DNA of 64,000 nt, from the NCBI GenBank assembly GCA_964016885.1, contig OZ024755.1, positions 5,580,001 to 5,644,000 of the forward strand. The letters run 5' to 3'. The stretch is from Eledone cirrhosa (lineage: Eukaryota). Positions within the stretch are counted from its first letter, which is position 1; each line of letters opens with the position of its first letter. The notes below the pieces were generated by a model. The model did no database searches. It saw only the letters and a program-made list of their open reading frames with translations, and was not told where the DNA came from. Of the stretch, positions 1 to 64,000 are shown piece by piece. A program made the translations under genes and the position numbers.

Positions 1-744
1 TATCATTATGATGAAGTTAAAGTGATCATGATGATGCTAGAGTTTAATGAAAATGTAAAGATAAGCGAGAAAAATGTATGTATTGATGTAGGTAACATAT
101 ATAGAGAGCAAGCATCCGAAAATAGACAGCAGATGAATGTATGAACTAGAAGGGGATCATGGCATGGTTTAATATGTTCTCAATGTCAATAAGCCTAGAT
201 TAATCACAAGATAATAATCAGACATCGAGAAAGGAAGTTAACACATTTGCTGATGGATAGATACTTATAAGAACGGAAATAGGCTTGGCTATTGAGAATT
301 TTCCATGCGTGATTATCTACGTACATTCAGCTCCACCCATCATATATAATAACTATTTACACTATATGTACAGTGGATGACTCATAATCCCCCCCCAAAA
401 AGTGTTCTTTAATGTAGAAAATTTACCTGGTACTTCTTAATACCATTTATATTTTTACACTCTTCAGAATCATTGCATGATTTCTAAGTCCACAGCAAAA
501 AATTCTTCAATTTCACAATCATCTCTCAATCATACACAAAATACCTGCCCTTATTAGCCATACAATGCTGACATGATTAAATCTGGAGCAAAAGTCACCG
601 ATTAAGCATAAATGCTATGTAGGTTGGTATTATGAAAACTAAATTCAAACAACAATTCTTTAACTATGCTTTCCTTACTAATTTCAGTTGAGCATTTCTC
701 TCCCTTCTTTAGATATATTTATAATTAGTTTAGCCTAGTCCTGT

Positions 745-890
745 CTAAAGTCTGTATCAGGCCAGGAGGCTCATTAGGCGGGTTTCGTGGCAGGAAGCAA
801 CTGAGAATACAAGACTCCCTACTGGACAGGACGCTAGTCCATTGCAGTGTTAAACTCCATCTATTGCTGGTACTCATTTTATAACTACCC
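745..890 (-). mobile_element. 3' part of tRNA-derived SINE family C (homologous to 21251-21530)
   Basis: Reverse complement aligns with 21380-21530 (aatgagtaccagcaatag...gatggactggcgtcctgtccag...gagcctcctggc). Confidence 0.75.
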
Positions 891-1046
891 AAGAGAAATA
901 GCTCAAATCTAACACTATACCTTATACAACTTATCTTAAGCAAGGCTCAGAATTTACTATAGGGAAGATCACAGAGTAACTTAAAATAAAGGCAACCATG
1001 TGCATATTTTCCCAGAGGCAAAATAGCTAATTATATATATATATCT

Positions 1047-1377
1047 TCTCTTTTCTTTGGCCCCACTCAGTCATGGATGACCATGGTTTTGCACGTAGAA
1101 AGTTTCCCTCTGAGGCACAAGAATGGGCAAGGTTTTTTTTGTGGAAGACCAGTAGTCGCCCATGCATACCAGTCTCCCCTCTCAGCGCCACCGATGTTGT
1201 CCAAGGGAAAGACAATGACCAATACAGCTTGGCACCAGTGACGTCGCAACTCATTTCTACAGCTGAGTAAACTGGAGCAACGTGAACTAAAGTGTCTTGC
1301 TCAAGGACACAACGCATCACCCGGTCCGAGAATCGAACTCACAACCTCTCAATTGCAAGCCCAGTGCTCTAACCACT
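1047..1377 (-). mobile_element. tRNA-derived SINE family B head/core with an alternative 3' tail
   Basis: Minus strand has box A-like tggttagagc, box B-like gagttcgattc and CORE-like gtgtccttgagcaagacacttt. The head is shared with 5348-5673 and 24682-24849. Confidence 0.8.
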
Positions 1378-2280
1378 ATATATATATATATACAAGATGT
1401 CCCCCAAAATGTATACACTTATTAGAATGCTGTTGAATGTGTATATGTATTCATTAAATATTCAAATATTTGGCGAAAACAAATGAATATCTGTTACATT
1501 TTGTAGGTAGTCATTATTGCAACGATTAATATTTGAAAGGTTGTCCTACGACTGTAAGTAGGAAAAAAATAATTATTGAAAATTTGATAATGATTGAATA
1601 TCGTATTCCAGTAAAATCGACAACGTTTCACGCCTGGAATATATAAATCCTAAACCAAGCTAGTATTTCATGCATTACTTTTGGTGGCGTGCTATCAGCC
1701 GTAAACCTCTCAAAAGATAATGGATTAATTTAGACTTAAAAGGTGGTGCGATATATTTAGAAAAGAAATCTTTCCCAAGCCTGAGTCGGGGAAATATTTC
1801 GTTTGAACAGATGCATTTTAATATGATTGAAATGATGAGTCTATAGAAAGCAAACTTCAGTTTTCTCATTAGTTGGAATATTTCTATAGCAGACATTCGA
1901 TTAAATATCAGCCAAAATGATGGTAAGTGTTCTCCAATTGTATTGCTTAAGAACTAAATCTTTCGAGCTGTAAGACAATAAATAATAAATATTATACGAC
2001 CGCCCTTGTATTTACTGCGTTAACCTCTCTACAAATACATATGAAAGGATATATTAAAGCTAGACTCAGATGAAACAGTTCGACTGTTCTATCTCCATGA
2101 ACGAATATGAAATTTATATTTTCAAGTGGTTCAGACAAATTAAAAGAAAATTGAAAAGAACCGCCTTCACCAACCTCTCCCCTTCTCTCTCTCACAAACT
2201 CCTACATATTCTCTGTTGTTTTTACCTTTCTATATCATTCACTCTCCCCTCTCTCTCACACACACACATACCTATATATA

Positions 2281-3091
2281 GGGAAATGGCCATGTTCGAT
2301 ATGTAGGAAAGGAACTGATATAAATTCCATAAAATGTACGCAATGTAGATCTTGGGTACACAAGAGATGTAGTGGGATAGCAGGCAAACTAACAGGTAGG
2401 GAAAACTATGTATGCAGTAGATGTACAGGAAAAGTTGGCAGTAGTAATCGCTGTGATAGACTCATTTTTCCAATGCAGGTAGGTTCTATAGAGGTGGTTG
2501 ATAGCTTCCAGTACCTAGGTGATCAGATTAGCATGGGAGTGGGGTGTTCCGGGGCCATATATCTAGATAAAGGACAGGTTGGAAGAAGTTTAGGGAGCTG
2601 CTTCCTCTGTTGACAAAGAAGGGTTTCTCCCTGCATACGAAAGGATGGTTATATGATGCCTGTGCGAGATGTGTGATGCTGCATGGTAGTGAGACATGGG
2701 CAGCAACTGCAGAGGATATGCGACAGCTGGAGAGAAATGAAGCAAGTATGCTCCATTGGATGTGCAATGTCAATGTGTGTAAACGACCAAGCATAGACGA
2801 GTTGAGAAAGAAACTGGGTATAAGAGGGATAAGTTGTGGTGTGCAGGAGAGAAGGCTGAGATGGTATGGACATGTGATGCGCATGGAGGATGACCGCTGG
2901 GTGAAGAAATGCCAGGAAGTCGCAGTAGAAGTAGACCACGAAAAACATGGGCGGAGGTAGTGAGAGCAGACCTCAGATCGCTGAAACTCACCGAGGAGAT
3001 GACGATTGACAAGTGGAGAGATGCTGTGCTGAATAGGACCCCTCCATCCCTTGCAAGCAGGGAAAAGCAGACGTAAAATGATGATGATGAT
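2281..3091 (+). mobile_element. 5'-truncated RTE-clade LINE: C-terminal ORF remnant, 3' UTR and (ATG)n tail
   Basis: Translates to GKWPCSICRKG..NSIKCTQCRSWVHKRCSG (PHD-like), IEVVDSFQYLGDQI, GWKKFRELLPLL, VMLHGSETWA and RRLRWYGHVMRM, with frameshifts. Ends in atgatgatgat. Confidence 0.9.
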
Positions 3092-3124
3092 ATATATATA
3101 TATATATATATATATACCACAAAG

Positions 3125-3780
3125 AAAATAAAAACAAAGCAGATGAGATATAAAACAGAGAAAGAGGGCACAAGTTAATATATATATATATATACATATT
3201 GTTATACTTTGGGAGGGTCATGTTGCCAATAAGAAACACACGCACCAGTTGCTTTCACTTCAATTTATTATACATTTATAAATTTACAAATTTATAAATT
3301 TATAAATTTCTGGTTGGTTGGTGACGAAAAGACTATGACTATATATAAACAACTATCTGGTTGTGGAACCAACCAACCAACCAGAAATTTATAAATTTGT
3401 AAATTTATAAATGTATAATAAATTGAAGTGAAAGCAACTGGTGCGTGTGTTTCTTATTGGCAACATGACCCTCCCAAAGTATAACAATATCGGTTTCAAC
3501 ACACGATTTCAGATAAAGAATCTTGCTAAACAAATTCAGAAACGAAATATATATACATATATATACATAAATTAATAAAAACAATGAATAAAGAACAAGT
3601 TCCTTATATTAAAAAATTGATTTTTTAAATATAAGGAACTTGTTTGTTTTTATTCATTGTTTTTATTAATTTATGTATATATATGTATATTTATGTATAT
3701 ATATATATATTAACTTGGGGCCCTCTTTCTCTGTTTTATATCTCATCTGCTTTGTTTTTATTCATTGTTTTTATTAATTT
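3125..3780. repeat. Nested fold-back inverted repeats in (TA)n, probably Penelope-like 3' ends
   Basis: Near-perfect arms ~3197-3321/~3372-3490, a hairpin at ~3551-3692, and outer arms ~3127-3180/~3709-3762. Confidence 0.85.
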
Positions 3781-3915
3781 ATCTTGACTCTGTTTTCCTG
3801 GGATTTTTATTGAAAATTTTTGAATGCATCTCTTTCCATGATATATATATACATATATACATTTATATACATATATATACATATATTTACATATATATAC
3901 ATATATATACATATA

Positions 3916-3962
<47 letters not shown>

Positions 3963-4793
3963 CGAGAGAGAGAGATATATATATAATCTTTGTGGCCTCT
4001 TTCTCTGTCTATATCTCACTCTCTTTGTTTTTCTTTGGGATATCTCGAGAGTATTTCGGAGAAATATTTCAACGGTATTTTAGATCCGTAAGACAAATTA
4101 AGATGAACATCAATAAAAGATGGAATTTTAACTGAAAGTAACAACAACAAAAACCCCAACAAACCAACAACCGAACCAAACCAAGCGAACAAAATCTTTA
4201 CTAACTGCGTAGTTACAAAAAAAAAAAGCCAAAAAAAAACGTTAATTTTAGTTGGAATATTTTGAAACCAAAAACTTGGAACAACATATATATATCTTTA
4301 TCTGTATTGCTTAAGTCAAAATTGATGTTGCTATCATCTTTGTAACGTTCCTGAAAGATTATTTTATATGAGAAATGTTTACAGTTTCATTAGGCAACCC
4401 AGACTAACTTATTATTCATGGGATAATAATATTTTGCACTTATTGGCCTCAAAGATTTCGTAGTTGGAAAGCGCAAGAAATGGTAAAGAATAGATTTCAA
4501 AATGTATAAACAATAATAAACAATAATAAACAATAATAAACAATAAAAAAAAAAATCGAAACACATTTCTCGAAAAAAAAAATCTTACTTTTCAGTCGCT
4601 GATGAAATAAAGGAACTTGAGAAATTTGGTGGAGGTATTATTCAACGATATCAATCTGGAAATACTTAACTAATACCTGTTATATATCTATATCTGATCA
4701 AGGGAAAAGAATTATCCACTGATGAAATAGGTTAACAAGGAATAAAGATTAACATTCTTGGGAGCAGTGTGTTGTATGAAGTGTGTGTGTGTA

Positions 4794-5015
4794 TCATCAT
4801 CACCGTTTAACATCTATCTTCCACGCTAGTATGGGTTAGACGGGAATTGTCCCACTTGAGGCAAGATTGGTCGGGTGACCGTGTCTCGCTCGTATGGGAC
4901 TATCTGGCAGGTTTTCTACGGCTGGATGCCCTTCCTAACACCAACCACGTTTACAGTGTGGAACTGGGAACTTTTTACCGTGTTACCTACACGGCCACAT
5001 TACAGCGTGGACTGT
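4794..5015 (-). mobile_element. SINE/LINE 3' tail fragment with (ATG)n end (RTE-type tail family)
   Basis: Homologous to 16897-17110 and, inverted, to 13240-13410. Shares ctacagctggatgcccttcctaacacca with SINE family B. Confidence 0.7.
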
Positions 5016-5139
5016 GTGTTTTTTTGTCGTGACACCTACACGACCTCATTTATTTTGGACTGGATGTTGTGGTACCAACATAACTTTACAGAGAAAGGGT
5101 GGTGTTGGTGGGAGTGGGAGGATGGAGTAGGAAATTGGA

Positions 5140-5345
5140 ACATTATCCACTGAAGGTTCCTTAATCCCGGATGACGGGATTGTCCTGAAATACTGGACAG
5201 ATAAAACAACAACAAAAAGATTACCAGGTAACTTTTACTTTTTGTTACCTCATCTTACAGTTCATTTGGCATTGTTCAACCTTCTATGTCTTTCAACGTT
5301 ATATAGTATATACAATGCTTCAAGCAAACTATAACATTTTATATA
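5140..5345 (+). mobile_element. Degenerate hammerhead-bearing Penelope-like pLTR fragment
   Basis: CGGATGA(5168)-cgggattgtcct-GAAA-tactgGAC-agataa has HHR layout with core mutations and ends in (TA)n. Confidence 0.4.
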
Positions 5346-5347
5346 TA

Positions 5348-5671
5348 TCATCATTTCATTTTACGTCCACTTTTCCCTGCTTGCAAGGGTGGGACGGGAA
5401 CTGATTCTGGCTTGATTTCTACAGCTGGATGCCCTTCCTAACACCAACCTCATTTACAGTGAGTGCTGGGTGCTTTTTTGCCGTGTCACCTCCACGACCA
5501 TTTTACAGAGGAATGATAGGGACCCCAGTCCCTATCATCTCATTTCTACAGCTGAGTAAACTCGAGCAATTTGAAATAAAGTGTCTTGCTCAAGGAAACA
5601 ACACATCACCCGATCTGAGAATTGAACTCACAACCTTTCGATTGCAAGGCCAATGCTCTAACCACTAAGCC

Positions 5672-5673
<2 letters not shown>
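5348..5673 (-). mobile_element. Full-length SINE family B with RTE-derived 3' tail
   Basis: tRNA-like head at the right end and a CORE-like body. The tail ccttgcaagcagggaaaagtggacgtaaaatga matches the end of the RTE LINE at 3049-3091. Confidence 0.85.
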
Positions 5674-5711
<38 letters not shown>

Positions 5712-8087
5712 ATAATATCACCCCTCAGCATTTAGAGAGTTAGAGATATACAGAAATCTTACAGGTCAGCATTTTCAATAAACACATTTCTAGCCGTGAG
5801 ATATTGATTCTGTTTTTAAAGCATATTTTTCTTTTATGTGTCGAGAGAAGAAATCGACTTGATTAGTTTGGACTTCATCAAAGAGCGCCTACACGTTTTC
5901 CTTACTATAGAAATAATAGTAAGTAGTCTATAGCTTTCAATAATATACAACGACAAGTCTAGAACTAAATTAGTTTGTGTTAATTTGTATAGCATTAGTA
6001 GAAGTGTTTGTAAAGATTAATTAATTAATAGCAGTAAACTTCATCAATTTTCTGGTGTTATAACACTCCAAGCAACATCTACTCCTTGGGTGCCATTATC
6101 TGAGTCTACATTGTTGTAAATATTCGGGTCAGGTTACTTATTTGAGGGTACATTCTTGGAAAGGTTCAAAGTCTCTGATTATTCCTCCCAGGGAATATAT
6201 AATATATAAAAAAAAAAGAAGGAAAACATTGGCACAAGACTAACAACTTGAGGGTAGAGAAAAGTTGATAATATTGATCCAGTTCTTTATTGGGAATTCA
6301 TTTTATCGAATCTGAAAGGCAAAGTTGACTTCGGCAAGATTTGATCTCAGAACATAGACAGTCATAGCTAAATACTGCAAAGAATTTTGTCCGATGTCCC
6401 AACAATTCTATAATAAATAATTGTTTCTACTTTTGGCACAATACCAGTAATTGAAAAGGGAGAAAAAAGTCAATTAAATCGACCCCAATGTGTTAATAGT
6501 ACTTTATTTTATAGACCTCGTATAGCTAACCTCGTAAATATTCATAAATATTCCTTAGAGTTCTTTCTTCATCCCCTCTCCCCCAAACTGAATATGTGTG
6601 TATGTGTGTGCGTGCGAACAAATGGTAGAGGCAAAAATGCTTGAGGACAGTAGTCTGTATGAAATAGAGTCTTACAGTCAGAATATAGCAAGAGGGGAAA
6701 TTACTTCTCTCAACTGAGACTATCCTCACAATTTTGAGACTTAAACTCCCTAGTGAAAAATCAGAAAGGAAGAAGACTTCAATAGGCGAGAGGTAGATCA
6801 ACCCCCTTGCAATAACTTAAATATATGCAGGGTGCAAATGTCCTAAAAAACTGACCCACCCTGTATATTTGTGTGTTTGTTGTAAAGCCGCATATTGCTT
6901 CTCTCAAAAACCATCAGATGTTAAATTAATTAACTGAATCTTACAGGTACATAGTCACCTGATTCTGGACAGAAAATCGGCCTGGGGAAAATCTAAACAG
7001 ATTAATATATATATATATATATATTAGGAAATTAGATACAGTCTTAATTAATTAAGTAGTTCATTTCACGGTCTATACAGTTTCCATATCATTGGCAATA
7101 AGTATGAGCCCACGTGGGAGAGAAATAATAGAACATGAGATACCAAATTTGATACCATAAAGAATATATTTCACCAGTTTACCATTAGTACCAATGAAAA
7201 TGGAGATGGGTGTTAGCAGTATACAACCTAGTGTAAATCATTATACAGACACGCACACACACACATATATACATATATATATTTTCATATACACACATAT
7301 ATACGCATATACACTCATATATACGCATATATATATCATCATCATCATATATATATATATACACACACATACACGCATATACTTATATATACATGCACAT
7401 ATCTAACAGTAACAAAGTATATATATATATAAATAAATAAACAGAGAGATGAATTCTACACAGAACAAGGTGAATGACTATGGAGTTTCTACTAATATGA
7501 GAATGTAAACCAAAAACTAACACATAGACACACAAAACATGAAACCAATTATAACTATTATGCTTCAAATGTTGAGAAATTTTTAATCAAGCGTCTATGA
7601 TTTCATAGCACTCCTGTGATCCTTATTACTCGCTACTAAGCACATGACCAATACTCTCATAATATAACAGTTCTGATTCTGAAGATCGGGCCATGGCGGA
7701 TTCGAAAGGTTAATAACACATGGTTTTAAGTTAAGGGTGGAAATACTCACTTGAGTAGGGTTTCTGCTCTGAAAACCTTCTGCTGTCCAGCTCTCCTTAG
7801 AGAACCAAAACCTGGCAAATGCCTGGACTTTGGAGAGGAATTTTTTAGGGGCAAACTTATTTACGAACGAAGGGAACATATATAAAATATGGGAAACTAT
7901 TTTGTCGAAATATGTAAGCCTTGACAAGGAACTGATTTACCGGTGCTTTTTGAACATGAGTAGTTTGAAAGATATTTGTTCCACCAGAGTTGTAGGGACA
8001 ACCACATTGTCAATTTAATCACCGTAAATGTAGTGAAACCTTGATGAGTCTGTTAGTAAGCTGTAGTTTATGTTGAGATTATGCACA

Positions 8088-8128
<41 letters not shown>

Positions 8129-8376
8129 ATATATATATAATGTAAATGAATAATGTTACATTCCGTGTTTCGTACAACTCAAGAATGATGGCAACATATT
8201 TGCCAACAGGTGGAGCTCTGTTTCACCATTCGTATCAATCTTTGTCAGAAACACTACCACGTGCGCCTACACCCCCACCAATACACACACACACACACAT
8301 ATATGTGTGTTATGGATGCATGCACATACACCCGAACAAACACAATACACGTGTATGTATGTGCACATATATACAT

Positions 8377-8408
<32 letters not shown>

Positions 8409-8409
8409 C

Positions 8410-8879
8410 ATACACACTGATATATTATATGTGTATATATATATATACATACAGACTGATATATTATATGTGTGTATATATATACATATATATATACATA
8501 CATACACACTGATATATTATATGTGTATATATATATATACATACAGACTGATATATTATATGTGTGTATATATATACACATACACACTGATATATTATAT
8601 GTATATATATATATATATACATACACACTGATATATTTTATGTGTGTTTATATATACATATATATACATACATACACACTGATATATTATATGTGTGTAT
8701 ATATATCAGTATATATACATACATACACACTGATATATTATATGTGTGTGTATATATATATATATATACATACACACTGATATATTATATGTGTGTATAT
8801 ATATACATATATATACATACATACACACATATATTATATGTGTGTATATATATACATATATATACATACATACACACTG

Positions 8880-8919
<40 letters not shown>

Positions 8920-8926
8920 CACACTG

Positions 8927-8966
<40 letters not shown>

Positions 8967-9065
8967 CACACTGATATATTATATATATATATATATATAC
9001 ATACACATACACACTGATATATTATATATATATATACACATACACACTGATATATTATATGTGTA
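8410..9065. repeat. Compound minisatellite: (cacactgatatattatatgtg + variable (TA)n) x ~15
   Basis: Repeated anchor ctgatatattat separated by variable TA/CA runs. Confidence 0.9.
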
Positions 9066-9689
9066 TATACTGACGGTTCCTAACTAAATACCTCGTTCAA
9101 AATGTTGGCATTTGCCATTATGAAATGAATGAGTTGACTAGATGGATGACTTCCATCATATGAAACTATTATCATAACCTAACAAGGCGGAAAACTGATG
9201 CTTCAGAAATACTCTTACACCTGACCCCCCACAACGCCCCCACCACACCACACCCCACCACACCGGCCCGGACCGGCCCATCTTCACCACCTTTCAGTTT
9301 AATCGCCTGAAGAAAGGAGTTAACTGTGATAGCTGCCAGCCGAATCCACTAATTCTCTCAGCTTAGTGAAACTCATTTACAGGGAAATACTGAAAACTCA
9401 TCAATCATATTTCTTTAAAAAGAAAAAAAATATATATATATATATATATAAAGGTAGCAATCAAAAGTATGATCTGCTGAAAATTGAAATAAAATTCTAC
9501 CAAAAAAAAACAACAACAAAAATAATAAAAATAAATAAATAAATAAAACAAACAACAAAAACAATAATAAATAAGTAAATCTCAATGAGAGAACATATTC
9601 ATAAATTATAAACATTGCTCTCGAGTATCCAATATTTGCAAGGATTTCTCTAAGTCATCATTCCAAATGTAAATACACATAGATATGCA

Positions 9690-10010
9690 CATATGCTTGC
9701 ATTCATGTATTAACAGTCGCATGCTAGCACTCATGTATTAACAGTCGCATGCTGGCACTCATGTATTAACAGTTACGCTGGCCACTCATGTATTAACAGT
9801 CGCATGCTTGCATTCATGTATTAACAGTCGCATGCTTGCATTCATGTATTAACAGTCGCATGCTTGCATTCATGTATTAACAGTCGCATGCTGGCATTCA
9901 TGTATTAACAGTCGCATGCTGGCACTCATGTATTAACAGTTATGCTGGCCACTCATGTATTAACAGTCGCATGCTAGCACTCATGTATTAACAGTTATGC
10001 TGGCCACTCA
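9690..10010. repeat. 28-29 bp tandem minisatellite, ~11 copies
   Basis: Unit gcattcatgtattaacagtcgcatgctt, with a variant ccactcatgtattaacagttatgctgg. Confidence 0.95.
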
Positions 10011-10014
10011 TACA

Positions 10015-10150
10015 CATGGATGTAAGGTTAAGATGTTCCTCTCACAACCATGTGGTTCTGGGTTCAGTCATCCTGTGTGGTACTTTGGGTAATTGTTTAC
10101 TATAGCCTCGGGTTTACCAATGCCTTGTGAGGGAAACTTAAGGACACCAC
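10015..10150 (+). mobile_element. Degenerate SINE family D (CORE-like)
   Basis: ggttctgggttcagtc...tactatagcctcggg...gccttgtgag. Relatives at 36415-36590 (-), 41240-41390 (-) and 56225-56375 (+). Confidence 0.65.
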
Positions 10151-10302
10151 CATATATATATATAATATTAAGGATACTATTTATAGTTATGTATATTTTA
10201 AACCATAAACAAGGAAGGTCAGTAATTTATTACTACCTTATTACCAGTAAGATAAATAGCTCAATGTAATAACATCAGTTGTTCTACAGAGCAGTTATAT
10301 AG

Positions 10303-10430
10303 TATTCACAAGAATCAAAGCTATGTTCAATTATGTGTACAAACATTGAAAAATGCTCTGAAGACTCCAAGCCTAGGTTTGGATGAAACAATTGTAAATG
10401 AATAAATGCTTTGAACATAGCTTTGATTCT

Positions 10431-10438
<8 letters not shown>
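10303..10438 (+). ncRNA. Minimal type I hammerhead ribozyme motif between 28-bp inverted repeats
   Basis: CTGAAGA(10358)-c tccaagcc ta ggtttgga t-GAAAC-AATT-GTA(10396). Palindromic stem III (ACAATTGT), weak stem I, AATAAA downstream. IR arms at 10303-10330/10411-10438. Confidence 0.6.
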
Positions 10439-10481
<43 letters not shown>

Positions 10482-10546
10482 CACACACACACAAGTTTAT
10501 CCATATATATATATATATATATATACACAAGTTTATCCATATATAT

Positions 10547-10945
10547 AAGTTTATCCCGGGTTCAATCAGAGGTAACCACAGTAAGTAAAGTACTCAATAC
10601 AAAGCAGAGTATAGATATTTAATATAGAAAAGCTTCTACAGGACTAAAACTGTTTCATTCGGGAGAAATCACCAGGAAGCTGACTGTCCAAGTAATATGG
10701 TGGCATTTATATCTTTTCTGGTGGTAAGAGAGGGTGGGGATTGAGATGGATGGAGGTCACTGGTTGATGGGTTTAAAGAAAAGGGAATTCTTTAAAAACT
10801 ATATTTAGAATAACAAAGGCAGAAAAAATTCTATAGACAGGTTCACTCTGGGGTGCCACTCCTGATTTTTAAGAAAAATCATCAGCTTCCTGATGATTTC
10901 TCCTGAATGAAATAGTTCTAGTCATGTAGAAGCTTTTCTATATAA
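10547..10945. mobile_element. Penelope-like family 1 pLTR with two opposed hammerheads
   Basis: Minus-strand HHR at ~10631-10681 (CTGGTGA variant). Plus-strand HHR agcttc-CTGATGA(10890)-tttctcctgaat-GAAA-tagttctagtcatg-TA-gaagct. Flanked by (TA)n. Confidence 0.75.
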
Positions 10946-10949
10946 TATA

Positions 10950-11140
10950 TGTGTGTGGGAAGGGTTGGATTTAGACCTGGGGGCCTCCCCCCTCATACAC
11001 ATACAAATTGGAATACACAGAAAACCCCACCATTTTACATATCAAAGTTATACATACAGGTATTAAATAAAAAAATTCTAACCATCCTAAAACTAAAAAG
11101 CCAAGCTGAGGACGTAAATAAATTGCTACAGACGGCGCTG
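10950..11140. repeat. Unclassified dispersed repeat (second copy ~42395-42590)
   Basis: Shared ggatttagacct...tatacatacaggtattaaataaaaaaattctaaccatcctaaaactaaaaagc...aaataaattgctacag. Confidence 0.7.
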
Positions 11141-11672
11141 GTATTTTGACATTCTATCTACGAAATATGCAGTAACCATCCAAAGACTATATACATACAC
11201 ACATGTAATTACAGAGAGAGAGAGAGAGAGATGGAGGGAAGAATGTGTGGATGTGGGAGACAGAGAGAATGAGATAGGAAATATATTTCCGTTTAAGATT
11301 TAATAACATCAACAATATTAAACATATTTTTGAAAACAGAAATGTGAGATTGAAATGGAGAGACAAATCCAAATAATCTTACAATGATACGAATTTGGCA
11401 AACGAAAAGCTGGCACACTCACATACTTTTCTTGTTTATATTTTTGTTGCCACCAAAGACAGGCGATAAGTTGACAGGGTTGTAAGAATGTCGGAATAGA
11501 ATGCTTCTCGATATTCCTCCGACTCACTGAGTTCAAATCCCACCAAGGTCAACCTTGCTTTCATCCTTTCAAGATCGATGAATAAGTGACCAGTTCGATA
11601 CTCAGGGCTGGTTCTACCTCAATATCTTCCTCACACACACAGGCACACATATACACAGTCATACACAGACAC

Positions 11673-12150
11673 TCATGCTTCCCGAGATTCACCAACACTA
11701 CACCTAATATTCCCCCTCCATACACACACATCATCATCATCATCATTTCATTTTACGTCCACTTTTCCCTGCTTGCAAGGGTGGGACGGGAACTGATTCT
11801 GGCTTGATTTCTACAGCTGGATGCCCTTCCTAACACCAACCTCATTTACAGTGTGTGCTGGGTGCTTTTTTGCCGTGGCACCTCCATGACCACTTTGCAG
11901 TGGAATGATAGGGACCCCAGTCCCTATCATCTCATTTCTACAGTGAGTAAACTGGAGCAATGTGAAATAAGTGCCTTGCTCAAGGAAACAATACATCACC
12001 CAGTCTGTATACACACACATGTATATCATGACTCATACACTATTCACTGCCCTGACATTTGTACATTATTCTATGTACTATACAGGCACCTTTGATGAGT
12101 TGTAGTGCACCTGAGCACTGAACACAATAATTTCATTATTATTATTATTA
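11673..12150 (+). mobile_element. CR1-like LINE 3' UTR interrupted by a SINE
   Basis: 11673-11730 and 12009-12150 match 22232-22402; (ATT)n tail. Confidence 0.8.
11731..12008 (-). mobile_element. 5'-truncated SINE family B with RTE tail and 12-bp TSD
   Basis: Near-identical to 5348-5615. TSD atacacacacat at 11720-11731 and 12009-12020. Confidence 0.85.
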
Positions 12151-12809
12151 TACACAAGCATGCAGCATTGTTTACAGAACAGTGTTCTTATTAACTCAAC
12201 CAATGTGTGGTAGATTGTCAGAATCATTAGAGCGTTCAAGAAAATATTTTGCAGTAGTTTTATGTTCTAAGTTAACTTTGTTTTCCATCATTTTGGCGTC
12301 GATAAAACAAAGCCCCACTTCAGTGTTGAGGTTGTTAGGTTCATGCTTAAATCAGAAACCATTATTAGTTGACCTTATCTCAACAGACAAATGAAAAAGA
12401 CATTCCAGACATGACCCCCCTTTGTCATTTCTTTTTCTGTCATTGTGTTTCTAGAACTCAATTACATTATACGTACTTCCGTTAGTTTTTTTTTTTTAAA
12501 GACGGAAGACTGAGATTTGACAGATATTTGGCAGCTAAATCAAGCAAACACAGTGACCTCCTGTTTGTTCATTGAGCTGTTTTATATCGACGATTGGATA
12601 TCAGGAATTGTCAAATATTCAAACCGGAAGGAAATTACTGATTCTCTCAGAGATTTACGAATATTTGCTATTTGACAAATAATGTCTGTTTTTATTTTTT
12701 ATTTTTTGGGATGGTGGGGGTGGTGGAGGGATTTCTAACCAGATGTAGTTTGGGTTTCGAAAATCAAACCCATTATATTTTGAAAAATTAAAAAGTCAGA
12801 ACCTTTTAA

Positions 12810-12995
12810 CCCTTTAGCATTTACATTATTCTATATTTACTATTGTATTTTCATAGTAAAGGCTTTATTTTACATAATTATCTCACAATATTGAATCTAA
12901 GAAATTTTGATATTTAAGAGGCTGGTTATGGCTGGTTTGAACAGAAAGAGGTGGGAGAATTCTGGCTGGATATGGCCGGTTTAAATGCTAAAGGG
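12810..12995. mobile_element. piggyBac-type MITE, copy 1
   Basis: TTAA-ccctttagcattt...aaatgctaaaggg-CTAA. Confidence 0.8.
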
Positions 12996-13239
12996 CTAAA
13001 GATTAAATTCTTAAGTAATTTTAACCAATCTGATTTATTCTTATTCTACAGCTCGGTTCATTTAATGAGCACAATTAAGATAACAGTTAGATCTCGTTAG
13101 GTAAAAATATTCAAACAAACAACATATAGGAATGAAAATGAGAGACGTTAATTATACCAACTGACAATGTCTAACGTATAACAGAAACATATTTAACACA
13201 TTTGAGTAAATAATATTATATATCTAACATAGTATAGCA

Positions 13240-13410
13240 CTCACTGTAAATGAGGCTGGTGTTAGGAAGGACACCCAGCTGTAGAAATTAATCAGGGACG
13301 GTTCTGTACGAGTGAGACATGGTCTTCCGACCAATCCCACCTCAAGTGGAACAAAACCGTCCAACCCCTGTTAGGATGGAAGATGGATGCTAAATGATGA
13401 TGATGATGAT
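13240..13410 (+). mobile_element. RTE-type tail fragment ending in (ATG)n
   Basis: Inverted homolog of 4794-4960. Confidence 0.65.
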
Positions 13411-14136
13411 TACATATATGTAACATACATGTAAGGAAAAATCTCTTCCCTATTTACATAGGAAAAACATACTGAGTTATTGATTAACCTATTTCCTTTG
13501 TGTCAAACACCACACAGACAAGGTATAGATAAGGTCGGAGTGTTTGTGAAGATTGTGTCGACTGAAGGAAGTTAGAATAAAATCGTTTATCACATATATT
13601 TATATATTTATATCTCACGCTTTAGCCTGATAATCTAATCTAAGTTGATTTCTAACTTAAGACACCTTTAAGTAGTTGAGAGACATCTACTTTCCTTTCT
13701 GAATAGAAAGAAATGTCATCTTCGTACTGATTTCACTCTAAATAATATATGAACTCATATCTGTAAGCCAAAAAAAAGTACTTGCTTGTCATACGGTTTA
13801 CCCTATACCAGGACAGCCACGATTAACTGCTAATGAGATATGAGGAAATGAGGAAAAAGATAGAGAGAAGAAGTCACCAAACTTCTACATTCTTCAGTGA
13901 CAGGTTTTCTTTATCCAACAAGCCAATATCTATCATAGGTATTGGTTTATAGTTACCAAAATAAAAAGTATGTCTTCTCATAAGAAATTTATAGAATTAC
14001 ATATTATACATAACAGGTGATGCTACATGGAAATCTCAACTAGAAGATGTTAAATACCTATCCAAAGTTCCCCACTGTGTCAGTAATAGTATCTTGTTCC
14101 TCTGGTAAAAGCACTTAACTTTCCAAAGAACCATCT

Positions 14137-14170
<34 letters not shown>

Positions 14171-14198
14171 AGTGTGTGTGTGTGTGAGTGTGAGTGTG

Positions 14199-14395
14199 TA
14201 TCCCGGGTTCAATCGAGTGTAACCACAGTAAGTAAGGTACTCAATACATAGCAGAGTAGTATAAATATTTAATATAGAAATGGCTTCTACAGGACTAGAA
14301 CTGTTTCATTTGAAGGAAATCATCGGGAAAGCCCTGATGATTTCCTTTGAATGAAACAGTTCTAGTCCTGTAGAAGCCATTTCTATATCAAATAA
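14199..14395. mobile_element. Penelope-like family 1 fold-back with hammerhead
   Basis: Palindrome ~14272-14388 centred near 14330. CTGATGA(14334)-tttcctttgaat-GAA-ACAG-ttctagtc-CTGT-A^gaagc. Confidence 0.75.
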
Positions 14396-14414
14396 ATATA
14401 TATATATATATATA

Positions 14415-14563
14415 TGAGATGTGAGAAAAACCACAGACCCTCCATCTCAACTCTAATTTTGAAAAGCAGAAGAACTGCGAAACCGGTAAAGGAACCAAAT
14501 AAATATATATATTTTTAAAAAAATAAGACTCCAGTTGCATTTTCTATTTCATCTTTTTTTTCT

Positions 14564-14565
<2 letters not shown>
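14415..14565 (+). mobile_element. Degenerate hammerhead-bearing pLTR fragment in (TA)n
   Basis: TTGAAAA-gcag aagaa ctgc-GAAAC-CG-GTA. Perfect stem II, palindromic stem III (ACCGGT), mutated 5' core, AATAAA downstream. Confidence 0.45.
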
Positions 14566-14602
<37 letters not shown>

Positions 14603-14799
14603 ACAATTACCATAATCTCACCCTCTCTCTCTCACTATATATGTATATATATATATATATGAGAGAGAGAGTATGTTTCCATATGTAAAAAAAAAAAATT
14701 ATGTCTAGACAAAGTTTATAATATGCTGGACTATATAAGGAGATACAGACGAATGAATAACCAGAGCTATGTCTGTGGAATTTTTGAAAGTTATGTAAT

Positions 14800-15100
14800 A
14801 CTGATGGATAGACTTATCTGACAATATGTCTTCACATCACGCGGAGAGTCGATATCTACCAGAAGACTCTACTGACCTTTTCTAACACCTTCATAGCTTT
14901 CCTTTGAACGTTTCTGTCAGTTTTTAACGGCAGATAATAATGTTAACCATTCTACAATATTTTAACTGAGATATTTGTGGTTGTTGTCAATGTTTGTATG
15001 AGAAGATTCATATGTTTTATTATCATAACCTATTATAAAACACTATACACTATTATAATCGATATTCTGTTAAGCACCTGAATGATTATGGAAGCATTCG
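14800..15100 (-). pseudogene. Possible heavily decayed LINE reverse transcriptase fragment
   Basis: Minus strand reads KLTETFKG...EGVRKG..ES, resembling RT motif B (GVRQG..SP). Many stops. Confidence 0.3.
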
Positions 15101-15155
15101 TGCACTGCAATGGAATGGATCTCTGTCAATATTAACTATGAGTGTTTCTTTTTAA

Positions 15156-15362
15156 CCCTTTATCATTTATATTACTCTATATATAGTATTATATTTTCAT
15201 GATAAAGGCTTTATCTTACATAATTTTTTCACATAATATTGAATCTGTGAGATTTTGCTATTTTTTATGTTGAGAATAATACCTTAACATCAGTATAGCC
15301 AGTTTGAACAGAAAGAGGTGAGAGAATTCTGGCTGGATATGACCGGTTTAAATGCTAAAGGG
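15156..15362. mobile_element. piggyBac-type MITE, copy 2
   Basis: TTAA-ccctttatcattt...aaatgctaaaggg-TTAA. Confidence 0.85.
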
Positions 15363-15567
15363 TTAACACAAAATATCTACTGGTTAACAAGGGAGGTACC
15401 CAGAATCTCCCTGAGAATTATATCAAAATGTATACATGTTTGTGGAATGTTTAACTTATGTAGATGTTAGATTTATGAGCAAGTTCCTTCGTTGATCAAA
15501 CAACTGGAACACTCATCGTGGAAACTGACTGAGATCCATTCCATTCCATTTTGCCATTGATGTTTAA

Positions 15568-15785
15568 CCCTTTAACATTTACATTACTCTATATTTACTA
15601 TTATATTTTCACAGTAAGGGCTTTATGTTACATAATTATCTCACATAATATCGAATCTATGAGATTTTGATATTTATTTTGAGAACACTACCTTAACATC
15701 AGTATGAGCAGCCAGTAATGGCCAGTTTGAATAGAAAGAGGTGAGAGAATTCTGGGCGGATATGGCCGGTTTAAATGCTAAAGGG
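15568..15785. mobile_element. piggyBac-type MITE, copy 3
   Basis: TTAA-ccctttaacattt...aaatgctaaaggg-TTAA. Confidence 0.85.
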
Positions 15786-15889
15786 TTAAAGAAACTGAGC
15801 GCCCTACCTCACTGGCCTGACAGCATTGGTTCGTTGCTTTTACTGCATCGGTTTAACAGATGATCATGTAACATTTCTAGACATTACAC

Positions 15890-16505
15890 ATCTTATATAT
15901 ATATATAGGATATATATACATATATATACATATATACTTACATATATATTCTTATATATAGATATATATACATATATATATATATACATATATACACACA
16001 TATATATTCTTATATATAGATATATATACATATATATATATATACATATATACACACATATATATTCTTATATATAGATATATATACATATATATATATA
16101 TACATATATACACACATATACATACATATATATAAACACACATATACATACGTATATATACATACATATATATATATATATATACACATATATATACACA
16201 CACATATACATACGTATATATTTATATATATATATATACACATATATACACATACATATATATACACATATATATACACATATATATACACATATACTTA
16301 TATATATATATATACACATATCCTTATATATATATATATATACACATATCCTTACATATATATATACACATATATTTACATATATATATACACATATACT
16401 TACATATATATATATACATATATATATATACACATACTTACATATATATATACACATATATATATACACACACATATATATATACACATATATATATACA
16501 CACAC

Positions 16506-16538
<33 letters not shown>

Positions 16539-16660
16539 TATACACATATATATACACACACACATACTTACACATATACACATATACACATATACACACA
16601 TATATACACATATATATATACATACATACATGCATACTTACATACATACATATATATAGT
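15890..16660. repeat. (TA/CA) compound microsatellite
   Basis: Direct inspection. Confidence 0.95.
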
Positions 16661-16896
16661 AGAACATCTGGTGAATTTAAAGGCAGGTATCTATTATAGA
16701 CCAGCAGATGTATAATATCTGTAAACGGTATATTCTCATCAAGTAATCTGGAAAGATCTTAGAACCTGCCAGCACGAGAGATGAAACATGATACAACAGA
16801 TAGAAATATCAGTTATGGGATATTACATTGACTCTTAACTTTTAAATTCAAAATTTATGCTTCAGAACACACTCATATATCCATATATATATGTAT

Positions 16897-17110
16897 ATCA
16901 TCATCATCGTTTAACGTCCATGTTCCACGCTTGTATGGGTTTGGACGGGAGTTTTCCCACTTGAGGCAAGAGTGGTAGTCATTGCTCACAGAGGACTGTC
17001 TGGCGGGTTTTCTACAGCTGGATGCCCTTCCTAACACCAACCATATTTACAGTGTGGGGCTGGGAGGTTTTTACCGTGTTGCCTACACGGCCACATTACG
17101 TGGACTGTGT
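16897..17110 (-). mobile_element. RTE-type tail fragment
   Basis: Homologous to 4794-5015. Confidence 0.7.
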
Positions 17111-17121
17111 ATATAATAGTA

Positions 17122-17310
17122 ATAATTGTTTCTACGTTTGGCACAAGACCAGCAATTACCCAGTGCATTACTGGTACTTTATTTTATCGATCCCGTACGG
17201 ATGAAAGGCAAAGTTAACCTCGGCGGGATTTGAACTCAGAATGGCAAGGGCCGTAACTATGCGTCAAAGCATGGCGTCCGACCCTCTACCGATACTGCTA
17301 ATCCATCACT
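17122..17310 (-). mobile_element. tRNA-derived SINE family A (most abundant family) with TSD
   Basis: Box A-like tagcagtatcggtaga, box B gagttcaaatccc, central gcctttcatcc..gataaaataaagtaccag, (ATT) tail. TSD tgtatataatagtaataat. Confidence 0.9.
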
Positions 17311-17421
17311 GTATATAATAGTAATAATAATAATAATATATATATATGCTACTATGGAAAAGAAATGCTTCCCTAACTATATATATATATAGATATTTCT
17401 GAAGAAGACAGTCTGATCAAA

Positions 17422-17460
<39 letters not shown>

Positions 17461-17467
<7 letters not shown>

Positions 17468-17755
17468 TATTAAGTTGTTAAACAATATTCAATGATTATG
17501 TCAAAGAATGAGTTTTACAGTAGTACGTTGATTAAATCTTAACCATTTAACATCTCAGGGTATGTCATGTATCATTATATTTTGTCTGATGAGGACGTAC
17601 TGTTGTACATCCGAAATATGTATAATAAAATGTAATTGATCAAAAGAACATCTATTTTATTAATACTTATAAATTATTTTACCGTTGAGTGCTTCCAATC
17701 TACTGTAAAATTCATTCTTTGGCATAATCATTGAATATTGTTTAACAACTTAATA

Positions 17756-17762
<7 letters not shown>
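17461..17762 (+). mobile_element. Penelope-like pLTR unit: inverted 3' end + hammerhead + 3' end, in (TA)n
   Basis: ~63-bp inverted arms at 17461-17523 and 17700-17762 enclose the HHR. Confidence 0.75.
17574..17636 (+). ncRNA. Intact type I hammerhead ribozyme
   Basis: Stem I ATTATATTTTGT/ATAAAATGTAAT (12 bp with 2 GU), CTGATGA 17586-17592, stem II ggacgtac-tgtt-gtacatcc, GAAA 17613-17616, 2-bp stem III. Predicted cleavage AUA^ after 17624. Confidence 0.75.
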
Positions 17763-17796
<34 letters not shown>

Positions 17797-17980
17797 TAAA
17801 ATAACAGATTAAAGTTTAAGCAAAGAATCGCTGCTTTCACCCTTAACGGGATCTTCTGAAACTAACAAAGTCTATCTGTGAACGCAGAAGTGAATATTTG
17901 CTCTACGGTTCTTATATATTTGATATATATTTATCCTTATCGAGCCCTCTTTGGATTTTCGTCTTCAAATTTATTATTAT

Positions 17981-18017
<37 letters not shown>

Positions 18018-18094
18018 TATATATCATCATCATCATCATCATTATCTTTGTTTAATGTCCATCTTCCACGCTAGCATGGGTTATATATATATAT

Positions 18095-18283
18095 AAGTTT
18101 ATCCTGGGTTCAATTGGGGGTAACCACACAAGTAAAGTATTCAATACAAAGCAGGGTACAAATATTTAATGTAGAAAAGGCTTCTACAGGACTACATCTG
18201 TTTCATTCAGAAGAAATTACCAGGAAGCCCTGATGATTTCTCGCGAATGAAATAGTTCTAGTCCTGTAGAAGCCTTTTCTATA
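18095..18283. mobile_element. Penelope-like family 1 fold-back with hammerhead
   Basis: Same tail as 10547 and 14199. CTGATGA at 18230; palindrome centred near 18226. Confidence 0.75.
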
Positions 18284-18299
18284 CATATATATATATGTG

Positions 18300-18445
18300 A
18301 GTTTTGGTTTCAATCGGTGGGTAACCACAGTAAGTAAAGTACTCAATACTTTAGTAGAGTGTATACAACAAATTTGATATAGAAATGGCTTCTACAGGAC
18401 TAGAATTGTTTCATTTGAATGAAACAGTTCTAGTCCTGTAGAAGC
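18300..18445. mobile_element. Penelope-like family 1 fold-back (junction in HHR stem II)
   Basis: gcttctacaggactagaattgtttcatt-tg-aatgaaacagttctagtcctgtagaagc. Confidence 0.7.
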
Positions 18446-18901
18446 GGGGAGAGAGAGTTGGGAGGGAGAGTTTGTTAGGAAATGTAAGCGGCAGATATTA
18501 GCAATGGAAACATTATTTTCTTGAACTGATTTGACAATTGGTTCATTTCTAGTTCTATAACATGGAATTTCCATTTATTCTGTTTGGGTGTAGACATAAC
18601 AGAAAACTGCATCAACAATTCGGATTAAATCCAAACTTACAGCAATATATATATTAATATATCACAGAATTACTGCATCAATGCATTTTCAAAGCAGCAT
18701 CTGGCAAAGAACTCAATAGTTTAAAGCTGAGGGTATTATATGAATTAATATAAAATTAATATAAAATTAATATAAAATTAATATAAAATTATGTAGAGTA
18801 ACTGAAGTAAAAACAACTCCAGGCATAGTTATCTACCTCATCAAAGATAGAGATATATGTATGTGTATATATATACTGACATACATATATACCTACTTGT
18901 G

Positions 18902-18936
<35 letters not shown>

Positions 18937-19292
18937 CTACATATATATATATATACCTACTTGTATATATATATATATGCAAACATTTATATACATACCT
19001 ACCTACCTACCTACATATATTTATAGATGCATATTAAATGTGAGATGGAGAAAGACAAATGATAATACCCCCCCCCCACTCTCATATATATATACCCCAC
19101 CCTCTCCCCCCACACACACTCTCTCTCTCATATATATATATATATATTACATGGTATATTTATGTATTCCATCACACAAGTGCACATATGCAGATTAGTA
19201 TAATTATGAATATTTAATTGTGTTCTCACCAACACAAGATGATTTTTGTACATTTGTACATCTCCAGCAAATCTACTTTAATCAGGTATATA

Positions 19293-19352
<60 letters not shown>

Positions 19353-19482
19353 CATATAGACACAGTCACATATAGACATACATACATATACACACTCAGT
19401 TATAGACACAGGCACATATATAGAGTTACATATAGACATACATACATATATATATAAACACTCATATATATAGAGTCACATA

Positions 19483-19608
19483 TAGAGAGAGAGAGAGAGA
19501 GAGAGGGGGGAGAGAGAGAGAGAGAGGAAGAGAGAGAGAGAGAGGGGGGAGAGAGAGAGAGGAAGAGAGAGAGAGAGAGGGAGAGAGAGAGAGAGAGGGA
19601 GAGAGAGA

Positions 19609-19644
<36 letters not shown>

Positions 19645-19831
19645 GAGGGAGAGAGAGAGAATTCATGTGTATGGGTTTGTTTGTATATGGGTATGTGTTT
19701 GTGTGTGTGTATCTGTATGTGTGTGTATGAGTGTGTCTGGGTGTGTCTGAGTGTGTCTGGGTGTGTATAGGTGTGTGTGTGGGTGTGTGTGTGTGTTTGT
19801 CTGGGTGTGTATAGATGTGTGTAGGTGTGTA

Positions 19832-19886
<55 letters not shown>

Positions 19887-19980
19887 TTGTGTGTGGTTGT
19901 GTGTGTGTGTCTATGTGTGTGTGTGTGTGTATGTGTGTGTGTATGTGTGTGTGTTTGTGTGTGTGCGTGTGTCTGTATGT
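19483..19980. repeat. (GA)n followed by (GT)n microsatellites
   Basis: Direct inspection. Confidence 0.95.
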
Positions 19981-20779
19981 TAAAGGTCTGAATTTGTAAA
20001 GCGCTGTCTGTATATCTTAATAAGATACACTAAATTGATGGACAGCCGAATTTAAGAGCATTTCTTCACCTCTTGTGGAGGGCTGATAGCAGCCAGAATA
20101 CCTTTCTGACCTTTAACTATAGCCTCATAACTTTCTTTCAACTCTTTCTCTAGACTCTTCTGGCATAGATTAATATTAACCATTACACAAAGATTCTGTC
20201 GAGTTGTTCTCGTAATTGATTCTGTGTGAAACATCTACGGGCGTCTATACCAGAAATGGAATGTATCTGAACAAAGCAGCCAGGATATCTGAGTAACAGT
20301 AACGACAGTAACTAACATACTGGTGAGTGCTAGAGGCGTGTTTACACTTGTTCAGCTGAGGTAACACTGGCTAATAGATAGCTGACTGTAGAGAACCTGC
20401 CCCAGGCCCAGGACCAGGACCAGAGAAGTGGGTCAATGAAGTTGCTAAGTTGTCTCCCACGGTTTAACACCTGATTTATTGGCTGCTATAGCAACTAGAT
20501 TTACGTCTATTTCTTCACAATGTCCCCGACTCAGACAGTTGACCTGTCGATTGCAAGCTTCATTGAGCTTTCTCAATTAATTCTGATAGAAGTTGTTCGG
20601 TATTGGTGGAGTGACTTTTCCAAGAGATATCAGGAACCATAATATATGAGAGTCAATTCCGTCTAGCTTGATCTTCAAGTTTCCGTGTCTCGCAAACGTA
20701 TATAGAAATTGCTACATCTCTGCCACGGTCGTCTAAATACCATCCATGGTCACCTCTCCCCTTACCCTATCACCAGTAC

Positions 20780-21055
20780 CAAGGGCCTTGTTTCAGGGGG
20801 TACCAGGGGACAAGTCCAACCCACTTTTTCAAAAGTCTATGTTTTATTTTATGCTTATTTGATATAATAAATTCTTTTTAAGCTTATTTTTTTATATCTG
20901 AACTTCATTTGAATATATAAAATTTAATTAGCGCAAAATTTTACTTATGTGATAGGGTCCGGGAAAGGCACCGTAAGCAATACTACCATGCTCCTTTAAG
21001 AATCAACAAATGTTGGTTTGTCCCCCTCACATTTTTAAGACAAACGAGGCCCCTG
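20780..21055. mobile_element. hAT-type MITE with 8-bp TSD
   Basis: TIRs caagggccttgttt / aaacgaggcccctg. TSD accagtac at 20772-20779 and 21056-21063. Confidence 0.85.
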
Positions 21056-21250
21056 ACCAGTACTGATTATAAAGTTCACTGAACTCCATCCTTCTTTCTC
21101 AGACTTGCTTCTCTCTAAAATCTAATACACTTCCCTTTCATCCACTGAACCTATCGAATTTTAACTTTCGATTATACTGTTGACCATATTGACGACAAAG
21201 GTAACAATTTCTATCATTGGCAGATTATCGCTTAGTTTATTGACCCCTGT

Positions 21251-21530
21251 GGAGGCTCGTGACCTAGTGGAAAGAGTGTTGGACTTACGATCATAATGTC
21301 GTGGGTTCGATTCCTGGGCTGGGTTGTGTGTTGTGTTCTGGAGCAAAACACTTCATTTCGCGTTGCTCCAGTATACTCGGCTGAAAATGAGTACCAGCAA
21401 TAGCTGGAGGGTTTAACCCTGCGATGGACTGGCGTCCTGTCCAGGGAGGAGTCTTGTATTTTCAGTGGCTTAACGCCACGAAACAGAGATAAGTACTGGT
21501 CTGATGAGCCTCCTGGCTTGAGACAGACTT
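21251..21530 (+). mobile_element. Full-length tRNA-derived SINE family C
   Basis: gtgacctagtgg (box A), gggttcgattcc (box B), CORE-like body, gcgatggactggcgtcctgtccaggg. Confidence 0.85.
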
Positions 21531-21639
21531 ATTGACCCTAGGAAGATGAAATATAAATCCCAGTCTGCCAAGAGTTGAACTCGGAAAGTAGATGTACGTA
21601 GCTAAATATCGCAATATATCTCATACCGAATCCTACCTT

Positions 21640-22402
21640 TCTACGGATCCAATCCACGACATTATTAACCATCTTACCAACAACCCTGAATACCTTTTTG
21701 ATTTCCATGTGTCTAACACACGTGGGCATGCCCACAAAGTCAGAAAACAGCACAGCTCCCATAACTTTCGGAAACATTTTTTCACGCTCAGAGTTGCTGA
21801 AGCATGGAATAAACTACCTGCATCAGTTATTAGCTGTCAAGAGACTGCATCCTTTAAAACCTCAGTGGAACAAATTACCTGCATCAGTTGTTAGCTGCCG
21901 AAACACAGCATCCTTTAAAACCTCCATGGAACAAACTACCTGCATCAGTTGTTAGCTGCCAAGACACTGCATCCTTTAAAACCTCCATGAAACAAACTAC
22001 CTGCATCAGTTGTTAGCTGCCAAGACACTGCACCCTTTAAAACCTTCATGGAAAAAACTACCTGCATCAGTTGTTAGCTGCCAAGACACTGCATCCTTTA
22101 AAACCTTCATGGAACAAACTACCTGCATCAGTTGTTAGCTGCCTAGACACTGCATCCTTTAAAACCTCCATGGAACAAACTACCTGCATCAGTTGTTAGC
22201 TGCCAAGACACTGCATCCTTTAAAACCTCCATACTTCCTGAGATTTGCCAACACTACACCTGATATCCCCCCTCCATACACACACACATGTATATCATGA
22301 CTCAAACACTATTCACTTCCCTGACATTTGTATATTATTCTATATACTATACATGTACCTTTGATGAGTTGTAGTGCATCTGGGCACTGTACACAATAAT
22401 TT
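21640..22402 (+). mobile_element. CR1-like LINE 3' end with internal tandem amplification
   Basis: Translates to SNTRGHAHKVRKQHSSHNFRKHFFTLRVAEAWNKLPASVISCQETASFK (CR1 ORF2 C-terminus), followed by 3' UTR. Confidence 0.9.
21805..22231 (+). repeat. 61-bp tandem repeat x7 derived from the CR1 ORF2 end
   Basis: Unit tggaacaaactacctgcatcagttgttagctgccaagacactgcatcctttaaaacctcca, starting at 21805, 21866, 21927 ... 22171. Confidence 0.95.
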
Positions 22403-22550
22403 GACGTATAGAGTTACGGCCCTTGCCATTCTGAGTTCAAATCCCGCCGAGGTTAACTTTGCCTTTCATCCTTTCGGAGTCGATAAAATAAAGTACCAGT
22501 AATGCACTGGGTAATTTGCTGGCCTTGTGCCAAACGTAGAAACAATTATT
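22403..22550 (+). mobile_element. SINE family A, 5'-truncated
   Basis: Homology to 17122-17310. Confidence 0.85.
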
Positions 22551-23344
22551 AACTATAATAAAGATTAAGACGAGAAGACCAAGATACAGACTCAACTTAC
22601 ACAACGACGACCATGACAACGAGGATACAAATGGCGATGAAAATGATTCAAAGAACAGATAAGATTAATATTACTTACGATGACAACAAGGACAGCGAGA
22701 TGAAGAATACAAAGTATGACAGCAGCGACAATGATGTTGACAATGATAATGAGGAAGATAGTAACGATGATAATGAAGATGAAGATTATGATAAGCAGTG
22801 CTTTCATCGGTATTTCTTTTGCATTCCTCATCGTTTCTCTCATTATTTCAGCCAACCATTACCGAAAGTTCTAGAAAAGCTAATCAGAATACAGCAACGG
22901 GAAGGCTATGACATTAAAAGATGTTCTTGATAAGTTGTACTAAACAATGAATAGCAACTCTTTGAAAATACCATCTTAGTGTGCTTGGAAGAAAGGAATC
23001 CCACTCGGAATTGACATTAAACATTCAAGTGGGACTTGATGAACTTTCAAAGGTCAAAAAGAAAATAACCTTAACTTTCCATTTAAAACAAACATTTCCT
23101 CTCTCTCTCTTCTCCTCTCCATTTAAGTAGATTCTATCTAACGGTTTAAGTCAGAGTTTGTCGTGGCAACATAAATAGATTTAAGGTGTTTGCTTCGGCA
23201 TATTCACTTACAACTTTGCATGTCCGTACCTGAACTATTAATGACTTTTCTTACTGTGCAAACTCATACTGTAGAAATGTATACTTGAATGCAATTTACC
23301 CTAGTACATGCGTTCCAATTATTATTATTACTACTACTACTACT

Positions 23345-23612
23345 ATTGATACTTTATTTTATCGATCCTGCTTTGCCTTTCATCCTTACGGGGTCGATTT
23401 AATCGACTTTCCCCTCCCCCAAAATTGCTGGCCTTGTGCCAATAAAAGAAACCATTATTATGGCGATGGATTGGCAGTATCGGTAGAGTATCGAACAACA
23501 TGCTCTGTGGCATATAGTTTTGAGTTCAAATTCCGCCTAGGTAAGCTTTGCCTAAAAATAAAGTCGATAAAATAAAGTACCAGTAATGCTCTTACGTCAA
23601 TTTAATCGACTC
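23345..23612 (+). mobile_element. Rearranged/tandem SINE family A fragments
   Basis: Family A tail, head and tail segments. Confidence 0.7.
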
Positions 23613-24093
23613 CCCCCCCCCCCCCACCAATTCAGCTATAAAGTTTTCCAACTCGTGGAGTGTTGCCTTCACCTTCTTTTCCCTTGTGATGTCAGGTTTA
23701 TGGTATTAAAATAATTTATCATTAGAATAGAGATGATTCATAAACAACACATGTTGTTGACCGTCAATCTAACATGTTCTGGTTGATCCTATGATGCCCT
23801 CTGGTGATCGTTCTATAAACAAAATATATTTATATCATCTTTGAGGTAAACATTTCAATGGGTTATCTTTGCTTCAGTTACTTTATTGATTAATCACCAT
23901 AAATATTTATATATTACTTGTACTATAGAGCGACAAACAAAGTCAAATGGTTCCACCTGGCCACAGGATCTGGGCTCTGATTCTGACATTAGATTATATA
24001 AAGTGGTTAGCGTGTAGCAGCCAAGTCTACATTAAATGCAAGGATTGATAAAATCTTTGACAAAATCTCAGTTGAAGAGAGAAAACATGGGCT

Positions 24094-24430
24094 GGGTTAA
24101 CCCCCCCAGCTATTGCTGGTACTCATTTTCAGCTGAGTATACTGGAGCAACGTGAAATGAAGCGTCTTGTTCAAGAACACAACACACAACCCAGCCCAGG
24201 AATCGAACCCACGACATTATGATCGTAAGTCCAACACCCTTACCACTAGGTCACGAGCCTCCACAGGGGTCAATAAACTAAGCGATAATCTGCCAATGAT
24301 AGAAATTGTTACCTTTGTCGTCAATATGATCAACAGAAGAATCGAAAGTTAAAATTCGATAGGTTCAGTGGATGAAAGGGAAGTGTATCAGATTTTAGAG
24401 AGAAGCAAGTCTAAGAAAGAAGGATGGAGT
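24094..24430 (-). repeat. Inverted duplicate of 21083-21419 (SINE C head plus ~170 bp of upstream sequence)
   Basis: Near-identical translations of ORFs 21161-21346(-) and 24167-24352(+); direct nucleotide match. Confidence 0.9.
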
Positions 24431-24681
24431 ACCCAGCCCAGAAATCGAACCCACGACATTATGATCGTAAGTCAAATACCCTTACCACTGGGCTAACTAC
24501 TATGTGTAGACAATATTCAGGGTCCTGTTTCTAGATGCTTTGTACTCAATGTTTTGTTGTTTTGAGATACGAATCATCAAACCTCGGGATAGATGTTGAT
24601 GTTGTTGTGACAGCTCCTACCTCTGCAGGTTTAGCCGGCCTCCTCCGAGGTATATCTCATTGGAGGTATCTTGGGTGTTCT

Positions 24682-24849
24682 AATGATAGGGACCCCAGTC
24701 CCTATCATCTCATTTCTACAGCTGAGTAAACTGGAGCAACGTGAAATAAAGTGTCTTGCTCAAGGAAACAACACATCACCCGGTCCGAGAATTGAACTCA
24801 CAACCTTTCGATTGCAAGCCCAGTGCTCTAACCACTAAGCCATGCGCCT
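24682..24849 (-). mobile_element. SINE family B head/core
   Basis: Near-identical to 5512-5673. Confidence 0.85.
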
Positions 24850-25756
24850 AGATGACTGAGGTTGATAACGTAAATGTTTTGGCACTGAACCGAGTGAACC
24901 AGAACATTCTTAGAGCTGCAAGACTGGCAGAAACAGCAACATGAAGAACGACAGAGTAAATCAAATAAGCCTCGGTTAATGTAAGTATTTAATCTATCAA
25001 TTTCAGCTGACTATGAGGTCAGAACGTAAAACAGAAAATTAAAAAAATGTTGAGTAAAATAGAATTTTCTAAGAAGTTCTTCATAACTTTAAATGAAAAC
25101 GTAATATGGCTGTATGAGTGCAGCAACTGATATCTGAGATAGTTTTAAAATGATTTGCGAGATAGGTTGTTGTACAAATGGATAGTGACTATTTCAAGAA
25201 GCAGTGAATAAAATATGATGGGCTATCATAAATTAGGGATGAATGAGGTGTAACTAGGAAGAAGATATACCTGGAATAATTAAGATGCAATCATGTGTAT
25301 GTATATATATATATATATATATATATAGATCTGTATATATATATCTGTATATATATTAGTCAAGGATTTTGGCCAAACTCGAGTACCATAATCGGTTTTA
25401 TCAAGATCTGTATGATAAAACCGATTCTACAACATGTATGAACTTATCCCATTGGTAAGTGTTTCTGATTATTTATAAAACTATAAATCTACATCCCGAC
25501 ACTCTCACACACACACCAGCTATATAGTGATAACACTAATAAAGCATGATTTAGTATAAAGGTGTATATACCCCTATATATTATATATATTTATATTAAA
25601 CATGTATATAGACCCAGTCTGAGTATTTTAACGTCTGGTTATTTTACACCTCTCTCTTTCTATATATACATACATATAGGAACCAGTAAGACCCCGACAG
25701 CTGAGCTCAAGCCGTTTCGACGGCTAATTCACATATATATATATATATACATATAT

Positions 25757-25787
<31 letters not shown>

Positions 25788-25833
25788 CATACATGTATGT
25801 ATATATACATACATACATACATACACACATATA

Positions 25834-25930
25834 CAGGGTGTCCCAATAAATGTATTCACACTTTGATTACCTGTACAGGCAATATATATTAGAATACTGT
25901 GGAGGTATATATTCATTTTTTGGGGACTCT
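25834..25930. mobile_element. ~100-bp Tc1/mariner-type MITE (other copies 43672-43777, 46648-46751, 54757-54856; partial ~1392-1450 and ~37090-37162)
   Basis: TIR cagggtgtccc(c)aaaaatgtat / atacattttt..ggacaccctg, inserted in TA-rich microsatellites. Confidence 0.75.
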
Positions 25931-26149
25931 ATACATACACACACACACATATATATATATATATGAGTTTGAGGAAAAAGTAGATCCTTGACAAACAAAA
26001 CAAGTTCATGAACAACAATGTCTGGAACCTATTTATTTAAGTATAAATCTAAATAGAATTCTTCTACTCAGTGAATGATCTATTTCCTTTCATTTATAAC
26101 CGTATTACTATAGTTTAGAGCAGTAAGATGTGATTTCGCCTAAAACAAA

Positions 26150-26510
26150 ATTTCTTTAAGATCTTTTGAAGTTTTTAGTTGTCTGGGTAGCTTCCTCAAT
26201 TCTGTATATATTAAATTTCCGTATTTCCTCTTCCGATCTCTTCCTAATAGTTTTACAAGTTTCTATGTATTCCTCTTTCTGGATATTACCTTCTCCCCGC
26301 TCTTCTCTTTATAAACTTCAGTGTTTCCCTAAAGCCTCTTTTCTCCTTTACTCTCTTTGATTCCCACTCTGCTACCCTGAGCGATCTGTCTACAATTATA
26401 GCAACAACAATCATTTAACTCACTGAATTTTATATTTTGCTTTTCATTTCCAGATCATCATTTAAAACTTAAAATCTATTTTGTATACTTATTTGGTATT
26501 CTTCTGAACG
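26150..26510 (-). pseudogene. Decayed RTE LINE ORF fragment (linker between endonuclease and RT)
   Basis: Minus strand reads EYQISIQNRF*VLNDD ... ETLKFIKRR ... EEYIETCKTIRKRSEEEIRKFNIYRIEEA. Confidence 0.6.
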
Positions 26511-26624
26511 AATTGTACATTTACTTGTGGCACTGATCACCACGAGCCTGACTTACTCACACGAAGCCGTTCCCCTCGCTGTTTAACGAAAGTATGCACT
26601 CTGGCCAGCTGGGTTGGAATTTTA

Positions 26625-26975
26625 ATAATTGTTTCTACTTTTGGCACAAGGCCAGCAATTATCCAGTGCATTACTGGTACTTTATTTTATCGACTCCGTA
26701 AGGATGAAAGGCAAAGTTAACCTCGGCGGGATTTGAACTCAGAATGTCAAGCGCCGTAACTCTATGCTGCAAAGAATGACGTCCGACATTTAGAAATACT
26801 GTAGCAGACTTGGAATTAAACAGAGTAACGGACAAATGACGTTTTAAGGAAACACTCGTAAGGATGAAAGGCAAAGTTAACCTCCGCGGAATTTGAACTC
26901 AGAACGTAAAGGGTCGTAACACTATGCTGCGAAGCATGGTATCCGACGTTCTACCAATACTGCCAATTCACCGTC
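26625..26975 (-). mobile_element. Two tandem SINE family A copies
   Basis: Homology to family A. Confidence 0.85.
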
Positions 26976-28219
26976 ACAAGGAGTTCCCCAGATATACACA
27001 TTTATTGACTCAAAGAGACTATTTTTGTCTTCGCAGATTATTTTGTTTTTGTGTGTTATTATTGTTACTGTTATTGCTGTCGTTGTTGTTTTGGTTTTCA
27101 GGTTTGTTTCGTTATTCGGAGAATCGAACAGCATACAATTGAGATTACTTCTCGATTTCCGATCCGTGATGGATCCATTCCATTTCTCTTACGTCACTAA
27201 ACCCCAGAGGAAAGCTGTAAATGTTACAATTTTCTACACACCTTCTGCTTCTCCTACAATATTAGGTTTCACGTAAATATAAGAATCAAATATTAGTATT
27301 TCTCCGGATATTTGTTTACTTTCAGTGTAAACAGAAAAATGCAAATAGCATTGCATTCATCATGGATGCGAACGAAATACAAGTAGTGGCCTTTAAAGAG
27401 TATTTGGACAGATTTTCCATTACATATTGGGGAGTAACCACGTTGATATTTATCGATTAACTTTCTTGGCAATAGTGCAAACTATTGCAAAAGAAATAAT
27501 ACCTAAATTTCGATACATTAAAGCAGATCAATGCTTTTTATTGTCTATGTTTACACTTGAAATTGTATGTCAAAATTATTGTAAAAATACGTTGTTTATG
27601 AAGTGTAAATTTAGAATAATCAAAATGAAAATATAATAAAAAACAATTTGTTCTTTTGATATACGGAAATAGTTGCTGAAAATCAAATAAACAAAGTCTG
27701 ATAACGAAGTGAAAGAAAAGAGTTGAAGGAAAGATATAAAAAAAAAAAGGAAAAAACTGCTGAGAAATGCTGTATGTTGGATATATGAGTGCGCAAGTAT
27801 GTCTAGATATATTGGTGTGTTAGAAACATAGTTACTGAAATAGAAAAAAAAATATATAGACTCAAATGAAAACAAGTTAGTTTAAAGAGAAGGAAAGACG
27901 ATAAATAATGATATTCGTGTAAAATATATGAAAACTGCCGTAAGCGAAACAGAAAGATTCAAAGGCTCTGACAAAACTCATTAAAAGGGTCAGTTTTTCT
28001 TATGAGTTCACTCAGTAAGGAATGTAATTCATTCAATATAATGTTGATGAATGGAATCACAAGGTCTCAGATTTATTGGGTACAAAACGAATAGTCTAAC
28101 GTTCATTAACAGAATTATCAACGTTAATTGAAAACCGAAAACAAAAAGAGAAAATTGAGGAAAATACAAGTTAACACTAATGGAAGCTGTCACAGCTTCG
28201 GAAAACCAGAAAATAGTAA

Positions 28220-28672
28220 CTAATAATTGTTTCTACTTTTGGCACAAGGCCAGCAATTACCCAGTACATTACTGGTACTTTAGCTAACTTGGGCAGGATT
28301 GGAACCCAAAACGTAAAAGGCTGTAACTATGCCATGCTGTAATGTCAATCCACCCCTACCTATACTGTCAATCCACCCATACCTATACTGTCAATCCACC
28401 CCTACCTATACTGTCAATCCACCCCTATCTATACTGTCAATCCACCGTCCTTTATAAGTAATACTGATTTCTGATTTAGGCACAAGGCCAACAATTTTGA
28501 GGGCAGGGGAAAGTCAATTAAATCGACCCCAGTGCGTTACCAGTGCTTTGCTTATCGACCCTGTAATCATGAAAAGCAAAGCTAACCTCGACAGGATTTG
28601 AACTCAGAATGGCAAGGGCCGTAAATCTATGCCGCAAAGGATCTTTTTCGATGCTCTACCAATGCACCGCCC
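28220..28672 (-). mobile_element. Two SINE family A copies; the first ends in a 23-bp tandem repeat (~28342-28446)
   Basis: Homology to family A; unit tgtcaatccacccctacctatac x ~4.5. Confidence 0.8.
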
Positions 28673-30390
28673 TTTATAATAATAATTAATAATGAAAATA
28701 TTTATACTGGTGAGAAATGTTGAGAGAGGTGTCTTTACTTTACTTTCTGCTAACAATTGGCATGTAAAGATAAATAAGATATTAAAGTGTCAATCGCTGT
28801 CGAGTGGTGGCACATGGTCAGTTAAACTTTCAACTGAATTGATTTTTTCCTTTCCTTTAGAATCGATAAAATAGACAAGTCATGTATTGGTTTCGACAGA
28901 ATCAATGACACTCCTTCCAATAAAATAAGTTTTAATTTTTTTTTCTACTATCTAAAAAGGAATATTTAGAACTGACTAGGAAATTTTACTTTATTTTGAT
29001 ACGATTTTCTCTCCCTTTAAGTTTCTTATAAAATATTTAGACAACCATTAATGTCCGACCCGTAATTCAGTCTCGTAGGTTTAACTTCATCCTTGTTTTA
29101 ATTATTTAATATTTTATTGTTCTCTTCAGATATCGTGTTCCCAAATCTCCGAACCGTAAAATGTTATCCTAAGAGTACACTTAATAATTAATCGTCTCGA
29201 GCCAGGTCGTTATATATCGAAGTTCAATAAAAACAACTGATCATCCTTGTTGATAAATTACTCGTCTCCAGGACATATTTCATTCTTTTGTCTGGTTTCT
29301 GATAAATTTTCAGATATATTACACAAAACAATGCAACTGTTGGTATTGTAATGTGCCTTTAGCAACGTACTTTTAGATGTCTCCTTTTTTATTTGCTTCT
29401 AAATTTCTGTTAAAATTTCTATTGTTTATATATTATTATTATTTTATAATAATATATAATGGGTAATTGCTGGCCTTGTGCCTAACGTAGAAACAATTAT
29501 TATTTTATAAATATTTCATTCAATCGCATTGTTTTTAAAACTTAAATAAATAACAGTAATTTATAATTATTTTTTGACTTAACCAATCAACCTATTTAAC
29601 AGTATGACCTAGTCCCTCGGTACCTTTAGTGCAGTCCCACATGTTGCCAGCATTCGAGCTTAGGTGGAACAGAGTATAAATTCTTTCCTTCTAATGTTGT
29701 ACGCCCTGAAACATATCCTATTGGTTACCGTCCTCTTCTTTGACTACGACATATAAAACGAAATCAACTGGTCTTTGAGAGAGTACTGAAAACGTGTCAC
29801 TATAACCCGAGTCTACATTAGAAAATACTTATCCAAGATTGAACCAGAAACCACGTGATTGTGAAGCAAACTCCTCCATCACACAGCCATGTCTAGTAAA
29901 ATACTTTTTAATTCATAAAAACTAATTTCAGTACAAAAAAAATTCATTCAGATCTGAATAAATCTGACTAATGATAATACATTTAGCGTGGCAGTGGAAT
30001 TGTATCAGTGACCAGGTCGCAAATAGAGCGATTAAAATTGTGTCACTAAGAAATAAATGTAATGTGAATTTACTAGTTTTTTTAATAAATGAAACAGACA
30101 ATTCTAGAGGAGAAAGTCACAAACATGAGATGAAAATATTGACACCAAGAAATATATGATAGATGTAAAGTACATTTAGATATCTGTGTGTTTTTGAAGA
30201 ACTAAAAATTACTTTGACACGATGTAATTGCTTTAGGTTGAACAACGTCTGAGATCAAGTCATTTACTAGACAAACACGTCTCCGATAATACATTAAATT
30301 TAGCAAACTTATACCGCCATCTTGCTTAGTATATCAAGTGAGAACTTAATGTCGATTGAGAAAGAAGAGAATAATATCTTAACACAAACG

Positions 30391-30426
<36 letters not shown>

Positions 30427-30786
30427 GTGGTGTCTTTTATATAAGGTTGAGATAAGCATCACTATATCATAGATAGCAAACCTCCAGTAATGGAGAATAA
30501 TGACTTTAAAAAAAGAAATTTGAAAATGAAATAAAATTAATATATTTTCTGCATGAAGAAGTTTTATGGTAACACACACGCACACACACAAACAAACACA
30601 CACACACAAACAAACACACACACACACACAAAACCGCACCAAACAAAGTTAAAACTTGAAAGAGAAAACGAACAAGTGATTCCTATGACATTTCAATACA
30701 CTGTATATATATATCCTGACATTTCAATATCTTTACAAATTTAATGTGTAAACATAAATAATAATAGGTTTTCCATTTTCGATATC

Positions 30787-30828
30787 TTTATGCGTATGTT
30801 TATATATAGACATAAGAGCTTGTGACTT

Positions 30829-30863
<35 letters not shown>

Positions 30864-31039
30864 GTATAAGTGCGAAGACGGCTATATATAAACACACATC
30901 TTGGTAGATCTATACGTACACACACACTATATATATATATAGTGTGTATGTGTAGATATATAGCCGTCTTCGCACTTATACGTACATATATATATATAAA
31001 GTCACAAGATCTTATGTCTATATATAAACATACGCATAA

Positions 31040-31040
<1 letters not shown>
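30787..31040. repeat. Fold-back inverted repeat with ~85-100 bp arms
   Basis: tttatgcgtatgtttatatatagacataaga..ttgtgacttt..taagtgcgaagacggctatatat and its reverse complement. Confidence 0.9.
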
Positions 31041-31049
<9 letters not shown>

Positions 31050-31109
<60 letters not shown>

Positions 31110-31530
31110 TGGAGAGAGAGAGAGGATGGGTGGAGAGAGAGAGAGGATGGGTGGAGAGAGAGGGCGGGTGGAGAGAGAGAGGGTGGGTGGAGCGAGAGTG
31201 GGTGGGTGGATAGAGAGAGGGTGGGTAGAGAGAGAGAGGGTGGGTGTAGAGAGGGGGTGGGTGGGTGGAGAGAGAGAGAGGGTGGGTGGAGAGAGAGAGG
31301 GTGGGTGGAGAGAGAGAGAGAGGGTGGGTGGAGAGAGAGAGAGAGAGGGTGGGTGGAGAGAGAGAGAGAGAGGGTGGGTGGAGAGAAAGAGAGAGAGAGA
31401 GGGTGGGTGGAGAGAGAGAGAGAGGGTGGGTGGAGAGAAAGAGAGAGAGAGAGGGTGGGTGGAGAGAAAGAGAGAGAGAGAGGGTGGGTGGAGAGAGAGA
31501 GGGTGGGTGGAGAGAGAGAGAGAGAGAGAA
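31050..31530. repeat. (GA)n/GGGTGGGTGG compound purine-rich repeat
   Basis: Direct inspection. Confidence 0.95.
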
Positions 31531-32154
31531 AGTGAGGGATGTGGTCAGACGTTCCTCACTTAACGACCAGGATAGAGACACCGACCTGGTCGGTAAACGA
31601 ACTCAACACTTGACAATCAGATTCTGTTCCAACGACCTCGTCATAAAATATCTTTAGATACTGTTTTAATATCAGCACGCAGCAGGTGATTGGTTCCACG
31701 GGAATATGAAAAGCTAGCAACTATCGGTTTTATATTAAACGAATTATCTGAATAAAGACATTTGTAAAGGTCTAGCATAGTAGTTGGACATTTCTTTTTA
31801 CATTTTGACAAGTATAATACTATGGTTGCATCTCAGAAACAATATATATAGCATGAAAGCAATAACCTTTTTCTGTAGCTCGACAGAGAGAGACAGTTCA
31901 CAAACACGTGTATATCGTTAGAACTGGACTAGAAAATATGAAATTTCGGATAAAATGTCTTGCAGTAATTGTTCTTTCTACTTCTCGTAATTCTAAGGCA
32001 GAAGTTCTCAAAGTGGGTGCTATCACCCCTCGGGGTGGGGTAGGTTCGAATGGGGTGGGGTGGGGGCTTGAGAAGGTCCAGGTGGCTGCGCAGTAGACAT
32101 GATATAATACTATATTAAATATCAAATGATACATATTATATATACATATATAAT

Positions 32155-32378
32155 AGGGCGATGGATTGGCAGTATCGGTAGCGGGTCGGACGCCATGCTT
32201 TGCAGCAAAGAGTTATGGCCCTTTACGTTCTGAGTTCAAATCCCGTCGAGGTTAACTTTGCCTTTCATCCTTACGGGGTCGATAAAATAAAGTACCAGTC
32301 ACGCACTGGGGTCGATTTAATCGACTTCCCCCTACCCCCAAATTGCTGGCCTTGTGCCTATATAAGAAACCATTATAT
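32155..32378 (+). mobile_element. SINE family A, full length
   Basis: Homology to family A. Confidence 0.9.
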
Positions 32379-32492
32379 ATAAATTAGGAATTGGCAGTCG
32401 ATAAAATAAAGTACCAGTAATGAACTGAGTATTGCTGGCCTAATCCTACCGAGGTCAACTTCGCTCTTTATTTCCAGTTTTATCATCAACAA

Positions 32493-33175
32493 TGTGTATG
32501 TATGTATGGTCCCGTAACTCCTGAGAGAGTCGAAGGGGCGCCCTATTGACAGACGGCGGACCCCATCCCTCTCCAGGACCGAGTACAGCAGATTTCTTCC
32601 AGAGGAAGATAGAAAGAAAGAGAGAGGAAATAGTAAAGAGATATAGAGGAAGAATTGACCCCAGTACTAGACTGGTACTTTTTATTATCGATCTCGAAAG
32701 CAAGGGCCTTGCTATATCTCTGCCACCGTCGTCTAAATACCATCCATGGTCACCTCTCCCCTTATCCTATCACCAGTACTAAGGGCCTTGTTTCAGGAGG
32801 GTACCAGGGCACAAGCCCCCCTCCCCCCACTTTTTCAAACGTTTATATTATATTTTTTGTTTATTTGATATAATAAATTCTTTTTAAGCTTATTTTTTTT
32901 TTATATGAACTTCATTTATATATAAAATATATAAACAATTTAATTAGTGTAAACTGTTACTTATGTGCTAGGGTCCGGGAAATGCACCATAAGTCATTTA
33001 TGTTCCTTTAAGAATCAACAAATGTTGGTTTGTCCCCCTCACATTTTAAAAACAACGAGGCCCCCTGCTCGAAAGGATGAAAGGCAAAGTTGACCTCGGC
33101 GGGATTTGATCTCAGAGAGTAGAGAGTCGGAACAAATACCATAAAGCATTCCATCTGACGTTCTAACAACTCTAC
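32493..33175 (-). mobile_element. SINE family A variant with a long tail ending in (CATA)n, interrupted by a hAT MITE
   Basis: Body resumes at 33076 after the TSD; similar tail at ~43300-43420. Confidence 0.7.
32701..33067. mobile_element. hAT-type MITE with doubled left end and 8-bp TSD
   Basis: TSD ctcgaaag at 32693-32700 and 33068-33075. TIR-like starts at 32701 and 32780. Confidence 0.85.
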
Positions 33176-33610
33176 CATTCTATCTGACGTTCTAACCACT
33201 CTACCATTCTATCTGACGTTCTAACCACTCTACCACTCTATCTGACGTTCTAACCACTCTACAATTCTATCTGACGTTCTAACAACTCTACCATTCTATC
33301 TGACGTTCTAACGACTCTACCATTCTATCTGACGTTCTAACCACTCTACCATTCTATCTGACGTTCTAACCACTCTACATTCTATCTAACGTTCTAACGA
33401 CTCTGCCATTCTATCTGACGTTCTAACGACTCTGCCATTCTATCTGACGTTCTAACCACTCTACTATTCTATCAGACGTTCTAACCACTCTACTATTCTA
33501 TCAGACGTTCTAACCACTCTACCATTCTATCTGACGTTCTAACCAGTACCATTCTATCTGACGTTCTAACCACCCTACCATTCTATCTGACGTTCTAACC
33601 TCTCTACCAA
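33148..33610. repeat. 29-bp tandem repeat x ~16 derived from the SINE head
   Basis: Unit attctatctgacgttctaaccactctacc, contiguous with the SINE 5' region. Confidence 0.95.
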
Positions 33611-33624
33611 TTCGTCGCTTATCA

Positions 33625-34465
33625 ACAATACCACCACCATAATCACCACCGTCATCACTTCAACATCATCATCAGCACCTCCGCCACCACCACCACCATC
33701 ATCATCATCATACCGTCGAAACAACAACCGTACCCCCCCCCCTACTCTAGCAGTGTTATCTCAACATTACTATTTTCAACACTATCAACTATCACCCCGC
33801 CAACACACACACACACACCTTATTATCTACAAGTACTATCAACACTGCCAACAACAACAGCAATCATCATCATCAACAATGTAAAACAACTAAGTAATAT
33901 TAATAACAACAACAACTGGAACAACAACAATATCTAAAACAGCAAAACTAACAACAACAACAACAACTACTACTACTACTAGAGCAAAAACAACTAAAAT
34001 AATAACAGCAAAAAACGAAAAAATAACAACACAAATAACATGTAAAACAAGTAAAATAACAAAAGCAATAACTAGAATAAAGAAATCAACAACAACAACA
34101 ACAACAACACTGTAGCAACGACACTGCCAACAGCAATAACAGCTTCAACAACAATTTAACACCATCAACACCATCATCACACACATAACTATCGTCATCA
34201 CCTTGATCATCATCACCATCGCCGTCATTATCATCACCCTGATCATCATCAACACCACATCACACTCATCAACGCCGCCACATCATACATACCATCGCCA
34301 CCATCATCGTCGTCACTATCATCATCATCATCACTATAACCATCATCACCATCATCATCTATCATCATCATCATCATCATCACCATCATCAAACCATCGC
34401 CACCATCGCCACCATTATACCATCGCCACCATTACTATCACCACCACCACCACCACCACCATCAT
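33625..34465. repeat. Degenerate (CAT/CAC/AAC)n trinucleotide region
   Basis: Direct inspection. Confidence 0.9.
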
Positions 34466-34494
34466 TTCGTGCACGGAAACTAAAGAAGCCGGCC

Positions 34495-36400
34495 GTGTGT
34501 GTGTGTGTGGTGTGTGTGGAGTGTGTGGAGAGAGAGAGTGTGTGTGTGTGTGGTGTGTGTGGAGAGAGAGTGTGTGTGGTGTGTGTGGAGTGTGTGGAGT
34601 GTGTGGAGAGAGAGAGTGTGTGTGGTGTGTGTGGAGTGTGTGGAGAGAGAGAGTGTGTGTGGTGTGTGTGGAGTGTGTGGAGAGAGAGTGTGTGTGGTGT
34701 GTGTGGAGTGTGTGGAGAGAGAGTGTGTGTGGTGTGTGTGGAGTGTGTGGAGAGAGAGTGTGTGTGGTGTGTGTGGTGTGTGTGGTGTGTGGTGTGTGTG
34801 GAGTGTGTGGAGAGAGAGTGTGTGTGGTGTGTGTGGTGTGTGTGGTGTGTGGTGTGTGGTGTGTGTGGAGTGTGTGGAGAGAGAGTGTGTGTGGTGTGTG
34901 TGGTGTGTGTGGTGTGTGGTGTGTGGTGTGTGGTGTGTGTGGAGTGTGTGGAGAGAGAGTGTGTGTGGTGTGTGTGGAGTGTGTGGAGAGAGAGTGTATG
35001 TGGTGTGTGTGGTGTGTGTGGTGTGTGGTGTGTGGTGTGTGGTGTGTGTGGAGTGTGTGGAGAGAGAGTGTGTGTGGTGTGTGTGGTGTGTGTGGTGTGT
35101 GGTGTGTGTGGAGTGTGTGGAGAGAGAGTGTGTGTGGTGTGTGTGGAGTGTGTGGAGAGAGAGTGTGTGTGGTGTGTGTGGTGTGTGTGGAGAGAGAGTG
35201 TGTGTGGTGTGTGTGGAGTGTGTGGAGAGAGAGTGTGTGTGGTGTGTGTGGTGTGTGTGGTGTGTGGTGTGTGGTGTGTGTGGAGTGTGTGGAGAGAGAG
35301 TGTGTGTGGTGTGTGTGGTGTGTGTGGTGTGTGGTGTGTGGTGTGTGGTGTGTGTGGAGAGAGAGTGTGTGTGGTGTGTGTGGTGTGTGTGGTGTGTGGT
35401 GTGTGGTGTGTGTGGTGTGTGTGGAGAGAGAGTGTGTGTGGTGTGTGTGGAGTGTGTGGAGAGAGAGTGTGTGTGGTGTGTGTGGAGTGTGTGGAGAGAG
35501 AGTGTGTGTGGTGTGTGTGGTGTGTGTGGTGTGTGGTGTGTGGTGTGTGTGGAGTGTGTGGAGAGAGAGTGTGTGTGGTGTGTGTGGTGTGTGTGGTGTG
35601 TGGTGTGTGTGGAGTGTGTGGAGAGAGAGTGTGTGTGGTGTGTGTGGAGTGTGTGGAGAGAGAGTGTGTGTGGTGTGTGTGGTGTGTGTGGAGAGAGAGT
35701 GTGTGTGGTGTGTGTGGAGTGTGTGGAGAGAGAGTGTGTGTGGTGTGTGTGGTGTGTGTGGTGTGTGGTGTGTGGTGTGTGTGGAGTGTGTGGAGAGAGA
35801 GTGTGTGTGGTGTGTGTGGAGTGTGTGGAGAGAGAGTGTGTGTGGTGTGTGTGGTGTGTGTGGAGAGAGAGTGTGTGTGGTGTGTGTGGAGTGTGTGGAG
35901 AGAGAGTGTGTGTGGTGTGTGTGGTGTGTGTGGTGTGTGGTGTGTGGTGTGTGGTGTGTGTGGAGTGTGTGGAGAGAGAGTGTGTGTGGTGTGTGTGGAG
36001 TGTGTGGAGAGAGAGTGTGTGTGGTGTGTGTGGAGAGAGAGTGTGTGTGGTGTGTGTGGTGTGTGTGGTGTGTGTGGTGTGTGGTGTGTGGTGTGTGTGG
36101 AGTGTGTGGAGAGAGAGTGTGTGTGGTGTGTGTGGAGTGTGTGGAGAGAGAGTGTGTGTGGTGTGTGTGGAGAGAGAGTGTGTGTGGTGTGTGTGGTGTG
36201 TGTGGTGTGTGTGGTGTGTGGTTGTGTGTGTGTGGAGTGAGAGTGTGTGTGGTGTGTGGTGTGTGGTGTGTGTGTGGTGTGTGTGTGGTGTGTGGTGTGT
36301 GTGGTGTGTGTGTGTGTGTGGAGTGAGAGTGTGTGTGGTGTGTGGTGTGTGTGTGGAGTGTGTAGAGAGAGTGTGTGTGTGGTGTGTGTGTGTGTGTGTG
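34495..36400. repeat. ~1.9-kb G/T-rich compound satellite (gtgtgtg, gtgtgtggagtgtgtggagagaga)
   Basis: Direct inspection; source of the 580-700 aa ORFs. Confidence 0.95.
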
Positions 36401-36639
36401 TTAGTAGTTGGAAAAAAACCCTCTTAAAGTTTGTAGCAGGCTTCCAGAGATTCCGTCTATCAAGTTTCACTCACAAGCTTTACTCTATAGCAGAGGACAT
36501 TTGCCCAAGGTGTCACGCAGTGGGTCTAAACCCGAAGCTAAGTGGTTGCGAAGTGACCTTCTGACCCTCACAAGCCTGCCTGTGCCCACCAAATCCTATT
36601 GTCACAACAACACCAACAACAACGGCGGCACCAAGAATG

Positions 36640-37938
<1,299 letters not shown>

Positions 37939-38084
37939 TAGAGTGTAGTATAATAATACAAGGAAGAATGGTTACTCCTTCATTACGTTTATTGATTGGT
38001 GACGCGCGTTTCGCTACTGATCAGGTGGAGGGGGGGATATCATCGAAGTTTTGTTTGGGCCTAGATTTTGTCGTGTGTGGTTAG

Positions 38085-38300
38085 AATGTCTTAGGAAAGT
38101 ATCGCTGGACAGGAGCCCCTTAAGTAGATCCCGAGCCAAGATAGTTGGATAACATCCATGAGCTTGGCTGGTCACGCTTGGGGATCCAGCCAGATCAGTT
38201 GGAGTCTCTTGCTTCTCCCAGGATCCGCTAGAAGAACTGTTTGAGGACTCTGCCCCGACGACCCTCTCAGATAGAGGCATCCTTCTACAGGGTAACATTT
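38085..38300 (+). pseudogene. RTE LINE C-terminal fragment (second RTE family)
   Basis: Reads LDNIHELGWSRLGIQPDQLESLASPRIR*KNCLRTLPRRP; homologous to 58352-58595. Confidence 0.75.
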
Positions 38301-38809
38301 AAAAGGAATGCTACAAGTCCACGGTCACTTTGACCTGCCGTCCTCTAGAAAGGGACTCAGAAGAGAACCCTTTACTTTTGCAGTTTTCGGCGCATTCACC
38401 CAACACAGCGAAGGTTCTAGCTGATTATAGGCCTTATCCACCTGCAAGGGGACTGCAAAGGCTATGGGCTTAGCCCCTCTCATTCACGGCGACAGGTTAA
38501 TTGAAGAGGGAGACGTTATGTTTATAGTTCAAGGTGCTGGTAAAACAACTCACATCATCTCACTAAAGATGTGTGGAATGTCAGAGAGTGTGAGAGAGAG
38601 AGAGAGAGAAAGAAAGAAGAAAAAGACTGAAAGGGGAAAGATAGAAAGGAAGGAGTGACGGGAAGAGGAGAGGGGCAAAAGGAGGAAACAGTGGGAGGGA
38701 GAGAGAGAGAGTGCCAGGAAGAGATGCCTAGTAATAGTAAAGTTCTTTACACGGATACAAACTCTAAGCAACATTGGCGCGCCGACAAATTGCAAATAGA
38801 ATAGACTTG

Positions 38810-38870
<61 letters not shown>

Positions 38871-41389
38871 ACATAAAAACACATATATTTATATATATGT
38901 ATATACTTATATATTTGTATATATAAATATGTATGTATTTATATTTATATATTTCACGTATATGTCTGTGTTTCTGTGTAGTTTGTGCGTGTATATCCCA
39001 CAATGGCTTTATGTCATCTTTATAAGTACACCATATATATTTATATACATTTAAACACAAAGATATATATACACACAGGCGCAGCCGCACACAGACACTC
39101 GTGGTTGCGCCATATAAGAGTGCATATAATGTAATATATATATGTGTGAGGTGTACATACCAGACGGTTAAATTTAAAACGAACTCGTCCAGTTCCGTCA
39201 TCTACAATGTTATAGAATTTTACTACATAGCACCAAAATACGAAAGATAAATGGCATATTCACACGCTCCCAAATACTCATACACACATCTATATTCACT
39301 CATAAATGCACACATGTGTATCTATCTATCTATCTATCTATCTATATACATATCTATATATATATATATACATACACACACAAATAGGTATAAAGTTTTA
39401 GCACATGCATTCATTAAAGAAAAGAGCATCTCTCTCAACACTACAGACCATTGCTGGCATGTATGGATATATTTAGAACCATTCAGCTAGTCTTGGCGTT
39501 TCATTTACATTCTAAGACAGAGCAGAGAAAGAGAAGCAATAAATAGCACAGCCGTTCTTCTATAGCCACGTGTTATCTGCTGGAAGGATTCTCCATTTAC
39601 TATAGGAACAAAACAAAATAGGTCTGCTGACTTGGTATTATGTACAAATCGTTTAAAAGTATACTGGAAGATTTCTGAGAACGAAGTTAGGTTGGGCTTC
39701 AAAAGATGGGCAAAAAAAGAAGAAGAAAAAAAGGAGGAGGAGGAATCTGATCGTCAGATCGAACCTCAAGCAAAAACAACAACAACAACAACAATACTGT
39801 TTTCATTAGTCATTGCTGATACTACATCCTGGCTGCAACTTTTATGTGAAGTATCACCAGTTTTCAGGTGACAAGAAGCCGGATTTGACCTCAGAACGCT
39901 GAGAGCAGGAATAAATAACCGAGGCATTTAATCTGATTCTCTGACGACTCTGCAAATTCACCAACTCTTGGCCGAAATATCACCAGTTTTTTAAGTGACA
40001 GTAGGGGTGGGATTTGAACTCAGAACGTTGAGAGTCAGAAGAATTAACTAAAGCATTTAATCTGACCTTTTAACGATTGTAACAATTCGCCAACGTCAAC
40101 AAATGCAAAACAAATAGCGTAGCATAGTGTTCGATCCACAAGATCCCAGACCTCGTCAAGTCGGACAAAGGAAACAATGTTTCCATTGGTCTTTCCATTG
40201 CTGATACGATCTACCGGTTGCAATTCCTGACAGAAGGAACAACTCTCAAATCGGACCAAGTAAACGACGTTTCCACTAGTCTTTCCATTGCTGATACGAT
40301 CTACCTGTCGCAACTCTTGACAGAGCTAAACAAATAACATAGAGTCTGATCGACGAGATCCCAGGCCTCAATCGCTTACTGAGTGAAGTGGAACTCGTCA
40401 AATCGAACCAAAGAAACAACGTTTCTATTGGTCTTTCCATTTCTGATAATATAAACCGGTCGCAACACCTGGCAGAGCAAAACAAATAAAAGATAGAAAT
40501 AAAGTGAATGAAAATCAATACATACCTTCGTTTCAGCACAGGTATAACTTTGGTGAAAAAAATATCAACACTACTGTTGCCCACTAACTCCCAGCCTTTT
40601 ACGACCAGTGTATATACAATGTATTATCTCACATCTGGTATATACAATGTATTATCTCATATCTGGTATATACAATGTATTGTCTCACATCTGGTCACTT
40701 TTTTATGCCCAGCTGATTTGGGGATTAAGTCTTCATGGTGCTTATAGAATTTTTCGAGCCGTTCCGAAGATCTGAGTAGCTCTGCTGATTTCGATCTCGT
40801 CAATAATATTTATCTACGGCATCGATCTAAAACGATAGAAAGAAACAAAGGATGGTTTTATAGAAGTTATTAACGTAAAACAATAGATTAAAGCTAGATT
40901 TCATTACATTTCGAAATACAACTGAAACGTTGCAGGAAATAACAAAAGGGAATTAGTGAAAGAAAAATAATTAAAGATTCAACAGCGACAATCTTAAAGA
41001 CGCTAGAAAAATATTTAGAAAGTTGGTAATTATATTGGAATATTGGTACTAAAGATGTAAATAAGATAAGTACATGTTACAATGAATGCAGATATTCCTG
41101 GATAGGTTATATGAAGTAACCCAAAACTGCAAGCTGTCATAAACAAAATATTTCTTTAGATTTTAGTCCCATCTATTCAAGCTGAAATATCGAAGAAATA
41201 AGGACCTAGGAAATAATAAGTGCCCTCTTCAGTCATGAATTCGACGGGCTACTGTGCAGTTTCCGTCTTCCCAATTTTTTTCATGTGGAGAGAGAAGCCA
41301 GGCCATCAAATAGGCGACTACTGACCTTCCACAAAAATATACCCTTCCTATGGTTGCACCTTGGACGGTAACTCCATAGGAAAGATATT

Positions 41390-41480
41390 TGTTTCTATAT
41401 TAAATATTTAAAACTCTGCTTTGTATTGAGTACTTTACTTACTGCGGTTACCCACGATTGAACCCGGGATAAACTTATAT
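41390..41480 (+). mobile_element. Penelope-like family 1 3' tail only
   Basis: Reverse complement of 10547-10630. Confidence 0.7.
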
Positions 41481-41495
41481 ATATATATATATATA

Positions 41496-41684
41496 ACGAG
41501 GGAAGTGTGGTAAGGAACCAGGTGGACCATAACGCACCAGAGTACTCGATACTTTGGGTAGTAGAGTGGGTAATAGGAAAAGGTTCAGGACCCGACGGCG
41601 GCAGAGCTCAAGCCGTTTGGAGTGCTATTTCTGTCCAGAAATAGCCGTCGAAACGGTTTGAGCTCTGCCATCGGGGTCCTGAAC

Positions 41685-41690
<6 letters not shown>
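41496..41690. mobile_element. Penelope-like family 2 fold-back with half-hammerhead
   Basis: Palindrome 41579-41688; homologous to 54945-55115. Confidence 0.7.
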
Positions 41691-41721
<31 letters not shown>

Positions 41722-42769
41722 CAACATTTCTATCTCCCCAGCATGCTGAAGTGATTGGTCCATTTAATGTTCACTCCTGCAATCTCTAACGCTACACCAA
41801 TTATAATAATGCCATGTTCCAGTCAATGGTATATTCATTAGCGCACGCAATATAGATTCATTTTATTTTAATTGGAAAGAAAAAAAGGAAGAAATCTTTC
41901 TGTGACTTGAAAGAGCATAAATAATAAACAAAAATAAATTAATTAAAAGTCTGGCATCTTTTATGTCAACCTTTAGTTGAAAGAACGTATTTTGTTTTTC
42001 AAATAAAACCATTTCTTTTGAGTTTCTTTGAGTTCGTCCTTTATAAGCAGTAGATAATAATCTGGAAAATGGGATTGAGAAATCTGTTTATGTTGTTATC
42101 CTTCAGTTATTCCAAACAAAATCGCCCGATTCACATCTTTTAATTATCCAGTCAGCTGCCCTTTTGTTTTGGTCTTTATTGTTTTAGTGAAGATGAGTGG
42201 ACTAGTGGTTATTGTGTTCGGCTCACGGTATATTATGTTCGTGAGAAAAAAAGTGACTTATTTTACGTTCCACGTTGCTCCAGTTCACTAAGTTGGCATA
42301 TATAAATTGTAGGTGTAATTCATAAAATAAAAAAACACCTTTGTCACAAATTATGTCACTCAATCTCTGTGAATTACAAAATAATTGCATGTGTATGTGG
42401 CAAAGTGGGATTTAGACCTCATACCCCAAAAATAGAATCTTCCCCCCCCCCCCACAATTTTACATATCAATGTTAGCTTGGTACAAGTAATTGGAATTGA
42501 AAAATTATACATACAGGTATTAAATAAAAAAAATTCTAACCATCCTAAAACTAAAAAGCTTAGCCGAGGGCACAAATAAATTGCTACAGTCGTCGTCGAT
42601 ATCGATGGAGGATCCTTTTAATCCAGATTCCTTTCATACGACGTATACATACACATTTCGTCTTTCTTTCTCTTGTGTGTGTGTGTGTGTGTGTGTGTGT
42701 ACGCCTGTGAATGCGTGTGTGTGAGTGTGTGTGGAATGGACGGAGACTGAAACATTGCAGTTCGTGTTA

Positions 42770-42964
42770 CAGATCTGCCAACATCTAAAAGGCCAAACGG
42801 GGAGAACCCTGAAAAAAAGTGCTCCAAAACGGGAAAACATGAGGCAAAATGGGGAGATTTTACATAATGAAAGCTATACTTATTTTCACAAGAGAAGACA
42901 TCTCTCACCCACCTCAAAGTGGGTGGGAGATCACCCCGTCAGATGGGGAGAGTTGACAAGTCTG
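42770..42964. mobile_element. ~195-bp MITE with CAG-starting TIRs (copies 44186-44384 and partial ~62384-62540, both inverted)
   Basis: TIRs cagatctgccaac / gttgacaagtctg. No clean TSD seen. Confidence 0.7.
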
Positions 42965-43774
42965 TTGTTAACTTTGAAACTCTGTTATATAATAGGTAAT
43001 TAGTTAGTCTACCATATGGTAGTTTTCTCCAGCCTTTCGAAATATATCTTAAAACGAAACCAACCTGTATAGATTGCACTAAAATAAGCTTTGATATCAA
43101 ACGGAATAATGATATCATTAGATATCACACCAAATTACTTAAGAATACTTTAAAGATTGAAAACGCAGCATTTATTTGTAGTAGCTTATTATTATTATTA
43201 TGATACTCACGCTGTGAAATATAATACATGCTTGATCCCTTATCTCCTGATTGTATTGTAGGGTCACCGTATTGACATACGGTGTTTCTTGGACATTTTA
43301 AACCTGGCGGGGCCCATCTCTATAGATCTCAATACAGCAGATTTCATACACATAAGGATAAAGAGTGAGACAATGGAAGTTAGAAAGAGATATAGCGGAA
43401 GATTCGACCCCAGTACTTGACTGGTATTTTTTTTGTTCGACTTCGATCGGATGAAAGGCAAAGTTGGCCTCGGTTGGATTCGAACTCAGAGAGCAAAAAA
43501 CCGAAACCGAAACCAATACTGCAAAACATTCTATCCGACGTTCTAACGACTCAATCAGCCGCCTGTGAAATATAATACACACTAAATTCATCTATTTCTC
43601 GTGGAAGAGCTTTAATTCAAAGCCTTGTATTTTAGAAGAATATATATATGGTTAAACTGTTCACATACAAACAGGATGTCCCTCCCCCCCAAATGTATAC
43701 CACACTTTGATTACCTGTACAGGCAATATTTATTAGAATGTACAGCCTTTGTGTATACATTTCTGGGGAACACC

Positions 43775-43841
<67 letters not shown>

Positions 43842-44912
43842 ATATATATATTTAACAAAAACGTAAAACGATGAGTAACGTTAAACCTACCTCAAAATAT
43901 TTTATGAGTAAAAAACATTCCATCTGACATACGTAGTCTTCCCAAAGTAAATCATTGAATAGTCCAGTTTGAATTTTCCTCACCACAATATTATGCATCT
44001 TTAACAAGCGGTAGGTAAATAGTTTTAATAATTTATATGTGTGTATGTGTTATTTTCAAGAAATATTTTAACAAGAATATGATTAATTTCGCGAATATTG
44101 ATAGTATACAGAAACTATTTCATAATATTAACGTTAAGTTTTAAAGCATACTTGTACGTTGGTTTTAAAAGGTATTTGGTAAACCCAGACCTGTCAACTC
44201 TCCCCGTCCGACGGGGAGATCTCCCATCCACTTTGGGAGTAAGTGAGAGATGATTTCTTCTCTTGTGAAAATTCGTATAGCTTTCATTATGTAATATCTC
44301 CCAATTTTGCCTCGTTTTTCCCCGAATTTGGGCACTTTTTTTCATGGTACTCCCCGTTTGGGTTTTTAGTGGTTGGCAGGTCTGGAAGACAAACAGTAAT
44401 CGGCAGCTGAACGTGTTCCCTTTTCCGCAGTTTACTTATTGTATGCCATGTGAAAAATAAGTATTGTTGATAATTAAAAAAATATCTTAAGGAATATAAT
44501 TATCTATGTGGTAATCCCATAAGGTAACGACAATTAGATGGCCATAGACTCCTTTGAAGTAACCATGTTAGAATTATAATCTAAACACATGTCTGTCTGT
44601 TTGTCCATTATTGTTACTTGTATTTCTGTGTCGAAAACAGGAAGTAACTTGCCACGTGATATTTCATTCAAATTCATTAGTACGAGTTCAATATAGAATC
44701 CTGAACAAAATATAATGGTATCATTTTTTTAAAGCAATTTAGTTAACAGTTTATATATATATATTTATTTCTTCCTGTGTCGTTTGTTTTGTTATCGAAA
44801 AGTTATTTGTCTCTAATCTATTGAGACATCCCAGTTGGAGATAGTATTTGAGTAAAACTGACTTATTTTAGTTGTCTAACTTATATCCCCACAAATCGAG
44901 ATTTTGGCTTAA

Positions 44913-44951
<39 letters not shown>

Positions 44952-45816
44952 CAGGGTGCGTGTGCGCGTTTCCATGCGTGTATGTGTGTGGCGTTCCACA
45001 ATCGCCACGCAGTTTATCTGTCTGTGTGCCTGTCCATTAGTCTAACATACACAGAGTTGTGAAGGGAGTAATATATATATATATATATATATACATATCT
45101 ATATATATATATACATATATATATATGGTAAATTTCTTTAAGCCTCGACAATGCAGATGGGTAAATCTCCGGGTAACAAGATCCGGTGGTGGAGAGAGAG
45201 ATGTAAGTGGGTGTACGTTGAGATGCGTGGCGTGTATAAGACTGTAACGTGTATAGATATATATATACATATATATACATATATAATCAAAAACCCTCCC
45301 AGAGGGTGGTATTTCTTTCTAGACGTTAAATTGCGTTACTACATCAAAAACCATTATTTCCGTCCTACTAATTCCGCAATTTTAAGAATTACTATTCTAT
45401 TGGTTTATTCCTGATCTGGAAAGTGGTTTTAGATTACTATCTCAAACTTTGTCTTATTTGAAAGTTCTAAACCTCTCATATGGCTCACACCTTCTTTCTG
45501 AAATCTTGCGTCTCTCTTTCAATTCATTACTCTCCCCCTTTCTCTCGCTGCCATCTCTCATCCTCTCCCCCTTCTTACTCTACAACACCTCATCCTATTA
45601 TCATCCTATTTACCTCTCTACTAACTATCCCCCTCCTTCCTCCCTCGACAACCTCTACTCCCACTATCTCCCATCTTACACATACTCCTAACTATTTGCA
45701 TATCTACATATTTTATTCGAACGTATCATAAACATATACACACACACAAGGTTTCAGCCGGACCTCAGCTGTGTAGGAATATACTACAACCCTCGTATCG
45801 GAATCATTCCGTCAAC

Positions 45817-45907
45817 AGAAGTCTCATGAGCTTTTAATTCCAGAGTTGGGACCGATCTATACAGATCGAACCTTGAGCTGATCAATCGCGAAACGCGCGT
45901 CACACCT
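45817..45907 (+). ncRNA. Degenerate hammerhead with 60-nt domain II
   Basis: CTCATGA(45823)-GC...cgatc tataca gatcg...tgagctgatcaatc GC-GAAAC-GCGC-GTC(45901). Confidence 0.5.
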
Positions 45908-46131
45908 TAATAGACGTAATGAAAATTTGACACCTCGCCCATATTATATATATATATATATATATATATAAAGGTGAACAGTGAATGAAGAGTAATACCC
46001 AGAAACATTAGTGTCTGCAGTTCTGTTTACATGCCAACACAAGAGCAAGAATAAGGGGCTCATTCTAATGACATGGCTTTAAAAAAGAGGCTGTTTACAT
46101 AATTGCAAACGAATCAAATATTATTATTAAT

Positions 46132-46325
46132 AGGGCGGTGAATTGGCAGTATCGGTGGAGGGTCGGACGCCATGCTTTCCAGCATAGTTACGTCCCTTTA
46201 CGGTCTGAGTTCAAATCCCGTCGAGGTTAACTTTGCCTTTCATCCTTATGGGGTCGATAAAATAAAGTACCAGTTATGTACTGGCTAATTGCTGGCCTTG
46301 TGCCAAAAGTAGAAACACTTATTAA
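46132..46325 (+). mobile_element. SINE family A, full length
   Basis: Homology to family A. Confidence 0.9.
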
Positions 46326-46459
46326 TATTCGAAAAACTCAGATTACATTTATATATAGTTTTGCAAGAGATGTCAACATGAATGGACCTGTTAATTTTAT
46401 CTAAAGACATTTTCTCCAATTGCAAACCGCCCGTCCCCTCAATCTATCTTATTTCTCAT

Positions 46460-46500
46460 TCTTTCTTCTGATGAAGGACTAGCGTCCGAAACGTTAATAC
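46460..46500 (+). ncRNA. Minimal hammerhead core in a pyrimidine-rich pLTR-like context
   Basis: CTGATGA(46468)-a ggac tagc gtcc-GAAACGTTA. Palindromic AACGTT; stem I not evident. Confidence 0.5.
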
Positions 46501-46584
46501 CCTCTTCCTGCTATATCAAGCGTTAACCTAATATATACCTTCCATATACTGTACTGATTGTGTTGTTATTTCTGTTTACCTTTT

Positions 46585-46653
<69 letters not shown>

Positions 46654-47777
46654 GTCCCCAAAAATGTATGCACACTTCAACAGCATTCTAATAAATATTG
46701 CCTGTACTCAAAGGTAATCAAAGTGTGTTTACACTTTTTGGAGACACCCTGTGTTGGAGACACGTCTAATAAGTGGAGACTTCTTATTCCATTTCATACA
46801 AGCGTGAAACTAATAATTGTTCTCCGTATTTGTTTTCAGTTTTTTAAATGTCCACCTTGTAAATCACATACATCTATATATAAGGAGAGTTCCAGGTGGT
46901 CAGGTGTTAAATTATATAATATTAAACAGGAGTAAATCTACTCTGAAAATAATAGAGAATGAATACAAATCTATTAAATTACAACAGTAAATCTTTATCT
47001 TATCTTAAACTCAAATTGATTTTTCTTTGTTTAAATATTATGTATGTTTTTCATTACCTTTAGTCTATAGAATATTTATCTTTCGTCTATAAAATATTTA
47101 CAATCTCATAGCGAAGGCGGAATATTTCGGGCGTTGAATTCAGAATCATATGATCGTGGGTGGGTTCAATTTCTATGAAAGACACGAGTCCTCGACCAAG
47201 GCTTTTCAGGATACGTTGTTCCAATTCCATCAGCTGAAAAGGAGTACCAGCAATAGCTTGGAGTTTAACGCTGAGACGAATTGAGATCCGCCTAGGAAGG
47301 AGAGATTCTTGTTTCTTGTATTCTAAGCCACTTAACGCTCACGAAACAGACATAGAGTACGTATTCCGTGTAAGTAAGCTTGGAACATCATACATATATA
47401 TAAAACAATAATTCTAACTCTAAAAATGTTCACAACATATTCTGGTCTAATAGTTAATTCGTTTAAGGAGGCTTTAAGCTGATATGCAACGTAGTAACGC
47501 CTCCGAAAAAAAATATCTCAGTTTTTGTAGATATAGGTTTACCAAAACATAGTAGCAATACATTTCTCGAAATAAAATTGGCTCCACAAGTGAAGTTAAA
47601 TCGTAAGCATGATTCATATATATACCAGGCTCTCTTAAAATAACATATACACATGTGCTACACCTTGTTTACCTATTTTCTGATGGGCATTGGCCTTTAA
47701 TGAGTACACTTTACCCGCAACACACACTTTACAGACATACTCACGAATATATATATATATATATATCTGTTATTTTA

Positions 47778-47853
<76 letters not shown>

Positions 47854-48153
47854 GTGCGAGTATAAGAAAGGGTGGTGGTGAAGTCACCTGAAGAGAGCGC
47901 CCTGCATGAAGTGCATATATATATATATTTTTTCTGTAATAAACAACATAAGACAATTATTCCATTTACCAAAGGTTTGTGTGTGTGTGTGTAAGTGTAT
48001 AACTACAGTTACAAGCGGTTCGCCGGACTAAGAACTCGATGCTGTAACGTGGTCAATCGCGTGTTGGATTGTATTCCAGAGTTAAGGAGGATGTAGTGGG
48101 CAGAGTCTAAATAAAAGTAAATAGGATCGAAGTCATTGTTGCAGCATATAAGC

Positions 48154-48247
48154 TGGCATATCTGATGAGTTGTCGAAGAAGAGTCGGCTTCCAGTCATTA
48201 TGATTGTACCCTGAGCTGATCAATATTGAAACGATTGTAATATGTCA
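48154..48247 (+). ncRNA. Type I hammerhead with 59-nt domain II
   Basis: Stem I tggcatat/atatgtca, CTGATGA 48162-48168, GAAAC-GATT-GTA^ 48228-48239. AATAAA follows. Imperfect IRs at ~48117-48150/~48264-48296. Confidence 0.65.
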
Positions 48248-48659
48248 ATAAAGGTATTATATATATATGCTGCAACAATAAAGTCCATCCTACTTACACA
48301 CACCTTTGAACTGTGAGAGGAGAAAGCCGGAACGAATATCACAAAGAATTCTATCTGATGTTCTAACAACTAAAACGAATATTACATAAAGAGAAATCTT
48401 TGAATCAAACTGACGAACGCACAATTATGAGTCGAACACAGCCAACCACTAAGCCACATGCCTAGAATCATTGATACCTGGTGGCTGCCAACTCGTTTTC
48501 GAGTACGGCCACTATTTTATATTATCCATATAGGAGAACCCCTACCGATGCGGTGAACGAGTGTGACATTTTAGTCCAGCCAGCGACTTGAAAACTCTGG
48601 TACAAACACTACACTTGTGACAATTATTGACACATAGTACTATGCCCATGGTACCATGT

Positions 48660-48945
48660 GACGACAAGTGCAGAGAGATCTCCAGATATAAAGCAATGCC
48701 TGTGCCGTGAAGTTTTTATAGTGAGCAAAGGCACTGCACAAAGCCAGTCCCACTCTCTTAACCAAGATGATATTTACCAAAAAGAAGAACAAGTCAACAT
48801 CATTGGATACCATCAGAGTTGCAGGTGTTATATCAGAGTTTTCCTTCTCTTAGAATTCTGCCTTGACAAAGGCTAACGGGTCATCTCTTCCGGTGATTTT
48901 GGATGGCCATTGACTCTTAAGAGCTCCTTTGCCCTTTGACAATAA
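48660..48945 (-). pseudogene. Possible decayed DIRS-like retrotransposon fragment
   Basis: Minus-strand fragments TLI.TP...WYPMMLT and CFISGD resemble the region downstream of DIRS RNase H (recalled motifs, frameshifted). Confidence 0.3.
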
Positions 48946-49426
48946 TGATTCGAACACACCCAACCACTAAGCCACATGCCTACAATCATTGATACATACG
49001 TACATACATACATTCATACATATAAACATCCATACGTACGTACATACATACGTACGTAGATCAAACACACACATACATATGTGCGTAGCTCAAACACACA
49101 CATACATATGTGCGTAGATCAAACACACAAATCCATACGTACGTACATATACATACGTACGTACATATATACGTACGTAAGTACATATATACGTACGTAG
49201 ATCAAACACACACATACATACGTACGTACATACATACATACATACGTACATATATATATATATATATATACAAAGTATTTGAGTGTGTATACGTTATTGT
49301 AAATAGCCAGCAATAGGATGAGTGTTCAGAAGTTTAGGCCCTGCCAAATCTGTCAGTGGTGTGAGAAACTACGAATCGAATTGATTCCATCTGTATACCT
49401 TATATATATATTTGTATATATGTGTG

Positions 49427-49459
<33 letters not shown>

Positions 49460-49632
49460 ATATAAATATATATATATATATGTGTGTGTGTGTTAATGTA
49501 TATATGTTTATGTGTATATATGTATATGTGTGTATATATATATATATGTGTGTGTGTGCGTGTGTTTATGTCTTATTCACACTCAAATGCAAACACGCAA
49601 ACGATTTCACATACACTCACTTTCTCTTTCTA

Positions 49633-49725
<93 letters not shown>

Positions 49726-50166
49726 TTAATATATATATATATATAGAGAGAGAGAGGGGGGGGGGAGACTGTAGGCGGCCGACAGGGAAATAATGAGTGA
49801 AATCTGTTGGTAGTTAAGTACAATGACTAACAAGACGGTTCTTTATTATGGAGAAGACCAAACTAACTCATGTACAGTTATCAACAGCTGGACAACATAA
49901 CGTCATCTTTGATTATCTTCACTCAAGTAATGTTATTTATATATATATCTTCTAATTTATCCTCGACTTGTAACTTTCAGTTTTGTTGAGTAGATAGTCT
50001 GAAGGTGGCTGGCCTAGTGGTTACGGTATTGAAATCACGATCATAAGGTCGTGGGGTCAATTCCTGAACTGGGTGGTGCCGTTTGTTTTTTGGTGGAGGG
50101 CATGCCTCTTTATTTCATGTTACTTTCCAATTTTATCTTCCACCCTTTTAACTATTAGAATCAACA

Positions 50167-50211
<45 letters not shown>

Positions 50212-50781
50212 ACACACACTCTCTTTCTTTCTTCTCAAGAAAATCAGCTGTATTCCGACTCTTGTAACGATGAGCTCAGTCAGAGTTTTGGCTGATATTT
50301 CTCGCCATTCCCTTTCAAACCACACTGCTTTCAAAGAAAAAAGGAAGGGCATTTTACATATAGTAATCTGAGGTAAATCATCTGAAATGACGGTATGGTC
50401 ATAACTAGAGTGTCTTTTGATTATAGTTTTGTTCATTCTCCGGCCGCTAAATATATGTTGGATCTCCGACCATGAGTATTTTATATGTTTGATCATCGGA
50501 ACAGGTCCTTTGAATTACTGGTATAACTCCTTTTTACCTGATGAGTGGAGTGGAGTGGAGTGGAGTGGAGCAACGTAGAATTGTTCTGCTCCTGGTCTCA
50601 AGGCACCGCTAGAAACAATACACGGTGACGCTACTATCGTATGTTGGACACACTCCACTAACCACTAAGCCATGTGACTTCACAGGACCATACAATATAT
50701 TTTAAGGTGGTGTACCACTCCATCAATTCTATAAGCACACATACACTTGCACAATTGCACACATATATAGTCACACACTTG

Positions 50782-50813
<32 letters not shown>

Positions 50814-50833
50814 CTGTTTCTTCTATACACTTG

Positions 50834-50901
<68 letters not shown>

Positions 50902-52147
50902 CATATATACCATATATCTATACATACTAGTGCGTAGAAGAAACATAGTATTAGTGAAATTGAATTAAGGGTGTTACTAATTAGATGTGCTGTTTAGGGC
51001 GTAAGTTAATTTGTATTTTCCCCTGATACGAAACGCCACTCATTTTAGCATGTATATAGAGTTAAGTATTAGTGGTAACGAATGGACTTCTAATTTTTAT
51101 TTACTGCTGATTTTTTTCTTCTTCCTCTCATATATAACAATTGTGTATTACTTGTAAAATTTGTTCTTCGTGCAAACACTGTTAATTTCGGCTTCCGTTT
51201 CATTAGCAAACCTTCGCTTTATTAAATTAGCTTTTTTTTTTATTTTTATTAATTTGTTTTGTTCTGTTTTGTTTCGAGAAAAACGTATATAGCTTCTAAT
51301 TTCACAGCAATAATAATACCTTCTGTTTTATGGACGATGATCACCCACCGAATCTTTAATGTATATAATGTTGACTTTACAGCATTAGTTGTTAAGAGTA
51401 CAGACAGGTAATTTTCATGGTAAACTCAGAAACGAAGGTACATTTGATGTGTAAATACTTATTTATGAATGTTGAAGTATTATTTACATAATGCTTAGTC
51501 AACACAATGGAATGAAAGCTTTCCTATTTAACTATATATATATACACTTACATGGCTGCAAAAGAAAAAAAAATGTGCGTGATTCTTCCGATTTAGTTGA
51601 AATATTGTTCATATATCATCCTGTCAGATGGTATCATTATAGAACTGTGATCTCCGCCATATAAGTTTTAGTTTCACTCTATATTCTCATTTCAGTTCCC
51701 TCCACTCCCCGGGATCAACATCGGCTTCGTAGTCCCCAGGGTCGATGAAATTGCTCTCATATGTTGTAATTCATTTGATATACCATCATAATACTATAGC
51801 TTGCCTTAAAAACAAAATGGCAATCGAATGCTATAATTAAAGAATTTTAATTGTGGCAGACGACATTTTTATTATACCTTTTTGTATTGTTGTATAACCC
51901 TTTGTTATGGCGGGCAATTCAGTAGTTACGGCGTCCTTCTGACAATCGTAAGGTCATGAGTTATATATATATAGCCATTTAGTATTAAATGTCGTGAGAA
52001 TGAGTACTCAATACCATGGTAGAGACTGGTAATATTTGTTAAGGTCAAGTCAGGGTCCTGTTACTTAGGGGTTTCACTTGTGTATTCACAATGTCATATC
52101 TGTCTATCTATTTCTCTATCACTACAGACATTTGAGATATATAGAAC

Positions 52148-52185
<38 letters not shown>

Positions 52186-52979
52186 AGCAGAAAATGTAAG
52201 AGATATATGGCAAAAAAAAAAACAAGGAGAAAGACAACAGACAGACATACATACAAACCGATATATATCCATACATACAAGATAATCCTCATTGAAAATG
52301 CTTTCTTAGAAATATTATATGTACATGTATGTGTGTGTGTGAGAGAGGGAGAGAGAGAGATAGTTTCCTGTATGTGTGAGAAAGAGTTAAAGAGATTGAT
52401 AGAGGATGATAGAGAGGGAGAGAGAGAGAGAGAGAGAGAGAGGTATAGTTTCCTGTGTGCCATCTAAAGACGCTAGGAAAAGGAAAAGCAGTAGTGTAAA
52501 TCTTCTTATCTCAGTAATAGCACAAGATATGTTTCTAGAAAACAATACATGTCTTGACAATCACTCAACTGTACAACATGGCCGTACAATGGAGGAATGA
52601 TAGACAGAAAAATGAGACTGTGTTGTTGTTGGTGGTGGTGTTGGTGTTGATAGTGGTGTTGGCGGTGTTGTTGATAGTCGTGGTCAGCCTATTAACTTTT
52701 CAGCCGACTCTTGTATTATCTTTGAAGAATTTTCATAAATATAGAACAACCATGTCATTATATGAGCTTATATGTTTAGCCAGATCAATCGTACAACTTG
52801 TGATATCTCTAAAATCTGTCTGGTTGGGGGGGGGGGGTATGTTAACTGAGAAAAATATTTCGAGTACTTCTCAATAGTGATTGAAGAAACCTGGTTCTAA
52901 AATGGTTTCAATGTAAATCATAGGCAGAACTAATTCAATGACAATGACGACTTTGGGTCCACAGTAAAACCTGTCTGGA

Positions 52980-53300
52980 GGGAAACATACATAGATAGAT
53001 GAAAGACGCGCGTCGTAACGGTAGATCGAGAGACACGATCCTAAAATGGTATCGATATAAATCCTGGACAGAGATCAATAGAATCACAACGAAGTTTGGT
53101 TCACATTAAAATCTATCTAGAGGGCAACATACATAGATAGATGTAGAGACACGATCTTAGATGAATCACGGGCGCCCCAATGATAGATGGAGAGACACGA
53201 TCCTAGATGAATGAGGGGCGCCCCAATGATAGATTAAGAGACACGATCCTAAAAAGGTTTCAATATAAATCTTTGGGCAGAGATCAACGCAATGACAATG
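52980..53300. repeat. Irregular tandem repeat (agagacacgatcct; catacatagatagatg; ggcgccccaatgatagat)
   Basis: Four copies of agagacacgatc. Confidence 0.8.

Positions 53301-64000: not shown

Follow-up and report, generated by a model that had tools for sequence, protein, structure and literature searches.

Four related inserts lie in the 64,000-nt stretch of Eledone cirrhosa DNA analyzed here (the window), at positions 10547-10950 (c1), 14199-14394 (c2), 18095-18290 (c3) and 18303-18445 (c4). Each contains two opposed hammerhead-like arms and one common tail, an arrangement claimed in the original prediction and borne out by BLAST (E values from 1e-41 to 1e-7) and by alignment. The long arm comprises the hammerhead plus ∼89 nt and ends at a TA/TG microsatellite, the short arm comprises the hammerhead plus 5-25 nt, and the arms are joined head to head. 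A fifth copy (c5), overlooked originally, consists of the tail only. The features are as follows.

10548..10630, minus strand: c1 long arm, part 3' of the hammerhead including the one-sided tail; ends at a (TA)n/(CA)n tract
10631..10681, minus strand: type I hammerhead motif of the c1 long arm; core starts at 10675, predicted cleavage between 10637 and 10636; A6G
10682..10873, minus strand: upstream element sequence, multi-copy by depth; no open frame seen on translation
10711-10704, minus strand: TATA box, 30 nt above the A of an initiator-like/acceptor-like TCAG at 10683-10680
10874..10885, minus strand: 12-nt snap-back that repeats the start of the right-arm hammerhead; inter-arm join at ∼10873/10874
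10882..10945, plus strand: c1 short arm; hammerhead 10884-10934, predicted cleavage after 10928, then ∼15 nt, merging into (TA)n
14199..14333, minus strand: c2 long arm, tail and hammerhead up to the stem I 5' strand; at a (GT)n tract
14333..14394, plus strand: c2 short arm; begins with the catalytic core (14334), stem I 5' strand absent; junction hairpin −14.2 kcal/mol
18095..18229, minus strand: c3 long arm, tail and hammerhead up to the stem I 5' strand
18229..18283, plus strand: c3 short arm; begins with the catalytic core (18230); junction identical to that of c2
18303..18419, minus strand: c4 long arm, tail and hammerhead 3' half; in the (TA)n tract adjoining c3
18414..18445, plus strand: c4 short arm; junction hexamer 18414-18419 in stem/loop II
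41392..41476, plus strand: c5, tail-only copy, beginning ∼7 nt after the predicted cleavage site and ending at (TA)n

Between 4,264 and 8,208 records per run were placed on the family in four public runs, where read depth is not a copy number and microsatellite-bearing reads may be filtered. All five window copies have an AT-rich microsatellite as insertion site, and loose ends before 10549-10554 were TA/TG microsatellite in all four runs. Four of the five consist of a 5'-truncated copy and an adjoining inverted copy, head to head, and 13 of the 15 joint rows listed from reads are opposite-strand joints. The extension is one-sided in each of the four fold-backs, with an arm-length difference of 65-85 nt, and short-arm ends are scattered (+5, +15, +15-20 and +22). 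Note that insert ends merge into microsatellites, where target-site duplications cannot be read. An assembly or library fold-back artefact, which the near-palindromic centers might suggest, is largely refuted and has next to no probability: the two arms of the same copy differ at 3-8 of 45 positions, the flanks are unique, and both inversion joints and the fold-back signature also occur in independent short-read runs. The fold-backs are real: all four are remnants, joined head to head, of a single abundant repeat family.

The original description of the insertions as “local” is weak. One common microsatellite holds c3 and c4, c5 lies at 41392-41476, and simulation gave p 0.13 for three of four sites within 7.6 kb (p 0.03 for four of five copies). 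A common subfamily mark 3' of stem I is carried by c2 and c4, and c2 and c3 belong to different subfamilies. A partial tandem in direct orientation (10678/10680 back to 10549/10547) was found at low depth in two of the four runs and nowhere in the window. The window also holds a second hammerhead-like family, which breaks in stem/loop II in three of three copies. A general repeat finder run on the window gave output dominated by TA tracts. A loose pattern scan for metagenome copies gave 118 loci, with one weak 45-nt match at E 5e-4 that was taken as chance, and viral contigs scanned with a 29-letter tail pattern gave no matches.

The hammerhead motif

The majority of the eight arms reproduces the predicted consensus core, with CUGANGA, GAAA and UH, stems I-III, and U at both 10.1 and 11.1; the right arm of c1 passes a strict pattern scan. 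That every single arm carries a defect was likewise confirmed. The left arm of c1 has A6G, and its right arm one wobble and one mismatch in stem III; the left arm of c2 has U4C and one broken stem II pair, and that of c3 has A6G and G8A. The right arms of c2 and c3 are without the stem I 5' strand, and c4 is without the CUGAUGA half. One stem III change is common to the right arms of c1 and c3. An Rfam scan of the window returned no matches at the gathering threshold.

Variation of the tetraloop had been taken to support a real structure. This holds in that the loop varies on a fixed stem: non-CpG positions 10662-10664 vary at 5-97% in the four runs, and no stem II or III position is among the 40 variant rows listed of 144. 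Part of the listed variation is CpG decay, however, as the last base of the loop forms a CpG with the stem, and TCCC/TCCT and CTTC/CTTT are decay pairs. In two subfamilies (c1 versus c3), changes in one strand of stem I are matched in the other, which preserves the stem. Because loop II is variable on a fixed stem II and stem I shows these matching changes, selection on a type I hammerhead motif of predicted activity is supported for the active masters. The monomer fold is weak (stem II pair probability 0.05, z 0.03), and loop III is calculated to form a self-duplex at −12.8 kcal/mol versus −1.4 kcal/mol for the hairpin. Weak-monomer hammerheads of Penelope-like elements (PLEs) are described, in passages of two papers (PMC4209133, PMC11167929), as needing a dimer or protein.

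Position 10.1-11.1 is not a canonical pair, being U-U wherever an arm retains both nucleotides. It had been called unusual; the U-U is real but is a natural variant already described, as passages on natural hammerheads (Perreault et al. 2011, PMC3088659) and on axolotl HHR_Amex2 (PMC7229834) describe a weak helix II that stands on U-U. HHR_Amex2 is described there as having a firmer helix III and as lying in 350-bp tandem retrozymes, whereas the copies here are dispersed and inverted. Metazoan min-HHRs share the type I topology, a palindromic loop III suited to dimers, and mostly dispersed copies with single truncated motifs, together with opposite-strand dual motifs 100-700 bp apart (PMC4209133). 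Their helix II is 7-8 bp long, with G10.1-C11.1, A9 is followed by an extra base, and there is hardly any helix III. In the present motif, helix II has 3 bp and stands on U-U, no base is added after A9, and helix III has 4 bp closed by a loop of 8 nt.

Junctions and the 5' edge of stem I

Predicted junction coordinates stood for c2 (∼14333), c3 (∼18229) and c4 (18414-18419). That of c1 is at ∼10873/10874 rather than ∼10884: beyond its hammerhead the left arm has ∼190 nt more of upstream element sequence, which is multi-copy, and the 12 nt at 10874-10885 repeat the start of the right-arm hammerhead in inverted orientation, with depth falling to 0 by 10883 and a snap-back hairpin of −9.5 kcal/mol (z −4.0). 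All four junctions lie at least 17 nt 5' of the cleavage site, at self-complementary spots of 4-6 nt, and all eight window arms span the uncut site. Upstream letters taken from the direct partial tandem make the c2/c3 junction a 4-nt overlap. The c4 hexamer, also present on both c2 arms (14309, 14346), would be a CpG-decayed 6-nt palindrome. Overlaps of at least 4 letters occur at 0.8% of random breakpoint pairs and of at least 6 at 0.1%, values that make the case look too strong because breakpoints were read post hoc. Opposed hammerheads and inversion-junction palindromes are no surprise, both being in print (PMC4209133 and, for the passages available, PMC3846280).

The claim that all junctions lie at the hammerhead partly reflects selection, as it was the hammerheads that led to the copies, and 39% of a typical short arm is taken up by the motif. 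Among the inversion joints listed from reads there was no hammerhead-wide enrichment (6 of 10 versus 63% expected, p 0.71). A narrow count that put none of 10 joints at the cleavage site was set aside, as one joint class is ambiguous up to that site. This class (10630/1-10679/80) passes through stem I, was found in 6 contigs in run X1 and 2 reads in X6, with 5 common letters in one row, and is ambiguous over 10631-10636, where 10636 is the 5' end of the cleavage product.

What stands of the claim is a pile-up, located where the motif begins on its 5' side and not where it would be cleaved. Depth drops 4- to 30-fold at the stem I 5' edge, 30 nt below the TATA box; the ratio of bin 10679-10690 to bin 10667-10678 was 0.12, 0.03, 0.26 and 0.28 in the four runs. 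Loose ends behind 10678 were found in all four runs (114, 103, 414 and 305 records), and the two raw-read runs also have them behind 10671 (515 and 476). Their agreement is only 0.42-0.52, in AT-rich mixtures, and therefore there is no single continuation. A TATA box exactly 30 nt upstream of the edge is expected at 0.9% of positions by chance, and 61-100% of records read TATAAATA. Three of the four window short arms start at the edge, and the interval 10668-10684 contains an end of 5 of the 10 distinct joints (p 0.06). Across the cleavage site depth rises, from 1752 to 2702 in X6 and from 1513 to 2447 in X7. Both upstream types end in CAG immediately 5' of stem I. Most related copies seem to stop at the ribozyme front edge, which may mark the start of the element's RNA. 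RT stalling at RNA stems was rejected as the cause by reasoning, since it would halt cDNA at the 3' side of a stem.

Origin of the inserts

Passages of Craig et al. 2021 (PMC8557442) describe PLE insertions with an inverted 5'-truncated copy, a one-sided tail, (TA)n targets and a hammerhead in the pseudo-LTR (pLTR); passages of Arkhipova et al. 2013 (PMC3846280) read head-to-head junction palindromes as self-priming and report a TATA box and initiator-like sequence in pLTRs. The present inserts resemble these endonuclease-bearing PLE insertions in 5' truncation, head-to-head inverted copy, tail at one end, (TA)n targets, inversion palindromes and pLTR TATA box with initiator-like sequence. They differ in comprising only pLTR-sized pieces with no ORF, in an arm-length difference about twice the 30-40 bp tail given in those passages, and in having junctions mapped onto hammerhead stems, which the same passages do not do. 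For PAc Poseidon of Anolis, the corresponding passages of Frangieh et al. 2024 (PMC11167929) report nicking of both strands at AT-rich targets, uncleaved RNA as substrate, and an internal RT start ∼110-150 nt into the sequence after the hammerhead start, with two start sites bounding the tail; the AT-rich targets and uncleaved template are shared here, and the RT start sites would be similar. The PAc ORF begins at stem II according to that account, which in these passages gives no 5'-end map, whereas both ATGs in the present motif run into stops. PAc and rotifer elements have an ORF start in the tail, and none was visible in the tail here. By eye, no RT or GIY-YIG frame was seen among the 55 stop-to-stop ORFs of at least 110 aa in the window, and no frame resembling a PLE ORF end in the six-frame translation of c1. 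On its anatomy, the family is likely to belong to the PLEs.

The inserts are probably dead 5'-truncated PLE insertions that keep only the pseudo-LTR end with its predicted hammerhead, their arms joined by cDNA self-priming or annealing at self-complementary spots of 4-6 nt and not at ribozyme-cut ends. Following the PLE literature, the element endonuclease would nick an AT/GT microsatellite, and RT would start inside the RNA, at the far tail end for the long arm and 65-85 nt nearer the hammerhead for the short arm. The templates were uncleaved, because both arms carry the uncut cleavage triplet. Most copies appear in reads to end within ∼20 nt of the hammerhead 5' edge, for a cause that may be the one weighed below. 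The cDNA end would then pair with a nearby complement (TCAG/CTGA in c1, CAGG/CCTG in c2 and c3, the 6-nt palindrome in c4, stem I at other loci), the hammerhead being the most self-complementary stretch of these 130-nt arms; breaks in stem/loop II, as in the second hammerhead-like family, are expected if local pairing sets the break site. The copies subsequently decayed to the observed divergence between arms. Several points count against this explanation, besides the arm-length difference, the scattered short-arm ends, the unreadable target-site duplications and the negative results for an RT or GIY-YIG frame and for an ORF start in the tail: the c2/c3 overlap is supported by one contig and two reads, the palindrome of c4 depends on assumed CpG decay, the ambiguous joint class means that some ends elsewhere may be ribozyme-made, and simple copy-back from one cDNA does not predict either the A6G common to the left arms of c1 and c3 or the shared stem III change.

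As a cause of the pile-up, the stem I 5' edge could be the transcription start of a pLTR promoter, with RT starting ∼135 nt inside the RNA, running off the cap and leaving a free cDNA end that folds back or is joined. We consider this possible though doubtful; it would supplement the PLE explanation and not replace it. The depth ratios, the loose ends at 10678 and 10671 with no single continuation, the TATA spacing, and the short arms and joints at the edge all favor it. However, the TATA box occurs in one upstream type only, c2-type upstream letters being without a clear one; the depth fall begins in stem II, is partly alignment trimming at c1 private changes and contig breaks, and could be mimicked by mixed diverged subfamily upstreams; the D. 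virilis start lies 46 nt plus a 75-nt intron upstream, with a TATA-less promoter; and the second hammerhead-like family breaks in stem II instead. A 3' splice site at the edge, such that copies of spliced RNA leave genomic sequence at the stem I 5' end, is improbable. CAG does directly precede stem I in both upstream types, and the D. virilis Penelope intron ends at the helix I 5' end (PMC4209133). A spliced exon 1 would nevertheless give one common continuation, not AT-rich mixtures, and the left arm of c1 retains unspliced upstream sequence while c2 and c3 run into fold-back and not exon.

Later deletion within longer palindromic inserts is quite unlikely, even though loss between the two identical c2 hexamers would yield the c4 junction and c2 and c4 share their subfamily mark; it leaves unexplained the depth fall in all runs, the identical c2/c3 junction in different subfamilies and the c1 snap-back. 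Seeding of the fold-backs at ends created by hammerhead cleavage, as the original prediction implied, is very improbable given the uncut sites in all eight arms, the distance of the four junctions from the site and the rise of depth across it; moreover, passages on PAc report that ribozyme mutants insert normally in vitro and that no RNA ends occur at the PAc site (PMC11167929). In its favor, the best-supported X1 joint class can be placed at 10636, the first base of the cleavage product, and c5 begins ∼7 nt after the site. Still less credible is a non-autonomous tandem retrozyme with a circular RNA intermediate and a ∼170-nt monomer. Retrozymes derive from PLE pLTRs according to passages of a preprint (bioRxiv 10.64898/2026.07.22.740005), and a head-to-tail joint with 34-40 letters between was found in two of four runs, but with a depth of 6 and 2 reads versus thousands of placed records. 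Non-LTR retrozymes carry head-to-tail tandem hammerhead units, whereas none of the five window copies is tandem, the reads hold this one low-depth direct joint, and copy ends do not match the cleavage site.

Meaning for the element family

As found, the inserts neatly exemplify an insertion pattern and a ribozyme variant that had both been described before, and matter little. Fold-back anatomy and the U-U variant were known; what is added here, as a modest lead, is the accumulation of 5' ends where stem I begins, close to a TATA box. Rebuilding of pseudo-LTRs and inverted ends in PLEs has been said to have no obvious mechanism (PMC2377424), and passages of PMC3846280 state that no choice between sense and antisense template was possible. 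An unlikely reading takes this accumulation as the footprint of a PLE strong-stop cDNA; it would have transcription start at stem I, 30 nt below the pLTR TATA box, and RT prime ∼135 nt inside the RNA, run off the cap and have to jump to the downstream pLTR, with failed jumps folding back on hammerhead stems to give pLTR-only hairpins. If true, this strong-stop route would explain the regeneration of tails and pseudo-LTRs, and the RNA would have the ribozyme right at its 5' end. Such a run-off-and-jump model is made testable by an abundant family that ends sharply beside a TATA box.

Fold-back copies and other elements in the window

The window is AT-rich animal-type DNA, full of microsatellites, and may resemble octopus DNA. 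When the first fold-back insert (c1) was used as a BLAST query against it, family matches were obtained at 10547-10950, 14196-14400, 18095-18296, 18306-18445 and 41392-41476. All four copies of the original prediction (c1 to c4) were found; a fifth (c5) had been overlooked. The further elements are:

41392-41476 (+): c5, a tail-only copy found by BLAST with c1, beginning ~7 nt past the predicted cleavage site
25661-25730, 41495-41705 and 54945-55134: second hammerhead-like family, two fold-backs and one plain truncation
17586 (+) and 59605 (-): third family, a pair of related minimal type I hammerheads that look intact, belong to the G10.1 class and have long stems I and II; both pass a strict pattern scan

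In c1 to c4 the long arm, on the minus strand, consists of a hammerhead-like motif followed by ~89 nt past the cleavage triplet; in the short arm, on the plus strand, the motif is followed by 5 to ~22 nt. The arms are oriented head to head. All five copies terminate in TA, TG or CA tracts, and c5 stands tail to tail with a second-family copy, one (TA)n tract lying between them. Within a copy, the arms differ at 5 (c1), 3 (c2) and 8 (c3) of 45 positions, which marks them as old insertions and not assembly fold-backs. At the end of c1, the last 9 nt of the family tail occur three times (10494, 10530 and 10548) with TA/CA runs between; RT may have started abortively here, with duplication by slippage afterwards.

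Of the motif, the second family shows the 3′ half, in which stem III is longer and the loop palindromic, and then a ~90-nt tail reaching (TA)n; its CUGANGA half is absent from the window. Positions 2155-2960 (+) hold broken frames that we take to resemble an RTE-type LINE protein end with a cysteine-rich finger. At 3150-3750, the segments 3196-3490 and 3547-3694 make up a compound inverted structure; its outer flanks seem inverted too. An abundant SINE-like repeat of ~200 nt occurs at 17102-17344 and at least ten further places; two copies at 57563-57777 form a direct partial tandem.

The hammerhead motif in the window and in public runs

The majority of the eight arms agrees with the consensus first proposed, U at 10.1 and 11.1 included, and each arm has a defect. 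An Rfam scan of the window gave no match; the strict pattern was passed by the c1 short arm and by two minimal hammerheads unrelated to the c1 family. The U-U at the base of stem II, where a pair is usual, is present in the majority and is already described in natural hammerheads (PMC3088659) and in an axolotl retrozyme (PMC7229834).

Four of eight candidate public runs, namely one contig set each from organisms A and B and two sets of RAD reads from organism A, were compared with 10547-10885 at 80% likeness, yielding 8,208, 4,264, 5,446 and 5,240 matching records per run. Note that the runs may come from other species than the window (the best contains 45% of sampled window words). At base 10589, 87-95% of run records differ from four of the five window copies, reflecting either a species difference or local enrichment of one subfamily. 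Tail ends at 10549-10554 adjoin microsatellites in all four runs.

Loop II (10662-10664) shows 5-97% variation across the four runs, and none of the 40 listed variants, of 144, falls in stem II, stem III or the U-U. The stem I ends, 10631 and 10681, both vary in the runs; their phase can be read in the window alone, and there stem I is preserved in c1 and c3 by different base pairs. These sequence patterns support selection on hammerhead structure in active masters. The original conclusion from a mostly kept stem and varying tetraloop holds on the evidence of the runs; the window's four tetraloops, with their last base in a CpG, are weaker evidence.

The majority motif is predicted to fold marginally as a monomer: stem I forms, but pair probability is 0.05 in stem II and 0.4 in stem III, and z is 0.03. 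For the segment of stem III and its loop, self-pairing is predicted at -12.8 kcal/mol, versus -1.4 kcal/mol for the hairpin. Such a monomer and self-pairing would fit the dimer or protein-assisted behavior described for hammerheads of Penelope-like elements (PLEs) (PMC4209133, PMC11167929).

Arm junctions and a pile-up of 5′ ends beside stem I

Junctions had been placed in or next to stem I or in stem II, which holds for c2 and c3 (stem I) and c4 (stem/loop II) but not for c1. The c2 and c3 joins are identical, the long arm running up to the stem I 5′ strand and the short arm from the catalytic core onward. A direct joint was found in two runs (one contig, two reads); its intervening letters are c2/c3-subfamily upstream sequence, with CAGG just before stem I. 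Because this upstream ends in CAGG, we infer a 4-nt CCTG overlap. The c4 join lies at a hexamer that is identical on both c2 arms and appears to be a 6-nt palindrome after CpG decay. The c1 long arm extends ~190 nt upstream of the hammerhead, through multi-copy element sequence whose depth is zero by 10883, to a 12-nt inverted copy (10874-10885) of the short arm's hammerhead start; this snap-back hairpin closes on TCAG/CTGA (-9.5 kcal/mol; 1 of 200 shuffles equally good). Overlaps of at least 4 letters occur at 0.8% of random breakpoint pairs, a comparison weakened by the post hoc reading of the real breakpoints. The cleavage site is uncut in all eight arms, and each of the four joins is located 5′ of it.

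Among the 15 joints listed, of 28, 13 were opposite-strand and 10 distinct. Ends of these distinct joints were not enriched in the hammerhead (6 of 10 versus 63% expected, p 0.71); 5 of 10 had ends in 10668-10684 (p 0.06). The commonest listed joint of one contig run (six contigs) links 10630/1 to 10679/80 via stem I. Its overlap reaches 10636, the cleavage product's first base, so it is explained equally well by annealing of stem I or by a template that had been cleaved. Since depth increases across the cleavage site, cleaved templates are not the main source of ends.

Relative to bin 10667-10678, depth in bin 10679-10690 was 0.12, 0.03, 0.26 and 0.28, values to be read knowing that the fall already begins in stem II, that c1's private changes trim alignments, that contigs break at the variable loop and RAD depth tracks cut sites, and that divergent subfamily upstreams could contribute. 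Among the 24 loose-end rows listed, of 688, 10678 was represented in all four runs (114, 103, 414 and 305 ends behind it) and 10671 in the read sets (515 and 476); agreement was 0.42-0.52, with the start of a fold-back within one consensus.

It is attractive to read the stem I edge as a putative transcription start. Exactly 30 nt separate a TATA box from the A of TCAG downstream, a spacing found by chance at 0.9% of unmasked window positions, and most run records have a canonical box. The box is seen in one upstream type only. A bolder extension of this reading, in which stem I holds the cap site and strong-stop cDNA terminates there, seems improbable. The alternative is a splice acceptor, like that of Drosophila virilis Penelope, whose promoter and intron are described (PMC2377424; the acceptor likewise in PMC4209133), but the listed loose ends (24 of 688) share no exon.

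Insertion mechanism and relation to published elements

The fold-backs are probably target-primed PLE insertions halted after the end of the pseudo-LTR (pLTR), the terminal repeat, with the arms joined at short self-complementary spots. Insertion would stop once the pLTR end had been copied, and the two arms would be joined through self-priming or annealing; in a 130-nt arm, such spots would be mostly hammerhead stems. The second family is broken in stem/loop II in all three copies, as would fit a break site determined by local pairing. The arms may come either from a single cDNA that folded back and was copied or from two annealed cDNAs. The c1 snap-back and subfamily marks common to both arms favor one template; arm-specific variants common to c1 and c3 do not. 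These are A6G in both long arms (10672 and the 18222 region) and the same stem III C-to-U change in both short arms (10912 and the 18252 region), although stem I type differs between c1 and c3; they could be chance.

Published accounts of PLEs describe inverted 5′-truncated copies that have a tail on one side and target (TA)n (PMC8557442), opposed hammerhead motifs 100-700 bp apart (PMC4209133), head-to-head junction palindromes, self-priming and TATA plus initiator (PMC3846280), and internal RT start on an uncleaved template (PMC11167929). Retrozymes are reported to derive from PLE pLTRs (bioRxiv 10.64898/2026.07.22.740005). For Octopus vulgaris, passages of one paper list Penelope-like families with no mention of hammerheads (PMC13282606), which would matter here only with an octopus as host. 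Our survey of literature listings and paper passages found no work that places the 5′ ends of PLEs at the edge of the hammerhead or proposes a strong-stop step. The anatomy of the inserts works like PLE insertion, and their putative membership in the PLEs rests on that anatomy. The four inserts are real and of an already known kind.
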